64,000 nucleotides of DNA. Origin: an uncultured archaeon. GTDB taxonomy: Archaea > Thermoproteota > Nitrososphaeria > Nitrososphaerales > Gagatemarchaeaceae. The stretch is from positions 224,001 to 288,000 of the forward strand of contig CAWCYD010000002.1 of the NCBI GenBank assembly GCA_963799775.1. Direction: 5' to 3'. The notes below the pieces were generated by a model, which saw nothing but the letters and a program-made list of their open reading frames with translations, was not told the DNA's origin and searched no databases. The position numbers and the translations under genes were made by a program. Below are positions 1-64,000 of the stretch, piece by piece; the stretch's first letter is position 1, and the number at the start of each line of letters is the position of its first letter.

Positions 1-146
1 CACCTGAAAGACCTCTTCGTCCCGTCGGCCACCCTGCTCGAGCTCATGCCCGTAGCGTCCTCTGTCCAAGCTGCCAATACATCGAGTCGAGACGCAGTAG
101 CCCTACGTGAGCGCAGGTAGAGAGTTGCGGGTTAGTTAATTCCCTT

Positions 147-185
147 CCCCTTGTGTGTTTTTTGGACCGTTTTCTAGGTCTATAC
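147..185 (+). repeat. 39-bp direct repeat, copy 1 (copy 2 at 1598-1636)
   Basis: ccccttgtgtgttttttggaccgttttctaggtctatac vs ccccttgtgtgttttttggaccattttcatggtctatac, 36/39 identical. Confidence 0.9.
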
Positions 186-258
186 GGCTGCCGCTTCGCT
201 GAAACGCTCGACTTTCAGCCTGGTCGACGCGGGAAGGCGGGCTGGGCGGTGCCTCACA

Positions 259-1482
259 CTAGGGAGGAGAGTGACCGGTGCAGTAGAACTTCCTTTGAAC
301 GAGTCCCTTCGAAAAGACGTGCTGGTCGCATAGTCCCTTTCCACAAACAAGGCATGCTTTGCCGTGCTTTTCGCACGCCAGGTCGCCACACTCCTCGCAA
401 ATCCGCTCGGGCGCACGTCCGTCTTCCGGCCTGACGCTGCAACGAGAGAACCCGTCATCAAGAATCTTTCCGGTCGCCGCTTGGATCATTCTTCGGTACC
501 GCTTGTCGCGATAAGAATAGGTCACGAACAAGAGCGGGATTTCTACGAACCTGGCGTAAAGCAAGCCCACGTCGTTCACCCGGGGTCTAACGGTCGCTTG
601 TTGCGAGACAGTTCTTCGATTGCTTCCGTAGCCGTGCGTGGTCTCGTAAGTGTATTGACGGGAGATCCCTTTTGTCAGTTCGATTTGTGCGATTCGCCGG
701 GCGTCGCTCTCGCTTAACTTCGGAGGCGACACGTCGACCCTGGAAAACTTGATGCCCTCAAACGCCAAGGTTTTGGGAACTGTTGTGCTCGCGATGTTAC
801 TACAAACCGCGAGGTGACCGAAGTTAGGCAGGGCAGGGCTTGTTCCCGTTTCGCAGAACGAATCAACGACATCGCCCCGCAGCGCGTCAACCACGACCAA
901 ACCCTTGCTCTCAAGATTCACGAGCTGGAAGTTGACCCGGTCCTGTGTAAAGCAATGGTACCCCAGAAAATAGTAGGGAGCATACGTGAGAACTGTATCC
1001 GAAGGCTGCAGGAGCCTGTGGTTCAACAGGTGCGTAGGTGCGAGGACGGCTCCGAGAGACCTTATCAGAGGGAGGGCATTAGGAATCTCCTCCGAAGAGA
1101 GCTTATCGTGAACCAGCTTGTCTTTCAAGGTCGAGGAATCCCATACCTCCAGCCCCCTCCCTTTGGCGTATTCTAGCGCTGGTATGGTGAATCCTCCTGT
1201 AGATACAAACACGCCTTTTGCATAGCCCAGAGACGATAGCTTGTCGTTGAAGTTCCTGATGTCTTCGATTCCAATAGGCGCAACATGGTTCTTGCACTCC
1301 ACAGCGATTGTGAAGGTTCCAATGGGTTCTTGCCTCCGCCCCAAGACGTCAATTTCGTGTTCGATTCCCAATTTGTCCTTGGGCCTGATTCTTGTCTGGA
1401 CTTCGTAACCCCATCCCCTGAGAAGCCCCGCCACAATATCCTCTAAGGAAGTGCCCTTTGCGACGGCCTCTACCTCGTCCAT
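259..1482 (-). CDS. Mrr-like (type IV) restriction endonuclease domain protein with C-terminal Cys/His zinc fingers
   Basis: N-terminal LE..VA.LL..WGY, EIDV..AVECKN, GVFVSTGGFT..A (Mrr_cat PD-(D/E)xK pattern); C-terminal CEECGDLACEKH..CLVCGKGLCDQH..CTGH. Start placed at MDEVE (ORF track extends to 1584). Confidence 0.8.
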   Translation of the reverse strand: MDEVEAVAKGTSLEDIVAGLLRGWGYEVQTRIRPKDKLGIEHEIDVLGRRQEPIGTFTIAVECKNHVAPIGIEDIRNFNDKLSSLGYAKGVFVSTGGFTIPALEYAKGRGLEVWDSSTLKDKLVHDKLSSEEIPNALPLIRSLGAVLAPTHLLNHRLLQPSDTVLTYAPYYFLGYHCFTQDRVNFQLVNLESKGLVVVDALRGDVVDSFCETGTSPALPNFGHLAVCSNIASTTVPKTLAFEGIKFSRVDVSPPKLSESDARRIAQIELTKGISRQYTYETTHGYGSNRRTVSQQATVRPRVNDVGLLYARFVEIPLLFVTYSYRDKRYRRMIQAATGKILDDGFSRCSVRPEDGRAPERICEECGDLACEKHGKACLVCGKGLCDQHVFSKGLVQRKFYCTGHSPP

Positions 1483-1597
1483 ATGGAAGACAATAAGAAA
1501 ATTACGCATTTGAGCATTATGAACGCCAACTTCTACGCAGTTTGACCACCAAAAGGGGATATTCCCTTCAATGATTTTCGCCACTTTCGATAGCCTC

Positions 1598-1636
1598 CCC
1601 CTTGTGTGTTTTTTGGACCATTTTCATGGTCTATAC
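1598..1636 (+). repeat. 39-bp direct repeat, copy 2
   Basis: Matches 147-185 at 36/39. Confidence 0.9.
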
Positions 1637-1693
1637 CGACATCCTGCCAGCCGCAAGAGCTGGGCAGACTCCGCCTCCCTTGGCTCGCGGCTT

Positions 1694-1849
1694 TGGCAAC
1701 GCGGCAGAGCAGGGTTGCCAAATTACGGGTCGAACGTTGCCAAAACCCGTCCTGGGGTTGCCAAAACCGAGGCAGGAGGTTGCCAAATCGCCATCCAGGG
1801 TTGCCATTTGGATCGCGGGGTTGCCAACAGCCGTCCCGAGAATGGCAAC
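1694..1849. repeat. Iteron-like array: six direct GTTGCCA heptamers at 20-22 bp spacing, flanked by two inverted copies
   Basis: GTTGCCA at 1714, 1736, 1757, 1779, 1800, 1820; TGGCAAC at 1694 and 1843. Confidence 0.85.
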
Positions 1850-2054
1850 CTGCCCGACCCGCGTTAAATGCTGACCAGGCCTTTGAAGCCGTATTCCATC
1901 TTTCTCTCTTTTTGCGTACGGCACTTGAAGGTCTGGCGCGAGCGGACGCCATCGAACTGCCGGTCACGGGGCGAAGAGGTAGTCCTCTGCAACTACAGTC
2001 CGTCAGGTTTTTGACAGCTAAAATAGAAGCCCGTGTTTACTAAGAGATACTGAT

Positions 2055-2423
2055 ATGCCAGAGATGACAGAAAGCCTGCTCAAACGGAACCTCTACTCGG
2101 TGTTCAACGAGCGTGACGCAGAAAAACGCCGTGCCGCTATCGCGAATATCTGGACTGCTGACGGGGTCTTCATCGATCTTGACGGGCCTCATCACGGCCA
2201 AGCAGAATTGGATGAGACGGCCGCAAGCCTCCATGATCAGTTCCCCGGATATCTCTTTACTGTACTCGGTCCGATACAAGCGTTTCACGGCGTCGGGCGC
2301 TTTTCGTGGGCATTTGGGCCACCGAGCGAACCGATGAAGATTACGGGGATGGACGTGGGTGTCGTCACCGGAGGGCGAATGAGCGCCCTTTACACCTTCA
2401 TCGACCCTCCGAAAGACGACTGA
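2055..2423 (+). CDS. SnoaL-like/NTF2-family protein
   Basis: VFNERDAEKRRAAIA.IW..DG.F.D, GR.SW.FGP, G.D motif pattern typical of SnoaL_2. Confidence 0.8.
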   Translation: MPEMTESLLKRNLYSVFNERDAEKRRAAIANIWTADGVFIDLDGPHHGQAELDETAASLHDQFPGYLFTVLGPIQAFHGVGRFSWAFGPPSEPMKITGMDVGVVTGGRMSALYTFIDPPKDD

Positions 2424-2541
2424 AGGCTGACCACGACAAAGGCGAAATCACCCAGTTTGGGATACGCTCGCGGATCGCCCGTCAACGGGACAGGTGGGAT
2501 GCTCGCAGAAGATAAGGCGAAGGAAAGCCACAGCCACTAGC

Positions 2542-3517
2542 ATGTATGCCGCGCTAGACCTGCACGAGAAATCGATACAGTGCGTCCTCAAGGACGACGC
2601 TGGAAAGGTGATGAGGGAGTCGAAGGTGGCGAAGGACGAAGAAAAGATACTGGAATTCCTCGACGGCACAAATGCGAGCGTCGTCATGGAGTCCGGGTAC
2701 AACCATCAGCACATCCGCGACGTGCTGAAGGAGAAGGGATACGACGTGAAGGTCGCGCATCCGCTGATGGTGAAGGCCATCGCCTACGCAAAGGTGAAGA
2801 CGGACAAGGTCGACGCGAGGACGCTGGCGGACCTGCTGAGGGCGGACATGATACCCGAGTCCTACGTGCCGGACGAGAAGACCAGGGAGGTCAGGGACCT
2901 CGTCGAGGAGGAGGCATCACCTCGTCGAGACGCGCACCGGGTTCAAGAGCAAGGTGAAGGCGGAGCTCGCGAAGCGATGGGTGAAGCACGAGGGCGACGT
3001 CTTCACGCGGGAAGGGAGGAAGTTCCTGAGGTCCCTCCACATCGACGCGGTGGACGACTACATGGACACCATCGAGTTCCTGGACGGGAAGATCGGGGAG
3101 CTCGACCTGAAGGTGAAGGGGGTCGCCCTGCAGGACAAGTATGCGAAGCTCCTCGTCACGATACCCGGCGTCTCCCACTACTCGGCCCTCCTGATATCGA
3201 GCGAGATCGCAGACGTGAACAGATTCGCCGACCACGAGCACCTCTGCTCGTACGCAGGCCTCGTGCCAGGGTTGAGACAGTCGGCGGACAAGAGCCACTC
3301 GACACCCAACAGGACGAGGAGCGTGATGCTGAACTGGATAATGGTCCAGTGCACGCGCGTCCACGTGAGGTGGTGCGACTCCTCGATAACGAAATTCTAC
3401 GTGGAGCTCGCGAAGAGGAGGGGCGAGAAGGTGGCGATCGTGGCCGCAGCGAGGAAGCTCATGCGGGCCATGTACATCATGCTGAAGGAGGAACAGACCT
3501 TCAGGCTGGACGGCTGA
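2542..3517 (+). CDS. IS110-family transposase/recombinase (one frameshift near 2905)
   Basis: ALDLH, VMES, KTDKVDA (DEDD RuvC); TIPGVS..A..I.SEI.D..RF, SYAGLVP...QS, VAAARKL; split across ORFs 2494-3531 and 2954-3517. Confidence 0.95.
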
Positions 3518-4024
3518 GCAAAAAGAGCTAGAGCCCGTTAGGTTCTTGCGCCTCAGAGCGCGTGGAACAGGTTGGGCCACAGGCTACCGCGAAAGCCACA
3601 ATGCTCCAAAGAGAGCGAATGGGAGAATGCCCTCCGTCCAGCATAAATATGCAGAACACGACGACATGGGAGACCTTCAGGCTGGACGGCTGAGCAAAAA
3701 GAGCTAGAGCCCGTTAGGTTCTTGCGCCTCAGAGCGCGTGGAACAGGTTGGGCCACAGGCTACCGCGAAAGCCACAATGCTCCAAAGAGAGCGAATGGGA
3801 GAATGCCCTTCCGTCCAGCATAAATATGCAGAACACGACGACATGGGAGACCTTCAGGCTGGACGGCTGAGCAAAAAGAGCTAGAGCCCGTTAGGTTCTT
3901 GCGCCTCAGAGCGCGTGGAACAGGTTGGGCCACAGGCTACCGCGAAAGCCACAATGCTCCAAAGAGAGCGAATGGGAGAATGCCCTTCCGTCCAGCATAA
4001 ATATGCAGAACACGACGACATGGG
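3495..4024 (+). repeat. Three tandem 176-177 bp copies of transposase 3' tail plus non-coding right end
   Basis: Units start at 3495, 3671, 3848; identical except one T missing in copy 1. Confidence 0.97.
3518..3670 (+). ncRNA. Putative IS110 bridge/seek RNA region (first of three copies)
   Basis: Non-coding, hairpin-rich right end; GGTTCT (3541) and ACAGGT (3567) flank a GCGC-ctcaga-GCGC hairpin and match the two IS flanks. Confidence 0.55.
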
Positions 4025-4444
4025 AGAACCCAAACCCGAGCGCGGCAACCTTATCAGGACGGGACCAGGTCGGGAGGCCAAGGGCATGGAACCTAAGCAG
4101 GAAGAGGAGAAGAGGAAGCCGTCAAGGGCCGAACTCGAGAGGCTGGCTGTAAAGTTGAGTGAACAACTGCAGGGCAAGCTGAAGGGTCACGTGGACGGAG
4201 ACGCCGAGGAGTACCTCTTCAGGACGATGGAGAAGAAAAGGCCGGGTTCCTCATCGCAGCGACGGGCCTTGAGTTCGGCGCTGACTCGGCCATAACCACC
4301 TACAGGAAGTCCGCGAAGCTCGGCATCGTGCCGGTCTTCTGATCCCGTTGCGGATATTATTCATATCCGCCTCTCTTCTTTTTTTGGCCCGTTTTTTCTG
4401 CCTCGCTACCAGCCTAGCCACCCTCTCGGTGGGTTCTGGCTGGT

Positions 4445-4603
4445 CTACGCCTTCTCTATCACGACCCGCTTGCCTTCTATCCTGGCGACCAGCTCCTCGA
4501 GGGGCTTGAAGGGGAAGGCGCTGTCCCTGACAAGCTCCGATGGCAGGTTGATGCTGTGCCTCCCGCCTGACACATAGATCTTGACCTTTGCCTGGGCTGT
4601 CAA
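4445..4603 (-). CDS. Small AbrB/MazE/SpoVT-like DNA-binding protein (52 aa, not in ORF track)
   Basis: MTAQAKVKIYVSGGRHSINLPSELVRDSAFPFKPLEELVARIEGKRVVIEKA; TATA-like ttatat upstream. Confidence 0.7.
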   Translation of the reverse strand: MTAQAKVKIYVSGGRHSINLPSELVRDSAFPFKPLEELVARIEGKRVVIEKA

Positions 4604-4720
4604 CGGGTGCCGCTCACGTATGTACGCGATATAATACTTGGGTGGCTTCGCCGGTATGTATGCCGTTATATCCCTACCTCGTCAGGAAGCTCGTTGATGG
4701 GTCGATATCGGAGATTTACT

Positions 4721-7700
4721 TTACATGGGTTCCGGACCGGCCTGACTGGAGGCATTAGCGTCTGCCTTTTCCTGATTTGCTGACCGCATCGTGTTAGCCA
4801 GAGCCTTTATTGCGGAATAAGCGCCATTCTGGAAGCGCTCGACCATATGGAGTCTCTCGGCAGGGTCCGAGATTCCTAGTATTCTCAATACTCCATCATC
4901 TAGCTCCAGCCTGAAAGAAGCAGGGGATTCGAGTTGCTCCAATAATGAGGGGACTTTGCGCTTGCTGAGTTTTTCCCAGAGAGCCTCTATTGCTTGAAAG
5001 TCCTTTTCAGTGAGTTTAGAGACATCAGGAACTGGGCACCTATCCATCGCATATTCTTCGAGATCCATGTATGTTCCTCTGGTAATGCGTGCTCTGCCAA
5101 GATAGGAGACTATGAATGGAGACGAGTTGAACCAGAGACATAGGAATTTCTCTTGTGCCGCGTTGGAAATTCCGGTGAAGTATTTTCCTTTGATCACTAC
5201 GAACGCAGGTTGTTCGTGTCTAACACAAATGAATGCCGTCCCCTTTGCAGCCCAGTCCACTCGCCACATCATTAGCAATCTTGAAGAGCCTCTAGTGACC
5301 ATTTGACTCCATCCCTTCCGGAGTCTTCTCAGAATTTGGTCGGCTTCGTGTGGGGGGTAGTAGGTTTGGATTAGTCTTTCTATTAGGGGTGTTATTTCGG
5401 CAACGCAGAAATCTGATTCGTCAGAGACGTCGAGAGATTTCAGGTAGGAAAAACGCCTAATCGCTGGGACCATGATTGACGTGGGTATCTCGTAAACGGA
5501 ACTTGTGACTCGGTCTTGGGCCACAACTTTGTCTGCGGTCGTCCTGCTAGCAAATAATCTGTCAGTTTCTTGCTTTATGGATCGCTGCCTTGTGCGAGAT
5601 ACGATGACAGCTTTGGGCCCATAACTTGAAAAGTTCCTTCCACTGAATACACATTCAGTTGCTTCGATTCCAGCAGTGGTAGTCAGCTGACCAAATTGGA
5701 TTAAGGGGATGGTCGACTTGTCGATGAGTTTTTGGAGCTGTGCGTTTGCCAAATCGTATTCTTCGAGGAGGCTGAGATAAAGTCCCGATAGGGTTCGGGA
5801 TTCCGGCAGCAATTCCTGTTGGGGAACGACGCGGCGAATTGAAAAATGGTCTTGACCTTCCTTGGATAGCTTGAGCTGGTCCACCAACTTGCTGAGGTCC
5901 CTGCTCTGTCCACTCATCGGGTGGTTTCCGCGTTCCGATTATCATGAAATCTCTGTCAGGAGCAGGTTTCTGTTTGCTGGCGACCAATAGACACTCCGTC
6001 AGACTCGTGTCTTCGCTATATGCGGCTCTTCCAAGGCTGAGGAAAATAGCTTGGACGGAGTAATGGGTTAGGAAATACCGCACGAATGGGTGAAATGATT
6101 TGGCAGTGAACGTGGTAAGAGGAAGTACCGCCCCCACTCGTCCTTTGGGATTGAGGAAGATGTCAGCGAGGAAAAGAAAGAACAGTTGTTGGCTTGGCTT
6201 GAAGAAGATTAACGGTTTGTATTTAGCGATGCGGGAGAAGCTCTGAGCGAGACCGTCTCTATATCGCGGATCCATGTTATCCCAAGAAGTAAAGGGCGGG
6301 TTCATTATCAGGACGTCTACATGGTTCACGGCGAATCCTTTCGCTTCAGAACGGCGCATCCTTACTGTTCTCGTTCTCGCCGGAATCTCAAGATTATCGA
6401 AATCTGATTCCAGGGTAGTTTGGTGAAATTCGGATGGCAAGGCCTCGCCAGTTGTTGGGACGATAGAGCCTGGGCGAAGCAATGTGGAATCGGTGGTGCC
6501 TATCCGAACGTGGTCAGTCTCCTTCAGTGGTTGCTGAATGGCCAAGTTGACCGCAGCCAAATGACCTGAAAACGCCATCGCATCTATTCCGGTGATTTGT
6601 TCCTCTACGAACTTCCTGTGGAGGTCGAATTGGTCACCTTTGGCCAAGGCTAGTTTGCGCTTGTAGGACGCCACCAGGAGCGTCCCACTACCGCAAGCTG
6701 GGTCCATGATGGAATCGTCGGCAGTTTCGACGACGCAGGCAGCGAGCAATGCTGCGGGATTGGGATTGGTGTAGTGGGCTCCTAGTGGCTTGCGGATATC
6801 GAGGGGAATTAGACTCTGAAAGACTTGGCCGGCCAAGTCGATTGATCTTAGCTTTGGGGAGAGGGACATGATGGCTGTAGCGACATCCCTACAAGCAAGT
6901 TTAGACTTCTGGCCTTTGAATAACTGTGAGACTTTTATCCCATAAACGGGTTCATAGTCTTGTTCCCTGACTCGGTCGAAGTATACCTGAAGCTTCTCGG
7001 GAGAGCCCGCATCTTCGAGGGTGATGCTCTTGTATTTTCCATCGCCCTTCCTTTCAGATTCCCGCGATAGCAATGAATAGAATAAGACCTGGTTGACGAA
7101 AAGGAAAGCTGCGCCTAGCCTGAGAATTCGAGGTCTTTGCTCCTTTGGAATTTGGGCAGCCAATACAGAACGGAAGAAATGATGTCCGCCGAATTCCTTT
7201 TCGAGCTCTTGATGAGGAACGCCCCTCAATGTGTCGCCGAGGTTGAGCGCGGCGGCTCTGAGTAGTCTCCGGGCTTCAACTTGGGTCGGCTCCGCTCTCT
7301 TCTGGACTTCGGCAAATTCACCACGAAGGGCTTTGGATATTTCTTCAACAAGTTCTTCGAATGACGTTAAGATTCTTGGAATCTCATCATGAAGTGTTGT
7401 GCGAGCGAGGATGTGAAGTATGAAATTGTGCTCATGTTTTGCGGGATAAACGACCGCGAATACCTCGCCCAGCTCTTTTCCGGTGAGTTCCTCGGTGAGA
7501 GGGATTTGCTGAGAATACTCCTGCGCAGTGACCAAGGCGTCGATTTCGTGGTTCATGCCAAGCTTGGCGCTCAAAATATGAATCAGCCCATTGTAGACGG
7601 CGATGTCCGGCTTCTTGATTCGATGTTCGCCACCTAGCGAGAGATGAAAGACCGGGCTGGGGCCTTCGGCATTGAAACCCTTGTCGCGCAATGCAGCCGC

Positions 7701-7739
7701 GAGGCGCCCGGTCCAGGGGTCTTCGGTTCGACTTGACAT
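4721..7739 (-). CDS. Fused restriction-modification enzyme (type IIG/IIL-like N6-adenine MTase + nuclease + TRD), frameshift near 5915
   Basis: LGAHYT, DPACGSGTLL (motif I), MNPPF (motif IV); N-terminal KPDI..ILSAK; C-terminal LWFNS...LD..V..ILG specificity-like region. Confidence 0.85.
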
Positions 7740-7873
7740 TGCGGAGTTATGCGCCACAGTTGGCTCGCAAGAGAATGATATAAAATGAAAGTTTGTTTGA
7801 AAGCTGAAGATCATTGGAAATTGTTAGCGGGAGAGAAAGAGGGTTTGGGAGAAAAATCGAAGATTTGTCGCCC

Positions 7874-7891
7874 CCGAAGCGCCGGAGGCGC
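7874..7891. repeat. Short GC-rich hairpin element, also at 42549-42571
   Basis: ccgaagcgccggaggcgc vs ccgaagcgccgaaggcgc, 17/18 identical. Confidence 0.7.
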
Positions 7892-7926
7892 GAGGGCTCT
7901 CTTTCATTCAAAGGTAATGTGACAGG

Positions 7927-9012
7927 TCAGACTGCGCCTAGGTTTTGGAGGAGCTGCGAGAGAGAGGTTTTTTCTCCCTGGTCGTTCGACGCCGCAAGTC
8001 GCTTCCACGCGTCATTCTCAAACTTAGCAAGGTACTTGTCCTTTCTCTTCCCGTGATATGTTGAACTTGCTTGGCTTGAACCTTGGAAGTAATTTATTAT
8101 CGGAAAAACACTATTGGGGTTGGGAAAGACTTTCCAAGCATACTCGTAAATCTCATCATCGAAGTCTCCAATGTTGTACCTTCCGAGAAGTTCCAAGGCC
8201 ATGGCCTTTTCACCAGAAGATCTGGCGTCGTCCAGAATTTGTTGTTTTAGTAATTGTGAATATTTCTTCTCGTGAGCCGCTTCCAGTTTGTTAGACGTTC
8301 GATACAGTGCATTGACAAAGTCAGAAATTGGTTTCTCTTGGACCGGAATTTCTTTGTTCGACACCAGGCCGAAGACAAGATCGATCATTTGTAAATCGTA
8401 CTTACTCTCGGCAAGTAGCTTACAAATTGCTCTGACAGCTAGGAAGCGAGTGTTGGGATTTTCAAGTTTTGGGTAATAGTATCCTTCAGCCCTCTTCCGA
8501 ATTTCGTTCAAATTAGCGTCCCTCAGAATATCCTTTGGTTCACTAGCTCTCCTCAAGTTGCTGATCAGTTTGGAGTAAATCCTGAGGGTTCTGACCGAGA
8601 TTCGATGGTAGACCGAAACCCCTGTAATGTCATTCAGTATCTTCGTCCAAGATTCAATTTCGATGGGGACCTCATCGTTTAGTTTCTCGCGGACCTTTTG
8701 GAATAATGGAATGCCGCTGATAATGCTCTCGTAATCTTGCTTTGTGGGATTCTCGAGCAGTCGATTTGCCAATTCCGTCAATTCAAAGGTGTCCCTCCGT
8801 CCATGCAAGAGACCGTACCGAACGAGCGATGCTATCTTCTGCCTGAACATCCCACTGTTTGGCGATTTGTGTCCCTCGGCCAGTGCGAAGGCTATCATCC
8901 TGCTACGCTCGACCTTTCCGCCGAAGTCATGAGCTATGTCAGATATCATTTTCCGAGCTTGTTCGATGTCGATGTCTGGATAGAGAAACTGCGTCTTTGG
9001 GATTTGGCCCAT
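7927..9012 (-). CDS. Hypothetical protein, probable N-terminal winged helix and helical C-terminus
   Basis: 361-aa ORF; KIASLVRYGLL...FELTELA wHTH-like pattern. Confidence 0.6.
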   Translation of the reverse strand: MGQIPKTQFLYPDIDIEQARKMISDIAHDFGGKVERSRMIAFALAEGHKSPNSGMFRQKIASLVRYGLLHGRRDTFELTELANRLLENPTKQDYESIISGIPLFQKVREKLNDEVPIEIESWTKILNDITGVSVYHRISVRTLRIYSKLISNLRRASEPKDILRDANLNEIRKRAEGYYYPKLENPNTRFLAVRAICKLLAESKYDLQMIDLVFGLVSNKEIPVQEKPISDFVNALYRTSNKLEAAHEKKYSQLLKQQILDDARSSGEKAMALELLGRYNIGDFDDEIYEYAWKVFPNPNSVFPIINYFQGSSQASSTYHGKRKDKYLAKFENDAWKRLAASNDQGEKTSLSQLLQNLGAV

Positions 9013-9760
9013 ACTGAAGTATCGACTCGAAAACTGCGGCTATTTATGGTTTCACTGAAGATGAACAGTCAACCGTCACTGGAAAGGCACAGTGCATTTA
9101 TATTGTGGCCGGCGACACCAAATGGTAACATGGGGGAAGGCAACCCTTCTCGTCGAAGCAAGTTCCCAGTTTCAAGGAGGCGGCGCGATCGGGAATGGGC
9201 CTACGAACTATTGACCCTCTACGTCGTTTCGTTCGGAGTGGCGACGGCAATAATCCTATCCGGAATTGATTCTTTATTGAAGATAGTATTGATTCTAGTC
9301 TTCTTGGTTGGATTGCTCGCAGCTTCTCTAATCATGGTTGTAGTTCGAAGGTAGTGGGTGCCCAACGGGACAACCGCGGACAACTCCGGAGGAGACCTCC
9401 AGAATAGGAGCAAAGACCATTGGAGCATAAATATCAAGGCGGTATACCATTCCGTTGATGATGAAGCCTGCGCACGACAAAAGCAGGTTCCATACGGATA
9501 ACCGGATGAATCCCTTCCGACTCAGTTGACTTTGATTATGTGACGCAAGATCCGGTTATCTGCCCGAATTTGAATGTAATCAAGTGTAAGAACCTGCAAC
9601 CGCACCTATCGCTACGCAGCAAATCCGCCGGACCCTGATGATGCCACGACGGGATCCGGAACGCATCTCATGTTGCCAGGCATTCATAATGTGTTTTTAG
9701 TAGGTCAGATTCCCCTAATCTCTTTAGCCGCATCCCGTTGAGGCTTATACAGGGGGCAGG

Positions 9761-11071
9761 TTGGAACATCCTTCTTCCGGCAAGAAAGAGGACTCCGAGA
9801 GTTCAATTGACTCGTTGGGCAGCTTCTACCAAATAATCCCGAGACGCGACTGGCCAGGGTTCGCGACTCCATCACTGAAATCCGACTCGGGAAACAAAAC
9901 AGTGTTGTTTCTGGGTGCTGGGGCATCCGCATGTGAAGTAGTTCCGGTTCAGGGTCGGCTCTTGCACTACGCAGAGAAATATTGCTCTCCCAAGTCGAAA
10001 ATCGGACTCGATCTAGACTGGAAGATTGTCGTCAAATTCCTGCAGCGCTTGGCTCCGGGCGTACCTATTGACCGAAGGCAGCTAGAAGACTGCCTCACCT
10101 TTCTGGACAAGGCTGAAGTCTCGCAGGAGGTGATAGCAGGATTCGGTCGACTTGGCCTCGTCGAGCCGCGCCGCGCGCTCATGAACTGCATTTCACATAC
10201 AATTGCGGCCGCGCAAAGGGGACAGCTCGACCTTGAGGGGCAGGAGCTCGCCTCCCGGCGTCGCCAAACGCCGATGGTAAAATTGGGTAAATTCCTCCGG
10301 AAAGAGGCGAAGACCGTACGTGGCAGGTGGTCCATCGTCTCAACCAACTGGGACACGACCCTCGACTTCGCTCTAGGCGGGAAAGCGTCCTCGGTAATCG
10401 ACTATTGCACTTACACGAATCCATGGGAGCGTTACTACAGAGACCTCGAAGACGAGAGTGACCGTTCCCGAACTCGTGTAAGAGAGGTTCCTTCAATCTG
10501 GAAGCGTCCGCTTGGCCGCCCAACGGTCAAACTTCTGAAATTACATGGCTCACTCAACTGGCTGTGGTGCCCGACCTGCAGCCGTCTGTTCGTGAGTTCG
10601 ACTCACAATATTGGCTTGCGTGGCACGGTCAGGAGCGGCCTAAAGCCGTACCGACGACGATTCTATTGTCCCGAATGTAGAATCATCGCTGGTAGTGATT
10701 ATCGCGCTCCAATCCTGCGTGAGGTCCTGGTGACCCCGACGATGCTGAAGCGCCTCGACATGGTGCATCTGCGAATGATTTGGTACAACGCGCTAGTCGA
10801 GATTGCGGAGGCCAAACGCGTAATCTTCGTCGGATACACCGCACCTTTAGCCGATTTTGAGTTGCGTTACATGCTTGCGAAAGCCTTCTCTGTTCGGCAA
10901 ACTCGGCCAAAGGTGTATGTCATTTCACGAGGCCAGGAAGACCCAGAACAACTGAAGAAACTGCAGGAGCTAAAGGAGAATTACGAGGGGCTCTTAGGTG
11001 ATAGTGTGGAGTCGAGAGGATATGGTGTCGACGGCTTGGTAGACCGTCTCGTAAAGGGCGACGCACTATAG
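9761..11071 (+). CDS. SIR2-like (SIR2_2) domain protein with Zn-binding insert, probable defence NADase
   Basis: TVLFLGAGAS, STNWDTTLD, LLKLHGSLNW, CPTC..CPEC, FVGY; start uncertain. Confidence 0.85.
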   Translation: MEHPSSGKKEDSESSIDSLGSFYQIIPRRDWPGFATPSLKSDSGNKTVLFLGAGASACEVVPVQGRLLHYAEKYCSPKSKIGLDLDWKIVVKFLQRLAPGVPIDRRQLEDCLTFLDKAEVSQEVIAGFGRLGLVEPRRALMNCISHTIAAAQRGQLDLEGQELASRRRQTPMVKLGKFLRKEAKTVRGRWSIVSTNWDTTLDFALGGKASSVIDYCTYTNPWERYYRDLEDESDRSRTRVREVPSIWKRPLGRPTVKLLKLHGSLNWLWCPTCSRLFVSSTHNIGLRGTVRSGLKPYRRRFYCPECRIIAGSDYRAPILREVLVTPTMLKRLDMVHLRMIWYNALVEIAEAKRVIFVGYTAPLADFELRYMLAKAFSVRQTRPKVYVISRGQEDPEQLKKLQELKENYEGLLGDSVESRGYGVDGLVDRLVKGDAL

Positions 11072-11082
11072 CGGTCAGTGAA

Positions 11083-11113
11083 TGGCAACCAGGGTTCAAA
11101 TCCCTGCGACCGC
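11083..11113 (+). other. tRNA 3'-half remnant (att-like site), probably tRNA-Gly type
   Basis: tggcaac-CAGGG-TTCAAAT-CCCTG-CGACCGC = variable loop, T-arm and acceptor strand; no D or anticodon arm upstream. Confidence 0.75.
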
Positions 11114-11268
11114 GTCCGCCTTGATTTGAACACACATATGTAGGCCAACATCCTGCCTTCGACATCTGGCGGGTTGGCGCTTATATTCAAGGCAAGTAAT
11201 CTATTCCGCATGCCCAAACCTACCGAACCGCAGTCGAAGAGCAACGAGGGGATTCGGACTCGAGCGGA

Positions 11269-11309
11269 GGCGGGCCCGACGGGATTCGCTTAATGTTCTA
11301 AGCGAATCC
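11269..11309 (-). repeat. Degenerate copy of tRNA-Lys 3' end overlapping a perfect 11-6-11 inverted repeat
   Basis: 11269-11288 matches 13724-13743 at 19/20; GGATTCGCTTA-atgttc-TAAGCGAATCC at 11282-11309. Confidence 0.7.
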
Positions 11310-11361
11310 AGCCGTGACGTACGGGAGTTAATGCGGAGCCGGACTCGACTCGTGGGGAATT

Positions 11362-11526
11362 CTAGTGAGTCGCCCTTTGTTCCAGCTTTGCAATCCGTCT
11401 TTCAAAGCCTTCGAGCCGCTTGACCACGCTCGTCTCGGTTTCATGGTGGCCATAGACGTGCTCTGTGAGTTCTTTGAAGAGCTCGGCCAGATTTGCCATC
11501 TCCTCCTTTAGTTGTTTGTCTGCCAA
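11362..11526 (-). CDS. Small coiled-coil hypothetical protein (54 aa, not in ORF track)
   Basis: MADKQLKEEMANLAELFKELTEHVYGHHETETSVVKRLEGFERRIAKLEQRATH. Confidence 0.45.
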   Translation of the reverse strand: MADKQLKEEMANLAELFKELTEHVYGHHETETSVVKRLEGFERRIAKLEQRATH

Positions 11527-11956
11527 TCTTATTCCTCACCCCTCATGATTCCGACCCTGCTATAGGTTTGACCTGTGTTGACAGCCCGACGGGCCCCGCG
11601 CCTGAATAGATTCTGAAAGTAGATTCCTCCTTTTTGTCGGGGAGGTGCGCATCGAGCCTCTCGAAGAACGAGTGAGTGCCTGGGGCGAACCCGAGAGCCG
11701 TCATCCTGTGTAGGTTCGGGTGCTCGAGCTGCAGCATCGTCCCCTCACGTTCCCCTTCGAAGCTCCCATCGAATCACCCCATCCTCCCCAGACGGAAGTC
11801 CGGGTCGGGGCTCGACTCTCAACTCATGTTCGAAGACACGCGGAGGGGCCCACTTTAGGATCTTACCCGTGACTGACCCCCGACTTCCTCGGACGAGAGA
11901 CCAGGTCACAAAGGAGGATTCGCCAACTCTATATTCTCCCAGCCCCCCGCCGTGCC

Positions 11957-12556
11957 GTGATGGACTCTCGACCTGAAGGAGGCTCGAGAAGGGCCAGGGC
12001 GTTGGTGGCCGTCGGGCTTTTGGCCCTGGTGCTGATCGTGGCCATAGGTTACGGCGTGTATACCTCCACCCCGGTTCGCACGAGTTCGTCCGTCCTCACC
12101 AGCCCTGTCTTGAGCACGAGCAGTCTTGCGACGGAGGCCACGCTATCTTCGAATGGTTCGGCTTCGCCCTCCGGCTTAACGATAACTTACATGTACGCAG
12201 ACATAGATGACCCAGGCGCGCCTTATCCTTACAGCAACGGCTCATCGATAGCCGATGAGAGCACATTCACAGGAGGTTCAGGACAAGAGATCTCGGTACT
12301 GTTCCAGGTGATCTACCAAGACTGCTCGCTTGGGTGCCCGAACACCGTGACCAGAGTGACCACGCCGACGCCGGGGTTCGAGGTCACTGGAACCTCCCCC
12401 GCGGTCGCAGTTCCCTTCCAGCAGTGTGGAATCTGCACCGATGGCGACTCGTCTATCGTCACCTCGACGGGGGAGGAGATCGCGATTGCGGTGAATGTCA
12501 TGCCTCCCTCGACGCCTTACTCAGGGACCCTGACTCTCGTCGCAGAGACAGGCTAG
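11957..12556 (+). CDS. Membrane-anchored secreted hypothetical protein
   Basis: N-terminal TM helix, S/T linker, beta-rich domain with Cys pairs. Confidence 0.7.
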   Translation: MMDSRPEGGSRRARALVAVGLLALVLIVAIGYGVYTSTPVRTSSSVLTSPVLSTSSLATEATLSSNGSASPSGLTITYMYADIDDPGAPYPYSNGSSIADESTFTGGSGQEISVLFQVIYQDCSLGCPNTVTRVTTPTPGFEVTGTSPAVAVPFQQCGICTDGDSSIVTSTGEEIAIAVNVMPPSTPYSGTLTLVAETG

Positions 12557-13155
12557 ACATGCTGGATCTCGGCCGGCCGTCAGCCTCTTACCCAGGCTGA
12601 GTCGGCGAAGCTCTCGACGCTCCGATAGACGGCGTCGGCGGGTGGGGAGTATGGCCCCTTTCTTATCTGACGAAGCGCACGCCGACCGCTCGCGCGGCCT
12701 TCAGGTCGTTTATCCTGTCACCGACGAAGAGAGAGTCCTTCAGGTCGGCTTGGAGGCTGTCGAGCGCCCGCCATCCCACCCTGTCTGCCGTCTATCACAG
12801 CCTGAGTCATGTACCAACCAGCAAGCTCCGACATCCATGGGGCGAGTCATATCTTGCACACCCAGTTCGCAGCCTGCTCCCGGGAGTTGAACGCACCTGC
12901 TCGTTGATACGATGAGATGAGATCTCGGCTAATTATCAGCGGGCCCCCACGGGATACGATTAAACAATAAGCGACTACTAATCGTACAAGGGAGCTCAGC
13001 TTTGGTTCAAGTTCCTGCGATATCGCACCTAGGGCCATTTCTTTTCCGAGGCGCTGTCTGGTTTTCGTTGGTCTAGGTGCGAGCAGGGATTTCGCTCCGA
13101 AAGACGACTGGACAGAAACTATTAATCACCGAAGTCTTCGATTTTCTCACACACA

Positions 13156-13655
13156 ATGGTCACTCAACCTCCTGCCGCCCCTGCGTCTGACTCGGAAAAA
13201 GCTGCTGAGAAACCGAGGATAGCGAGGAGGACGATAGCAATAATCGCGATAGTTGTTATCGTCGCGGTCGCTGGACTCGGGTCCTCTTGTCAGGCTCTTC
13301 TTCGTCCCTCAGGCAGAGCACGACGGTCTACGTCGACTCCTCGAGCACCTGCAAGGCCTTGACCACCACGTTTTCCTGCACGGTCCTCCTAGACGCCAAC
13401 TCGGGAAGTACGGTGACCGCGTCTATGGTAAAGTCAATGTCGATAAACGGCACAAGTGTTACTCCTACTGTGGGAACGGCGGGCAAGTCAGTCAGTGTTG
13501 CGGCTAGCCTGCCCATTGAAGGGCCGGGCTGCATTTCTGGCTGCCCCCCCCAGGCTGGCATCAACAACACTCCCAAGGAGGGAATCGTGGTCGTCGACCT
13601 CAACGATGGGACAGAGGTATCGGTGACGCTCGGCGCGGGCGGAATCATCAGATGA
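13156..13655 (+). CDS. Membrane-anchored secreted hypothetical protein (frameshift near 13285)
   Basis: TM helix in ORF 13156-13362 continues into beta-rich ORF 13287-13655. Confidence 0.6.
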
Positions 13656-13725
13656 GATCTCGACCAATCTGCCTCTGAGAACACCTATTCAGTTAACTTC
13701 CAAGAATAGTTGAGTGCAAAAAAGG

Positions 13726-13840
13726 CGGGCCCTACGGGATTCGAACCCGCGTCGGGGGTCCGACGACCTGACCCTCGGGTTAAAAGCCCGATGCTCTATC
13801 CTGGCTTCTCTCCCCTTTCAGGGAACTGAGCTAAGGGCCC
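13726..13840 (-). tRNA. tRNA-Lys(UUU) with two non-canonical introns (~21 nt in D-loop, ~19 nt in variable region)
   Basis: GGGCCCT TA GCTC AG[..]CCAGGATA GAGC A TCGGG CTTTTAA CCCGA [..] GCGGG TTCGAAT CCCGT AGGGCCC G. Confidence 0.88.
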
Positions 13841-13975
13841 GCCACTCACGCATCGCATTGAGCCCTATTTTACCGAGAAGAGCATCGGGGCCGGCGAATT
13901 CGGTGACATCTTCGTGAAAAATCCGAGCCCGGAATCGATTTTGTTTTTAAACGTCTGTTTCCGACTCGGCCCAAG

Positions 13976-15554
13976 ATGCCTGTCTGGAAGACCTTCAGGC
14001 ACAACGGGATCGCATTCCCCGACCCCTTCCTTCCCAAGGGTCTCACCGTAAGAGTCTCTGGGGAGCTGGTGAGGCTTTCTCCTATCGCGGAGGAGATGGC
14101 CTACCAATTCGCCAAGAAGAAGGACACGCCTTACGTTCAGGACCCAGTATTCCGTTCCAATTTCATGAAGTATTTCGTAAAGGAGCTTCCGCCTCCGGCG
14201 ACGAAGCAGACGAAGTTCGACGACGTCAACTTCTCTGAGCTCTACAAACTAGTCGATCAGGAGAAGATGCAGAAGGAGACTATGACCAAGGAGGCGAAGA
14301 AGTCCTTGGCCGCTTCTCGAAAGGAGAAGAGGGAAGCTCTTCGCGCGAAATTCGGCAAAGCGCTCCTCGACGGGAAGGAGATTGAGGTCGCCAACTGGAT
14401 GGCCGAGCCCCCCGGCCTATTCATGGGACGAGGGGCGCACCCGTTCAGGGGAAGTTGGAAGCCGCGAATAGGGCCGGCCGACGTGACGCTCAACCTGGAC
14501 AAGGCAGCGCCAGTCCCACCGGGAGGCTACACGGTGGTCAACGACGACGAGTCCATTTGGATCGCACGATGGATCGACAAGCTCACGGAGAAGGAGAAGT
14601 ACGTCTGGCCGCACGAGAGCTCCCACATCCAGCAGTCCCGGAACAAGGACAAGTACGACAAGGCGCTGAAAGTAGGTGCAAAGCTGCCCAAGATCCAAGC
14701 TACCATCCGGCAGAAGCTCGGTGCCAGAGAAGCCACCGACCGGAAGATAGCAACAGTCTGCTACCTCATCGACGAGGTCGGCATGAGGGTCGGCGACGAG
14801 AAGGACGAGGACGAGGCAGACACGGTCGGCGCGACCACCCTCAGGGTGGAGCACGTCAAGAGGCTGGACGAACAGGCGATTGAGTTCGACTTTCTAGGGA
14901 AGGACAGCGTGAGGTGGGTGAAGACGCTCCGCAACCCAGACCCGCAGCTCGTTGCCAACATCAAAAAGTTCACTTCGGGCAAGAAGCCCGACTCGCAGAT
15001 ATTCGACGGAGTGACGTCGAGCATGGTGAACCGCTTCCTCTCAGAGATCGTTGCCGGGGCCAGCGCGAAGGTCTTCATGACATACCACGCGACCCGGACC
15101 GTCCAGGAGGCGCTGAAGGCGAAGGACATGAGGGTGGCAGACGACCTCGACAAGCTCTACTTTGCAAAGGAGGCGAACCTCGCCGCGGCCGTCTTCTGCA
15201 ACCACAAGCGAACACCGCCCAAGACGTGGGAGGAGTCCCTCAAGAAGAAGGAGGAGAAGCTGGCCGAGTACAGGGCCAAGGGGAACGAGGCGAGGATAAG
15301 GAAGATGGAGAGGGACATCGACCTCACGAAGAGGACCAAGGAGTACAACCTGAACACTTCGATGAAGAACTACATCGACCCGATGAACCTTCAGGTCCTG
15401 GTGCGACGAGGTGGGTCTCGACTGGGGCAAGCTCTACTCAAAGTCCCTCCAGAGGAAGTTCTCCTGGGTCGGGCTACCGAAGAAGCAGTCTACGGCAGAG
15501 GAGAGCTTCTCGCCAGCCCCAGAGATGAAGAACCCTAACGCCCAGACCCAATGA
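13976..15554 (+). CDS. DNA topoisomerase IB, eukaryote-like (frameshift near 15384)
   Basis: W.TF.HNGI.FP, EPPGLF.GRG.HP..G.WK, RVGDEKD.DEADTVGATTLRVEH, FDFLGKDS, CNH, TS.KNYIDP; corrected tail W..LYSKSLQRKFSW. Confidence 0.95.
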
Positions 15555-16380
15555 GCCTTCGAGCCAGGCTCAGGTTCTCCGCGTCCTTCCTGCGGTCGTC
15601 GACCGGGACCTCCATGAGTATCGGGAGCCTCGAGACGTTCCCGTAGCGAAGGAACTCCCTCAACCCCTTCTCCCCGATCATCCCCATGCCTAGGTGCTCG
15701 TGCCTGTCGAGGTGGGCGCCGAGCGGGCCTATCGAGTCGTTGAGGTGCACGACCTTGAGCCTGTCCTTCCCGACCAGTTCCTCGAAGAGGCCCATCGTCC
15801 TCTCCACACCGGCCTTGTTCGATATGTCAAACCCGGCGGCAAACACGTGGCATGTGTCAAGGCACACTCCCACCCTTTCCCGTTCCTTTACCGCATCAAG
15901 AATTAGCCTCAGCTCCTCGAAGCGCGACCCGACGCTGTTCGTCTGCCCCGCCATCGTCTCGATGAGAAGGACCGTATCCCCCGAGTCCGCCCTGAGCGCC
16001 TCGTTGATCGCTCCGGCGACGTTCCGCACCCCGGCCATCGTCCCGGCCCCCATGTGAGAGCCGATGTGGGCGACAAGGTAGTCGATCCCGAGGGTCGAGC
16101 AACGGGCTACCTCCGCCGTCAACGACGCCCTGCTCTTCTTCTGGAAGCCCACGTCCGAGGTCGCGAGGTTCGGGAGGTAGGGCATGTGCCCGACCACCTT
16201 CTTGTAGCCGGCCTTCTTCCTCTTGCTAACGAAGAGCTGGGCCTCCTCCTTGACGAGAGGCGCGAACGCCCATCCTCTAGGGTTCCTTGTGAATATCTGG
16301 AAGGTTGTGCAGTCTATCTCGACGGCCCTGTCGACGGAGAGGTCGATGGAGCCTGATATCGAGACATGAAATCCAAGCAT
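15535..16380 (-). CDS. nfo: Endonuclease IV
   Basis: LGFHVSISG, FQIFTRNPR, H.PYL.NLA, ETMAG, CLDTCHVFAAG, HLNDS, DRHEHLG.G. Confidence 0.95.
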   Translation of the reverse strand: MLGFHVSISGSIDLSVDRAVEIDCTTFQIFTRNPRGWAFAPLVKEEAQLFVSKRKKAGYKKVVGHMPYLPNLATSDVGFQKKSRASLTAEVARCSTLGIDYLVAHIGSHMGAGTMAGVRNVAGAINEALRADSGDTVLLIETMAGQTNSVGSRFEELRLILDAVKERERVGVCLDTCHVFAAGFDISNKAGVERTMGLFEELVGKDRLKVVHLNDSIGPLGAHLDRHEHLGMGMIGEKGLREFLRYGNVSRLPILMEVPVDDRRKDAENLSLARRLIGSGR

Positions 16381-16498
16381 GGGCCCTTTTTTCACTCGGG
16401 TCGTCAAAAGAGTAAGGACGTGGGTTTAAGGCTCTTCTCCGTCGGGGGCCCCAAAACCCACAACTGCTTCCGTTTCTATCTTCAGTGGGCAGCTTCGT

Positions 16499-17101
16499 CT
16501 AGCGCTTTCTGGTAGCCCTTGTACTGCCAGTGCCTCTAGGCTTGGCGTGCGTTCTTGAAGATGCTGTCGCGCTCTTCCTTGGCGCTCTGTGGCTCCTCGC
16601 CGCCGGTGAGGCGTGAGACTCCACTGTGGCCGACGTCGCCACGGGCACGAACGCAGCTGTCGCGTCTATCGACGAGATCGCCGCGCTTCCCGAGCTGGCT
16701 GCCGCAACCTCTGCAGTCATCGTAGAGACCGAGCTCGACGAGATCGCGTGGATCCCCTCGGCGGGTGCCTCAACGACTGGTGACTGGGTGGCGGTAACGG
16801 TCACTTCAGACATCGGTGCCGCGTCGCTCTGTGAGATTGTTGCTGATTGTGCTGGGAGGGAGATCGTCTCGATCGACGAAACTCCGGAGAAGGACTGTGA
16901 GGCTCCGATTTGCCTCGGCTTCACTGCGTACAGAACCACTGCGACTCCGACGCCTGTGCCTAAGAGTATGGTCAGCATCTGTTCGAAGACCATTTTGCCT
17001 GTTACACCTGGAATGATATGAGGAAGCCGCATGTCATTTGCTCGGGAGTCAAAGCTATTACACAAGGAAATCAAAATGGAGCACCTCCCGAAAGGGTGCA
17101 A
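16499..17101 (-). CDS. Ser/Ala-rich membrane-anchored hypothetical protein with basic tail
   Basis: Single TM helix, low-complexity linker; real start likely downstream of ORF start. Confidence 0.55.
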   Translation of the reverse strand: MHPFGRCSILISLCNSFDSRANDMRLPHIIPGVTGKMVFEQMLTILLGTGVGVAVVLYAVKPRQIGASQSFSGVSSIETISLPAQSATISQSDAAPMSEVTVTATQSPVVEAPAEGIHAISSSSVSTMTAEVAAASSGSAAISSIDATAAFVPVATSATVESHASPAARSHRAPRKSATASSRTHAKPRGTGSTRATRKR

Positions 17102-17171
17102 ATCTGACCCCGAAGACGGTCGAACTCAAAATTCTTATATCGAACGTGAACGAAATAGAGAATCTCTTAGA

Positions 17172-17562
17172 ATGACGTATCCACTCGACAAACTCTGTTA
17201 TCAGATATTCAAGTACGACCGCCGTGTCAGGTACGCAGGCGTCTTGGACGACACGGGCCGGGTCATCGCCGGAGGCATGAGGAAGGGCATCTCTTCGCTG
17301 GAGCCTGCGAGCGATGGACCTGAGGCTCATGGCCAATCTGACGATCCAGATAGGCACAGACAAGACATGGGACCAGTACTTCGGCAAGATCCAGTACACC
17401 TTCGTGAAGAGGGAGAAGGTGAACATGGTCCTCTTCGGCGTGGGCCCGAACCTGATGTTGATCACCGCGCAGCCTGACTTTGACCTGGAGCAGGTCGCGC
17501 ATCTCAGGGAGACCGTGATAACCATCTGGAGCACGGGGATGCTCCCAGAGAAGCCGCAGTGA
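17172..17562 (+). CDS. Thaumarchaeal roadblock-like (DUF6659-like) protein (frameshift near 17313)
   Basis: IF.YDRRVRYAGVLD..GRVIAGGMRKGI.SLEP; FGKIQYTFVKREKV. Confidence 0.7.
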
Positions 17563-17572
17563 GGATGCCCGG

Positions 17573-17767
17573 CTAGGACATCCCGAGCTCGCGGAAGGGG
17601 GCCTGGGGCACTCCCAGCTCCACCTGGAGCGACCTTGTCCTCTTCGCATACTCCACCAAGTTATCCTTCTCGCCCTTGACCTTGGCCATCTTGTGGGCCC
17701 GCCAGAAGTTCTTCAGCGCGGCCCAAGTCTGTCCCTTCGAGCGGACGACCTCTTGGATTTCGAGAAC
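17573..17767 (-). CDS. Small hypothetical protein
   Basis: SKGQTWAALKNFWRAHK...YAKRTRSLQVELG; start uncertain. Confidence 0.55.
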   Translation of the reverse strand, partial: VLEIQEVVRSKGQTWAALKNFWRAHKMAKVKGEKDNLVEYAKRTRSLQVELGVPQAPFRELGMS

Positions 17768-17793
17768 GGGAAAAGCCCGTGCGGAGCAGTTTT

Positions 17794-18186
17794 CTATAAA
17801 GACTGACGCGGTTCGTCGTTCTTCACTTCGAACGGGAGCGGCTCGCCGTGGACGTTGAAGACCTTCAGGCACGATTCGTCAGTGTAGGGCGCCCCAGCGA
17901 TGACCATTATCTTCCCTGTCACGTGGAGCACGTCCTGGTGCGAGGGATGCGCGTGTCCAGACGGATGCGAATGAGCCACGCCGACGTAGCTCAAGTCCAT
18001 CGGCATCATGTTCCAGCTGAAGCTCGAGAAGCCCGACCCGTGTATAGCGGCCGGGGGGATTACGACGCTCTCGACATCGACCACCCCGCTCCGCGTCCTC
18101 CCCCTGAGAAGGAGTATCCCCTCCCTCGGGTGGAACATCCTCGAGTATGAGAGGACGCTGTCGAGGACAGACCTCCGGATCACCAC
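17794..18186 (-). CDS. Mov34/MPN/JAB-domain metalloprotease
   Basis: HPREGILLLRG; HSHPSG...PS..D JAMM motif; divergent from psmA. Confidence 0.9.
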   Translation of the reverse strand: MVIRRSVLDSVLSYSRMFHPREGILLLRGRTRSGVVDVESVVIPPAAIHGSGFSSFSWNMMPMDLSYVGVAHSHPSGHAHPSHQDVLHVTGKIMVIAGAPYTDESCLKVFNVHGEPLPFEVKNDEPRQSL

Positions 18187-18361
18187 GCTCTTGACTGGGA
18201 TGCGTCATCGCCTCGCGGGCCCGTCTAGTCTGTCCATCTTCGGAGAGAGGATAATGCACTCATAAAAAGCTCTAAGGGCCGCGCAGAGGGCCTCAAAGTC
18301 CAGAAGGGTTTAAAACAACCACAAATCGCTCCTTGCTAGTCAAAGAGGATTAGTTTACACC

Positions 18362-19117
18362 ATGTTCGCACCTTCGGCAGGCTATGACAGGGCCATTACG
18401 ATCTTCTCTCCAGATGGCAGGCTCTACCAGGTGGAGTACGCGCTCGAGACGGTCAGGAGGGGCAGCCTTGCGGTGGGCGTGAGGACCGACGACGGCGTGG
18501 TGCTCGCGGTCGAGGAGAGGGGAAGGAAGCTCCAGAGCGGAGAGTCCGTCGTCAAAATGTTCCAGATCGACGACCACATCGGCGCTGTCGGCGCGGGATA
18601 CATCCCCGACGCGAGGATCCAGGTGGACAACGCGAGGGTCATCGCCCAGAGCAACCGACTGGTCTACGACGAGCCCGTCGACATCGAGACGGTGGCCAAG
18701 AGGATCGCGGACCTCAACCAGCAGTACACGCAGTACGCCGGGGTGAGGCCTTTCGGCGTCAGCTTGATCATCTCCGGCGTCGACGAGAACCGCGGCCCCG
18801 TCGTCTTCCTGACAGACCCCACCGGCGCGTACCTCGGCTTCGACGCTATCGCGATAGGTGCGGGGAGCGACCAGGTCAACGAGTACCTCGAGAAGACCTA
18901 CAACAAAGGGATGTCCCTCGAGCAGGGCATAACACTGGCGATAGAGTGCATCTACCTCGTGAGCGAGGACAAGACGGGCGTCTTCCACATCAAGACGGCG
19001 GTGGTCGACGCAAAGACCAAGAAGATGAGGCGCCTCACCGAGGACGAGATCACAAAGCATGCGGCGAACGCCAAGACTCGCGGCAGCGAGAAGACTCCCA
19101 ACAACAGGGGAGCATAG
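18362..19117 (+). CDS. psmA: Proteasome subunit alpha
   Basis: YDRAITIFSPDGRLYQVEYA; YTQYAGVRPFGVS. Confidence 0.98.
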   Translation: MFAPSAGYDRAITIFSPDGRLYQVEYALETVRRGSLAVGVRTDDGVVLAVEERGRKLQSGESVVKMFQIDDHIGAVGAGYIPDARIQVDNARVIAQSNRLVYDEPVDIETVAKRIADLNQQYTQYAGVRPFGVSLIISGVDENRGPVVFLTDPTGAYLGFDAIAIGAGSDQVNEYLEKTYNKGMSLEQGITLAIECIYLVSEDKTGVFHIKTAVVDAKTKKMRRLTEDEITKHAANAKTRGSEKTPNNRGA

Positions 19118-19132
19118 CCTGATGTAAGGCTC

Positions 19133-19822
19133 ATGTCGAGCAAGTTCACGACCGTCCGGCTCGTCATCGAGGGCCATCGATACGAGATAATGGTCCACCC
19201 AGACGCAGCCCTGAGCTACAAGACGGGCAAGGCAGTCGACCCCTCGCAGGTCATCGGCATCGACGAGGTCTTCTCCGACGCCAACAGGGGCCTCCGCGCC
19301 CCCGGCGACCTGCTGAAGAAGCACTTCGGGACGGACGACCACGCAAAGGCGGCCGTCGAGATACTGAAGCGGGGGGAGCTCCAGCTCACGCAGGAGCAGA
19401 GGCACCGGATGACCGAGGAGAAGAGGCGGCAGGTGGTCTCGATGATAGCGAAGACCTACGTGGACCCGAGGACGGGGCTCCCCCACCCACCGATAAGGAT
19501 CGAGCAGGCGATGCAGGAGGCGAGGGTCTCGTTCGACCCCTTCAAGGACGCGAACGAGCAGATGAAGACGATACTCGAGGAGCTCAGGAAGATCCTCCCG
19601 ATGAAGTCGGAGAAGGTCAAGCTGATGGTGAAGGCCCCCGCCCAATACGCGGGCCAGACCATCGGCGTCCTCAAGGGCTTCGGCGAGATACTTAAAGAGG
19701 AGTGGGGAGGGGACGGTGGATTGTCTGCGATAATAGAAGTCCCAGCTGCGACCCAGCCTGGCTTACTTGAGAGGCTGGGATCGGCAACGCGAGGTTCCGC
19801 TCAAGTTACACTGGTGAAATAG
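19133..19822 (+). CDS. Ribosome maturation factor SBDS/SDO1
   Basis: FGTDD, GELQLT.EQR, DPRTGLPHPP.RIE.AM. Confidence 0.96.
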   Translation: MSSKFTTVRLVIEGHRYEIMVHPDAALSYKTGKAVDPSQVIGIDEVFSDANRGLRAPGDLLKKHFGTDDHAKAAVEILKRGELQLTQEQRHRMTEEKRRQVVSMIAKTYVDPRTGLPHPPIRIEQAMQEARVSFDPFKDANEQMKTILEELRKILPMKSEKVKLMVKAPAQYAGQTIGVLKGFGEILKEEWGGDGGLSAIIEVPAATQPGLLERLGSATRGSAQVTLVK

Positions 19823-19826
19823 AAAA

Positions 19827-20550
19827 ATGGTTGAGATAACAAGGAAGCAGGTGATTCCCGGCGATGTCATAGTCACGGGCGACTACAGGCCCGGGATGTT
19901 CGTCCAGCGCCGAGGGACCGACATGGTCGCCCTACGGATAGGGCTAGCCGAGATAGTGAGGAACGACGTCAAGGTCATCCCTCTCTCGGGGGCCTACATG
20001 CCCAGGGTCGAGGACATGGTCGTCGGGAAGGTCGTCAACCTCACAGGCTACGGGTGGGAGGCGGACATCAACTCGTGCTTCGTCGGATACCTGCCCGGAC
20101 AGTTCGTCTTCGGTAGGGACTTCTCCCCTGCGACCCACGACCTGACCCAGAGGTTCACGGTGGGCGACCTCATGCTCGCGAAGATAGAGGCCTTCGACAG
20201 GACTAGAGACCCTCAGCTCTCGATACGCGGCCCCGACCTCGGAAAGATCCCGCAGGGGAAGATAGTCAAGCTCTCGCCGATGAAGTGTCCCCCGTCTCAT
20301 CGGAAGGAAGGGCTACATGATCAACATGATCGCGGAGCTCACGAACTGCGAGATCAAGGTGGGGCAGAACGGCATGATAGTCCTCGACGGCCCTCCCGAG
20401 GGCGTCGCAAAGGCGACAGAGTGCATCGAGCTCATCGAGCAGGATGCTCACATGGCGGACCTCACGAACAAGGTCCAGAAGCTCCTGGGGGTGGAGCCGA
20501 CCGGCCAGCCAATGGAGCCGGCGGGAAGCCCAGATAGCGGTGAATCATAG
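19827..20550 (+). CDS. rrp4: Exosome RNA-binding subunit Rrp4 (frameshift near 20286)
   Basis: VIPGD, Y.P.VED.VVG, FDRTRDP, VGQNG; superoperon position. Confidence 0.93.
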
Positions 20551-20552
20551 AT

Positions 20553-21320
20553 TTGACTGAAGCGAAGAGGAAACTGATAGACGACAACGGCATCCGGACC
20601 GACGGCCGTCGATGGGACGAGCTGAGGCCTCTGAAGATCGAGGCAGGCGTGGTCCGCAACGCAGACGGCTCCGCCCTGATAGAGTGGGGGAAGAACAAGA
20701 TCATGGCCGCCGTCTACGGGCCGAAGGAGATGCACCCGAAGCACCTCGAGCTGGCGGACAGGGCGTTCCTAAAGTGCAGGTACCACATGGCCCCCTTCTC
20801 GGTGGACGAGAGGAAGAACCCGGCGCCGTCGAGGAGAGAGATAGAGATCTCAAAGGTGATCAGGGAGGCCTTGCAGCCCGCCCTATTCCTCGAGGACTAC
20901 CCTCGCACCGCGATCCAGGTCTACGTCGAGGTCCTCCAGTCCGACGGAGGCTCGAGGGTGGCAGGCATCACGGCGAGCGCCGTCGCCCTGGCGGACGCCG
21001 GGATCAACATGCGCGACATGGTCGTGGGCTGCGCCGTGGGGAAGGTCGACGGGAAGATAGTCGTCGACCTCAACGACACCGAGGACAAGGAGGGGTCGGG
21101 CGACCTGCCCTACGCCTTCATGCCGAACCTCAACCAGGTGACGCTGCTTCAGTTGGACGGGCTCTTCTCGTTCGACGAGTTCAAGCAGGCGATCGAGCTC
21201 GCAAAGGGAGCGGGGATGAAGGTCTACAAGCTCCAGAGGGAGGCGCTCATGAAGAAGTATTTCAGCGGAGGAGGGCCTGAGACGGCCACCGCCACCGCCG
21301 AGATGATGGAGGAGGCGTAG
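20553..21320 (+). CDS. rrp41: Exosome subunit Rrp41
   Basis: R.DGR..DELR, NADGSA, MAPFSVDERK.PAPSRRE, DGGSR. Confidence 0.97.
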   Translation: MTEAKRKLIDDNGIRTDGRRWDELRPLKIEAGVVRNADGSALIEWGKNKIMAAVYGPKEMHPKHLELADRAFLKCRYHMAPFSVDERKNPAPSRREIEISKVIREALQPALFLEDYPRTAIQVYVEVLQSDGGSRVAGITASAVALADAGINMRDMVVGCAVGKVDGKIVVDLNDTEDKEGSGDLPYAFMPNLNQVTLLQLDGLFSFDEFKQAIELAKGAGMKVYKLQREALMKKYFSGGGPETATATAEMMEEA

Positions 21321-21324
21321 GCAA

Positions 21325-22139
21325 TTGCCCAGCAAGTCGTTCGTCGTCGAGACGATAAAGCGAAACCGGATAATCGAGGCCCTGGCCAACGGGAAGCGCC
21401 TGGACGGCCGGGCTCTGAACGAGCAGCGAAAGCTCGAGATCAAGACCCACGTCATCGAGAAGGCCAACGGCTCCGCGATGGTCACGCTGGGGAACACCCA
21501 GGTGCTCGCGGGAGTGAAGATAGACAAGGGCATACCCTTCCCCGACACGCCCGACAAGGGGCTGCTCATCGTCGGGGCCGAGGTGCTCCCGATGGCAGCG
21601 GCTTACCTCGAGGCTGGACCGCCCGACGAGAGCGCCATCGAGCTCGCAAGGGTAGTCGACAGGGGCGTGAGGGAGTCGGAGATGATCGACGTCTCGTCTC
21701 TCTGCATAAAGGCGGGCAAGTGGGTCTACGCGGTCTTCGTCGATGTGAACATCCTCAACGTCGACGGGAACCTCTTCGACGCCACGAGCTACGCCGTGGT
21801 GTCAGCGCTCCTCACGGCGAAGATGCCAAAGTTCGTCATGGACGGCGACGCGGTCAAGGACACGGGCGAGAGTGCCCCCTCCCTGTCGCGAAGATCCCCG
21901 TCTCCATCACGATCGCCAACATCAACAACAACCTCGTGCTCGACCCGACGGAGGAGGAAGAGGCCGTCATGGACGCGAGGATAACCCTCGACACTGAGGA
22001 CGGCGGCAACCTGTGCGCCGGACAAAAGGGAGAGCCTGGCTCCTTCTCGCCCGAGCAGATACTCACCGCCGCCGAATGGTCAATCGCCAGAGGAAAGGAG
22101 ATACGTCAGAAGATCAAGGAGGCGGCGGGTCGTGCCTAG
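21325..22139 (+). CDS. rrp42: Exosome subunit Rrp42 (frameshift near 21871)
   Basis: GKRLDGR, PFPDTPDKG, ELARVVDRG.RES, DGNLFDA, DPT.EEE. Confidence 0.95.
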
Positions 22140-22359
22140 ATCCAAGTCGTTAAAGGGTCTCGGGGCCAAGTACGGAGGCACCCTGAGGAAGAGGTACTCC
22201 AAGATCTACAGGACGCTAAAGGCGAAGAAGGAGTGCCCGTCCTGCTCCAACATGAGGCTGAGGCGCGTCTCATCGGGCATATGGAAGTGTGCCAGTTGCG
22301 GTTACACCGTGGCCGGCGGTGCCTACGACATCGCACCCGCCAAGACGCAGCAGAAGTAG
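22132..22359 (+). CDS. rpl37ae: 50S ribosomal protein L37Ae
   Basis: GAKYGGTLRK, CPSC, GIWKC.SCG..VAGGAY. Confidence 0.96.
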   Translation: MPRSKSLKGLGAKYGGTLRKRYSKIYRTLKAKKECPSCSNMRLRRVSSGIWKCASCGYTVAGGAYDIAPAKTQQK

Positions 22360-22398
22360 CAGCGCAAAGGCCGGGAGCGACCCCAAGGCCCCCGCCCC

Positions 22399-22591
22399 TC
22401 TGAAGCGAATATCTCTCAAGGTCACACTGCGAGGGCCCCGCAAGGACGGCGTCGAGCGTCTGGCCCTCGAGAACGGGCTGACGGTCAAGAAGGAGGGCAA
22501 AGGCCTCACACTAGAGTTCACGGCCACCAATGCGGACGAAGCGCTGGAGAGACTGCAGCTCATCACCAAACTCATCACCCCGACTGCCTGA
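22399..22591 (+). CDS. Small protein, possible KEOPS Pcc1-like
   Basis: Sits between L37ae and prefoldin beta, the usual Pcc1 position; sequence similarity weak, start uncertain. Confidence 0.35.
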
Positions 22592-22635
22592 AGGCTTTAT
22601 TTACTGACGCCAAGCTCGCGGTTCGAGAAAAGAGA

Positions 22636-23023
22636 TTGAGCCAACAAGAGATTCCTCCGTGGTTGAGGGAGCAGCTCGCGAGGCTGGAGCAGCTCCAGCA
22701 GAACCTCCAAGCCGTCCAGATGCAGAAGCAGCAGGTCGAGGCGGAACTCGGGGAGACGGACAGGGCGCTCGAGGAGCTGAAGAACGCGCCCGAGGGGGAG
22801 CAGATCTACAAGTACGCCGGTAACCTTCTGATCAAGGTCACAAAGGAGGCCATCACAAAGGAGCTTCAGGAGAAGAAGGAGGTCGCGAACACGCGCACCC
22901 TTGTCCTCGGGAAGCAGGAGGCACGCTTCAAGGAGAGCCTGAATGGACCTTCAGACGAAGATCGATGACATGCTGAAGGGAATGACCCAGTCAGCCCCGC
23001 AGGAACGCAACCCATCATCCTAG
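22636..23023 (+). CDS. pfdB: Prefoldin beta subunit (frameshift near 22942)
   Basis: IPPWL..QL.RL.QLQQNLQ, ALEEL, IYKYAGNLLIK. Confidence 0.93.
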
Positions 23024-23063
23024 GGATGCGACCTGAAAACGGCCTTGGCCGCGAGCGGGAGGG

Positions 23064-24077
23064 TTGCGGAGCGCAGTGAGCTCTGAGAAGTTCCCCTTCA
23101 CAGAGCCGAAGAAGATCCGGCGCGCGGGGATAATCTGCCACAGGCACGCTGACCCTGACGCCTACCTCGCCGGCTTCGCGATCTCCAAGCTGCTCGCCCG
23201 GATCTCGCCCTCCGCCCGCGTCGACCTGGTCCTCCCCGACGGGATGAGCCTGCTCACGCGGCGCCTCTCGGAGTCTTTCAAGCTGGAGAACCTCGTCGAG
23301 GGAGACGGGGAGGATGAGGAGTACGACCTACTCGTCGCCGTCGACATGGGCCACACCGAGCTCTTGAAGGACTGGCTGGACAAGATGGTGAAGAGCAAGG
23401 CCGTCAGGGTGCTGATCGACCACCACCCCATGCAAGAGGGCGCCCCGTACGACCACATGCTGGTGGACGCCACGGCCTCGTCCGCGTCAGAGATCGTCTC
23501 GAGGATCTTCAGCGACCTCGACGTGACGATGGAGGCCCAGACCGCCCAGGCCATCCTCCTGGGGATAATGTTCGACTCGCAGCATCTCCTGATCGCCAAA
23601 GAGAAGACGCTCAGGGAGGTCGTCCGCCTCCTCGACAAGGGAGCGAGCCTCGACGACGCGAGAAGCCTCCTGCGCTCGCCCCCAGACTACGGCGAGGTCC
23701 TGGCCAAGTTAAAGTCGGCCAAGAGGCTGAAGCTCTACAAGCTGGGAAGCTGGGTGGCTGTGACCACGACGGTCGGGTCGTTCCAGTCGAACGTCGCGCG
23801 GTCACTTGTCTCGATGGGCGCAGACCTCGCCATCGTGAGCGGGGAGACGGGTCATGAGACCCGAGGCAGCCTCCGCGCCAACCAGAGGTTCTGGGAGGCG
23901 ACGAAGATCCACCTTGGCACCGACGTCGCCGCTGCCATCGCGAAGGAGACAGGCATCGGAGGAGGGCACCCCACGGCCGCGTCCTTCACATGCTCCATGC
24001 CGGAGGACAAGGCGGCCGAGAGCGCCCTGGCGATGGTCGCTTCCCTGTTGAAGGTCGAGCCCTCAGAGATTCGCTGA
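23064..24077 (+). CDS. DHH/DHHA1 family phosphoesterase
   Basis: H.HADPDA, IDHH, GGGHPTAA. Confidence 0.92.
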   Translation: MRSAVSSEKFPFTEPKKIRRAGIICHRHADPDAYLAGFAISKLLARISPSARVDLVLPDGMSLLTRRLSESFKLENLVEGDGEDEEYDLLVAVDMGHTELLKDWLDKMVKSKAVRVLIDHHPMQEGAPYDHMLVDATASSASEIVSRIFSDLDVTMEAQTAQAILLGIMFDSQHLLIAKEKTLREVVRLLDKGASLDDARSLLRSPPDYGEVLAKLKSAKRLKLYKLGSWVAVTTTVGSFQSNVARSLVSMGADLAIVSGETGHETRGSLRANQRFWEATKIHLGTDVAAAIAKETGIGGGHPTAASFTCSMPEDKAAESALAMVASLLKVEPSEIR

Positions 24078-24083
24078 ACGGGG

Positions 24084-24767
24084 TCAGACGTGCGACCTGA
24101 GATAGGTAGTGACCCAGATCGTCCTTCCCGCGGCCCTGGTCGCCTGGACCTGCGGCAACCCGACGAGGAAGGATGTCACGCCCGCCGCGAAGAGCATCTG
24201 CAGCGTGTTGAAGACGGCCGTGAAGGCGAGTATCAGCCAAACGCCGTTTGCCGCCGTGAGGTCGACCCCTACGAGCTTGAAGTATCCGCCGAGATAGGGC
24301 ACGAGCCCGCCTATCGCGTACGCCCCGCCGAAGAAGACGATGAGGTAGTAGTTCGCCACCGTCAGGAGGGCCACCCTGGCGACGATCCCGAGCAGCGTCC
24401 CCAGCACGGCAGCCCTTGCGAACCCAGGGTTCCTCGAGCGCGAGATCAGCGTCGTCCCGAGCCAGACCCCTCCGAGCGACGCGAGTATCGAGAGCAACTT
24501 CAGTATCGGGCCTATCGGCACGTTCTGCCCGATGACCATCAGCGTGAGGAACTCGATGAAAGCTGCGACGACGCTCGGGACAGGCCCGAAGATGAAGAAG
24601 GCGAGAAGTATCGCGATCTCCCCGAGGTCGAACTGCAGGTATGGGACGACGGGGAAGTTCAGCCCCAGTCCCTGCGAGACGGTCGTCAAGACGACCGCCA
24701 GCGCCCCGAAGACGGCTATCCCGCCGAGCGAGACGCTGTCGAACCTCCCGAGCCTTCCTCGCTGCAT
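24084..24767 (-). CDS. ECF transporter S component
   Basis: AVFGALA.VL, FP.VPYLQFDLGEI, FGP; multi-TM; divergent from ECF module. Confidence 0.85.
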   Translation of the reverse strand: MQRGRLGRFDSVSLGGIAVFGALAVVLTTVSQGLGLNFPVVPYLQFDLGEIAILLAFFIFGPVPSVVAAFIEFLTLMVIGQNVPIGPILKLLSILASLGGVWLGTTLISRSRNPGFARAAVLGTLLGIVARVALLTVANYYLIVFFGGAYAIGGLVPYLGGYFKLVGVDLTAANGVWLILAFTAVFNTLQMLFAAGVTSFLVGLPQVQATRAAGRTIWVTTYLRSHV

Positions 24768-24921
24768 TCCAGCTTCTCGGAACCACTCAGTTTAATAAGA
24801 ATTTGGTAGCTACCAATAAAATGGTAATGATTACACCACTGCTCCGAGCCCAGTGCCAAAAGGATAACACGGGCTCCCAATGGCGAGGGAACTCGGGCAC
24901 CACGGGCTAGGGTAACAGGGA

Positions 24922-25782
24922 TTGACCGCCACGACCAGCGAGACCAAGACGCTTGCCTCCGTCCAGGGCCTCTCGTTCAAGTATCCTGACTCCCCCTCAC
25001 CCGCGATCAAGGACGTCGACCTAGAGATCGCACAGGGCGAGGTGGCCCTCCTCGCGGGGCCTAGCGGGTGCGGCAAGTCGACGCTCCTCCGATGCATCAA
25101 CGGGCTCATCCCCCACATGTATCCGGGGGACTACTCGGGCAAGGTCTCTGTCGGAGGCCTCACGGTGGCGGAGACGTCCATGAGCGTGCTCTCCCAGAAC
25201 ATCGGCCTCCTCTTCCAGAACCCGGAGAACCAGATCTTCATGTTCTCGGTGGAGAGGGACGTCGCCTTCGGACTCCAGAACCTCTCGATACCAAGGCCCG
25301 AGATGAGGGCGCGCGTCGACGAGGCCATGCGTCTCCTTGGAATCACGGACCTCGCCGACCGCGCACCGCACGAGCTCTCCGACGGGCAGAAGCAGAGGGC
25401 CGCCCTCGCCGGGGTCATCGCGATGCGTCCGAAGCTCATCATACTCGACGAGCCCACGTCGCTCCTCGACCCGAAGACGGCCCTCGAGGTCGTCTCTCTC
25501 ATCGAGAAGCTGAACCGCGAGCTCGGGATTACCTTCATAGTGGTCGAGCACAGGCTCGAGCTCCTCATCCCCATCGCCGATAGGCTCGTCGTGATGGACG
25601 GGGGCACCAAGGTGCTGGACGGCCCTCCGCGCGAGGTGTTGGCAGACCCTCACATCGAGCAGCACGGCGTGAGCGTCCCGCCCATCTCGAGGCTCCACAA
25701 CATGCTGGCCGCAGCCGGCGTGAGCATCCCCAGGGCCCCTGAGAGCCCCGAGGAGATGGCGGAGGAGCTGAACGGCCTTTGA
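24922..25782 (+). CDS. ecfA: ECF transporter ATPase
   Basis: GPSGCGKST, FQNPENQ, LSDGQKQR, LDEPT. Confidence 0.93.
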   Translation: MTATTSETKTLASVQGLSFKYPDSPSPAIKDVDLEIAQGEVALLAGPSGCGKSTLLRCINGLIPHMYPGDYSGKVSVGGLTVAETSMSVLSQNIGLLFQNPENQIFMFSVERDVAFGLQNLSIPRPEMRARVDEAMRLLGITDLADRAPHELSDGQKQRAALAGVIAMRPKLIILDEPTSLLDPKTALEVVSLIEKLNRELGITFIVVEHRLELLIPIADRLVVMDGGTKVLDGPPREVLADPHIEQHGVSVPPISRLHNMLAAAGVSIPRAPESPEEMAEELNGL

Positions 25783-26611
25783 CGCAGATCGAGTTCAAGG
25801 ACGTCACGTTCGCGCACCAGACCGGGGTAACGGCCCTCAGGGACGTGAGCCTGAGCATCGCGAAGGGGGAGACGGTCGCGATCGTCGGAGAGAACGGGGC
25901 TGGAAAGACCACCCTCGTCCGCCACATCAACGGCCTCTTGAAGCCGAGCAAGGGCTCCGTCCTCGTCGACGGCGTGGACACGCGCCAGACGACCTCGGCC
26001 GCCCTCTCGCGAAAGATAGGGATCGCGTTCCAGAACCCCGACCATCAGCTCTTCTCGGACAGCGTAGAGAACGAGGTGGCCTTCGCCTTGAGGAACTTCG
26101 GGTTCGCTGACCAGCTCATCGCGGAGAGGATGGGCTGGGCCTTGGACTTCTTCGGCCTGTCGCAATATCGCAAGTCCTCGCCTCTCGTCCTCAGCGGGGG
26201 CGAGAAGAAGAGGCTCACCCTGGCGTGCATCCTGGCGTGGCACCCGATGTGGTCGTCCTCGACGAACCCACCGTCGGTCAGGATGCTCTGCAGAAGGAGA
26301 AGCTCTCCCGGATCTTCAAGATGCTCAAGTCCACGGGGAAGACGATAATCGTCGTCTCTCACGACGTGGAGTTCCTCTGGCCGATCCAGCCGAGGCTGCT
26401 CGTCATGTCGGGCGGAAAGCTCGTGGCGGACGGGTCGACCTCGAAGATAATGGGGGACCGCGAGCTGCTAGAATCCGCGAGGGTAACCCAGCCGCAGCTG
26501 CTGAGGCTCTACGCGGGACTGCGCGGAAGGCCCCCCGAGCCTTTCCTGGACGTCCAGGAAGCAAAGAACTGGATCACCGACGGGTGGCGGGAACGGAAGG
26601 AGGCGAGATAG
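25779..26611 (+). CDS. ecfA: ECF transporter second ATPase (frameshift near 26241)
   Basis: GENGAGKTT, FQNPDHQ, LSGGEKKR, LDEPTVGQD, SHD. Confidence 0.92.
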
Positions 26612-26617
26612 CAGGCA

Positions 26618-27361
26618 ATGTACTGGATCTCAGGGGGTTTCGTCTTCAAGCGCGTCGTCTCGCCCATCAGCAAGCTCGACCCAAGGGTGAAGCTCCTCCT
26701 CTCGATAGAGCTCTTCATCGTCTCCCTCATCTCGACCACGCTCTCGGAGATGGCCGTCGTCCTATCCGCGATACTACTCATCTCCGCGCTCGCCAGGTCG
26801 CTGAAGAGGATCGCCAGGACCGTCGCCTTCTCCGGGGTCTTCGCCCTGTTCATTTTCGCGGTCAACTTCCTCTTCGGGCTCGGCCTCCTCAACGCGATAC
26901 TCTACTCGATCCGCTTCCTCGCGATAATCAGCTCGACCAGCCTCTTCTTCGTGACGACCTCCCCTGACGAGCTCGAGCAGATAATGAAGTGGATGCGCGT
27001 CCCACGAGACATCGTGTTCGCCTTCGTCACCGCGGTGAGGTTCATCCCTGTCGTGATGCTCGACGCGTTCCAGATAATGGACGCGCAAAAGTCGAGGGGG
27101 CTGGAGTTCGAGAAGGGCAACATCGTGCGGCGTGTCAGGAACATGGTCCCGATCCTGATCCCGCTCGTGGTGAACTCCGTGATCAGGAGCGGGGAGCTTG
27201 CCGAGGCGATGGAGTCCAGGGGCTACGGCTCCACGCCCAAACCCACCTCCCTCTACGGGATGACGCTCAGGTGGTACGACGCCCTGGTCGTGGCGGGTTG
27301 CGCTCTCACGTTCTTGGTTGCGACACTCTATATCTACCACTTCTCTCTCATCAGGGTCTGA
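26618..27361 (+). CDS. ecfT: ECF transporter transmembrane T component
   Basis: LDPRVKL, RFIP, AQKSRG, AMESRGY. Confidence 0.93.
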   Translation: MYWISGGFVFKRVVSPISKLDPRVKLLLSIELFIVSLISTTLSEMAVVLSAILLISALARSLKRIARTVAFSGVFALFIFAVNFLFGLGLLNAILYSIRFLAIISSTSLFFVTTSPDELEQIMKWMRVPRDIVFAFVTAVRFIPVVMLDAFQIMDAQKSRGLEFEKGNIVRRVRNMVPILIPLVVNSVIRSGELAEAMESRGYGSTPKPTSLYGMTLRWYDALVVAGCALTFLVATLYIYHFSLIRV

Positions 27362-27368
27362 TATCGGC

Positions 27369-28088
27369 GTGATCCCACCGCGAGTGATAGTGGACGAGAG
27401 GGAGAGGCAGAGCGGGGTGCCCGAGAAGCTCTCGAAGCTCGACATCCGCGTCTACTACACCCGGCTCCCGATAGGCGACTACGTCGTCACCCCCGAGATA
27501 GCGGCGGAGCGCAAGTCGATCGGGGACTTCGTCTCCTCCGTCTACGACGGGAGGCTCTTCTCTCAGGCCTCGAGCCTCTCGGCGGCCTTTCGGAAACCCT
27601 ACATCGTGGTCGAGGGGGACGTGACCAAGGTGGGTGGGATGGTCAAGAACCTCGCCTCCTACTACGGGGCCATAGCGTCGGCGACCCTCGCCTACGACCT
27701 CCGGTTGATGCACACGGCGAACGCTGACGAGACGGCGCTCGCGATCGCCGCCCTCGTCAAGAACAGCAGGGCACGGCCCCTCCCTCCGGGACTGTCGCAG
27801 CCTCCTCCGAAGAGCAAGGACGAGGCGCAGCAGCAGATCTACTTTGTCTCGTCTTTGCCGGGCGTCGGGACCAAGCTCGCGAAGAGGATGCTGGCCAGGT
27901 ACGGCACCCCAAGGAGGGTCGTCTCCCTCACAGAGGCCCAGCTGGCGATGGTCGCCGGGCTGGGGCCGAAGCGCGCGTCGAAGATCGCTCGCGTGCTCGA
28001 CACGACCTACGCCCCGTGGGACCCAAAGGCCATCGCCGAGCAGGGAAAGCTCGAGGACGAACGAGAGAATGAGCAAGCAGGCAGTTAA
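27369..28088 (+). CDS. xpf: XPF/ERCC4 nuclease with HhH domains
   Basis: VIVDERE, GDY, ERKS..DF..S..DGRL..Q, SLPGVG, GLG.KRA. Confidence 0.92.
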   Translation: MIPPRVIVDERERQSGVPEKLSKLDIRVYYTRLPIGDYVVTPEIAAERKSIGDFVSSVYDGRLFSQASSLSAAFRKPYIVVEGDVTKVGGMVKNLASYYGAIASATLAYDLRLMHTANADETALAIAALVKNSRARPLPPGLSQPPPKSKDEAQQQIYFVSSLPGVGTKLAKRMLARYGTPRRVVSLTEAQLAMVAGLGPKRASKIARVLDTTYAPWDPKAIAEQGKLEDERENEQAGS

Positions 28089-28719
28089 CGTCGCCATCCT
28101 CGGCGGGAGCGGAGAGCTCGGTTTCGGCCTTGCTGCAAGGCTCGCCAAGGCGCATGAGGTGACCATCGGATCGCGGGACCTCTCGCGCGCCTCGGAGGCC
28201 GCAGCAAGGGCGGGCAAGCTCTCCGGGGCGACTGTTCGAGCGAAGACGAACGAGGAGGCCGCAAGAGGATGCAGGGTGGCCATCTTGGCGGTCCCCGACC
28301 TCCCCTCGGCGGACTTCCTCTCCTCGCTGGCTGGCGCGCTGGAGGGGAAGCTGGTCATATCGCCCATAGTCCCGATGCAGGTGAAGGACGGCGTCTTCTC
28401 GCTCTCGCTTCGCGAAGAGTCGGCAGCGGAGCGCGTGGCGCAGGCCCTCCCCTCGTCCCGTGTGGCGAGCGCGTTCCAGACCGTCCCCGCAGGAAGGTTG
28501 GCCAGGATGGAAGAGGAACTGGCGTTCGATGTGCTGGTCACGGCTGACTCGAGGCAGGTCTACGAAGAAGCCGCTCTCATCGTCTCCTCCGTCGGAAAGA
28601 TCAGGCCTCTCTACGCCGGGCCTCTCTCCGTGTCCAGACTGGTCGAAGGGATCACCCCTGCCCTGCTGAACGTGAGCAAGCTGAACAAGCTAAAGTCCCC
28701 GTCGCTCAAGCTGGTCTGA
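28069..28719 (+). CDS. npdG: F420-dependent NADP oxidoreductase (NpdG-like)
   Basis: ILGGSGELG.GLA.RL, IGSR, SAAE, SAFQTVPA, AGPL. Confidence 0.85.
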   Translation: MSKQAVNVAILGGSGELGFGLAARLAKAHEVTIGSRDLSRASEAAARAGKLSGATVRAKTNEEAARGCRVAILAVPDLPSADFLSSLAGALEGKLVISPIVPMQVKDGVFSLSLREESAAERVAQALPSSRVASAFQTVPAGRLARMEEELAFDVLVTADSRQVYEEAALIVSSVGKIRPLYAGPLSVSRLVEGITPALLNVSKLNKLKSPSLKLV

Positions 28720-28729
28720 GGAACGGCGC

Positions 28730-29263
28730 CTACCGGCCAGGTTGGAAAGTCGTGAGAGCGCCTTCCCGGACCCCCGTGTAGAGGACGGGCCTGTATCTCT
28801 TGAACCTCCAGTATCCCTGAAAGTCGTCGCTCGCGCTCGCCTCCTCGATCTTCCCGACGAGCAGCTCGTGGTCGCCGACCGGTATGCTGGAGCCGAGTCT
28901 GCACTCGAGGGCCGCAGGCGCGGACCTCACGACCGGGACGTCCAGCTTCCTTCCGCGGTCGTGTTCGAGCCCGGCTGAGCGGAGCTTGTCTGTCTCCTTG
29001 TGACCCGTAGTGCCCAGGAACTGGATCGCGCTGGCTTGGGAGGAGTCGAGCCAGCAGACCGAGAACCGCCCGGCCTTCAGGATCGCCTTGTGCGTCGAGT
29101 GGCCGGGAGACGACGCCACACCGATCAACGGCGGGTCGTTGGAGAGCGAGATTATCGAGACGACGGGCATCGCGTACACCTTGCCTCCTTCGTTGCAGCC
29201 GATTATCGTGGGCACCGCGGGATACAGCAGGCGATACGCCTTCGAGAGCTCGACGGGGTTCAT
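28730..29263 (-). CDS. Flavin reductase-like protein
   Basis: YRLLYP, S.DPPL, LEC, GDH.L.VG. Confidence 0.88.
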   Translation of the reverse strand: MNPVELSKAYRLLYPAVPTIIGCNEGGKVYAMPVVSIISLSNDPPLIGVASSPGHSTHKAILKAGRFSVCWLDSSQASAIQFLGTTGHKETDKLRSAGLEHDRGRKLDVPVVRSAPAALECRLGSSIPVGDHELLVGKIEEASASDDFQGYWRFKRYRPVLYTGVREGALTTFQPGR

Positions 29264-29360
29264 CAGGCTCCAACCGGCCGGCATTCGAGATAACTCTTTG
29301 GAAAGCCGCGGGGCCCAGTCTGTGGACGTCCCGCGAAGAAGAGATAAAGCGTGATCCGTC

Positions 29361-29615
29361 TTGTTGGACTCCATGACCGGGGACCGGACTTCGCGAGCTC
29401 AGGTTGTCGGGAAGCTGCGCAGGTCGCTGACCGTCCTCGCCTACATCTCTCTTGCCCTGGACATCTGCATCGCCGTGGTCACCTCTGTGGGCGCGCTGAA
29501 GATCGGAGACCTTCATCAGGCCCTCATCCCCGTAAACTACGCTCTGACCTTGGTCGTGATCCTGTCGGCTGCAGTTTTCGTGACCCTGTTGGTGGAGAAG
29601 GTCGCCAGACGCTGA
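29361..29615 (+). CDS. Small membrane protein
   Basis: Two hydrophobic helices. Confidence 0.6.
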   Translation: MLDSMTGDRTSRAQVVGKLRRSLTVLAYISLALDICIAVVTSVGALKIGDLHQALIPVNYALTLVVILSAAVFVTLLVEKVARR

Positions 29616-29805
29616 AGTATCTCAGACGTCCTCAAGGTCTCACAAGAAATCGTCCGCATACGTCAAACCCTTAAATACAGCGACGGGCCGATAAAGAATT
29701 GCTGCAAATTCGGCCGCTTGATTCAGGATTGAAGGACGGGTCGTTCACGACCGGGAAGCTTTCTGATTCTCTCAGGACGACTTTGCCGTGGAAACAAGAT
29801 AGAAA

Positions 29806-31098
29806 ATGAATAGTTTCAAAGAGCTGGAACTACGTCCCCAGATACTGAGAGGCGTAGACGAAGCGGGGTTTGAGAAACCCTTCCCTATCCAACAGCTGGC
29901 CATCGGTCCCCTATTAGCGGGTCGAGACATCATTGGACAGGCGAAAACCGGCAGCGGAAAGACCGCTGCCTTCGGCTTGCCGATGTTGCAGGCCATAGAC
30001 ACATCTAGGAACGAGGTGCAAGCTCTCGTTCTCGCTCCGACGAGGGAGCTGGCGGTCCAGATCCGAGATGAGATATCTCGCCTGGGCGCATACACGGGAG
30101 TGAACGTCCTGGCCATCTACGGCGGCCAGTCCATCAACGTCCAGCTTGACCACCTGAGGCGCGGAGTCCACGTCGTCGTCGGGACGCCCGGAAGGGTGAT
30201 CGACCACATGAAGCGCGGGACTCTCGACCTGCGAAAGGCAAGGTTCGTCGTCCTCGACGAGGCGGACACGATGCTCGACATGGGCTTCATCGACGACATC
30301 GAGTTCATACTGGACTCGATACCCCGAGAGAGACAGATGAGCCTCTTCTCTGCCACGATGCCCCAGCGCATCATGGACGTCGCCGCGAGGCACATGAAGA
30401 ACCCAGAGAAGATACTGGTCAGCGCCGACGAGCCCTCAGCCGACACGCTAGAGCAGTTCTATGCTGTCACTGGCTACGACGACAAGCTCCAGACACTCGT
30501 CGACGTCATCGAGACTGAAAGGCCGGTGAGCACGATCGTGTTCACGAGGACGAAATACGGCGCTCACAAGCTCGCGAGGGAGCTGCAGAAGAGATACTTC
30601 AACGCCGTCGCGCTCCACGGAGACCTCAGCCAGAACCAGAGGGACCACTCTATGCGCCTCTTCAGGGATTCAAAGGCCGACATACTGGTCGCGACCGACG
30701 TCGCGAGCAGGGGGCTCGACATCTCGCAGGTGGAGGCAGTGATCAACTACGACGTCCCCCAGGATCCCCTCATCTACTTCCACAGGGTAGGAAGGACCGC
30801 AAGAGCGGGCGACAACGGCAAGGCCATAACGCTGGTCTCAGGCGACGAGCAGAGCGACTTTGAGCGCATCCTCTCGCTGAACCGGGCCAAGATCCATCCT
30901 CTGAGGAAGCAGGACGCCGACCACCAATTCTACGTCCCCGCCAAGACGACGATAACGGCCATCCAAGAGTCGAGATACGGCGGAGGAAACCGCGGAGGAT
31001 ATAGAGGGCGAGGCGGAGGAGGAGGCGGCAATGGCTCTCGAGGCGGCGGTTACCGCAACTATAGGAGGGGCGGCGCAGGGAGGTATTCCTCTTGGTAA
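29806..31098 (+). CDS. DEAD-box RNA helicase (CsdA/DeaD-like) with RG-rich tail
   Basis: AKTGSGKT, PTRELA, TPGR, DEAD, SAT, HRVGRTARAG. Confidence 0.97.
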   Translation: MNSFKELELRPQILRGVDEAGFEKPFPIQQLAIGPLLAGRDIIGQAKTGSGKTAAFGLPMLQAIDTSRNEVQALVLAPTRELAVQIRDEISRLGAYTGVNVLAIYGGQSINVQLDHLRRGVHVVVGTPGRVIDHMKRGTLDLRKARFVVLDEADTMLDMGFIDDIEFILDSIPRERQMSLFSATMPQRIMDVAARHMKNPEKILVSADEPSADTLEQFYAVTGYDDKLQTLVDVIETERPVSTIVFTRTKYGAHKLARELQKRYFNAVALHGDLSQNQRDHSMRLFRDSKADILVATDVASRGLDISQVEAVINYDVPQDPLIYFHRVGRTARAGDNGKAITLVSGDEQSDFERILSLNRAKIHPLRKQDADHQFYVPAKTTITAIQESRYGGGNRGGYRGRGGGGGGNGSRGGGYRNYRRGGAGRYSSW

Positions 31099-31271
31099 GA
31101 TGCAGTAACTGCAACGCCGTGGCGAAGACCACCTGCAGCGAGTGCCAAAAGCCGGTCTGCAGGTCTCACGTCAGCGTCATCTTCAACGAGGAGTCGAGGT
31201 CGTTCAAGAGCCTCTGCGGCGCGTGCTACTCACAAGTGAGGAGACTCAATTGGGTAAGAGAAAGGTCATAA
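31092..31271 (+). CDS. Small B-box-like zinc-finger protein (59 aa, not in ORF track)
   Basis: MVRCSNCNAVAKTTCSECQKPVCRSH...LCGACY; overlaps both neighbours. Confidence 0.7.
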   Translation: MVRCSNCNAVAKTTCSECQKPVCRSHVSVIFNEESRSFKSLCGACYSQVRRLNWVRERS

Positions 31272-31649
31272 ACGAAGCCCACCTGAAGGAGCTAGTCCTC
31301 CCCGAGCAGGGCGAGCTACTCGGGCGGGTCCAGAAGATCTCCGGGGGCAACCAGTGCCCTCGTCCAGTGCACCGACGGCATGGTGAGGCTCAGCCGCATC
31401 CGGGGCAAGATGAAGAGGAGGATGTGGATCCGCGAAGGCGACATAGTGCTTGTCTCTCCGTGGGACTTTGACCAGAAGAGGGCAGACATCGTCTGGCGTT
31501 ACATAAAGGACCACGCTGACTGGCTTGAGAACAACGGGTACATGAGGCCGACGGCCCCGGGCGTCACACCGACCGCCCAGGCCCCCCAGCCCGCTCAACC
31601 GGCGGCGACAACTCAGCCGCAACAGACCACGACCGCGCCGCCACAGTAG
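31250..31649 (+). CDS. eif1a: Translation initiation factor aIF-1A (frameshift near 31355)
   Basis: GKRKVINE..L.ELVLP, RI.GKMKRRMWIREGD.VLVSPWDF, DIVWRY. Confidence 0.93.
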
Positions 31650-31697
31650 AATCCAGAACGCGGGGACTGCGGTCGCGCGGTCTCCTTCTATTCTCTT

Positions 31698-32504
31698 CTA
31701 GAATTCAGGGACCCAGCCGGTCTTCTTGGACCAGGTCGCGATCGCGTCGTGCGCGTGTATCGACTCGAAGCATCTCGCGCGTATGTGCATGGAGTTGGGG
31801 AACCTCCTCGCGCACTCCCTCACCAGGTCCTCCGCGAAACGCGGATGGCCTTGTGCCTCGAGTATCTTCTTCGCCTCCTCCAAGCGCTTCATCTTCTCTG
31901 TCGGGACCGCAGAGAAGCACTCCTCCATTTTGTCGACGAGCTTGAGCATGTCCACGGGCTTCCCTGCCTTCACAATCATCACTATCTCTGCCCTCTGCAT
32001 GTGACCCACACCGATCATCCTCTTGCTGCAGGGGCACGCTGTCATCCCCTTGGCGGTGAACTTGTAGTGGAGCGACCCTCGCTGGCTCGCCTTGATGGAG
32101 ACCGGGATGAACTGGTCTGAATACGGGAGCTCGAAGCTGCATGTGACCGACGAGCCCGGCTGGCTTGAGTTCACCTGCTTGCATATCCTCCTCAGCCAGG
32201 AGACGATGTCCGAGCTCCCGTGCGAAGAGGCTGCGTGAACGAGCCTGCTCATGTGGACGCCCCTGTGGAGGCCGGTGGACGTCTGGATGGCGAGCGTGAC
32301 GGGGAGTGCGACCTTGCCGTCGTGATAGATGACCTTGAGCTCCGAGACGCCGGCGTCTACCGCGAGTCCCGCGGGCTCGTTCTGAGTGTCTGCCAGCGTG
32401 TCGATGTCCGTTGCCCTCGGCAACAACGCCTCCTCGAGAGCCATATCAACCGAGGAGACCCTGTCGGAGGAGGGCTTCTGCCCTGAACCGCGCCCCGGGC
32501 GCAT
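31698..32504 (-). CDS. GTP cyclohydrolase IB/FolE2-MptA family
   Basis: DTQN, RGVHMSRL, GMTACPCS, HMQR, PRFAED.VR, FESIHAHDA; start uncertain. Confidence 0.88.
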   Translation of the reverse strand: MRPGRGSGQKPSSDRVSSVDMALEEALLPRATDIDTLADTQNEPAGLAVDAGVSELKVIYHDGKVALPVTLAIQTSTGLHRGVHMSRLVHAASSHGSSDIVSWLRRICKQVNSSQPGSSVTCSFELPYSDQFIPVSIKASQRGSLHYKFTAKGMTACPCSKRMIGVGHMQRAEIVMIVKAGKPVDMLKLVDKMEECFSAVPTEKMKRLEEAKKILEAQGHPRFAEDLVRECARRFPNSMHIRARCFESIHAHDAIATWSKKTGWVPEF

Positions 32505-32704
32505 GAAAATCTCGCCTATGGGTTGGACTTTAAACCTTTTTCGCGATGTTGAATGTTCTGGGTTGACCATGAGCGGATGAAGGGAGAAGAACGGCAGGAT
32601 GGCCGGTCAGGCGTCGCCGCGCCGACCGCAGAAGCCGGGGGCAGGTACCTCACTCCGTGGGAGCTGAAGACGCAGGCCAAGGCATTCCAGCGCTAGACCT
32701 CCCA

Positions 32705-33661
32705 CTAATACCCGCCGCAGCCATTGGTGCAGACGTACCAGGCATCTACGCTGGTGCCGTTGGCGACTACAGCCAACGGTCGCGTGCTGCCACCAGTGCC
32801 CCAGTGGTCGAAGAGGACATCGTGGGTCGACCCATGGCACAGATCGCAATCACTTGGATAGATATAGTACGTGGCACCCGCAGTCAGACCGGTGAACGTA
32901 TACCCGTTCTCGTCCGCGAATCCTGAAGCGATCGCGGTTCCAGCCGAATCATACAGCGTGACATACATCGACGCCCCGGGGCCGGTGCAGCTCGAGGTGC
33001 ACCACGCGGTAGGGTTGGCGCAGGCCGTCGCGAAGCACGGCGCCCAGTAAGTAGCGTAGACCCTGTGGTCATAGATCGTTATCGTTCCCGAGCCGCCAGG
33101 GGGCTGCGTGGTCGTGGATGTGGATGTCGTGCTGGTCGTGGACGTTGTCGTGGTGCTGGATGTCGTGGAGTTCGTGCTGGTGGTCGTGGGCGATGACGTT
33201 GTCGTGGTCGTGGTGGTCGTGGAAATCGTGGACGTCGTGCTGGTCGGGGATGTCGTAGTTGTCGTGGTTGTCGTCGTAGTCGTGGACGTGGTCGAGTTGG
33301 TGCTTACCGCAGTCGTAGTCGTGGTCGTGGTAACGCTAGTGGATGGCGCCGACGTTGTCGAATTCGTCATGCTGGGTTCAATTGTGGTCGACGAGGTGGT
33401 GGTCGTCGTAGGAGCCGCCGTGCTGGAAGTGCTGTTTGTGGTCGCTGTAGATGTAGTCGTAGTAGGTGCAGCCGTCGTTGATGTCGCGAACTGGGACGTC
33501 GTCAAAGGCGGCATCGTCGAGGACGAACTGGTCGCAGCCGTGAACGTCACCGAACTTGACGTCGAAGCCTTCGGCTGACCGTGGAATTCAGCCGCGGAAA
33601 AGGTAGCGACACCCAGGATGACCAAAAGCACTATGGCGGCGCCTAACGTCGTGTTGTTCAT
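32705..33661 (-). CDS. Secreted Thr-rich (mucin-like) protein with Cys-rich C-terminal domain
   Basis: Signal/TM segment, long poly-T/S stalk, then WAPCFATAC...GFADENG..F.GL. Confidence 0.8.
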   Translation of the reverse strand: MNNTTLGAAIVLLVILGVATFSAAEFHGQPKASTSSSVTFTAATSSSSTMPPLTTSQFATSTTAAPTTTTSTATTNSTSSTAAPTTTTTSSTTIEPSMTNSTTSAPSTSVTTTTTTTAVSTNSTTSTTTTTTTTTTTSPTSTTSTISTTTTTTTTSSPTTTSTNSTTSSTTTTSTTSTTSTSTTTQPPGGSGTITIYDHRVYATYWAPCFATACANPTAWCTSSCTGPGASMYVTLYDSAGTAIASGFADENGYTFTGLTAGATYYIYPSDCDLCHGSTHDVLFDHWGTGGSTRPLAVVANGTSVDAWYVCTNGCGGY

Positions 33662-34140
33662 GAGCTAATGGCTTCATAGGTCGGTGCTCCAATACGCTAT
33701 CCCATATCCGAGTCAGAACTATCTTGAAGGCCGCTGCACTGGTATGATCTTACGTAAGGAGGGCCTCAGGTAGAACGACCTGCCAGCGTGCTGTGCGATA
33801 GCATCGCCTTCCGGTTCGTGTTTTTTCGCAGCGTCCAGCATTGGAAAACTAGGGTTCCAGGGTTGACTGGCCAACCCTAGAATCCCTCTCTAGACTCCGC
33901 TGCATTCGTTCTTGACCCTGTATCGTGCGAACCCAAAGTATCCCTCGGGGAACTTCATGGACGCCATCAACCGCCTTGTTTCTGAGGGCTATCTGGAAGG
34001 CAAGGGAGATGGCTCCGTCGTGCATTACTCTCTTACAGGCAAGGGGCGAAACACGGTCCTCACGAACAACGGTGGAAGAGCGGCCGCTGGCGCTCCTTGA
34101 GGCGAACCACGTTTCAACCTGGAGGCAGTCCGAAGAATAG

Positions 34141-34786
34141 TCAAGAAACCTTTTTCGAACGCAGAGGGTCGCCAAGGCCCGCAGCGGCAAAAGCCTCTGA
34201 CCTCGCCTTGCATCCATGGCACCTCCAGCAGTGTCGGGGGCCTGAGCGGTGACAGCTCCACGTAAGCTCGAGAGGGACGCCGAGCTTTGCGGCCAAGGAA
34301 ACGACTTCGGCCTTTGATTTCTTCTTCAGCGGTCTGAGTATCTGCAGACCCGACCGCCGGAGTCTCGGGGAGCCCTTGCAGGAAGGCATCTCGCAAGTCC
34401 TTGAAGAAGGCCTCGCTTGTGTCGGCGAAGGTCCGGGTGTCGTCCGCGTTGTGACCTCCGATGATGGCGCTGACTCCCTTCTCCTCCGCGTACGCGGCCG
34501 CGAGGGAGTAGTAGATCGCGTTCTTCATGGGGATGTAGGTGGGGGGGACATTCGAAAAGGGCCTCGAGCCAACGATGTCCCCGGCCTCCCTGAGTTCCGG
34601 GACGCTGACGAACCTGTGCTCTCGCACACCAACGCTGTCGCCCAGCTTCCGAGCGGCGTCCAGCTCCGGCCGGGCGGTCTCATGGATCCTTATCGTCAGG
34701 GCCCTCAGCGAGTGGCCATCTCTCTTTGCCAGATACAGGCATGTCCCCGAATCTATCCCGCCAGATAGGAGGACTATCGCTTCCGT
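34141..34786 (-). CDS. queC: 7-cyano-7-deazaguanine synthase QueC-like (frameshifted)
   Basis: IVLLSGGIDS, TYIP.KN, GHN.DD, K.EVV..A..LGVPLELTWSC...HC.RC.GC..R across frames. Confidence 0.88.
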
Positions 34787-35534
34787 CTAGTCTCTGCTCC
34801 CCTTGCGTGTATCCGAGCCAGCAGGTGGGCCCCTTGTTCAGGCCTTCGTAGACGTAGATACCCACGGCCTCGACGTTCTCTGGCATCTTGGGAGCGATCC
34901 TCGTCAGGAGTTCTCGCGCGAGGTTCTCCACCGTAGCCTCGCCGTCCAAGAGGACCGTGGTCTCGACGGGGACGTGTAGGCTGAAATCGCCGTGGACGGT
35001 CATGAACGCGAGGTCCACGTGGCTCGAGCTCCTCCCGGTGACATACTTTTCGTTGATGAACAGCTTGTGGTCGAGGTCAGAGATCGCCTTCTTGATGATG
35101 GGTTTCGCGTCGTTGAAATCGACGACCATGCCGTCGACGGGTCGACCCATTATCTCCACGAGCGCCGAGGAGGTGTGGCCGTGCATCACCGAGCACTTCT
35201 CAGTCTTCGGAAGAATGTGCGCGTAGTCGAAGTTGAAAGAAGGGTCGTCGAGGAAGATCGTTTGGAGCCTTTCGTCCTCGAGGTCGCTGGGGAGGACCGG
35301 TTCGTGCTTCTTCCTCCCGGTTCTGGAGGACCTCGCGTACCCTCCCTTGTCGAGTGACTCGAGCTGCTTCAATATCTGGGGGCTCGTGAGAAGCTCCTTC
35401 CCTCTCAGATTCGGCACGGTCTGCCGCGGTGCGCGGTTCGACTTATACGGGTTTTCTTGGGATCCGCGACCGTCGACCCGGAGCTTCCCTACGTAGTCGA
35501 GGACATGTACCTTCTCTACGTCGGAGGCGTTCAT
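34774..35534 (-). CDS. queD: 6-carboxytetrahydropterin synthase QueD with N-terminal extension
   Basis: FDYAHILP..EKC..MHGH, GMVVDF, LDHK, EATVENLA, VYEG; frameshift near 3' end. Confidence 0.88.
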
Positions 35535-35557
35535 ATCTCTTATAACGAAAAAATCTA

Positions 35558-36409
35558 GTGTACAATCTCATGAAGAGAGGAGTGGCGGTCGCGTTCCTTT
35601 TCATCCTCTCCTTCGCCATGCTCCATCTTCCCGCCTACGCGAGCGCATCGCCCGCGAAGTCTCCCACGAGCCTGCTTGTTCCGCTCTACAGCGCTCCTGG
35701 CAGCGAGTGGACCGCCTTGATCCAAGAGAGACAGGTCGACCCCGGCGTGCCCATGGTCGCCATCGTGAACCCGTCGAACGGTCCAGGGGCGTCCCCCTCT
35801 CAGGAGTTCACCGACGGGATCCAGCGTCTGCAGGAGGCGGGGATCAGCGTGCTGGGATACGTCGATACGAGCTACGGCGACAGGAACATCACGGTCGTCA
35901 AGGCCGAGATCGGGGACTACATGAGGTGGTACGGGGTGAACGGCACCTTCCTTGACGAGATGGCGGACAGTCCAGGGCACGAGGCATACTACTCGGCCCT
36001 GACAACCTACTCGCACGAGATCGGAGCCTATCTGGTGATTGGAAACCCTGGTCACGACGTTCCTTCGAGCTACGTCGGGACGGTCGACACCCTCGTCATC
36101 GCAGAGAACGCGAGCTTCTCGACGACGTCCTTCCTCGGGGGATGGCATTCCGAGTATCCGAAGAGCGACTTCGCGGCGATTACCTACGGCGCGGCGCTTA
36201 ACCAATCCTACTTGGAGGCCGCTTCGAGATATATCGGTTATCTCTATGTCACGAACGGGGCTCTTCCCAATCCCTATCTTTCGCTCCCGAGCTACCTGGG
36301 TTCTCTCGTCACCCAGTTGGCGGGCCTCGAACCTATCAACAGCCCGCCGGTCAACTTCACCCCTGTAGCTGTCGAACCGGAGCACTCGGTCCTCTCGTCC
36401 CAGAACTAA
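35558..36409 (+). CDS. Spherulation-specific family 4 (Sph3/GH135-like) secreted protein
   Basis: Signal peptide; LVPLYSAP, IVNPSNGPG, VLGYVDTSY, GTFLDE, GNPG. Confidence 0.85.
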   Translation: MYNLMKRGVAVAFLFILSFAMLHLPAYASASPAKSPTSLLVPLYSAPGSEWTALIQERQVDPGVPMVAIVNPSNGPGASPSQEFTDGIQRLQEAGISVLGYVDTSYGDRNITVVKAEIGDYMRWYGVNGTFLDEMADSPGHEAYYSALTTYSHEIGAYLVIGNPGHDVPSSYVGTVDTLVIAENASFSTTSFLGGWHSEYPKSDFAAITYGAALNQSYLEAASRYIGYLYVTNGALPNPYLSLPSYLGSLVTQLAGLEPINSPPVNFTPVAVEPEHSVLSSQN

Positions 36410-36490
36410 TCTATTCGACGCCTTCCCAGAGGGACGACGCTTAGCGATGAGATCAGAACGGACACAAGGCTCGTCGGCCCGAGCTCCACT

Positions 36491-36895
36491 CTATGCTGAC
36501 TTCTGCATGTCAGAATCTACAAGCTCTTCCGCCAGGTTGGCGATTTCCCCCTTGATCTGGCGCAGCAGTCGGAGAGAGTTGTAACGGATGGCGACTACGC
36601 CGTAGGGCAGTGGCCTTTTCGAGAAACTGGGGGCCTTAACCACGGTTTTGATGAAGTTGGAGTCGTTCAGAGCGGTCACGGTCTTCCAATAGTCTTTGCA
36701 CCTCGGCTCATTGTCTTGAACATGAATGGTGAGCCTCGCCCTAATCCTTTCCTCGATTATGTCCTTACTTCGGAGATATTTCATGAAGACTGCAACCATC
36801 TTTGGATCGGAGTTGACAAACTCCACCCGTCTGTCTTCCTCGCGCTTGCTACCCTCACACCAATAGAGGATTAATCCCGCTGTAGCGATGTCCAC
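36491..36895 (-). CDS. Degenerate LAGLIDADG-like domain protein
   Basis: GLILYWCEGSK...VEFVNSDP.MV..F..YL; YW...T; PYGV..IR. Confidence 0.6.
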   Translation of the reverse strand: MDIATAGLILYWCEGSKREEDRRVEFVNSDPKMVAVFMKYLRSKDIIEERIRARLTIHVQDNEPRCKDYWKTVTALNDSNFIKTVVKAPSFSKRPLPYGVVAIRYNSLRLLRQIKGEIANLAEELVDSDMQKSA

Positions 36896-36994
36896 GTTGC
36901 TTTAGGGGAGTCTAATAATTAAGCTCCTTCACCCAGTCGAAGCGGTCGACGCAGTAACCTCATTTATACCGGCTTTGGGGTTCGCAAGGGCTGC

Positions 36995-37091
36995 GCGGCC
37001 GTGATCCAGTGGTTAGGATTTAGGCTTCCCATTCCTGAAGCCCGAAAGGAGGAGAGAGCCTGACGCCCGGGTTCGAATCCCGGCGGCCGCA
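36995..37091 (+). tRNA. tRNA-Gly(CCC) with 25-nt canonical intron (37032-37056)
   Basis: GCGGCCG TG ATCC AGTGGTTA GGAT T TAGGC TTCCCA[intron]A GCCTG ACGC CCGGG TTCGAAT CCCGG CGGCCGC A. Confidence 0.93.
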
Positions 37092-37219
37092 TCTTTCTCT
37101 CAAGATGGTGACCGGGCAAGCCAGGGCAAAAACGGACAAAATCAGGCTTTTTCACGCAGTTATATGTGCCAATAGTCAAACTCCACCTGGAGCGATGTGA
37201 ACGTAGAATCCGTGAGAGC

Positions 37220-38032
37220 ATGACAGTTGGCAAGAAGATAAACGTCGGCGAAGTTCTGTCAAAGTCCACCAATCTTCTCACCGCGAACCCGTCCATCATC
37301 CTCATCCAGCTGCTCCCTGCGGTGCCTTCGCTCATCAGCGACGTCTTCTCGGGCCCCGCGATATTCAGTCCGATTGTGATCATAGCCACGCTCCTCTCTG
37401 CCATCTTCAGCGTGATAGCCAGCGGGGCCTACGCCCCGGTCGTCCGGGAGGCGCTCCAGGGCCGGCGCCTGACAATAGGCGAAGCGTTCGGGCACGCGTA
37501 CCGCAGGTTTTGGAACCTCGTTCTAGCAGGAATCGTAGTCGGTGTCATAGTCATCCTCGGCTCCATCGCCCTGATAGTGCCCGGGATCATTTTTGCGACC
37601 TGGTATGCCTACACCACCCCCGCGATAATGCTGGAGGACAAGGGAGCGTTCGATGGGATGGCAGCGAGCAAGGCCTTCGGTCGCGACAAGAAGTCGAGCA
37701 CTTTCGCCCTCTTCCTGACCTTCCTGTTGGTCTACATCGTGGTGGCGATAATCGGCGCCGTGCTGTCCCTCGGCGGCGGCGGAAGGGTCATCCAGACGCT
37801 CTTGGACATCCCTCTGAGCGCTTGGACCTCCGTCGTGATAGCCTACACCTACATCACTTGCGGTCCTTCGGCAACAGCTCCGCAAGCCGCGCAGCCCGGC
37901 TGGCAACAGCCTCCATCCACGATGCCCGGTCCCACTCCCGTCCCCCAGAGCGCGTCGGCCTTCTGCGCGAACTGCGGCGCGCCTCTCCAGCCTGACGCGA
38001 AATTCTGCCGCAACTGTGGAAAGCCGGTCTAG
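37220..38032 (+). CDS. Multi-TM membrane protein with C-terminal zinc ribbon
   Basis: Hydrophobic helices, LIVPGI, P/Q linker, FCANCG..FCRNCG. Confidence 0.85.
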   Translation: MTVGKKINVGEVLSKSTNLLTANPSIILIQLLPAVPSLISDVFSGPAIFSPIVIIATLLSAIFSVIASGAYAPVVREALQGRRLTIGEAFGHAYRRFWNLVLAGIVVGVIVILGSIALIVPGIIFATWYAYTTPAIMLEDKGAFDGMAASKAFGRDKKSSTFALFLTFLLVYIVVAIIGAVLSLGGGGRVIQTLLDIPLSAWTSVVIAYTYITCGPSATAPQAAQPGWQQPPSTMPGPTPVPQSASAFCANCGAPLQPDAKFCRNCGKPV

Positions 38033-38513
38033 GCGCCAGGACCTCCGGGGTCTCCTTCTTCGCGGTAATCACGCTCTTCAGCGCCTCCTCGGCATGACGG
38101 GTCGCCTGCAGCTGCGATGAGAAGACCGACCTCACGACACCCTCGCCATCGATGACGTACGTGACCCTGCCGGGGATGATGCCCATCGACGAAGGCACAC
38201 CGTACAGCTTCCTCACCGAGCCCCCGGAGTCGCTGAGGATCCTGAACGGCAGGTTGCAGTCGCTCGCAAAGCCCTTGTGGGAACCGACCGAGTCCGAGCT
38301 CACGCCTACGACCTCGGCGCCCAGCTCTCCGAACTGCGTGTACTTGTCTCGAAAGGCCCCCGCCTCCTTGGTGCAGCCAGGGGTGTTGTCCTTAGGATAG
38401 AAGTAGACGACGACGGGCCCTCGGCTCACTAGCTCGCTGAGCTTCACCATGTTGCCATCCTGAGAAGGCAGCTCGAACTCCGGGGCTCGGTCCCCGACCT
38501 TGACTTTCGGCAC
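38029..38513 (-). CDS. bcp: Peroxiredoxin, BCP/PrxQ type (3' end uncertain)
   Basis: YFYPKDNTPGCTKEA..FRD, GVSSD, GRVTYVID. Confidence 0.92.
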
Positions 38514-38532
38514 TGAAACGCACCCTTGCCAG

Positions 38533-38868
38533 TTATACGCCGGTGGTGGGTCTCAGGCCTATCGTCCCGCCTTTGATCTCGAGCTCGTATACCTCGTTTA
38601 CATCGAGCCTCATCGCGAACATGTCGTACTCGCTCTCGGTGAGGACCATCGTGATCTTCGGGAACGCCAGCTCCCTTACCTGGGGCATCAGGCCCATCCC
38701 CTGGAGCTGTGAGACCATGTTCTGGACCATCCTGTTCTCCTCGCCCCCTATCCCATACACCTGACCTGATACGCGCTGCCTTACCTCCACGAGCTCGATC
38801 TGTTTGGACGGGACGCCCGTGTATGGGTCGGTGACGCTGCTGATGCGATGGACCTTGACTTGCACCAT
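38533..38868 (-). CDS. Arcadin-1-like protein
   Basis: V.V.RI..V.DP..G..SKQIELVE; PKI...LTE.EY......LDVNEVYE. Confidence 0.65.
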   Translation of the reverse strand: MVQVKVHRISSVTDPYTGVPSKQIELVEVRQRVSGQVYGIGGEENRMVQNMVSQLQGMGLMPQVRELAFPKITMVLTESEYDMFAMRLDVNEVYELEIKGGTIGLRPTTGV

Positions 38869-38916
38869 GCCTGGCGCTATTTTTCGCGGCGAGTTATATT
38901 GGTATCTAGTCCGGAA

Positions 38917-39519
38917 TTAGACCGTCTCTTCTCTTTGCTGTTCTTCTAGGTCTTCCTGCTCGTCCTCATCGGCGTCAGCCGCCTCAAAGTCATCCTCCTC
39001 CTCATCGGGAGGCATCGCAGGCTGGTCTCCGGCCGGCGCTGGTATCGGGGCTGGGGCTGGCGCTGACTCCTCCACGGAAGGAACAGAAGGCTCGGTCGGA
39101 GGCTGCTCTTGAGACTGCGAGGCCGGGTACATCTCACTCTCGCGCCTCGCCAGCTCCTCGACGTATTCCGGACTGATCACCCTCGCCATCGAGAGGTTCA
39201 CCAGGCTGTGGTTCGACGCGTCCCCGGTTACCCTTCCCATGGGTCCTCTGAGCTGTCTCCACTTTAGCTTGCTGTTGCCGCTCTTCGATGTGTAGATTAT
39301 CCCTAGCACCTCGTTGGCGTTGACGAACGAGATGTCGCGGATCCTCTTGAGCGTGACCTTGTCCGCCGCCTCGATGTAGATCGACCCCGGCTCGGACTCC
39401 TTCTCTGGGAAGACCTCCGGGTTCCTCAGGTAGGACTCGGGGATGAAACTCCGGCAGGTGCTGTTGACGAGGAACCTCCTGAACGCTTCGAGGTGGCAGT
39501 TGGCGTCGATCTCGACCAT
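38917..39519 (-). CDS. Hypothetical protein with acidic tail
   Basis: 200-aa ORF, globular N-half (NSTCRSFIPESYL..PEVFPE) plus P/D/E tail. Confidence 0.75.
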   Translation of the reverse strand: MVEIDANCHLEAFRRFLVNSTCRSFIPESYLRNPEVFPEKESEPGSIYIEAADKVTLKRIRDISFVNANEVLGIIYTSKSGNSKLKWRQLRGPMGRVTGDASNHSLVNLSMARVISPEYVEELARRESEMYPASQSQEQPPTEPSVPSVEESAPAPAPIPAPAGDQPAMPPDEEEDDFEAADADEDEQEDLEEQQREETV

Positions 39520-39815
39520 GATAACTCCCTACCGGGACTCTCGTGACTCCAAAGGGCTATTATTTGAAGATAGGGTGTTGTAGATTCGGACGCTGGCCAG
39601 TGCTTGGCTCGGTGACATGTCGGCTTGTCTGGGTCAGAATTCGCAAGACTCAAGAAACAGCTATCCCAAGAGTAGCAACGTGGGTAATGATCGCATTTAG
39701 CCTGTTGACCTCACATGAGAAAGATCTTGAGTCGAGAACCCACAAAGATTCGCCTTCCAACACGCTGCTAACGTTAATAAAATGTCATTGTACAGATTCA
39801 ATGGCTGAAGCGCTC

Positions 39816-40093
39816 TGGCAGACCCCTTAGAGCGGTTAGAGGAAAAGATTGAGAGAACGAACTCGCTTCTCATGGCGATTCTTCGGCTCACTCTTGACAA
39901 CCAGCCAAGTATAACTGTAATGCAGAAAATCGAAATTCTAAACAGCGTAGGATTGCGACCGAGCGAAATCGCTAGGATTCTAGGAATCGGTTCAAACCAG
40001 GTGTCGGTCACCCTTGTCAAGATAAGGAAACGAGGCGAACACTCTGCCACGCCGCACAAGTACAAGGAGAAATCAGCAGATTCTACCGGCTGA
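39816..40093 (+). CDS. Small coiled-coil + HTH protein (array paralog 0), probable CTG start
   Basis: LADPLERLEEKIERTNSLLMAILRL...KIEILNSVGLRPSEIARILGIGSNQVSVTL. Confidence 0.75.
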
Positions 40094-40598
40094 CACTCTC
40101 AGCTATCCTGTTTCTGTTTTCATCAGCTCGTCTCAAACAGAGTTCGAGACCATAAGGCAAGAAATCAAGAACGACCTAAAAGACCTGAGGATCGCGGAAC
40201 GACAGGTCTTTTCCCCAACCCTTGTTGAAATGGAACGAGGCGAACAAATCGAGCACGATATTGAAGACGCACTGAAAAAATGTGACATCTATGTTCTTCT
40301 CGTTGGAAACAAGTACTCTGAATGGACCGAAAAGGAGTTCAACATGGCGTGGACTTCTGGTATTCCCATCAAGGCCTATCTAATCAGAAGCAGACAAGTG
40401 CCGAGTAATCGGGAAGCCCAGAGGCAGAGACGGTTTCTCGAACTCGTTCATTCACGAGTGCGCCTCCAAGGGAAGGACAGGCCATATGGCAGGGGGAACC
40501 TCCTCCGCCTGTACAACGATATCGCGAATGACACGGCGGCAATTGTCTTGAAGAGCGTTCATGACCATGTTGCCATCCGACGTATTCTAAGACGCTGA
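40044..40598 (+). CDS. DUF4062 (TIR-like) domain protein
   Basis: Frame is open upstream of the track's ATG: VFISSSQTEFETIRQEI...CDIYVLLVGNKYS..TEKEF..A...GIPI. Confidence 0.8.
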   Translation: MPRRTSTRRNQQILPADTLSYPVSVFISSSQTEFETIRQEIKNDLKDLRIAERQVFSPTLVEMERGEQIEHDIEDALKKCDIYVLLVGNKYSEWTEKEFNMAWTSGIPIKAYLIRSRQVPSNREAQRQRRFLELVHSRVRLQGKDRPYGRGNLLRLYNDIANDTAAIVLKSVHDHVAIRRILRR

Positions 40599-40715
40599 TT
40601 CGCGCATAAAACTGGCAAATTTTCTAGTACTTTCATTACCATATTCTCAACTTGCAGAATAGCGTTCTAGAAAACGCTAAAATCCTTAAATCGTCTTGGG
40701 TGAGTTCAAAGACGC

Positions 40716-40871
40716 ATGGATGAGGAGAAATTCGAGACAATTCGAGACTTGCTCATTATTCTCCTCCTCAAATCGGGCGTGAAACACGAAGCCGTAGCGG
40801 AAGCCACTCATCTCGATCTCAAATATCTCAAGAACAAGTTTCCGCTGAGCAAGATTTCCAGAGAAGATTAG
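40716..40871 (+). CDS. Mini HTH protein, array member 1 (51 aa, not in ORF track)
   Basis: MDEEKFETIRDLLIILLLKSGVKHEAVAEATHLDLKYLKNKFPLSKISRED; TATA-like cttaaa upstream. Confidence 0.75.
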   Translation: MDEEKFETIRDLLIILLLKSGVKHEAVAEATHLDLKYLKNKFPLSKISRED

Positions 40872-40873
40872 TT

Positions 40874-41116
40874 ATGCCAAATGCCGAGCTCGATCCCGTT
40901 TCGAATCGTCTGGACGCCATCACTCGCTTATTAGTCGAGTTTCTCAAACAACAAGAGGAGATGAACGTCGGAGACATAGTGCTGTATTTGCAATCGGCTG
41001 GACTCAGAAGAGTTGAGATAGCGAAAATCCTCGGTGTCAAACATACCTCCATTCCTGGCATCGTCGCGCATGCTAAGAACAAGGAGCTGAAGCAAAAACT
41101 GGAGACCTCGAAATGA
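40874..41116 (+). CDS. Mini HTH protein, array member 2 (80 aa)
   Basis: RLDAITRLLVEFL...YLQSAGLRRVEIAKILGVK. Confidence 0.8.
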   Translation: MPNAELDPVSNRLDAITRLLVEFLKQQEEMNVGDIVLYLQSAGLRRVEIAKILGVKHTSIPGIVAHAKNKELKQKLETSK

Positions 41117-41280
41117 GTGGCGAGACAAAAGAACTGCAAGATATCAAGAGACTCCTCATATTGCTCTTGCAAGCCAACAAGGTCAAGCAACCTGAGATCG
41201 CGAAAGCATTGGGAATCACCGATAGGCAAGTCCGGCGACTGATTAATTCGAGGGAAAGGCCCAATGCCGAAGAAGATTGA
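41113..41280 (+). CDS. Mini HTH protein, array member 3 (55 aa, not in ORF track)
   Basis: MSGETKELQDIKRLLILLLQANKVKQPEIAKALGITDRQVRRLINSRERPNAEED; ATGA overlap. Confidence 0.8.
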   Translation: MSGETKELQDIKRLLILLLQANKVKQPEIAKALGITDRQVRRLINSRERPNAEED

Positions 41281-41488
41281 TTATCCGGAGCAGGAATTGA
41301 AGACAATCCAATTGCTTCTTGCTGGATTACTCCTCAAGGAGGAACCCCGTCCAGATGTTGGAAAGTTGGAGAATCTAATTCACGTTCGCAAGGGCACACT
41401 GTCAGAAATCTTTCCTCAACGAAAAGCCAAGAAGTCAACGAAGTCCTCGGCTCATTCAGCCACCGGAGGTGAATCAAACGCCAAGTGA
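41264..41488 (+). CDS. Mini HTH-like protein, array member 4 (74 aa)
   Basis: ELKTIQLLLAGLLLK...LENLIHVRKGTLSEIFP. Confidence 0.75.
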   Translation: MPKKIDYPEQELKTIQLLLAGLLLKEEPRPDVGKLENLIHVRKGTLSEIFPQRKAKKSTKSSAHSATGGESNAK

Positions 41489-41645
41489 CGAAATCAAGGA
41501 ACTGACTAGCATCAAGAAGTTGCTAATCCTTCAGCTCCTCAGAGACGGTGCCACTTCAGAGGACATAGACAAAGCCACGGGCATGGGTGCGAGCAATATT
41601 CGCGGAATGTTCCCCAAGGTCAAGAAGAAGAGCCTTACCGACTAA
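41469..41645 (+). CDS. Mini HTH protein, array member 5 (58 aa, not in ORF track)
   Basis: MNQTPSDEIKELTSIKKLLILQLLRDGATSEDIDKATGMGASNIRGMFPKVKKKSLTD; TAATG overlap with next gene. Confidence 0.78.
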   Translation: MNQTPSDEIKELTSIKKLLILQLLRDGATSEDIDKATGMGASNIRGMFPKVKKKSLTD

Positions 41646-42538
41646 TGGCAATTCATGTCACTGACGTGCGTTCTAACCCAGAGGACCAGATCGCACACGC
41701 AGCCAAGATACTACAGAAATCTGAACAGGCAAGAAGGCTGTTCCGAGCCATATATCGTGGTAAGACCAAGATCAAGACAATTTCAGCCCTCGTAAAGGCA
41801 ACGGGCTTAAGTGACAAGAGAGTTCTAATCGTCGGAGCCAAACTCGTAGGAAACCGCATCATAGCAGTCAATGACAAAAAGGTCGAGGGACGTATTGCGT
41901 ATGTCAAAGATCCATTCTACAACCAGCATCGCCAAAAGATACTAAGACTGGCTGAGAACCGTATTTCCCTAAAGAAGTACCCTACGAAATACAATGTTCC
42001 ATTCGATTCGGTCCGTGTCGTTCTAGACTTTCAAAGGCAGTCAATTCAGGTGACCAGTATCAGCGTTGACGACATTGACTCTTTCGCTCTTGTCCGGACC
42101 ATCCATGACGCCCCCAAACCAGTCGCAATTTCCGAATTGGCTTTCAAGAATGGGGTGAAGGAAATCTTGGGAGAGCAGGGAGAATTTCAAGACTGGGGAG
42201 GTGAGCAAAACGACCTCTTCACCACACGCCTCTTCATTGGGCGGCGAAGATTAACTGCTGCGTTCGGATTCAAAGGAAAAGGAACAAGCGGGATTCTCAC
42301 CCCCAAGAAAATGGGGAAGAATGGCGACCAAATACAAAGATTGTTCAGATCTACTGCGACTGTTTTCCTCGTTCAATATTGGGGACAAGTAGGCCAAACA
42401 ATTGTCGAACAGATGCATTCCCTCGCGACAGCAAAATCGGCCTTCGGGGGAAGAAGAATCTACTATGGAATAATTGATGGCGCGGACACTCAGAGGCTAG
42501 TTTCGGCCTATGCGGTTAATTTTCGGAACCTAACTTAA
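41645..42538 (+). CDS. wHTH + putative restriction-endonuclease-fold protein
   Basis: N-terminal LF.AIYRGK..IKTISALVKATGLS; C-terminal SE..FK..V..ILGE, DWGGEQNDLFT, AAFGFKG, GKNGDQIQRLF, IIDG.DT.RL. Confidence 0.6.
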   Translation: MAIHVTDVRSNPEDQIAHAAKILQKSEQARRLFRAIYRGKTKIKTISALVKATGLSDKRVLIVGAKLVGNRIIAVNDKKVEGRIAYVKDPFYNQHRQKILRLAENRISLKKYPTKYNVPFDSVRVVLDFQRQSIQVTSISVDDIDSFALVRTIHDAPKPVAISELAFKNGVKEILGEQGEFQDWGGEQNDLFTTRLFIGRRRLTAAFGFKGKGTSGILTPKKMGKNGDQIQRLFRSTATVFLVQYWGQVGQTIVEQMHSLATAKSAFGGRRIYYGIIDGADTQRLVSAYAVNFRNLT

Positions 42539-42614
42539 CGCCTTATTTCCGAAGCGCCGAAGGCGCTTCGGGCGCCAACATATGGATTCTCTCCCGTCCC
42601 CTTTCAATTCCGCT

Positions 42615-44108
42615 TTACACGATGAGCAGGAAGGCCCATATTGGAACGATTACCGCACTACCGTCTTCTTTGAGTTCATTCTTGCTCAACAGTAGTCCTG
42701 GGTTTTTTGACCCTGTTGCTTTGCCGAAGTCGATAAGCCCGTACTTGTCATCGCGGCCAATCGAGTTCTGATATTTCACTTCCACGGGGAAGAAAGTCGA
42801 ACGGTCTTCTTTCATTACGAAGTCCACCTCTCGATCCTTCTTGCTCTTCCAGTAGAACAAGCAAGTCTTGTACTCGAATAGCTGCTTTTGCTTGCTAAGC
42901 AAGAACGAGAGACGCACGAGGTGGTTGGCAACAACCGATTCAAGCAAGCATCCAACATTCCGTTCTTCCTTCAAGTACTCAATCGATGAAGAGAAGGGTT
43001 CAACTCCTTTGCACCAGGCTCTCATTGAATGAAAGAAGAACGGATCGTCGAAGAAGATTTTCTTGTCCTTCTCGTAGGCAGGATTCTTCTGATTCAAATC
43101 GAGCCTATGAAGATACACCATGGCAAAGGTGTCAGTGATGTGTTCGATGTAATCTGCCGCTGTCGCGTGACTCGCAATGTCGGTATCTTTTCGCAGAGTG
43201 TTCCAGCCAACAGGATTTCCCATCGTATCAATAACTCGACTGACGATTTGTCTTACGTATGTCTCGCGCTTCCCCCATCTCTGCAAATCTCCCAAGACCG
43301 AATCGACATAGGTCTTGTAGACGCCTTCGACGATCTGGCCCTTTGTCTTGTACTCGTTTACCACTTTCGGAATTCCTCCCGTAATCAGATATTCCGACAG
43401 CAATAGCTGAAGTTCCTTCGAGTATAGTGCAATTTCCTTCATTTCTTCGATCTTACCTTCGAATAGTCCTTTGAAGATCTGCTTGCGCGTCTCCCAAAAT
43501 AACCGAAAAGGTCCAATCACTTCTTTGGCGAGCTTAGGATTGACGGATTCCACGTATTCGACAAACTTCATGGGTAGCATTATCTTGTCTAAGGAATCGT
43601 TGAGATTACCTCTCCTGCCTGGCAGCCTTTCTGAGTTGGTTTTCACGTCAATTGAATGTGATCCCGTCAACACGACCGTCGCGTTGTCTAGAACTCCCGT
43701 ATCCGCAAGGTGTTTTACGCCCCTTTGCCAGTCCTTGACTGAAGATATCTCGTCTAGGAAAAGATAGGCCCGCTCCTTCTTGTTCCGTATTGTGTCCGAA
43801 TAGTTGGAGACAATGCTAGCCAATTCCTTCGGGTTATCCACCAAATTACATGTGTAGTAGAATACATTCCTTGGATTAGACTCCTTTAGTCGTTCGGAGA
43901 TCATTGTCTTAACCAGCGTGGTTTTACCAACCTGTCGCGGGCCCCTTAGAGTGTAGACCGCATCTTTTTTCCAATCGAAGAAGTGCTTTACTCTCGGCTC
44001 CCATTTTATCGTGCTTTGCTTGAGATTAACAATGTCCTTGTCTGAATCTATAGCTGCTTTGTTTCTCCACCAGGGGTTCTGTCCTGCTAATTCAATTGGA
44101 AAGGACAT
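42615..44108 (-). CDS. AAA+ ATPase with DUF4143-like C-terminus
   Basis: QNPWW, GPRQVGKTT, LFLDEI, LTGS, LPGR, ITGGIP, KKIFF.DP, EVDF, PVEVKY. Confidence 0.92.
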   Translation of the reverse strand: MSFPIELAGQNPWWRNKAAIDSDKDIVNLKQSTIKWEPRVKHFFDWKKDAVYTLRGPRQVGKTTLVKTMISERLKESNPRNVFYYTCNLVDNPKELASIVSNYSDTIRNKKERAYLFLDEISSVKDWQRGVKHLADTGVLDNATVVLTGSHSIDVKTNSERLPGRRGNLNDSLDKIMLPMKFVEYVESVNPKLAKEVIGPFRLFWETRKQIFKGLFEGKIEEMKEIALYSKELQLLLSEYLITGGIPKVVNEYKTKGQIVEGVYKTYVDSVLGDLQRWGKRETYVRQIVSRVIDTMGNPVGWNTLRKDTDIASHATAADYIEHITDTFAMVYLHRLDLNQKNPAYEKDKKIFFDDPFFFHSMRAWCKGVEPFSSSIEYLKEERNVGCLLESVVANHLVRLSFLLSKQKQLFEYKTCLFYWKSKKDREVDFVMKEDRSTFFPVEVKYQNSIGRDDKYGLIDFGKATGSKNPGLLLSKNELKEDGSAVIVPIWAFLLIV

Positions 44109-44421
44109 GCCGTAAGAGTATTTACATCTTATTTATAAATAAGATGTCAGTGCAATTACATCGCGCAATCAAGCTCCGGCAAATAACCACAAATGCTGGA
44201 TTTCGCCCGGGAATCCGAAATTATTCCAATCACACACACAACGTCATAGCCCCAAAAACCTGAATTCAAAATAGAAGTCCTAATACGTCACACGTTAACG
44301 ATGAGTTAACGGTTTATCAAGATCATTTTCAGGCTAATGCGGCCATCACCCACGTTCGGGCCCGCTCCCGGCCGAAGCCAAAAACCTATCTTCAAATGGT
44401 AGCAGTAAGCGATCTGACCGA

Positions 44422-44988
44422 TTGCCCGTGCGTTTCCTTCTTCGTGCGATTCCCAACGACACGGACCGCCAACGCTTCCTCTCGTCCGCAAAGGGCATCG
44501 CCAAGAATCTCGGCGCAAGGGTGACGCACCCAAGATGGACTTCCTATGGTGCCCTCGAGATTGACGTCTTCACTCCTTCGGTGCAGGATTTCGAGCTCTT
44601 CAGCGCGGCCATCGAGCCTCTGGCGAAGCTAGAGTTCACCAAGAACTTGGACGAGGCGCCCCCGTTCAAGGAAAAGGAGCAGACGATCCGAGAGGCGGTC
44701 GGCTACTTCAACTCCGAGAGATACTGGGAGTGCCACGAGGTGCTGGAATCCGTCTGGCGGGCTTCCGAGGGCCAGGAGAGGCTTCTGGTGCAGGCCATCA
44801 TCCTGCTCTGCGCCGCTCAGGTGCATGAGCAGCGAGGAGAGACGGATGTCGCTCTCAACATCTACAGGAGGGCCTTACCCCAACTCGCATGGGAGAAAGA
44901 GCGGTATTACGAGATAGACATCCCACATCTGCGCAGAGACGTGGAACTCGGCCTCAAGAGAGGCGTAGTCGCGCCCCTCCGCATCTAG
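44422..44988 (+). CDS. DUF309 domain protein
   Basis: FN.ERYWECHEVLE.VW; QAII..CAA.VH. Confidence 0.88.
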   Translation: MPVRFLLRAIPNDTDRQRFLSSAKGIAKNLGARVTHPRWTSYGALEIDVFTPSVQDFELFSAAIEPLAKLEFTKNLDEAPPFKEKEQTIREAVGYFNSERYWECHEVLESVWRASEGQERLLVQAIILLCAAQVHEQRGETDVALNIYRRALPQLAWEKERYYEIDIPHLRRDVELGLKRGVVAPLRI

Positions 44989-44999
44989 CTCTTCGAGAA

Positions 45000-45404
45000 T
45001 CAGCCGAAGACCGGGAGGTTGAGCGGGCTGTCCTTCTCCGAGAGCGCCTTCGAGGGCCTCGAGGCAACCACGTCGACGACGAGTGTGATGGCCGAAAGTG
45101 CCACTGCCGTTGCCTGGTCCATGGCTGGGTAGTTTCCCCACAGGAGCGCGACGCGAGCGATCATGATCGCTGAAAGGATCGCACCGAGAATGAAGCTCTT
45201 TCTCACTCCCGCGATGGCGACCAGCGAGGCCAAGACAAGGATCGCACCCACGACGCCCAGCCAAGGGTCTGCGTTGTGGAGGCCGCTAGGCGGATGTAAA
45301 CACGGGGAACATGTCGGCGAGGGGGCCACGATGTAACTGACGTATGCGGCCCACAGTCCTGTGACCACCCCCAGCACCGACCCAGCCACCCGAATCGGAT
45401 TCAA
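45000..45404 (-). CDS. Small 4-TM membrane protein
   Basis: Hydrophobic helices; C-terminal PLNLPVFG. Confidence 0.7.
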   Translation of the reverse strand: MNPIRVAGSVLGVVTGLWAAYVSYIVAPSPTCSPCLHPPSGLHNADPWLGVVGAILVLASLVAIAGVRKSFILGAILSAIMIARVALLWGNYPAMDQATAVALSAITLVVDVVASRPSKALSEKDSPLNLPVFG

Positions 45405-45407
45405 GGG

Positions 45408-45843
45408 CTACTTCAGCATCCGGAGCTTGTAGAATCCCGCTTCGATGACCTTGTTGATGTGGTCCTTCACGAGGAACAGCCGGTGTATCGTCTCGCCGTC
45501 GTCAGGAGCGATGGTCCAGTCGTCCCTCACGAGGAACTCGTGCTGCGTCCCGTTCCTTGGGCATGTGTGCTTGATCGTCTTGCCGGGCTTGACCCCGAGG
45601 CTCAACATGTAGACCCCCTTTATGTCGGTGCAGGTGAGGATCCCCCACTGCTCGTCCTCCGGGACACTCCTCGAATCCCACGCTGGGCTTCAGGGGCTCG
45701 CCGTAGCGCTTGTCGTCGCAGAAGAGCTTCTTGCATCCCCTGCAGACCCAGACGTCAACCACTCCCTGGAGGTAGTTGTCCCTGTTCACGTTTACCATTC
45801 CCGCCAGGACTATCTCGTGTTTGTGTTGTGCCCCCGCGCTCAT
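45408..45843 (-). CDS. Hypothetical Cys-containing protein (frameshift near 45660)
   Basis: ORFs 45502-45843 and 45408-45608 join: VDVWVCRGCKKLFC...HINK.IE.G. Confidence 0.65.
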
Positions 45844-46298
45844 CTCGAAACTCCACCCTTCCCCTTTCGACCTACCCTCGGACTGCCAGGATTTGTGCTC
45901 TTCGATTCGTCCGGGAGGACGGCCAGCAGCTCAAGGGTGAGCTTGTCGACCTGCAACCTCTTCTCTTTCCTCTGTCTTATCGCCCTCTCCTCGTAGGCCC
46001 TGAAGAGATTCGAGAGAGCCATCCTCGGATGGACGGGCAGGTAGGAACTTCCGGAGGAGTCGACGATGAACATCCCGCGGGCGGCGAGCGACTTGGCCGA
46101 GGCCAGGGTCTGCGCGTTCATGGGGGTCACCCGCCCAGAACTCAGGGCCTCCACATACACCGTTGATTCCTCGACAGGGATCTCCAGAACCTCGTGGATC
46201 GCGGAGATCACGTCGCGGACGTCCCTAGGCACGACCAAGGGCCCGGGAGCAGCCGTTAAAAATCGTGACAACCATTCATCAAATTCCAGTCCTTTCAC
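45840..46298 (-). CDS. Hypothetical protein, possible degenerate TrmB-like HTH
   Basis: ESTVYVEAL, SLAARGM, YLPVHPRMALSN. Confidence 0.55.
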   Translation of the reverse strand: MKGLEFDEWLSRFLTAAPGPLVVPRDVRDVISAIHEVLEIPVEESTVYVEALSSGRVTPMNAQTLASAKSLAARGMFIVDSSGSSYLPVHPRMALSNLFRAYEERAIRQRKEKRLQVDKLTLELLAVLPDESKSTNPGSPRVGRKGKGGVSR

Positions 46299-46370
46299 CT
46301 GTTAGATACTGAAACTTTTGCAGGAATTCACTTCCAGGAACCCACCCGTTATAGGCGCTCGGACAGATAC

Positions 46371-49001
46371 ATGAGGCGTAATAGAATGAAATCAGGACAC
46401 TCCCGGCTGGATTCGGTTGCAATATTTGCAATATTGTTCCTCCTGGGTTTTGGCTTTGTAATTTATGCAGTCCCGGCCAACGCACTGCCGCCGGTCGCAG
46501 AGACCTCCTCTTCTCCGCCGACGAACGCGCAAGGCAACAGCGTCTACTACCGCCTAGAGTCGACATCGACGTCGGCTGGCGCGAACGCAAGCGGCTACGC
46601 AGGGATCGCGGTCAACGGACTGACGATGAACCTTGAGTGGTCGATAACAGGGGGCACCCCCGGAGAGGAGCTGACGATGGTGATGCAGGCGGTCGGCTCC
46701 ACGGGAGCGAGCAAGTCGTTCACCTTCGCGACCGTCACCGTCAGCTCGCAGGGGACGGCCGGAGCCGCTGATACGGCGACCCTTGACGCGGGCACCTATG
46801 CCGTAGGGCTGAAGGTGACCGACCCGACGACGACAAACACCAGAGTCATATTCACGAGCGACCCCTCGACAGCCCAGGTCACGCTGGCCGCGCAGTCGAC
46901 GGTCCAGACCTCCACGGCGTCGAGCAACGGGCTCAGCTACACCCTGGACCCGCTTCCAGTCTATCTCCATCAGGCGGTCACGACAGACTATCCCTTCAAG
47001 GAAGGCGGGGCGCTGATAGTCGTCTCTGGCGACACGCTGCAGGTCACGACCAGCTTTCTTGGGACCGCTAGCGCGGTCTTCACGAACGTCGTCCAGACGG
47101 CGAGCGCCAATCTCACAGTGGGAACGGTGGTCACGACCTCCACCGGAGGCGGCGTCTTCAAGGGTAACATCACACTCACTCCAGGGACGTATCAGATCGG
47201 GTTGCTTCTCTTTGCGAACGGTCAAACCGCCTCTCCCGTCGCCGTGAGCGTCCCGAGAGCAATCCAAGTGACCTTGGCACCGCTCGGTTCTTCTTCCAGC
47301 ACGACGACCACGCACTCCTCGACAACGACGACGAGCTCCTCGACCTCGTCTTCCACGGCGACCACACACACCTCGACAACCACGGCGAGCTCCTCAACTT
47401 CGTCAAGTTCGTCCTCGACGACGCACAGCTCCACCTCGACCACCCACGTCTCCTCCAGCACAAGCAGCTCGACCACCCACACGTCGGAGAGCTCCTCGAC
47501 GACCACCAGGACGAGCACTTCGTCTGCGACGAGCACGACGTCCGCGCCGCCTGAAGTCACAACAGGACACGTGGACTTTGGACAGGTCACGAGCGAGGAG
47601 GCTTCGAGCGACTACCTGTACGGGACGGGCGGCGGAGGCTACTCCGTGACGGGCGGGAGCATCTACTTCAGCCTCGCGTTCACGGGCGAGAGCCCGAGCT
47701 CGATCTATCAGCTGGTCCTTTCAGTCAACGGGAGCGCGAGGACCATCGGGACCTACGTGACCAACGCCAACGGCGGCGGCAGCTTCGTGGCGAGCACCTT
47801 CCTGGGGACCGGGAGGTTCGTCCTCAGCATGACGGTGACCGACGACTCGAGCTTCAACCAGCCCACCGTGGTCCTGCAGAGCGACCCCACGACCTTCACG
47901 GTCAACGCCTACAGCGGCTCGACGACGACTACTGAGACGACCTCCCCGGCAGCCATCGAGACGCCGAAGGGGCCCCAGTGGACGTTCAAGCTCTCGCCTT
48001 CGACGATCGTGAACGTGCCGAGCGGGTACAAGTTCGCTTCCTCGGGGACTGTCGTCGTGTCGCTGGAGACCCAGTATTCTATCCTCGACGTGGAGATAGG
48101 GTTCGAAGACGCGAACCCGTCAACCACCTACAACGCGGCCCTGATACTCAACGGGACCAGCGAGAACCTTGGCACGATGACGACGAGCAAGTCAGGCGGC
48201 GCCCTGCTCCATTCGAGCATCCAGGTCACCCCGGGCAGGTATCTCCTCGGCATCGAGGTCTTCGACGTCTCTGACATCCCGGAGTTCAACGCGAACGGCC
48301 CGGTCCTCGTGATGGTTAGCAGCCCCAACACCGAGCTCGCAGTGATCGTCCCGCCGAACGGCGAGTCCTCCTCGACCTCCACCTCGGCATCGACGTCTGG
48401 CGGCAACTCGTCTTCGACCTCCACGACCACCGTCACCAGGGTCGCGACCACCATCAGCGCGGGGACGCAGGTCCAGGACCAGATCAGGAGCGCTGTGAGC
48501 AACCTGACCATCCCGGCGACGATCCAGGTGACTCCCCTCTCGAGCTCGACCGACGTCCTCGACTCGAGGTTCTCCCTCTCGGTGGGTCAGCAGGCCGGGA
48601 ACGGTCTGGTTATAGCGATCTCAGGTCAGAACGTGACCGGCCCGCGTGTCTTGCTCATCAACATGAGCCGCACGTCGCCCTTGGCGCTGTACCCCGCCCT
48701 CAACGTGACCCTGGACGGCCAGCCGGTGGTCGAGGCCACCTCCGCGCTCCAGGTGCTCAACCCCGTGGCGACGAACCCGCCGATGTATGTGCTCGTCGCG
48801 ACCTCGGACTCGATCCAGCTTCTCGTCTCGATTCCCCACTTCTCTCTCCACCTGATCCAGGTGGCTGGCGAGATCGTCCACACTGTCGTTTCGACGCTCG
48901 CCCTGGACGCCCCGATACTGGTCGGCTCCATCATCGTGATCACCCTCGCGTTCGCCGGCGCCTACGCGGCAAGGAAGAGGTACTTCTCAGTCCTGCTATG
49001 A
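46371..49001 (+). CDS. Large cell-surface protein with four related beta-sandwich repeats, S/T linkers and C-terminal TM anchor
   Basis: Repeated GT..T...GGG...PG.Y..GL motif; IPHFS.H near C-terminus; terminal TM + KR. Confidence 0.88.
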   Translation: MRRNRMKSGHSRLDSVAIFAILFLLGFGFVIYAVPANALPPVAETSSSPPTNAQGNSVYYRLESTSTSAGANASGYAGIAVNGLTMNLEWSITGGTPGEELTMVMQAVGSTGASKSFTFATVTVSSQGTAGAADTATLDAGTYAVGLKVTDPTTTNTRVIFTSDPSTAQVTLAAQSTVQTSTASSNGLSYTLDPLPVYLHQAVTTDYPFKEGGALIVVSGDTLQVTTSFLGTASAVFTNVVQTASANLTVGTVVTTSTGGGVFKGNITLTPGTYQIGLLLFANGQTASPVAVSVPRAIQVTLAPLGSSSSTTTTHSSTTTTSSSTSSSTATTHTSTTTASSSTSSSSSSTTHSSTSTTHVSSSTSSSTTHTSESSSTTTRTSTSSATSTTSAPPEVTTGHVDFGQVTSEEASSDYLYGTGGGGYSVTGGSIYFSLAFTGESPSSIYQLVLSVNGSARTIGTYVTNANGGGSFVASTFLGTGRFVLSMTVTDDSSFNQPTVVLQSDPTTFTVNAYSGSTTTTETTSPAAIETPKGPQWTFKLSPSTIVNVPSGYKFASSGTVVVSLETQYSILDVEIGFEDANPSTTYNAALILNGTSENLGTMTTSKSGGALLHSSIQVTPGRYLLGIEVFDVSDIPEFNANGPVLVMVSSPNTELAVIVPPNGESSSTSTSASTSGGNSSSTSTTTVTRVATTISAGTQVQDQIRSAVSNLTIPATIQVTPLSSSTDVLDSRFSLSVGQQAGNGLVIAISGQNVTGPRVLLINMSRTSPLALYPALNVTLDGQPVVEATSALQVLNPVATNPPMYVLVATSDSIQLLVSIPHFSLHLIQVAGEIVHTVVSTLALDAPILVGSIIVITLAFAGAYAARKRYFSVLL

Positions 49002-49026
49002 TTCGAGAGATGGAGAGCGAGCCAAG

Positions 49027-49311
49027 ATGCAACAATACCGAAACAGACTCAAGATAATTTCGGACGTCCTCTCGGTTGCTCTGATGTCGGGGCAGGAGGG
49101 GGGCGCCAGCACCTCGATCCTGATGAGGCGCTCCAACCTCTCTTATAGGGGCCTGGAACAGCTGCTCAAACAGCTTCTATCTGCGGGTCTCATGTTGGCG
49201 AAGCAGGAGGAGAGGGGGATCCGGTATGTCGTCAGCGAGAAGGGCTGCGAGTATCTCGCGCACTATCGCCAGTTCGAGACGTTCGCCGACTCTTATGGTC
49301 TGCACCTCTAG
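49027..49311 (+). CDS. Winged-helix (HTH_45-type) regulator
   Basis: YRNRLKIISDVL, LMRRSNLSY, Y.VSEKG.EYL. Confidence 0.88.
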   Translation: MQQYRNRLKIISDVLSVALMSGQEGGASTSILMRRSNLSYRGLEQLLKQLLSAGLMLAKQEERGIRYVVSEKGCEYLAHYRQFETFADSYGLHL

Positions 49312-49384
49312 CCTCGACATCCGCGGCGAAGATAGACCACAACTCCTCATTCTTTTTAACAAAGATGATAGCAAGTTGCAACAA

Positions 49385-50251
49385 TTGAGCGAGGAGGGGT
49401 TAGATTCAGCGAAGATAGTGCGGATAGTCAACCACCCGGTCCGCATGAGAATCATCGAGCTCCTCGCTGTGAAGCCGATGTCGTGGAAAGAGCTCTCAGG
49501 CGAGCTCGGGATCAAGACCGGCTCTCTCTATCACCACCTGGACACCCTGGAGAGGATTGTCACGAGGGACTCGGAGCGGAGGTATACGCTCACGAAGCTG
49601 GGGAGGGAGATATCCGCCCAGCTCAGCGACGAGAAGAAGACGCCTGCCCAGTCGATGCAGGGCATCGAGAAGGCGATGAAGAAACGGACCTCGGCGGGCA
49701 TGCTGCGAGAGGTCTTCGTGCCGAGGAGCCTCATCGAGCCGCTCACGTCGACGCGCTCCAGAGGAATCGCCAGCCTCGCCGGGTTGTCTGTCTTGGCGGT
49801 CGCGCTGCTGATCGTCTCGGGTGACGAGCTCGTCCTCTTCTCCTTCTCCCCCACAGGAAACATTATGCTCTCGGTGGCGACCTACGCCGCCAGTCTCGTC
49901 GCCCTCACCGCGGTCAGCTACGTCGCCCTCGCCGTCGCGTTCAAGGAGCGCTCGGACGTCATAACCCTCCTCACGTCCACGGCTCTCTCATTCATCCCGC
50001 TGCTTCTCTTCGGCGCCCTCCTTCACTTCGCCGGCGCCTCTCCAGCCTCGGCCTTTCCGCTCTCGCTCCTCGCAGACAGCGCCGCCGTGACAGTCGTCTT
50101 CGCATTCTTCCAGGCGTGGGGCGCAGGCGTGGTCGGCGCCGGGATGAGCGTCGCTTCTGGGCTCAGGGTCGAGAAGACGCTCGTAGTGAGCCTAGTCGTG
50201 CTCTACGCGACGATGCTGATAGTCCTCCTCCAGGGAGGCCGGCTCGCGTGA
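49385..50251 (+). CDS. ArsR-type HTH fused to multi-TM domain
   Basis: HPVR.RIIELL, GSLYHHL, Y.LT.LG then several TM helices. Confidence 0.85.
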   Translation: MSEEGLDSAKIVRIVNHPVRMRIIELLAVKPMSWKELSGELGIKTGSLYHHLDTLERIVTRDSERRYTLTKLGREISAQLSDEKKTPAQSMQGIEKAMKKRTSAGMLREVFVPRSLIEPLTSTRSRGIASLAGLSVLAVALLIVSGDELVLFSFSPTGNIMLSVATYAASLVALTAVSYVALAVAFKERSDVITLLTSTALSFIPLLLFGALLHFAGASPASAFPLSLLADSAAVTVVFAFFQAWGAGVVGAGMSVASGLRVEKTLVVSLVVLYATMLIVLLQGGRLA

Positions 50252-50254
50252 GCA

Positions 50255-51030
50255 CTAGGCCTTCTCTTTCACCGTCTCGCGCGAGTTCCAGAGGAACTGG
50301 AAGTAGTCCCTCGCGAAGCTAGCCAGGCCCGGATGGTGTGCCCAGATGGCGAGAGCCGAGTTCGCTCCCTTCCCTCCGCCCCCTCCAAGCAGGAGGACGA
50401 CGTCCTTCGAGTCCGCTATCACCCCTCCCCCGAACATGGTCTTCCTGGTTCGGACCTCCGCGCTCGCGGAGAGCGCCGAGAGCGAGTCTTCCGGGAGGTC
50501 GCCTGATGTGAGGATCGATATTTTCACGCCTCTCTCCTTCACGGCTGTGAGGAGGGTGGCCACCTGGTCTGCGTACGGGGCAATCCCGACGGGTAGTGCG
50601 ATGAGCAGCTCGTCCCTTGAGTTGACCACCGTGCTCTTGACCCTCGAGAGTATCTCGGCCGTCCCCCTCATGATCCAGACGTCCGGCCGTTCCTGCTCCC
50701 CCTTCTTCTCGAAGATGGTGGTCAGCTCGGCAAGCGCTACCTTCTCCAGCTCTCGGGCCTTCGTCTCGTGCTGCGACCTGAGCTCCTCGAGGGCGCCCTC
50801 GGGGGGCTTGGCGGTGTAGAGGATGGGCCTGCTGTGCTGCCTCTCGACCCAGCCCTTCTCGTGCAGCGCTTCGAGCGTGTCATAGACCTTGGAGTAGGGG
50901 CCCTCGCGGCCCTGCTCACCTCGCTCGCCGTCATCGTCCCAGCCTCGAGCAACGCCGCGTATGTCCGGATCTCGGTCTTGGTGAGTCCCAGGCCTTTGAG
51001 GGCAGAGAGGGCCTTCTCGCTGACGCTCAT
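50255..51030 (-). CDS. TrmB family transcriptional regulator (frameshifted)
   Basis: LK.LGLTK.E...Y.ALL, TASEVS; C-terminal MFGGGVIADS, LA.FARDYF.FLW. Confidence 0.85.
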
Positions 51031-51065
51031 CTCAGGCTCACCCTCTTGTCAGCTTGCCCGCGCGG

Positions 51066-51572
51066 TCAACCTGTCGCCGCATAGACCATGCATGCGACGA
51101 TGAGAAACAGGACGACCAGGCCGATCGCCGATGTCACCCTCAACCTGGCGGCCGCCTTCGTCAATCCTGCCGGGGGGGCGGACGCGGGGTTCTTCATCAT
51201 CTCCTTGGTGAACCAGACGACCCTTCGCGCCGCCGGCGTGACGAGCCCGAAACCTATCCCCCATGCCACTAGAGACAAGAGGGCCCCTATGGAGATGAAC
51301 TCTCCGAAGGTGTTCGAGAAGGAGAAGATGTTCGTGTTCCCGTGCGATATGTAGAGGGCGAGCGCGAGACCGAATATGGGCGTGATCAGCGTGAAGACCT
51401 GAACCCAGACGATGTACTTGGGGAACAGCTTGACTATCAGCTCGCCCCTCGAGGCCGGCGACAAGGTAGGGAGCGTCGGGCCTATCAGCATCCCGAAGAC
51501 CATGGCAGCCCCCATCCAACCGACTGCGCCTACCAGGTGAAGCCAGAGGAGCACGTCGAAGCCTAGTGACAC
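51066..51572 (-). CDS. CopD/DUF2269-like membrane protein
   Basis: WLHL.GA..W.G pattern; 4 TM. Confidence 0.7.
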   Translation of the reverse strand: MSLGFDVLLWLHLVGAVGWMGAAMVFGMLIGPTLPTLSPASRGELIVKLFPKYIVWVQVFTLITPIFGLALALYISHGNTNIFSFSNTFGEFISIGALLSLVAWGIGFGLVTPAARRVVWFTKEMMKNPASAPPAGLTKAAARLRVTSAIGLVVLFLIVACMVYAATG

Positions 51573-51608
51573 GATTCGCCACTTCCCTGTCGGACTAATA
51601 AGCAGTGC

Positions 51609-52547
51609 TCAAAAAACTGGGACGAGGAGCGCCGCCAAGGCGAAGGCGACCACCGGTATCACGACCCATGAAGCGACCACCTCAAGGAGGATTCTGCGGT
51701 TGATGATGGAGATCCTCTTCGTAAAGGCAGCTCCCAACATCCCGCCGATGAGGCACTGCGTTATCGACACGGGGATGCTGAGCTGCGTCGCGAGCCACAT
51801 CATGACTATCGTCCCTGTGAAGGCCGCAAGGACCCCCTGTGGGGACAGCGACAGCAGCCTGTCGCCCACCGTCCCTGCGACGTTCCCTCTCCCAAAGAGG
51901 GCCATCGCCACTATGGCGACGGCCGCGAGGATGAGGAGGTCCGTGATGGAGCCGGAGCTCTGGGTGCTTCCAAAGGCCGTTCCATAGATCAACCCAATGT
52001 TGTTCGCGCTAAGGACGTATGCCAGCGCGAGAGAGACGAGGACCACGCCCGCTCTGTCGAAGGCGTCGACCGAGAGCAGACTGATGTTGGCGGTCGCCCT
52101 CTCGATGGCTCTGTAGGCCACGAAGGTGACGGCCATCGTCGCGAGCGGCGCTCCGGCCCAGAAGAGCACGATCGTGGCCACGTCTTCACCTCGAATTATC
52201 GTAGAGGATGCGAAGGCCGCCCCCAAGAATGCTCCAACCATGGTGATGCTGAACGCCACTGGGATGGATGCGAGGGTCAACACCAGGGTCAGCGCTATCG
52301 AGATCGCCATCGTCGCCAAGATGATCGGGTCCGACGCCTGGCTCGAGATCGTCTTCGTGAGGCTCCCGTGCATCTGCGAGCCTTGTATCGCGACGCCCAG
52401 AATCATCCCTATCGAGCAGAGGGCGGTGGACTGCAGACCCGTGAGCGTGCCCGAGCCTCTCTGGTTGCCGATCAGGATGGAGCTGTTGTTCCAGCCGAAG
52501 ATGAAGGTGAGTATCCCCGCGAGGAGGAGAGCGAGGTTCTCATCCAT
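51609..52547 (-). CDS. PiT-family inorganic phosphate transporter
   Basis: GWNN, SANN, PVS.TQ...GG..G; SW...P. Confidence 0.85.
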   Translation of the reverse strand: MDENLALLLAGILTFIFGWNNSSILIGNQRGSGTLTGLQSTALCSIGMILGVAIQGSQMHGSLTKTISSQASDPIILATMAISIALTLVLTLASIPVAFSITMVGAFLGAAFASSTIIRGEDVATIVLFWAGAPLATMAVTFVAYRAIERATANISLLSVDAFDRAGVVLVSLALAYVLSANNIGLIYGTAFGSTQSSGSITDLLILAAVAIVAMALFGRGNVAGTVGDRLLSLSPQGVLAAFTGTIVMMWLATQLSIPVSITQCLIGGMLGAAFTKRISIINRRILLEVVASWVVIPVVAFALAALLVPVF

Positions 52548-53218
52548 AGCCTTTCGCGACTAGGACCATCACGACGTCACTGGCGTGCTCCGCGTTGTCC
52601 GCGACGTCGTCTGCGCAGAAGACGAAATCCCTGACCAGTATCACGGTCAGGGGATCGATGCCCCGGGACCTGTCGAACAGCGCGGTCAGAATCTTTTGCT
52701 TGAACCCGTCCGCAGCCTCCTCGTAGTCCTCCACCGCTCGCACTCGCTCGACGACCGTCTTGCGGTCTATCCGGAACGCCTCGATGAGACTTTGGAGCGC
52801 GACCACGGCCATGTCGAGGTTCGAGAGGAACTGCCTCATGTCCTCGGACCGCAGGATCTCCTTCGCGTTAGCGTCGGTGATCTCAGCGAGAGTTATCAGC
52901 CGGGCGGCGTCCTTCGCCTTGTCGGCTATCTTCTCTATCTTGTCGAGAAGGTTGAGGATGTCCTCCCTGACGCCGCCGAAGAACGCCCCCTCCGCTATCC
53001 TCGCGCTCAAATCCCGCTTTGTGGCTGCGCACTTGGCCTCCATCTCGAAGACCTCGTCCCTCTTGCTCATGGAGGACGGCCAGTCCCCGTCTGCCACGGC
53101 CTCGACGAGACCCGGAATCCCCTGCTCGGTCTCCCTCACGATGCTCAGGGCCCTCGTGTAGCCGGCTGAGGATGTCGCCCTCCTTCCTGCTGAACGAGAT
53201 CCCTGGAAGACTCACCAA
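52540..53218 (-). CDS. DUF47 / PhoU-like PiT accessory protein (frameshift near 53150)
   Basis: FF...REDIL.L, EE.AD, DDVAD.AE.ASD. Confidence 0.85.
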
Positions 53219-53311
53219 CGACGCTCGCCTTGCGACGACCCGCGATACTTAAGCTAGGTATCGCAACCGTGTCGACAAGCGGCCCCTTCCGGGAACCCGT
53301 TCCCCTCGGGT

Positions 53312-53854
53312 CTATCCTTGTTCGCCGGTCGGGATGGGCCCGAAAGTTATGTTCCACTCCTCGAAACTTATGAGCCACGTCCCGCTTTGTCTGACGTAGT
53401 CGACGTGGGTGGTGACCAGGGCGGTCTGGAAGTTCTCGTCGGAGTCGTACCCTTGAATGACAAAAGTGGAATTCAGAGTCGCCTGGTTTCCGTTGACGCT
53501 GACTGTGTAGTTCTCGTGGGAGATCGTGGGGAGCGCAAAGTATAGGAAGATTGCGCCGAAGCCGTTCCCTATGTTCTGCAGGCCGGTGAAGTTGCCGGTG
53601 TTGTCGCCTGCTTGGGTGGGGTCGACAAAGATTACACTGGCGTCTGGCGTGAATGCCTGCTCTATCCCTGAGACGTTCATGTAATGCACATCGAGAAGGT
53701 GAGCAGTGTAACTGGACTCGATCGCCGCCTTCGAGTCGACCGCCCCGGGGAGAAATCCGCCCGAGGACTCGAAGACTGCGACTGCTGCGATCGCCACGAC
53801 CGCGAGGACGCAAAGGACGATGATCGCTCTAGGATGCTTCGCTTTGCCGAGCAA
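53312..53854 (-). CDS. Membrane-anchored NTF2/SnoaL-like protein (paralog A)
   Basis: TM; HL.....MN, N.TVSV.G..A...STF...G, WLIS.E.WN. Confidence 0.8.
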   Translation of the reverse strand: MLGKAKHPRAIIVLCVLAVVAIAAVAVFESSGGFLPGAVDSKAAIESSYTAHLLDVHYMNVSGIEQAFTPDASVIFVDPTQAGDNTGNFTGLQNIGNGFGAIFLYFALPTISHENYTVSVNGNQATLNSTFVIQGYDSDENFQTALVTTHVDYVRQSGTWLISFEEWNITFGPIPTGEQG

Positions 53855-54037
53855 GTGAGAGGCGCCATCTCGAACCTATGCCGCAGATAAGAAGGATTCG
53901 CCCCCGGGGCCTTCTCACAGCAAATTCAGAAAATACGACTATTGCATAAGATAAATACCGACCAAGAGGCTGTAAAGCCCGTGCAACGGACGCTGTCATC
54001 CTCCTCCGCGCCCACCGTTGACATCGAGCCAGAGACG

Positions 54038-55119
54038 ATGGAAGAGGAGGGACCGACCGGCCCTTGGCCACGCTCCTCGGCACTGCTTGTAGTCCTCATC
54101 GTCGCCTTTGTCTTCGGCGCTCTCTCGTTCTTGCCTCTCGTGGGAGGTGTCCTCTTCTACCCTGCCGGGCTCCTTAGTCCTTCCCCGGACTTCATCACGA
54201 GGTCCGCCGCCGGGGACTTCCTGCAGATACTCTACCAGCTCCTTCTCGTCGAGCTTGGATACGTGATCGGGAAGAGGATCCTTTTCGAGAGGGACGGCCT
54301 CCTGCTCTTGCTGCCGGCTTACTTCGGAGCCGTCATCGGGTACCTCATCGGCATCCCAGGCCTAGAGTCGACGACCGTAGCCGGGGGAATCTATGTGTTC
54401 CAGACCAGCACGCTGGACTCTACCCATGTCGCATCAGCCTTCCTCAACTCACCGACGCTGATGGGGATGCTCATAGCCGGAGTAGGGCTCGCGTTCGTCT
54501 TCGGAAGGAGGTCCTCAGCACTCTCGATGCCGGGCGCGGAGGATGAGCTGACGAGCACGATTCGTCTGCTCCTCGTGTTCCTGGCGGGCGCTCTCCTGGC
54601 GTTTCTCGCGTACCTCATGCCGCCGATATTCTACGTGATCTTCAAGTCAGCTTTGGGTCCGGGCGCGGCGACGACCGGGTCCCGTACACCATCGAGTCGA
54701 ACTCGAGCATCATCGCCAATCCAATCCTCTTCTTCTTTCTCCTGTTCGCGGTAGGCAGTCGGGTGAAGCTATTCCGGGATACAGGCACGGTGATAATCAT
54801 GTTGTTCATCGCGGTGGTCGTCGGTGCTATCGCGGGCAACCCGATAGGAAGCTTCGTGACGTCATACGTCGCCATCGGGAGCGGCGCCTTCCCGAACTAT
54901 CTGGCCAACAGCACGGAGTTCACCACCTTCATAGCCTCTGTGGTCGCAGTCGGCTTTGCCGGGACGTTCCTAGGCTACTCCGCCATAGTCGAGTCGGGCA
55001 CGAGGACCCTTGTCAAGACCGGGAAAGTCCCCCCTCCCGCGCCCGAGGGAGAGGTCGCTCCTGCGCAAGAGGAGCCCCTGCCTGCAGCCACGGCAGCACC
55101 GGCACCTCCGGGCGCCTGA
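54038..55119 (+). CDS. Multi-TM membrane protein (frameshift near 54680)
   Basis: ORFs 53942-54754 and 54763-55119 are both hydrophobic and contiguous. Confidence 0.65.
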
Positions 55120-55200
55120 GCATCCAGGCATCTGCCAGGACGCGGTCGCAGCTCTGCGCGAGGCAATGCGTATCTACGAGGAAGTCGCGTTGAGAGCTCT

Positions 55201-56223
55201 TTGACTGCCTCGGCCAAGGCGGACGGGCAAACACAAAGAAAGTTGAGGACCATCATCCTCCCCTACGCGATAGTAGCAGCTGCCTTCGGCGCGGTCGAAT
55301 ACGTTCTGGACTTGGTCCCAGGCTCCGTCTTGGGCGTCCAAAGCCCTTACTACGACGTCGTTGACGCGGCCGCTCGGGCCGTCCTGGTACCGTTCGCGCT
55401 CTTGGCGACCTTCTACGTCCTCGCCCGTCGGACACAGCCCGATCCGAGGCTATCGCACATCGCGATCGCAGCCTCGATCTTCCTCGGGACGCTCCTGGTC
55501 TTCGTGCCAGTCGATCTAGGCCGACAAATCACCGGGACGCCGCTGCCTGGCTTCACGATAGGCCAGACCGAGATCATCTCGATCGGTGACGCCGTCTCCT
55601 CCTCTATCAACCATGTCTTCATCGGCTTCTTCGCCGTCTTCCTCTGGGAGCTGCTCGAAAGGCCCCCCTCGATCTCTTCGGCCGGGGCGCTCCACGGGAC
55701 TGAAGACGTGTCGTTGGTAGGGGTCGTCATGGTCGGGGTGTACGCGTGGGAATACCTCGCGCAGGCCTACCAGTCGACCTACCAGTTGGGCGTGGGGAAC
55801 GTGCTCGCCTCGTCCCTCGCCTCCGTCCTGGGGGCGGGCTCGCCCGCCTACTACGTCGTCGCGATCTGGCAGCAGATCGTCCTTCTCATGCTGCTCCCGT
55901 TCGCGCTGTTCTTCCTACTCGCGTACAAGGAGAGGCTCAACCCGTTCGTCCAGTCTCGCAAGATCATGGCGACCATACTCCTATGGAGCCTCTTCTTGCG
56001 CGCCTTCACGTCATACTTCTATGTCTACTTCGTGCAGCTCCTCAAGCCCGGGGCCTTGGCCGGCCAATCCTTCGCAGCCACGCTCGCTTCCGAGCTGAAC
56101 GGCCCGAGCCTCATAGGGATACTCGTCTCCACGCTCGGGTTCCTCTTCCTTGGGTTTACGGCGATCGTCTTCGGCTACTATGCGCGCGAGCGCTCCGGGA
56201 AGGCCGAAGAGGCGCCGCGTTGA
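55201..56223 (+). CDS. Multi-TM membrane protein
   Basis: About 8 hydrophobic segments. Confidence 0.75.
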   Translation: MTASAKADGQTQRKLRTIILPYAIVAAAFGAVEYVLDLVPGSVLGVQSPYYDVVDAAARAVLVPFALLATFYVLARRTQPDPRLSHIAIAASIFLGTLLVFVPVDLGRQITGTPLPGFTIGQTEIISIGDAVSSSINHVFIGFFAVFLWELLERPPSISSAGALHGTEDVSLVGVVMVGVYAWEYLAQAYQSTYQLGVGNVLASSLASVLGAGSPAYYVVAIWQQIVLLMLLPFALFFLLAYKERLNPFVQSRKIMATILLWSLFLRAFTSYFYVYFVQLLKPGALAGQSFAATLASELNGPSLIGILVSTLGFLFLGFTAIVFGYYARERSGKAEEAPR

Positions 56224-56226
56224 GAT

Positions 56227-56799
56227 TCAGCCGTGGCTAGTGACGTCGGTGAAGTTCCACAGCTCCTGTGAGATCATCCAGTTGCCTCCCGTATTAAGAT
56301 AGGTGGCGTGTAGGTCCACGGATGCGTAGACATCAGACCCGTCTAGGTTCGTCCCCTCCACGTCGAAGGTCGAGTGCACCATAGCGACGCTCCCTGACAC
56401 ACTCACAGTGAAGTTGGCGTTGGTGATGTGGGGGATGACAAAATCGGACAAAAAGACTCCCGAGAACAAGCCCCCGATCTGTTCAGGACCATGACCCGTA
56501 TCGGAGATCGCCTTGCCCGCGCTCCCCCCCAGAAAGTAGTCGCCCACGCCGGGAGAGTAGAACTCGGTGGACGCGTTGGCGGTGTACTCACCTCTGAGTG
56601 CCGTGATGTTCATCGCCTCAATCTCGCCTAGGTGATTCGAGAAAGCCGCCCTGACTAGGCTCGACTGTGATGCTTGCGTTCCTGAGTTCAGGCCCGAAGG
56701 CTGGTTTGCGAACTCGACCACGCCGACAAATGCGATGACCGCGATGGTGGCGATTATGGCAAGGTAGACGAGCTTGGAGCGGCCACGCCGAGGTTCCAC
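56227..56799 (-). CDS. Membrane-anchored NTF2/SnoaL-like protein (paralog B)
   Basis: F.NHL..I.AMN, EFYS.G.G.Y, GGNWMISQELWNFT. Confidence 0.8.
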   Translation of the reverse strand: MEPRRGRSKLVYLAIIATIAVIAFVGVVEFANQPSGLNSGTQASQSSLVRAAFSNHLGEIEAMNITALRGEYTANASTEFYSPGVGDYFLGGSAGKAISDTGHGPEQIGGLFSGVFLSDFVIPHITNANFTVSVSGSVAMVHSTFDVEGTNLDGSDVYASVDLHATYLNTGGNWMISQELWNFTDVTSHG

Positions 56800-56821
56800 A
56801 GCTCCGAAACCAGGCCACTAG

Positions 56822-56837
56822 GATAAGAGTGATTCGC
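56822..56837 (-). promoter_or_regulatory. 16-bp promoter-region motif shared by paralogs B and C (second copy 57590-57605)
   Basis: gataagagtgattcgc identical, 22-23 bp upstream of each start. Confidence 0.75.
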
Positions 56838-56984
56838 AGAGCAAAGAGTTCCGGTTATAGGCCCTCTCTAGCCGTTCTAAGCCATCCACTCTTCCTCAAG
56901 GTAGCTCAGGACTTTGTCCGCACACTCTCAGGAATACAGATGGAAGACTTGCGTCGGAGCCGCGCCTTTTGTGCTGGGTGCATC

Positions 56985-57566
56985 TCACCCCTGACTAGCG
57001 AACTGAGTGAAGTTCCACAGCTCATATGAGATAAGCCAACTCCCACCCGACCCCAGATAGGTCACATGGAGATTCACGGTTGCTTCGACTCCGGCCCCGT
57101 TTAGATTGGTGCCTTCGACGTCCAATGTCGAATTGACCGTTGCAACATTGCCGGCCAGGCTCACGGTGTAGTTATCTGTGGTGATGCTGGGGTCAGCGAA
57201 GTCTGCGAGAAGAACGCCAGAGAACAGTGTCTCGATCTGGTGAGGACCAGTCGCGTTCACTGAGATGTGGTCCGTGGCGTTGGAACCCGCGACGTATTCG
57301 CCTTCACCGGCGGAGTAGAATTCAGCCGTCGCGTTCTGCGCGTATTGACCCTGAATCGCGCTGAAGTTCATCGCTTGCAGGGAATCCAGATGGCTCGCGA
57401 AGACCGCGCCGACCTCGTCCGATGCATTGGCGCTCCCGTTCGTCGCTGATCTCGCAGGGCCACGTGGGGGATTCATGAACTCCGCTAGGCTGACAATTAG
57501 GACGATTCCGATGATTGATATCACGAAGGGAACGAAGAGTCTGGATCGTTTCTTCTGCGCCGCCAC
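56985..57566 (-). CDS. Membrane-anchored NTF2/SnoaL-like protein (paralog C)
   Basis: F.SHL..L.AMN, EFYSAGEGEY, GGSWLISYELWNFT. Confidence 0.8.
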   Translation of the reverse strand: MAAQKKRSRLFVPFVISIIGIVLIVSLAEFMNPPRGPARSATNGSANASDEVGAVFASHLDSLQAMNFSAIQGQYAQNATAEFYSAGEGEYVAGSNATDHISVNATGPHQIETLFSGVLLADFADPSITTDNYTVSLAGNVATVNSTLDVEGTNLNGAGVEATVNLHVTYLGSGGSWLISYELWNFTQFASQG

Positions 57567-57784
57567 GGTCTGTGGACGCTCCCCGCCACGATAAGAGTGA
57601 TTCGCCCCGGGCGGAGGGCGCTGTCAAGTTAAGCGTTTTCGCCCCGCCTAACTTTCCCTACAGGCTAATCCCCATCCATGAAGTGTAACCTCAGCCGAGC
57701 CTTCATGTCTTATGAAGATTGGCATTGTGCATACGCTATGATTAATAATAAATACTTATATGATATTAACTGGAACGAGCGGGT

Positions 57785-57958
57785 ATGAGCACGGAACACA
57801 AGGAAGTAGACGCGATACATGACGAAGTACACGCAGTACACACAGTACACACAGAGGTAGACTCGCTGCACAAGGAGCTCGATAAGGTCCACAAGGAACT
57901 GGACAGGCTTCACAAGCTGGTGGATTCAGTCCACAAGGATGTTCTGCGAAAGAAGTGA
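57785..57958 (+). CDS. His-heptad coiled-coil microprotein (57 aa, not in ORF track)
   Basis: MSTEHKEVDAIHDEVHAVHTVHTEVDSLHKELDKVHKELDRLHKLVDSVHKDVLRKK; AT-rich promoter with cttata upstream. Confidence 0.7.
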   Translation: MSTEHKEVDAIHDEVHAVHTVHTEVDSLHKELDKVHKELDRLHKLVDSVHKDVLRKK

Positions 57959-58229
57959 GTTTGCAACCCTAGGCTGCGTCCATCGCGCTCGTGGCGGGGG
58001 CCAAGCTCTACTCGTAGACAGAGTCAGATTGGCCACGGCCCCGCCTTTTTCTTTAACGGAGACGAACGACTCTAGTGATGAGCAGACAGAGTAGACTGCC
58101 AACCCCTAGCTTGACAGCGCCGGGCGCCGTGCCTCAAGATTCTAGAAGGGGCCAGTGCTGCTCCTGGACCGGGTGGAGGTTCATCGTCCCGCCATATCTC
58201 CGCCAAGGCTCTGATGCGACCAAGAACCT

Positions 58230-58688
58230 TTAGGAGTTCTTTGCCATCCATTTCTTCTCTTCGACGGTCGGCGTCAGCTTGTGACCGACAGACCACAGGA
58301 ACATCCTCGCCGTCGAGGGGCCGACGTGCTTGAACCTGCTCTGGATGTCGTCTTGGAGGCGCTTTTCATCCTTGCCGAACGAGGCGAGGTACTCCTTGAA
58401 GGATCCGAACTCCTTCCCGATCTTCAGGACCGCTCCCGCGTTGTGAACCGTCGCTCTAATCTTCCTCTCGTTCCTCACTATCTTCTCGTCCCTCATCAAC
58501 GACTTTACGTCCTTCTCTGTCATCTTCGCGACTTTCTGCGGCGCAAAGTCTGCGAACGCCTTTCGGAACCCGGGCCATTTCTTGTCGACCATGGACCAGC
58601 TCAACCCGCTCGTGAATAGGGTCTTGCTGAGCCTCTCAAAGTATCCGGCGTCGTCTTTGGGAGGGGTGACTTTCATCCCAGGAGGCAA
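58230..58688 (-). CDS. tag: DNA-3-methyladenine glycosylase I (Tag-like)
   Basis: YFE.L....F.SGLSW..V.KK...FR.AF, IVRN.RKI.A...NA, FK.VGP. Confidence 0.88.
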   Translation of the reverse strand: MPPGMKVTPPKDDAGYFERLSKTLFTSGLSWSMVDKKWPGFRKAFADFAPQKVAKMTEKDVKSLMRDEKIVRNERKIRATVHNAGAVLKIGKEFGSFKEYLASFGKDEKRLQDDIQSRFKHVGPSTARMFLWSVGHKLTPTVEEKKWMAKNS

Positions 58689-58821
58689 GCTCGGGTCAGC
58701 TTGCCGACGTCATCTAAAAACCATTTCACACGTTGATGTGTCAGATTCGCTCACACTCTCCAAGCTCTCCGGATAGGGAGCGGGACGCCCTGTGTCAAAG
58801 GTCCATTGTGGGATGCGGACG

Positions 58822-59019
58822 TTACTTCTTTGAAGGGAGCACCATCTCGACGGCACTCTCTACCCTGAATCCCGATCTTCCTGGACCGAGATTCAGGTTT
58901 GCAATATTCTGCCTGACCATGTCAATGGCGTCCTGTTCTTCGTCGGCGCTTACGATGACGTGTCCAACCACATTGACGACAAAGGTCTTTGGCATGGCGA
59001 ACACCACCTGCGTCTTCAA
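58822..59019 (-). CDS. Small hypothetical protein
   Basis: MPKTFVVNVVGHVIVSADEEQDAID...; beta-alpha-beta pattern. Confidence 0.45.
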   Translation of the reverse strand: MKTQVVFAMPKTFVVNVVGHVIVSADEEQDAIDMVRQNIANLNLGPGRSGFRVESAVEMVLPSKK

Positions 59020-59168
59020 TTAATGTCTTTGGGTCGCCCCTCTTGGGCGGCCATTCCTTTCCGAATTGCCCCTTACTTCTTAGGACCTGCAGTCACAGGG
59101 GCGGATTTCACTTTTCACCGTATAAGTAGTTAAAATCCTTATATTACATAGCTCGGCTACGTAGCCTA

Positions 59169-60844
59169 ATGGCTCAGATTGTAGACATCTCCCTTGACCT
59201 CCGAAAGGAGAGCGCAAAGGGTAGATTCATTCGGCAGACGCAATCGATCTGCCCGGATTGCAACAGGATCTTACCTGCTATCGTTTTCGAACGGGACAAC
59301 AAGGTCTTCATGACAAAGACGTGCCCGGAGCACGGAGAGACAGAGGAACTTTATTTCGGCGACTACCAGATGTATGCAAAGTTCGCTCGCTATTGGAAGG
59401 ACGGCAAGGGGACGCACGCGCCAAACGTCCCCATGGACGTCTGCTCCTGCCCGGCGAACTGCGGCCTCTGCTCGAACCACCTCTCTCACACGGGATTGTC
59501 GAACATCATCATCACGAACAGGTGCGACCTGACGTGCTGGTACTGCTTCTTCTACGTCAAGAAGGGTCTAGAGGGCGCCTACGTCTACGAGCCGACCCTC
59601 GACCAGGTCAGGGAGATGGCGATGGACGCTAAAGTCTGAGAGGCCCGTCCCCGGGAACTCCGTCCAGCTCACAGGCGGCGAGCCCACGATCAGGCCCGAA
59701 CTTCCTCAGATCATCAGGATGATGCACGAGGAGGGCATCGACCACGTCCAGCTCAACACCAACGGCATCAACCTGGCGCTAGACCCATCCCTCGCAGGGC
59801 GTCTCAGCGAGGCGGGAGTCTCGAACCTGTACATGTCCTTCGACGGGACGTCGCCGAAGACCAACCCGAAGAACCACTGGGAGGCACCCTACACTCTAGA
59901 GGCCTGCAGGAAGAACGGCATCGGCGTGGTGCTAGTCCCGACGGTCATCAAGTCGGTCAACGACCATGAGCTCGGCTCGATAATCGACTTTGGGCACAAG
60001 TACCTCGGAACTGTCCACGCGGTGAACTTCCAGCCTGTCTCCCTCACGGGCAGGATGACGAAGAGGGAGAGGGACAAGTACCGCATCACGATACCCGACT
60101 GCATCAAGAGGATCGAGGAGCAGACCAACGGCGAGATAACGTCCGACGGCTGGTTCCCTGTCCCGTCGTGCTCGCCGCTGACGAGCTTCATCGAGGCCTT
60201 CACGAAGAAGGAGCAGTACGAGCTCTCCATACACTTCGCGTGTGGAGCGGGCACCTACGTCTTCGAGGATGCAGAGACGAAGAGGCTCGTCCCGCTGACG
60301 AACTTCGTCGACATCCAAGGGCTCATCGAGTACCTCGAGGAGAAGACGGAGGAGATCTACTCGGGCACGAACAGGTACGTCGTAGCTGGCAAGGTCCATC
60401 ACGCAGATATCGCGCTTCGTCAACAAGGAGAAGCAGCCAAAGGGCATGAGCTTCGCGAAGATGATCTCCAACGCGCTGATCAGGCATGACTACTCGGCGA
60501 TCGGGGACTTCCACACGAAGAGCATGTTCATCGGAATGATGCATTTTCAAGACAAATATAACCAGGACGAAGAGAGACTACAGCGCTGCGACATCCACTA
60601 TCTGACGCCCGACCTCCGCATCATTCCCTTCTGCAGCTTCAACGTCATACCGGAGTGGTACAGGGACAGGATCCAGCAAAAGTTCGGCATGCCCATCGAG
60701 CAGTGGGAGGCACAGAACCACCGCAAGCTAGAGGACGGGCTCTACCGTGGAACCCTGAGGCGCGGCACCCACCACGCGGGCTGCGGATGCGCCCTCGGCG
60801 AGAACGGCGAGGAAGTCCACATCCAGCCGATTACGGGCACCTAA
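59169..60844 (+). CDS. tes: Radical SAM tetraether lipid synthase (frameshifts near 59623 and 60397)
   Basis: TQSICPDC, KTCPEHG, CP.NCGLC..H, TNRCDLTCWYCFF, TGGEPT, PKNHWE, NFQPVSL.GR, H.ACG, MHFQD.YN.D..R..RC.IHY, IIPFC.FN. Confidence 0.92.
60795..60844 (+). repeat. tes 3' end, imperfectly duplicated at 61917-61966
   Basis: tcggcgagaacggcgaggaagtccacatccagccgattacgggcacctaa vs tcggcgagcagggcgaagagtccacatccagccgattaccgggcacctag. Confidence 0.88.
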
Positions 60845-60984
60845 AGAGCAATCGCGCGCCGTAGGGGCGCCTTGCAATGGGTCGGGACGGAAAAGTTTCG
60901 CCCTCCGTTTTGGTTCCTAGCGCGCTCGGCGGTTCGAGGTTATATCCTCTGACCGAAGTTAGAATGTAGAGCTCAGAGTTTGCC

Positions 60985-61401
60985 ATGAACGACGAAATCA
61001 GCTATCCCACGATGAAACAGATCGAGCGCCTGTATGGTAGGGTCATTGAAATGACAGGCGGGGAAAGCGGCTACCTGAGCAAGTCGAACTTGGAGTACCT
61101 GCTGGAGACCGTCAGGGACGTCGGCGAGAGACTGGACAGGAAGCGCGCGATCATCAAGAAGGCGGCCTTCTTGCTCTACAACATCGTGGTACTTCATCCG
61201 TTCGTCAATGGGAACAAGAGGACGGCTTACGAGCTTGTCAGGCTCTTCTTGCAAGCGAACGGTTACGATATTGTCGCCAGCTCCGAGGATGAATATGAAT
61301 ATCTTCTCGACGTGGCAAGCGGCAAAGACTCTGCGGCAGGTGTCGAGCGCTGGATAGCAACGAATTTAGCAGACGTCGGAAGACGAGTATCTCGAGAGTA
61401 G
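60985..61401 (+). CDS. doc: Death-on-curing (Fic/Doc) toxin
   Basis: KAA.LLY.I...HPFVNGNKRTA. Confidence 0.92.
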   Translation: MNDEISYPTMKQIERLYGRVIEMTGGESGYLSKSNLEYLLETVRDVGERLDRKRAIIKKAAFLLYNIVVLHPFVNGNKRTAYELVRLFLQANGYDIVASSEDEYEYLLDVASGKDSAAGVERWIATNLADVGRRVSRE

Positions 61402-61517
61402 TGGCTCAGAGAACGAGGGTCGCAAAGGAGATCGGGGACAAGGAATTCGACCAGCGGATGGCCAGGGTCCATCGCAGAGGACAAAGAGCTTCTCGAAAAC
61501 CTGGCGAAGGTCTAGTC

Positions 61518-61721
61518 ATGTATCCAGAGAAGCTTGGCATCGAATACGACCAGAAGAGCGATGTCCTCTACATCTCCGTGGGCAAGCCCAAGGAGGCCGA
61601 CGATTCAATCGAGCCACAGGAAGGAGTGGTAATGAGGACGAGACAGGGCACGCTCATTGGCATTACGATTATTGGCTTGAAGGGGACACGCAGGGGCGAA
61701 AGCCCGAAACATAAAACCTAG
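61518..61721 (+). CDS. DUF2283 domain protein
   Basis: IEYDQKSDVLYI...GVV......G.LIGITI; ORF may extend to 61401. Confidence 0.8.
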   Translation: MYPEKLGIEYDQKSDVLYISVGKPKEADDSIEPQEGVVMRTRQGTLIGITIIGLKGTRRGESPKHKT

Positions 61722-62040
61722 GGCAGGGTACCTTGGTAACGGCGAAAGAGCGTAGGCGGCAAATCGAAAAGTATCATCTAGTGAAATTGAACGGCAGGTA
61801 CCACACGCGCCTTATGGGAAGATACATTCCTTACACTTTCGGCCAAAGATGTCCTGACAAGACCCGATGCAAAGAATGCTACGGCTGCTCCGTGGGATGC
61901 AATTGCGTCTCCGCGGTCGGCGAGCAGGGCGAAGAGTCCACATCCAGCCGATTACCGGGCACCTAGATTCCTCACCGCCGCCAGCTCTGCCTTCGACTAG
62001 AATGTGTTTATCTACTCAGCAAGCGTCAATTCCATCGACT

Positions 62041-62280
62041 TTGAAGACAAAGGGGCACGATTTCACGGTCGCTATCGAAAAGGGGGAGGATGGCTACTAT
62101 GTAGCCAGTGTCGTCGAACTGCCTGGCTGTTATATTCAAGCAAAGGCTGTGAAGGAACTCGACAAGAGAGTGAAGGAAGCAATCGAGGTGTATCTCGAGG
62201 CCAAGGGCAAAACCCCTAGTTCCTGGGTCTCCTCATCGAATCATGCACGTAGTCGCCAAAAGCAGGTCGTTTGCCCATGA
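62041..62280 (+). CDS. HicB-like (UPF0150) antitoxin
   Basis: FTVAIEKGEDGYYVASV.ELPGC..QA....EL...VKEAIEVYLE. Confidence 0.85.
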   Translation: MKTKGHDFTVAIEKGEDGYYVASVVELPGCYIQAKAVKELDKRVKEAIEVYLEAKGKTPSSWVSSSNHARSRQKQVVCP

Positions 62281-64000
62281 GACAGTCGCTGATGATGGGC
62301 ATGGGCTTTGGAGCCTTTGCGCTGATACTCGCATTTTCGCCGATGGCGACAGTCAGCGCTGCGGCCAACGCTCCATCCATTACAGTCACTCCAACGACCG
62401 CTGTCGTAGGTGCGACGATCAACGTTGGTGGAACAGGATTCCCTCCCAACGTCACGCTCACTCTTCAGTGGGCTTCAGTGAACGCCGCCTGGCTCGTGCA
62501 GGCCATACCAGTTCCGCAGGTCACGGGCCTCAAGACCAACGCCGTACAAATCACGCTGGGGTCTGCGCAGACAAACTCGTCCGGAGCATTCTCCGCGAGA
62601 TTGGCGGTCCCCACAGACTACGGTGGACAGCACTTTATCCAAGCTTTCCTTGGTAATGGGACTGCCCTCCCACCGAAAGCCGTATTCGGTGTTGAGCCTT
62701 CTTTTCACATATCGCCAACGAGCGGGCCTGATGGTACTCCGATCGAGGTAAGAGCGACGGGGTTGAGCTATGGCACTTACTCCACTAGCTATCATGTCGC
62801 TTGGGACAACGATTATACCGGCTACATGACCGCACTTGGTTCGCAGGGCGCTACCAACTTTACGATGTACGCGTCCGGTGTGCCGGGTGTCCATTACATC
62901 GACATCTACCAGGGTTATCCAGGTCCTGCTTACTTGAACCCGCAGCAGGGGCCCCCGTCTTCTGAGACACAGTCGATATTCGATGGCTACATTCCGTTCT
63001 TTGCGAACTTTACCGTTACTCCCGAACAGGTTCTGTCTTCCCAGACCTCCCTACAGACGACTACCGGCACGGCGGCACATGGTGGAGTCATCCCGGGAGT
63101 CGGATCTCTCTTCCTCCTTCTCTCGCTCGCAGGGATAGGGTTGTTCATCACAACGAGGACAAGCAGTGAGAGGAAGGCGCTATCCAAACTCGTTATGGCC
63201 GCCCTGATAATCGTGCTAGTTGGAGTCGCGGGCATCGGCATCTATGTGGCAACTACCGCTTCCACCTCGACAACGAGTAACTCGACTCTCGCTTCGTCGT
63301 CCTCGAGTTCGCCGTCAACAACATCCCAAGTGTCGTCTATTCCTCAGGTATCCTTTGTCCCAGTCGCTACGGTCTATCGGCCACACGTAACAGTGCCTGT
63401 GAACAACGCGACAACAGGGCCACGCATAAGCGTCACTCCGACAATCGCGAGCGTCGGTGACAACATTACGGTGAATGGAGCAGGCTTCGCGCCTAATGCT
63501 TCCCTTCCACTCACGTGGTCGACCCGGCAGGGGAGCAATCTCCTGGGCTTCAAGCTCGTAAGCAAGCCGCTGAGGCTGGTGACAGCCACGAGCTCGGGGA
63601 GCCTTTACACTGAACATGAAGGTGCCTCCTGATCTTGGAGGTGACCACTTTATTGCTGCTGGGAACCTGACGCAGAACTCTAACGGCACTGTCTTCATCC
63701 AGAGAAGCGCCGTGCTGAGCACGACTAAAGGACCGCAGGGTACGCAGATTCAGGTGATAATGCACGGAGTGGGATGGGACTTCAACACAAACATAGTCGC
63801 CGTCGATTACGACAACTCGTACATCGGATACGCATGCGGGTTCAATAGCGGGGGGAACGTGACAGTAACGATCGTGGCCACGGGTGAGCCTGGAATACAC
63901 ACAATCGACGTGTATCCCTCGGAGTGGTGGGGTGGGTCGAACTTTGCCTCGCAGCAGGTTGTAGAGTACAGATACCCGTTGTTGACTCCGCAGGACCATC
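62271..64000 (+). CDS. Cell-surface protein with duplicated Ig-like modules (frameshift near 63600; runs off window)
   Basis: P.I.VTPT.A.VG..I.V.G.GF.PN, VP.D.GG.HFI and G.PG.H.ID.Y each occur twice; internal TM pair. Confidence 0.8.

Follow-up and report, generated by a model that had tools for sequence, protein, structure and literature searches.

Three tandem copies of a predicted guide-RNA gene at the right end of an archaeal IS110-family insertion sequence

An insertion sequence of a Nitrososphaeria-type archaeon carries its right non-coding end three times in tandem, and each repeat unit comprises one whole RNA gene (~138 nt) and one right terminus of the element. The host element belongs to the IS110 family, is 1179 bp long when counted with a single tail and has an IS1111-like layout. 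It lies in a stretch of 64,000 nucleotides, hereafter the window, whose first letter is position 1 for all coordinates below. From the form of its joints, we lean towards the view that the array is a product of guide-directed self-recombination rather than random slippage. In all likelihood the triplication supplies the element with three guide-RNA genes of the same sequence and as many usable right ends, without adding specificities.

The element and its repeated right end

The family assignment made in a first-pass annotation of the window is confirmed by the transposase. In the intact genomic copy (L001:1161-2132:-, 324 aa; G000:C3:457318-458506), the protein matches Pfam PF01548 (DEDD_Tnp_IS110; 5.2e-21, residues 4-142) and PF02371 (Transposase_20; 3.6e-16, residues 202-286), and the N-terminal DEDD/RuvC-like and C-terminal Transposase_20 domains of the IS110 family (sensu lato) are thus both present. 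In the window the gene occupies 2542-3517 on the plus strand, as placed by Pfam on the intact copy and by alignment of the copies, and is frameshifted by an extra G at 2905 that a contig of public run X1 lacks. Searching the genome by blastn with window positions 2301-4200, followed by a three-way alignment, revealed two more copies of the element, both on contig C3 and each with one tail. The second C3 copy (L002) is frameshifted by an extra T, leaving just one of the three intact. Apart from tail number the three are nearly identical, and they differ mostly by single-base indels (+G, +T, -T) as against one substitution. Relatives with 58-93% protein identity come from Nitrososphaerales and Candidatus Gagatemarchaeum metagenome-assembled genomes and from soil and peat metagenome contigs.

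Empty sites define the boundaries of the element. A genome of the same genus (G017), with a left flank 99% identical to that of the window, reads ...CAACGGGAC-AG-AACCAAACCC... at the uninterrupted site, its right part further read as AACCAAACCCGAGCG, and a 324-nt contig of run X1 holds the same empty join. Comparing occupied and empty sites places AG on both sides of the element, which therefore runs from GTGGGATG... at 2494 to ...GACATGGG plus AG. The target is GGGAC-AG-AACC with AG as its core dinucleotide, and the left junction ends in AG at 18 of 18 distinct loci. Insertion is site-specific, at a shared core dinucleotide and without terminal inverted repeats, as expected of the IS110 family.

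The two ends are unequal. A short left end (GTGGGATGCTCG..., 2494-2541, plus strand; 48 nt to the ATG) was delimited by the three-copy alignment and is kept in relatives, while the right end extends 155 nt past the stop codon, matching the longer downstream non-coding region of the IS1111 group. Exact-match comparison of the first 70 with the last 72 nt found no subterminal inverted repeat of at least 6 nt, the longest inverted match being 5 nt against an IS1111-group expectation of 7-17 bp. Because no such repeat was found and the right donor guide (below) has only a short candidate, we file the element as IS110 family with an IS1111-like layout and as a possible member of the IS1111 group at most. 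Within the left end, a conserved GATAAGG-type box at 2510-2517, ~25 nt upstream of the transposase ATG, could be the native promoter of a leaderless mRNA; a similar box, GATAAAAGG, occurs in the right ends of deep-branching relatives.

Tandem Repeats Finder (TRF) reports a single array within window positions 1-8000, at 3495-4027, with a period of 177, 3.0 copies, 99% matches, a score of 1059 and no indels scored, in agreement with the three-copy tandem right end described by the first-pass annotation. Across the whole genome (2.47 Mb in three contigs; score of at least 200) TRF returned six rows, five of them with a period of at least 60. Among those five the array alone exceeds 82% identity; as the sole near-perfect long-period repeat in the genome, it is not background.

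Sequence reading, TRF and motif placement resolve the array into three plus-strand tail units, each closed by the dinucleotide AG. Unit 1 (3497-3672, 176 nt) lacks one T at 3633/3634 and ends in CATGGG plus AG, its terminus and core being placed at 3663-3672. Unit 2 covers 3673-3849 (177 nt) and unit 3 covers 3850-4026 (177 nt); as alignment of the copies and the empty site also indicate, the closing AG of unit 3 (4025-4026) adjoins the true right flank, AACC at 4027-4030. The left edge of the array is the AG at 3495-3496 and its right edge is the exact right terminus of the element. As first described, the repeat takes in the final 23 bp of the transposase gene, whose stop codon is at 3515-3517, and the copies are identical save for the one T: unit 1 reads GCCCT-CCG where units 2 and 3 read GCCCTTCCG, and the TT of units 2 and 3 also occurs in both other genomic copies of the element.

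Two further claims of the first-pass annotation need a different wording. AGA microhomology is indeed present at the junctions, yet we prefer to see in it the AG core dinucleotide followed by a single chance A. The agreement of the unit length with the 177-nt bridge RNA of IS621 is a coincidence: the unit is as long as it is because an internal pseudo-target lies that far from the right terminus, and within it the structured RNA takes up ~138 nt (3505-3642). The proposal of three alternative right ends holds, with one right terminus in every unit.

The element is flanked by a SnoaL-like gene (2055-2423) on one side and a small ORF of 69 aa (4086-4295) on the other. Further upstream, a 441-aa ORF on the minus strand (259-1584) encodes an Mrr_cat restriction-endonuclease domain (PF04471, 8.9e-16), and several adjacent hairpins of type AATGCACAAGGGTTGTGCATT lie just upstream of the window (G000:C2:223026-223326). 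The G017 genome and contigs of runs X1 and X2 part from the window at 4250 (region ~4250-4330). In G017 the empty target is followed, after a few hundred bases, by a different IS110-family transposase (~31% identical; L120 1-1250, minus strand), and the stretch near this target seems to be a landing zone for IS110-family elements. At 4029-4031 the window reads AACCCAAACCC where the G017 empty site and the X1 contig read AACCAAACCC, a C-run one base longer that reflects either a base-calling error or real variation. This difference, together with the indel-type differences among the copies of the element, makes some base-level assembly error likely.

The predicted RNA and its guides

The right non-coding tail is predicted to encode a bridge/seek RNA of ~138 nt, and covariation of both helices and guides upholds the earlier placement of a guide RNA in this end. 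The first gene copy lies at 3505-3642 on the plus strand, placed from the structure of relatives, the fold and a covariance model, and is closed by helix P0, which pairs 3505-3513 with 3634-3642. Copies 2 and 3 lie at 3681-3819 and 3858-3996 on the same strand, and the covariance model, R1, matches all three with E values of 3e-44 to 4e-40.

We gathered tails from 38 loci holding the C-terminal end of a related transposase and aligned (A2, A3) the 31 distinct tails with at least 55% protein identity and a recognisable terminus; L039, a duplicate, was left out, as were L052 and L011, in which no right end could be recognised. On this alignment RNAalifold alone gave two hairpins with compensatory changes. 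Two further helices were added by eye and by a pair scan: GCCC/GGGC, and an outer helix in which the last transposase codons, GCTGGAYGG, pair with CCRTCCAGC near the tail end. RNAalifold also offered a long-range helix of GGTTGGGC with GC..CCATCC, which we set aside: its third pair is left unpaired by a G-to-A change in five sequences. That change is compensated in the pairing with the upstream GCCC, which is therefore preferred.

The structure is conserved, as the first-pass reading called for. On alignment A3 the four helices comprise 22 pairs, or 682 cells, and 98.7% of these are paired across the 31 relatives; sliding the 3' partners by one to three columns lowers the figure to 28-43%. Compensatory changes on both sides occur in 10 of the 22 pairs, and none of 500 column shuffles reached the observed pairing, compensatory-pair count or covariation score. 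Part of this covariation signal is phylogenetic, since a deep branch of the family alters many positions together, and the slid controls are the fairer comparison. Folding unit 3 as a single sequence recovered P0, P1, P2 and P5 (MFE -56.5 kcal/mol, z = -2.36).

An Rfam 15 scan of window positions 1-8000 gave no match at E<=1. R1 finds the RNA in 17 of 151 related genomes. Partial R1 matches of 40 nt, covering model positions 85-124 only, occur in G215 (three contigs) and G025 (one contig) and may represent a short repeat related to the middle of the RNA. Occurrences of a 14-nt conserved tail motif at C2:223186, C3:806 and C3:522455 do not align to the tail and are chance matches. Of the two loci without a recognisable right end, L011 (G031:C50) has a 72%-identical transposase followed by unrelated sequence without a recognisable tail RNA, and next to it a convergent second IS110-family gene, 39% identical. 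L052, with an 86%-identical protein, has a right end that stops just past the A/T box described below and continues as AACCTATTTC, resembling the flank of L048; it may be a deletion variant of the terminus.

The guides were read from covariation between the RNA and the DNA around each element. The seven nucleotides before GGTTGGG in the RNA correspond to the seven (core included) that precede the left end of each element, with examples including TTTACAG, TTAAGAG, GCACCAG, TCGAAAG, TCTTGAG and TCTGTAG. Left flank and left guide agree at 84 of 126 variable positions in 18 distinct loci; shuffles agree at a mean of 51 and a maximum of 70, and 0 of 10000 reach 84. In the window this left target guide is GGAACAG (3564-3570, repeated at 3740 and 3917; plus strand), in the same sense as the left target and core. 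It fits 6/7 of the left half of the chromosomal target, GGGAC plus core AG (2492-2493), which the G017 and X1 empty sites place at 2487-2493 on the plus strand.

On the other side, the right target guide GGTTCT (3541-3546, repeated at 3717 and 3894; plus strand) is the reverse complement of AG|AACC. Across 28 loci the right flank agrees with the reverse complement of the right guide at 143 of 196 positions (shuffles: mean 110, maximum 129; 0 of 10000 reach 143). The guide changes with the flank, as in GGTTTCT with AG|AAACC, GATTTCT with AG|AAATC, GGATTCT with AG|AATCC, CCGTTCT with AG|AACGG and AATTTACT with AG|TAAATT.

A third segment follows the element itself. The left donor guide AATGGGAG (3618-3625, repeated at 3794 and 3971; plus strand) has the same sense as the right terminus CATGGGAG, and in 25 of 29 loci the donor guide, AATGGGAG or AATAGGAG, tracks the terminus, CATGGGAG or CATAGGAG (ATGGGAG/ATAGGAG variants). 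For the right donor guide there is only a 4-nt candidate, CCAC against GTGG of the left end, which does not covary.

Downstream of the RNA, the A/T content of the tails marks an A/T box, ATAAATAT (3643-3650, repeated at 3820 and 3997; plus strand), at a distance of 22 nt from the core's end. Despite sequence divergence, 27 of the 31 tails have their most A/T-rich 8-mer at a similar place, 22-31 nt away from the terminus. We regard the box as a candidate outward-facing archaeal TATA box or promoter. Were it one, it could be expected to express the transposase once a circle junction has formed and, in the array, to express tails 2 and 3. The RNA run X18, whose contigs come from a 90-95% relative, covers 2491-3011 only and does not reach the tails.

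All guide segments are identical across the three units, so the array brings no gain in specificity and a diversifying multi-guide array is unsupported. The earlier suggestion that the locus is a raw state of such arrays thus lacks support, and no second tail appears in the loci or genomes of relatives. A blastn search with the unit found a second tail in none of 114 other loci, more than one match being confined to the window's own two of 116 loci. Among 401 genomes of the order, the tail-to-tail joint is present in the window's own and in 0 of the 400 others; adjacent R1 matches likewise occur in that genome alone among the 17 RNA-bearing genomes of 151 (0 of 16 others). Since the arrangement is unique among the loci and genomes searched, recurrence is not usable as support.

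Public contigs show other states of the locus. Among the Logan contigs listed for runs X1, X2, X3 (DNA) and X18 (RNA), none joins one tail back to another; such contigs collapse repeats and drop rare forms, and their silence is weak evidence, though it points against the array. A 300-nt X1 contig runs from 3407-3494 through one tail into 4028-4059. The X1 contigs indicate that empty and one-tail alleles exist in nature at this locus, the three-tail form so far coming from this assembly only. Tail copy number could not be read from contig depth, there being one depth figure per contig.

Origin of the array

The left boundary of the array coincides with a sequence that resembles a target of the element. 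Scoring 11-mers against GGAAC-AG-AACC identified an internal pseudo-target, GGAAC-AG-ACCT, at 3490-3500 on the plus strand, with its core AG at 3495-3496. Because GGAAC precedes this AG, positions 3490-3496 match the left target guide at 7/7. The pseudo-target scores 9/11 and is the only site of at least 9 in the element on either strand; three real insertion sites score 11, 10 and 9 on the same 11-mer. Sites of at least 9 number 442 among 4.94 million genomic positions, or ~9e-5 per position. Both internal joints read GACATGGG-AG-ACCTTCAGG, that is, right terminus, core and right half of the pseudo-target. A random breakpoint at the pseudo-target is very unlikely, since such sites are this rare and the other breakpoint is the exact terminus of the element.

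On the form of the joints, the 7/7 guide match and the standing of the pseudo-target as the best target-like site in the element, self-recombination directed by the element's own guides is the origin we give somewhat better than even chances. That the recombinase made the joints, and by which pathway, we infer as follows. The pseudo-target would have arisen by chance in codons 9 nt upstream of the RNA gene, with a sequence that matches the left target guide and the core at every position. The predicted RNA starts in the last transposase codons, and its outer helix would enclose a target-binding loop with the right target guide GGUUCU on the 5' side and the left target guide GGAACAG on the 3' side, the left donor guide AAUGGGAG coming next. 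A recombinase-RNA complex could then pair the pseudo-target with the element's own right junction, most simply on the sister chromosome copy. Such an excision-like synapsis would keep three of the four guide pairings: the left target guide would hold the pseudo-target, and the left donor and right target guides would hold the natural right junction. Exchange at AG would yield body-AG-tail-AG-tail, with two tails on one chromosome and none on the other. For the third copy, either a second round of self-recombination or ordinary unequal homologous exchange involving the tails could be responsible. Alternatively, a 177-bp tail circle might re-enter the pseudo-target, or a whole-element circle might insert there with subsequent loss of one body; published abstracts on excision efficiency and copy-out do not decide between these paths.

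Several observations weigh against self-targeting. The right half of the pseudo-target, ACCT, fits the expected AACC at only 2/4 positions in register, and the four-guide model is incomplete, with three of its guides placed. The transposase of the window copy is frameshifted, so any activity would need to be supplied in trans by the intact C3 copy. Finally, units 2 and 3 retain a T that is missing from unit 1; no simple order of events accounts for this pattern, short of a later mutation or a base-calling error.

The foremost rival, which we consider fairly unlikely, is an assembly artefact in which the source molecules carried one tail that the assembler or polisher multiplied. The three-contig, metagenome-type assembly and the indel-type base errors suggested by the copies of the element and by the C-run speak for it, as do the one-tail path of the X1 contig and the lack of a tail-to-tail joint in any of the runs' contigs. 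Yet the joint is the exact product expected of a recombinase, which an assembler would not invent. It occurs in no single-tail copy and in no circle of the element, and reads bearing it must therefore have existed. The array, at 531 bp, is also far below typical long-read length, and no other such duplication is found in 2.47 Mb.

Tandem duplication independent of the recombinase is, in our judgement, unlikely. On this account slippage or microhomology-mediated unequal exchange between the AGA at 3495-3497 and that at 4025-4027 created a second tail, homologous unequal exchange then gave the third, and the fit to the element is coincidental. The AG and the one A do constitute a 3-nt microhomology that slippage could use; from two tails a third needs mere homologous exchange, and the case for recombinase action is indirect. 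Set against these points, one breakpoint is the exact terminus of the element, the other is preceded by seven positions that match the left target guide at 7/7, in a kind of site found at ~9e-5 per position, and the genome holds no other recent long-period duplication.

That the array was selected, with extra guide RNA from the A/T box of the preceding tail raising transposition, or as a stage towards differing guides, is very improbable: every unit is a complete RNA gene and the box, whose position at 22-31 nt from the terminus is conserved in 27 of 31 tails, would lie upstream of units 2 and 3, but all three units carry the same guides, the neighbouring transposase gene is frameshifted, the genome has just three copies of the element, none of the relatives searched has an array, and the RNA run, itself from a relative, stops at 3011.

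Known systems and wider meaning

A precedent for self-recombination exists in ISPpu9 of Pseudomonas putida. The excerpts of the ISPpu9 report on which we draw (PMC12288879) describe recombination at AG, minicircles of sub-modules, use of ectopic AG sites when the ends are mutated, and tandem copies of ssr9 in two strains. We count this behaviour in favour of the self-recombination reading. ISPpu9/MITEPpu9 (ssr9) resembles the present element in the AG core, in a small-RNA module downstream of the transposase, which in ISPpu9 can form its own minicircle, and in tandem copies of that module. According to the same excerpts, however, the ISPpu9 module has its own copies of both ends (A'/B' boxes) and encodes an RNA that is not a guide, whereas the module repeated here is a predicted guide-RNA gene with the right end only, bounded on the left by a guide-matched pseudo-target. 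It does not fit the pattern of an autonomous module of the MITEPpu9 kind: the tail has no copy of the left end, and outside the array the genome has tails solely within the two full copies of the element.

In overall layout the element is closest to the IS1111 group. As in ISEc11, ISPa11 and ISKpn4, it combines DEDD and PF02371 domains, a short left end and a guide RNA in a long right end, where, in the sections drawn on, the group's RNA is placed (PMC11187229, PMC11208160). The guide order is also shared: in the seekRNA passages of PMC11187229, the top-strand match is the more 5' of the two, ahead of the bottom-strand match, with the core falling in their overlap. Unlike the group as described there, the present element has no subterminal inverted repeat (best inverted match 5 nt), its transposase of 324 aa falls below the quoted 330-350, its host is an archaeon, the first helix of its RNA uses the last transposase codons, and that RNA drew no match in Rfam.

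The bridge RNA of IS621, as portrayed in the portions of PMC11208160 and PMC11208158 drawn on here, is similarly bispecific, with a target loop flanked by helices, guides that pair with both strands around the core dinucleotide and a donor guide that matches the element terminus. It differs in lying in the left rather than the right end, in the reverse guide order, in a core of CT instead of AG and in a length of 177 rather than ~138 nt. CRISPR and TIGR arrays likewise consist of tandem units that each encode a guide RNA, but in the passages of PMC12045711 concerned their spacers differ from unit to unit and acquisition or processing is dedicated, whereas the array here consists of identical whole RNA genes with nothing to suggest array-type processing. 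Literature searches on IS110 tandem duplication and right ends and on archaeal or Thaumarchaeota bridge RNA, covering main texts, returned no tandem bridge-RNA genes, nor do the bridge-RNA passages of 10.64898/2026.10.21.760802 describe any.

At the level of sequence, the locus illustrates an RNA-guided recombinase that seems to have acted on its own element, and off-target and self-target events of bridge recombinases matter both for the evolution of such elements and for their use in genome editing. One might generalise: drift of target guides could create self-targets, and self-recombination could be a general IS110-family route to tail minicircles holding only the guide RNA and to tandem tails, each transcribed from the promoter of the preceding tail. 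We think this broader proposal quite improbable as it stands; if true, guide supply would no longer be tied to transposase expression, and MITE-like guide elements would be seeded in this way.

A further outcome of the analysis is an archaeal bridge/seek RNA family not represented in Rfam, whose gene overlaps the end of the transposase gene. The target code of this RNA is readable as 5 nt, the core AG and a further 4-7 nt.

Follow-up and report, generated by a model that had tools for sequence, protein, structure and literature searches.

Organization of the locus

The window, which is the whole 64,000-nucleotide stretch of DNA that was analysed, contains an island of low GC content, 4.9 kb in size, an insertion flanked by two divergent host genes that are both conserved. 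Within it lie six adjacent genes on the forward strand, of which the first five encode small helix-turn-helix proteins (mini-HTH ORF1 to ORF5) and the last, at 41645–42538, encodes a protein of 297 amino acids, referred to here as the effector. The island also holds a sixth mini-HTH gene, which heads a DUF4062/TIR-like gene, and a convergent ATPase gene. The features are as follows.

39520–44421, no strand: low-GC island, GC 0.45–0.49 against 0.59 for the genome
39872–40093, forward: sixth mini-HTH gene, 73 aa, subfamily A (own-genome profile E 1e-11)
40080–40598, forward: DUF4062/TIR-like gene (DUF4062 9.9e-9, TIR_2 2.5e-6, ThsB_TIR 2.9e-4, ThsB 1.4e-4)
40660–40679, no strand: perfect inverted repeat of 7+7 nt with a 6-nt spacer, 37 nt 5′ of ORF1, a candidate operator only
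40716–40871, forward: mini-HTH ORF1, 51 aa (best foreign match 1.6e-7, own-genome profile 2.4e-8)
40874–41116, forward: mini-HTH ORF2, 80 aa, subfamily C (best foreign match 1.3e-8, own-genome profile 8.9e-11)
41113–41280, forward: mini-HTH ORF3, 55 aa (HTH_23 3.8e-7, best foreign match 1.3e-7)
41264–41488, forward: mini-HTH ORF4, 74 aa, the most degenerate paralogue (best foreign match 4.3e-4, own-genome profile E 0.0051)
41469–41645, forward: mini-HTH ORF5, 58 aa, with a GTG start within the stretch GGAGGTGA (best foreign match 3.9e-19, locus L002)
41645–41980, forward: N-terminal domain of the effector, residues 1–112, a MarR/ArsR/TubR-like winged helix strongly conserved in the family
42032–42538, forward: C-terminal alpha/beta domain of the effector, residues 130–297, with invariant acidic and Lys residues (model pLDDT 93.3)
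42550–42572, forward: G+C-rich hairpin with TTATTT before it, 12 nt past the stop (−20.7 kcal/mol, z −2.93)
42615–44108, reverse: convergent AAA_14 + DUF4143 ATPase (PADLOC candidate PDC-S01, E 5.7e-33)

The junctions between the small genes are tight, with a 2-nt gap before 40874, ATGA at 41113, overlaps of 17 and 20 nt thereafter and TAATG at 41645. The six genes from ORF1 to the effector are adjacent and co-oriented, and overlaps of 1–20 nt couple the small genes to the 297-aa gene, a layout like that of type II toxin–antitoxin (TA) modules. The positions and overlaps of the five small ORFs given in a preliminary description of this DNA were confirmed, all on the forward strand. The segment 39872–40598 is a second mini-HTH and effector unit of the same island. 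The frame of its DUF4062/TIR-like gene is open from 40026, and the first ATG, GTG or TTG, at 40230, lies 3′ of the conserved N-terminal strand.

The island is of foreign origin, since its GC content is low, the 297-aa gene was found in none of the 40 relatives searched, the flanking genes are 216–630 bp apart in five of seven same-genus loci, and the family of the 297-aa protein is spread across phyla. The AAA_14 + DUF4143 ATPase shares the island but does not recur next to the cassette in the other loci (80 loci). No methyltransferase domain was found in the island genes by Pfam, NCBIfam or PADLOC. Candidate inverted repeats occur near the island ends (39556–39580 with 44379–44403, and 39677–39697 with 44336–44356); they were rejected as termini of an element, the match being about 25 nt at 84% with no transposase. 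A search for RNA sequencing runs containing the locus found none, and one soil-metagenome DNA run holds 0.22 of the sampled words.

The mini-HTH proteins

The five small ORFs are, from their alignment, ancient, diverged paralogues of one minimal tri-helical, HTH_23-like protein. The pattern of a helix followed by an HTH can be aligned across all five and the sixth ORF at 39872–40093. ORFs 1, 4 and 5 carry an F-P motif, ORF2 has a 15-residue insertion behind helix 1, and the residues of the recognition helix vary between paralogues. The DNA of the array is not repetitive: the only matches seen are of 16 nt at 81% identity. The preliminary description had reported the shared helix and HTH-like segment, the motif in three ORFs, the non-repetitive DNA and an old divergence of paralogues, and it was right on each count, with the alignment and phmmer placing the small ORFs in one family. 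The coiled coil that it proposed is not supported, as this would call for a heptad-repeat helix several heptads long and set apart from the DNA-binding domain. The shared amphipathic helix, of about 12 residues, falls within the HTH_23 match (residues 10–45 of ORF3 against profile positions 4–39); as read from the HTH_23 alignment, it is helix 1 of the HTH.

When each ORF was used as a single phmmer query against the 9317 ORFs found in the window and 80 related loci together, matches at E ≤ 0.01, query included, numbered 27 for ORF1, 29 for ORF2, 39 for ORF3, 4 for ORF4 and 56 for ORF5. By sequence similarity, homologues are clear for four of the five ORFs and weak for ORF4, which, having four matches and a best foreign E-value of 4.3e-4, is the weakest gene call. 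An iterated mini-HTH profile was run against all 21,844 ORFs (at least 35 aa) of the 2.47-Mb assembly to which the locus belongs; the profile was built from its own matches, with each ORF start taken as that of the longest ORF. It gave nine matches at E ≤ 0.01, of which the top five are five of the island's six mini-HTH ORFs, followed by three unrelated ORFs at 3.3e-5 to 2.8e-3 and ORF4 at 0.0051. Of 400 further genomes from the phylum, four match the profile strongly, and all four have tandem arrays.

Only ORF3 scores above the Pfam cut-off for HTH_23 (PF13384; 30.2 bits against 24.6), with ORFs 1, 2, 4 and 5 below it. HTH_23 is found in 19% of the members of the nearest ESM clusters, and in PADLOC the small ORFs have weak generic HTH matches only. 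ORF3 also weakly matches HTH models of excisionases and transposases. The ORF5 family comprises 515 database proteins at E ≤ 1e-5, mostly of 53–84 aa and many with PF13384, called independently in many assemblies; the closest are 75–86% identical to ORF5. ORF5 is the orthologue of the proximal mini-HTH protein encoded directly 5′ of the effector in other loci, and members of subfamily A, like the sixth gene, are usually distal or first in the arrays there.

The 297-residue effector

The effector belongs to an unnamed family of 1150 database proteins (1060 representatives at 50% identity), found in many bacterial and archaeal phyla at 40–56% identity, and it has no relative above 62% identity. 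No sequence match to it was found in Pfam, NCBIfam, PADLOC (v2.0.0) or the PDB, and PHROGs has no family for it. Cultured carriers are Chryseolinea serpens DSM 24574 (locus L041) and Afipia sp. OHSU_II-C1 (locus L065).

A fold search with the full-length protein returned winged-helix regulators only, which bears out the wHTH-like N-terminal half of the preliminary description, and the C-terminal domain was therefore folded separately. Specificity domains are usually far less conserved than this winged helix. In the C-terminal domain, 60 diverse relatives all retain E164, E187, D190, K210, G211, G224 and Q229, so the acidic and Lys motifs noticed earlier in this half are present and conserved. 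A long invariant Gly/Lys-rich loop lies C-terminal to K210 in the family. D190 and K210 would fit a D...(D/E)xK arrangement, but its remaining acidic residue is missing, position 208 being Gly or Ala in the family; judged from the conservation, E187 could substitute for it. Because this residue is Ala or Gly, the domain could also be inactive, or a sensor.

The C-terminal domain possibly adopts a non-canonical restriction-endonuclease (REase)-like fold, as its structural model suggests; the reference was the alpha-beta-beta-beta-alpha-beta core of known REases. Its fold matches in BFVD include phage proteins annotated as 'Restriction endonuclease' (E 5.8e-3 to 5.4e-2, probability 0.96–0.97, TMq 0.37–0.48), and the best matches overall, an Mrr-domain protein among them, have E 6e-3 to 8e-2 and TM 0.35–0.48. 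Foldseek against the PDB gave no match for this domain (best E 0.045, probability 0.14), and neither did a PDB sequence search. The Pfam model Mrr_cat (PF04471) does not match the effector at E ≤ 1, and hhalign of the effector family against a 10-sequence Mrr_cat alignment, made from domains of relatives, gave a probability of 0.4%. The nearest named ESM clusters of the domain, Mrr_cat (0.82) and RE_EcoO109I (0.78), serve as leads only. The nuclease assignment of the preliminary description is therefore weak: the marginal REase-like fold matches speak for it, and the absence of a PDB fold match, the Mrr_cat comparison and the incomplete (D/E)xK speak against it.

The C-terminal domain is also joined to another N-terminal region in actinobacterial plasmid proteins. 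In the plasmid and phage collections, matches were to the C-terminal domain alone, in two plasmids and one unannotated phage contig, which means that plasmids and phages in those collections do not commonly carry the cassette. Modelling of the effector in complex with the proximal mini-HTH protein gave a score of 0.00 in two runs, which is uninformative either way.

Linkage of mini-HTH arrays with exchangeable effectors

With a profile of the six mini-HTH ORFs of the window, a same-strand upstream match was found in 64 of 80 loci that hold a 297-aa homologue. After iteration, an array ends directly at the homologue in 65 of them, and by the criteria used the other 15 have no directly adjoining array. 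These 65 arrays consist of one mini-HTH gene in 30 loci, two in 17, three in 13, four in 3 and five in 2. Subfamily order is partly conserved; in several loci, for example, the effector is preceded by 'C A B'. The proximal HTH protein co-varies with the effector (Spearman 0.42, from 435 pairs that are not independent). No neighbouring family recurs in more than 12 of the 80 loci, and no methyltransferase recurs next to the 297-aa gene in these loci. Recurrent neighbours other than HTH, HEPN and Ymh were generic ABC ATPases and TPR proteins, and they were rejected as parts of the cassette. In one locus a type I S subunit is encoded close by.

Related arrays also precede other genes. The 80 loci were picked for holding a 297-aa homologue, and the share of other effectors in them is not a census. 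A Swt1-type HEPN gene follows eight arrays (3.2e-9 in L066, 1.5e-13 in L123) and a Ymh HEPN gene four (1.8e-16). An NYN gene (2.3e-18), a Gp49/HigB-like gene (9.5e-13) and, in two loci, a winged HTH joined to Schlafen AlbA_2 (2e-21) occur in the same position, as does a 297-type winged helix fused to CHAT in place of the usual C-terminal domain. By the criteria used, 30 of 115 arrays have no downstream gene of at least 100 aa. The effectors are about 260–340 aa long, and those examined (the 297 family, AlbA_2 and several HEPN proteins) have their own N-terminal winged helix or HTH. The recurrence of arrays near variable effectors, which the preliminary description suggested looking for, is thus found in the 297 family and in these other types, the TIR-like gene of this island included. 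NYN, Gp49/HigB-like, Schlafen AlbA_2, CHAT and DUF4062/TIR-like domains are known in toxin and defence systems. Ymh and HEPN are likewise domains of such systems (PMC3710099). The locus belongs to a wider, apparently undescribed class, in which an array of one to five mini-HTH genes in partly conserved subfamily order is followed by an exchangeable effector.

Comparison with known systems

Type II and tripartite TA modules with HTH antitoxins or separate repressors include HigBA, omega-epsilon-zeta and paaR2-paaA2-parE2. The cassette resembles them in that a larger gene encoding a toxin-type domain has one or more small HTH genes translationally coupled to it on its 5′ side, in its mobile and patchy occurrence, and in the Gp49/HigB-like domain of one sister cassette. 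It differs in having up to five diverged HTH paralogues instead of one antitoxin, and in the size and the N-terminal winged helix or HTH of the effectors; binding of antitoxin to toxin is here presumed. In restriction–modification (R-M) systems, controller (C) proteins are encoded by a small HTH gene directly 5′ of the nuclease gene. The cassette is similar in that a small HTH gene immediately precedes a nuclease-like gene and overlaps it. It differs in having several HTH genes, effectors that are often RNases, a protease or TIR-like proteins, and no methyltransferase in the island or recurring in the 80 loci. The defence-operon repressors CapH/CapP and CapW/BrxR are DNA-binding regulators at the head of an operon that stays silent until triggered. 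The regulator genes here have the same place, but those proteins are single, larger and equipped with sensor or partner domains, whereas the cassette has bare HTH proteins of 50–80 aa in arrays.

The effector resembles Mrr and other type IV enzymes (PF04471) in combining a winged helix with an alpha/beta domain, in the order of its conserved E, D and K, and in its weak fold matches to phage REases and an Mrr-domain protein; it differs in having no sequence or profile similarity, no acidic residue in ExK and an invariant Gly/Lys-rich loop after K210. HEPN families of abortive infection and R-M-linked toxins (Ymh, Swt1-like and Abi2; PMC3710099) fill the effector position of sister cassettes, although the effector of the window is not a HEPN protein. 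In the portion of that paper available, 'multiple HTH', 'small HTH' and 'HTH protein' do not occur; the lone 'tandem' concerns Parep gene repeats and the lone 'HTH domains' a KorC-like HTH beside NamA. A literature search, limited to the text accessible for each source, found no description of mini-HTH arrays before exchangeable effectors, and supplementary files may list such neighbourhoods. The earlier statement that no named system with this architecture was known to its author agrees with PADLOC, Pfam and NCBIfam, where none matched; only the neighbouring ATPase matches PADLOC (PDC-S01).

Proposed function and alternative explanations

The locus is, on balance, probably a mobile, horizontally acquired conflict cassette, serving as a toxin or in defence, that is under the control of mini-HTH proteins and whose effector combines a winged helix with a possible REase-like module. 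In the uninfected cell, the mini-HTH proteins would repress the effector, neutralise it, or both, much like antitoxins, R-M controller proteins and defence-operon repressors. Upon invasion, or loss of the element, this control would be lost. The effector would then attach to nucleic acid by its winged helix, and its C-terminal domain would damage that nucleic acid. With several paralogues, control would come in several layers or from several inputs. The reality of the genes, their family membership, their linkage, the exchange of effectors and the foreign origin are shown by the analysis, whereas toxicity, nuclease activity, repression and the role in defence are inferred. More tentatively, ordered arrays of mini-HTH paralogues may be an undescribed and general tier of control over a whole class of mobile cassettes, for immunity or addiction, in bacteria and archaea. 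The exchangeable effectors of this class would comprise a new REase-like domain besides HEPN, NYN, Schlafen, CHAT and TIR-like domains, several of them borne by a protein with a winged helix. Each paralogue would respond to its own DNA or protein cue, making the array a multi-input switch instead of a single repressor, and the C-terminal domain may represent a new family of nucleases or nucleic-acid sensors that has no solved relative.

Other explanations differ mainly in the role given to the effector. It may be an Mrr-like, modification-dependent type IV restriction enzyme, which acts without a methyltransferase, the mini-HTH proteins being plain transcriptional controllers. An N-terminal winged helix followed by a REase-like domain is the architecture of Mrr, and the conserved E, D and K and the final strand-DG-helix, compared by eye, are ordered and spaced much as in the Mrr_cat alignment. 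No methyltransferase recurs beside the gene, and so conserved a winged helix would suit a protein that recognises a modification and not a sequence. We nevertheless consider this unlikely, as Mrr_cat does not match in Pfam, hhalign gives 0.4%, the acidic residue of ExK is absent, and the same arrays before RNases, a protease and TIR-like genes are left unexplained. An equally unlikely alternative takes the locus as a regulatory module of a mobile element, with the 297-aa protein as a transcription factor whose inactive REase-like domain senses a ligand or nucleotide and the mini-HTH proteins as regulators of the repressor or excisionase type. The catalytic triad is indeed incomplete, the Gly/Lys-rich loop after K210 could bind phosphate or a nucleotide, and ORF3 has its weak excisionase and transposase HTH matches. 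Inactive REase domains are, according to a preprint (10.1101/2025.10.09.681413), often nucleotide sensors in immune systems. Yet the cassette has no recurrent integrase, transposase or replication gene as a neighbour, sister cassettes carry enzymatic toxin domains above Pfam cut-offs in the equivalent position, and the invariance of E164, E187, D190 and K210 in the 60 sequences suggests catalysis or metal binding.

The remaining explanations concern the small proteins. The preliminary description suggested that they may hetero-oligomerise through their shared helix, taken for a coiled coil. With the different recognition helices thus displayed, they would sense DNA combinatorially and so gate a nuclease. 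Several diverged paralogues are kept in partly conserved order ('C A B'), and their recognition-helix residues do differ, but the helix they have in common belongs to the HTH, as its helix 1, and is no separate coiled coil, and 30 of 65 effector-linked arrays consist of a single mini-HTH gene. A mixed-paralogue oligomer is therefore not required for the basic function, and this arrangement seems improbable. It is hardly credible that the small ORFs are frames open by chance or remnants of pseudogenes: the homology of ORF4 is marginal, but orthologues in other phyla exist for four of the five ORFs, the ORF5 family has its 515 database proteins, and the junctions are tightly coupled.

If the preferred reading of a toxin or defence module is correct, the locus would add a new effector domain and a new organization, in which arrays of minimal regulators precede exchangeable effector genes, and the arrays would offer a guilt-by-association handle for further effectors. 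The effector family is large and spread over many phyla, yet it has no domain name, solved relative or entry in the defence catalogue searched, and the linked mini-HTH genes, mostly of 53–84 aa, are easily overlooked in annotation. Since cultured carriers exist, the idea is directly testable.

Candidate regulatory signals

The palindrome at 40660–40679 has its sole perfect copy within the window. It was not retained as an operator, since perfect inverted repeats with arms of at least 7 nt precede 15 of 113 arrays, and 32 of 254 random segments taken from these loci contain them as well. Inverted repeats before arrays show no enrichment, with a mean best arm of 5.18 against 5.05 for mononucleotide shuffles and 5.28 for random segments. 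At the other end of the operon, the hairpin at 42550–42572 is likely the end of the transcription unit.

Organization of the mini-HTH array

All six plus-strand ORFs of the preliminary description, five small ones and the effector gene, are present in the ORF listing of the window; a further related small ORF appears in the alignment of the six mini-HTH ORFs (A1).

39872-40093, + strand, sixth related mini-HTH ORF (alignment A1)
40716-40871, + strand, ORF1
40874-41116, + strand, ORF2
41113-41280, + strand, ORF3
41264-41488, + strand, ORF4
41469-41645, + strand, ORF5
41645-42538, + strand, effector, 297 aa

Read from the DNA, the junctions are as claimed: a 2-nt gap, an ATGA, overlaps of 17 and 20 nt, and a TAATG. 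The array DNA is not repetitive, sequence comparison having revealed no real repeats. One pattern fits all six small ORFs: a short hydrophobic helix, a second helix of the '..EIAKALG..' type, a turn and a third helix, with F-P and a basic tail beyond it in many cases. ORF3 is the one small ORF whose match exceeds a Pfam cut-off (HTH_23, 30.2 bits). Since this match, over residues 10-45, includes the amphipathic helix that had been taken for a coiled coil, the shared helix is helix 1 of a tri-helical HTH, and the proposed hetero-oligomers built through it are unsupported. In the ESM Atlas, ORF5 lies nearest to clusters of proteins 57-69 aa long, with HTH_23 in some.

In single-sequence searches against the ORFs of 80 related loci (contigs with a homologue of the 297-aa protein, kept from one-genome-per-species contigs), the best foreign E-values are 1.6e-7 for ORF1, 1.3e-8 for ORF2, 1.3e-7 for ORF3, 4.3e-4 for ORF4 and 3.9e-19 for ORF5. 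A profile of the orthologues that lie directly upstream of the effector, the proximal genes (A6), matches 515 database proteins at E<=1e-5. These are mostly 53-84 aa long, many with a precomputed HTH_23 or HTH_3 domain, and the few that are named are labelled 'hypothetical', 'XRE-type' or 'ArsR family'. When the iterated family profile was run on the organism's own assembly (2.47 Mb, 21,844 ORFs), its top five matches were island ORFs, with ORF4 marginal (E 0.0051); the iterated profile is specific. On the basis of the homology and own-assembly profile searches, ORFs 1, 2, 3 and 5 are well supported as genes, while ORF4, a degenerate paralogue, is weakly supported.

Linkage of the arrays to the 297-aa family

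The small-ORF profile search showed that the arrays recur. With a profile from the six window ORFs only, an upstream same-strand match lies within 2.5 kb in 64 of the 80 loci (no match in 16, one in 41, two in 18, three in 3 and four in 2). After three rounds of iteration the profile gave 233 matches, and once overlapping frames were removed an array ended between -60 and +200 nt from the effector start in 65 of the 80 loci. These effector-linked arrays comprise one gene in 30 loci, two in 17, three in 13, four in 3 and five in 2, which places the window's five-gene array at the top of the range.

The proximal gene's orthologue in the window is ORF5, and relatives of the 39872 gene are usually distal or first in other loci. 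Coarse Louvain groups of the small proteins come back in similar orders; in L025, L054, L059 and L060, for example, 'C A B' precedes the effector. Identity between proximal HTHs varies together with identity between the effectors (Spearman 0.42 over 435 non-independent pairs); the HTHs average 0.32 and the effectors 0.45.

One Nitrospirota genome carries the same cassette on two contigs (L017:875-1792 and L018:6001-6918), at the contig end. Its effector is split into ORFs of 242 and 59 aa, followed by two mini-HTH genes and, in L017, next by a HEPN-like gene; this may be a copy, repeated or mobile, whose effector is broken.

Domain structure of the effector

Searches of Pfam, NCBIfam, PADLOC, PHROGs and PDB sequences found nothing that matches the 297-aa protein, and in the first three a named system was sought and none found, as had been presumed. 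Its family is large and uniform, with 1150 matches at E<=1e-3, 1060 representatives at 50% identity and lengths of mostly 290-305 aa. In the 80 loci the archaeal carriers include Bathyarchaeia, Nitrososphaerota, Halobacteria, Thermoplasmata and Woesearchaeota; the bacterial ones are Planctomycetota, Acidobacteriota, Nitrospirota, Actinomycetota, Bacteroidota, Pseudomonadota and others. In the AlphaFold model (pLDDT 81) the N-terminal winged helix resembles MarR, ArsR and TubR structures, which confirms the wHTH-like N-half described earlier, and the effector is a predicted DNA-binding protein.

The nuclease-like character claimed for the C-half holds in part. Seven residues are invariant in 60 diverse members (E164, E187, D190, K210, G211, G224 and Q229), and the order and spacing of E (helix), D (strand) and K (strand) are compatible with a PD-(D/E)xK core. 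Modelled alone (pLDDT 93.3), the domain finds as its best BFVD matches phage 'Restriction endonuclease' proteins (E 5.8e-3, 3.9e-2 and 5.4e-2; prob 0.96-0.97; TMq 0.37-0.48) and an Mrr-domain protein (E 7.8e-2). The nearest named ESM clusters are Mrr_cat (0.82) and RE_EcoO109I (0.78), both below the level of more than a lead. However, Foldseek gave no match in the PDB (best E 0.045), a direct profile-profile test against ten Mrr_cat domains from relatives' genomes failed (probability 0.4%), and the residue two before K210 is Gly or Ala, at odds with PD-(D/E)xK. The fold is plausible and rather probable, making the effector a candidate nuclease by predicted fold. That the effector is an Mrr-like restriction enzyme is unlikely. 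A regulator whose REase-like domain is an inactive sensor would accommodate the Gly/Ala residue, less readily the invariant E, D and K, and is improbable too.

A genuine Mrr_cat gene lies elsewhere in the window (1120-1455, - strand, 61.8 bits, open frame of 454 aa), one of three Mrr_cat matches in the genome. Two plasmid-encoded hypothetical proteins, from pKB1 of Gordonia westfalica and from a Rhodococcus plasmid (L117:3347-4381 and L118:3374-4390), share the effector C-domain (127 residues aligned at 35% identity). There the domain follows a different, unrelated N-terminal part, about 215 aa long and lacking a Pfam match. The unannotated phage contig MT837022.1 encodes the C-domain as well.

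Exchangeable effectors

As expected, arrays stand next to variable effectors, the downstream genes including HEPN, NYN, Gp49/HigB-like, CHAT and AlbA_2 types. Another 20 arrays in these 80 loci head other genes of at least 100 aa: eight head a family of about 170-270 aa, in which HEPN_Swt1 passed in L066, four head Hypoth_Ymh HEPN genes, and NYN, Gp49/HigB-like and unnamed genes also occur. Of 400 other genomes from the phylum, sampled without bias, four had strong mini-HTH matches, all in tandem arrays, followed by the 297 family in one, a wHTH-CHAT protein in one and other genes in two. The 337-aa protein at L106:1694-2707 (+), behind two mini-HTH genes, joins a 297-type winged helix (2.6e-34) to a CHAT protease domain (1.9e-8), by sequence a domain swap on the N-terminal module of the 297 family.

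On eight metagenome contigs with close ORF5 relatives, whose other genes were named by Pfam, the 297 family comes next in five, AlbA_2 follows in one, and another has five mini-HTH genes, then a weak HEPN-like gene and a type I S subunit. The eighth is L123, where at 620-974 an ORF5 relative (81% identity to ORF5 of the window) precedes only a 62-aa remnant of the effector N-terminus; beyond it lie wHTH-Schlafen AlbA_2 and wHTH-HEPN_Swt1 units, both headed by mini-HTH genes of their own. Since the closest ORF5 relatives are 75-86% identical whereas no effector relative exceeds 62%, these sequences hint at recent re-pairing of ORF5-type genes with other effectors.

The operon of bare HTH proteins is mobile and conserved, and the effector slot of sister cassettes holds domains typical of toxins and immune effectors. 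Because of these features and the predicted DNA binding of the effector, we infer that the cassette is of the toxin/defence type and that its mini-HTH proteins would repress and/or neutralise the effector. A defined operator was not supported by the inverted repeats of the window or by those upstream of arrays in related loci. Among known kinds, the closest are HTH-antitoxin TA modules, C-protein/REase pairs, Mrr-type enzymes, HEPN Abi toxins and defence-operon repressors; to our knowledge none has arrays of minimal HTH paralogues ahead of exchangeable effectors, often with their own winged helix. Full-text literature searches found no description of such arrays. The feature is real and probably belongs among toxin/defence cassettes, with an uncharacterised effector domain. 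In the HEPN census paper (PMC3710099), 'multiple HTH' and 'small HTH' are absent, and single uses of 'tandem' and 'HTH domains' concern other matters.

The island and its surroundings

Between 39.5 and 44.5 kb the GC content is 0.45-0.49, down from about 0.6 (genome mean 0.59). The flanking genes are:

38917-39519, - strand, conserved gene, 200 aa, adjoining the Arcadin_1 gene at 38533-38868
44422-44988, + strand, DUF309 gene

In five of seven same-genus loci these genes are 216-630 bp apart, in one about 1.5 kb, and in one the partner lies outside the examined stretch, which makes the island an insertion of about 4.3-4.7 kb. With gaps from 216 bp to about 1.5 kb in relatives, the site may be one where insertions recur. 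The genome has a single copy of the effector gene, which was not found in the 40 related genomes searched (22 of the same genus; many incomplete).

The sixth mini-HTH gene, 39872-40093, heads a DUF4062/TIR-like gene (40026-40598, +), whose conserved N-terminal strand precedes the first ATG/GTG/TTG (40230). Its open frame begins already at 40026, overlapping the end of the mini-HTH gene; a non-canonical start (ATT at 40080), fusion through a frameshift or decay of the gene is possible. Convergent with the cassette is an AAA_14 and DUF4143 ATPase (42615-44108, -), which matches the PADLOC phage-defence candidate PDC-S01 (5.7e-33). Imperfect inverted repeats occur in the island at 39556-39580/44379-44403 and 39677-39697/44336-44356. 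A 97-nt tRNA at 36995-37091 (+; Rfam 52.6 bits), left unassigned by ARAGORN (tRNA-??? with a four-letter anticodon), may contain an intron.
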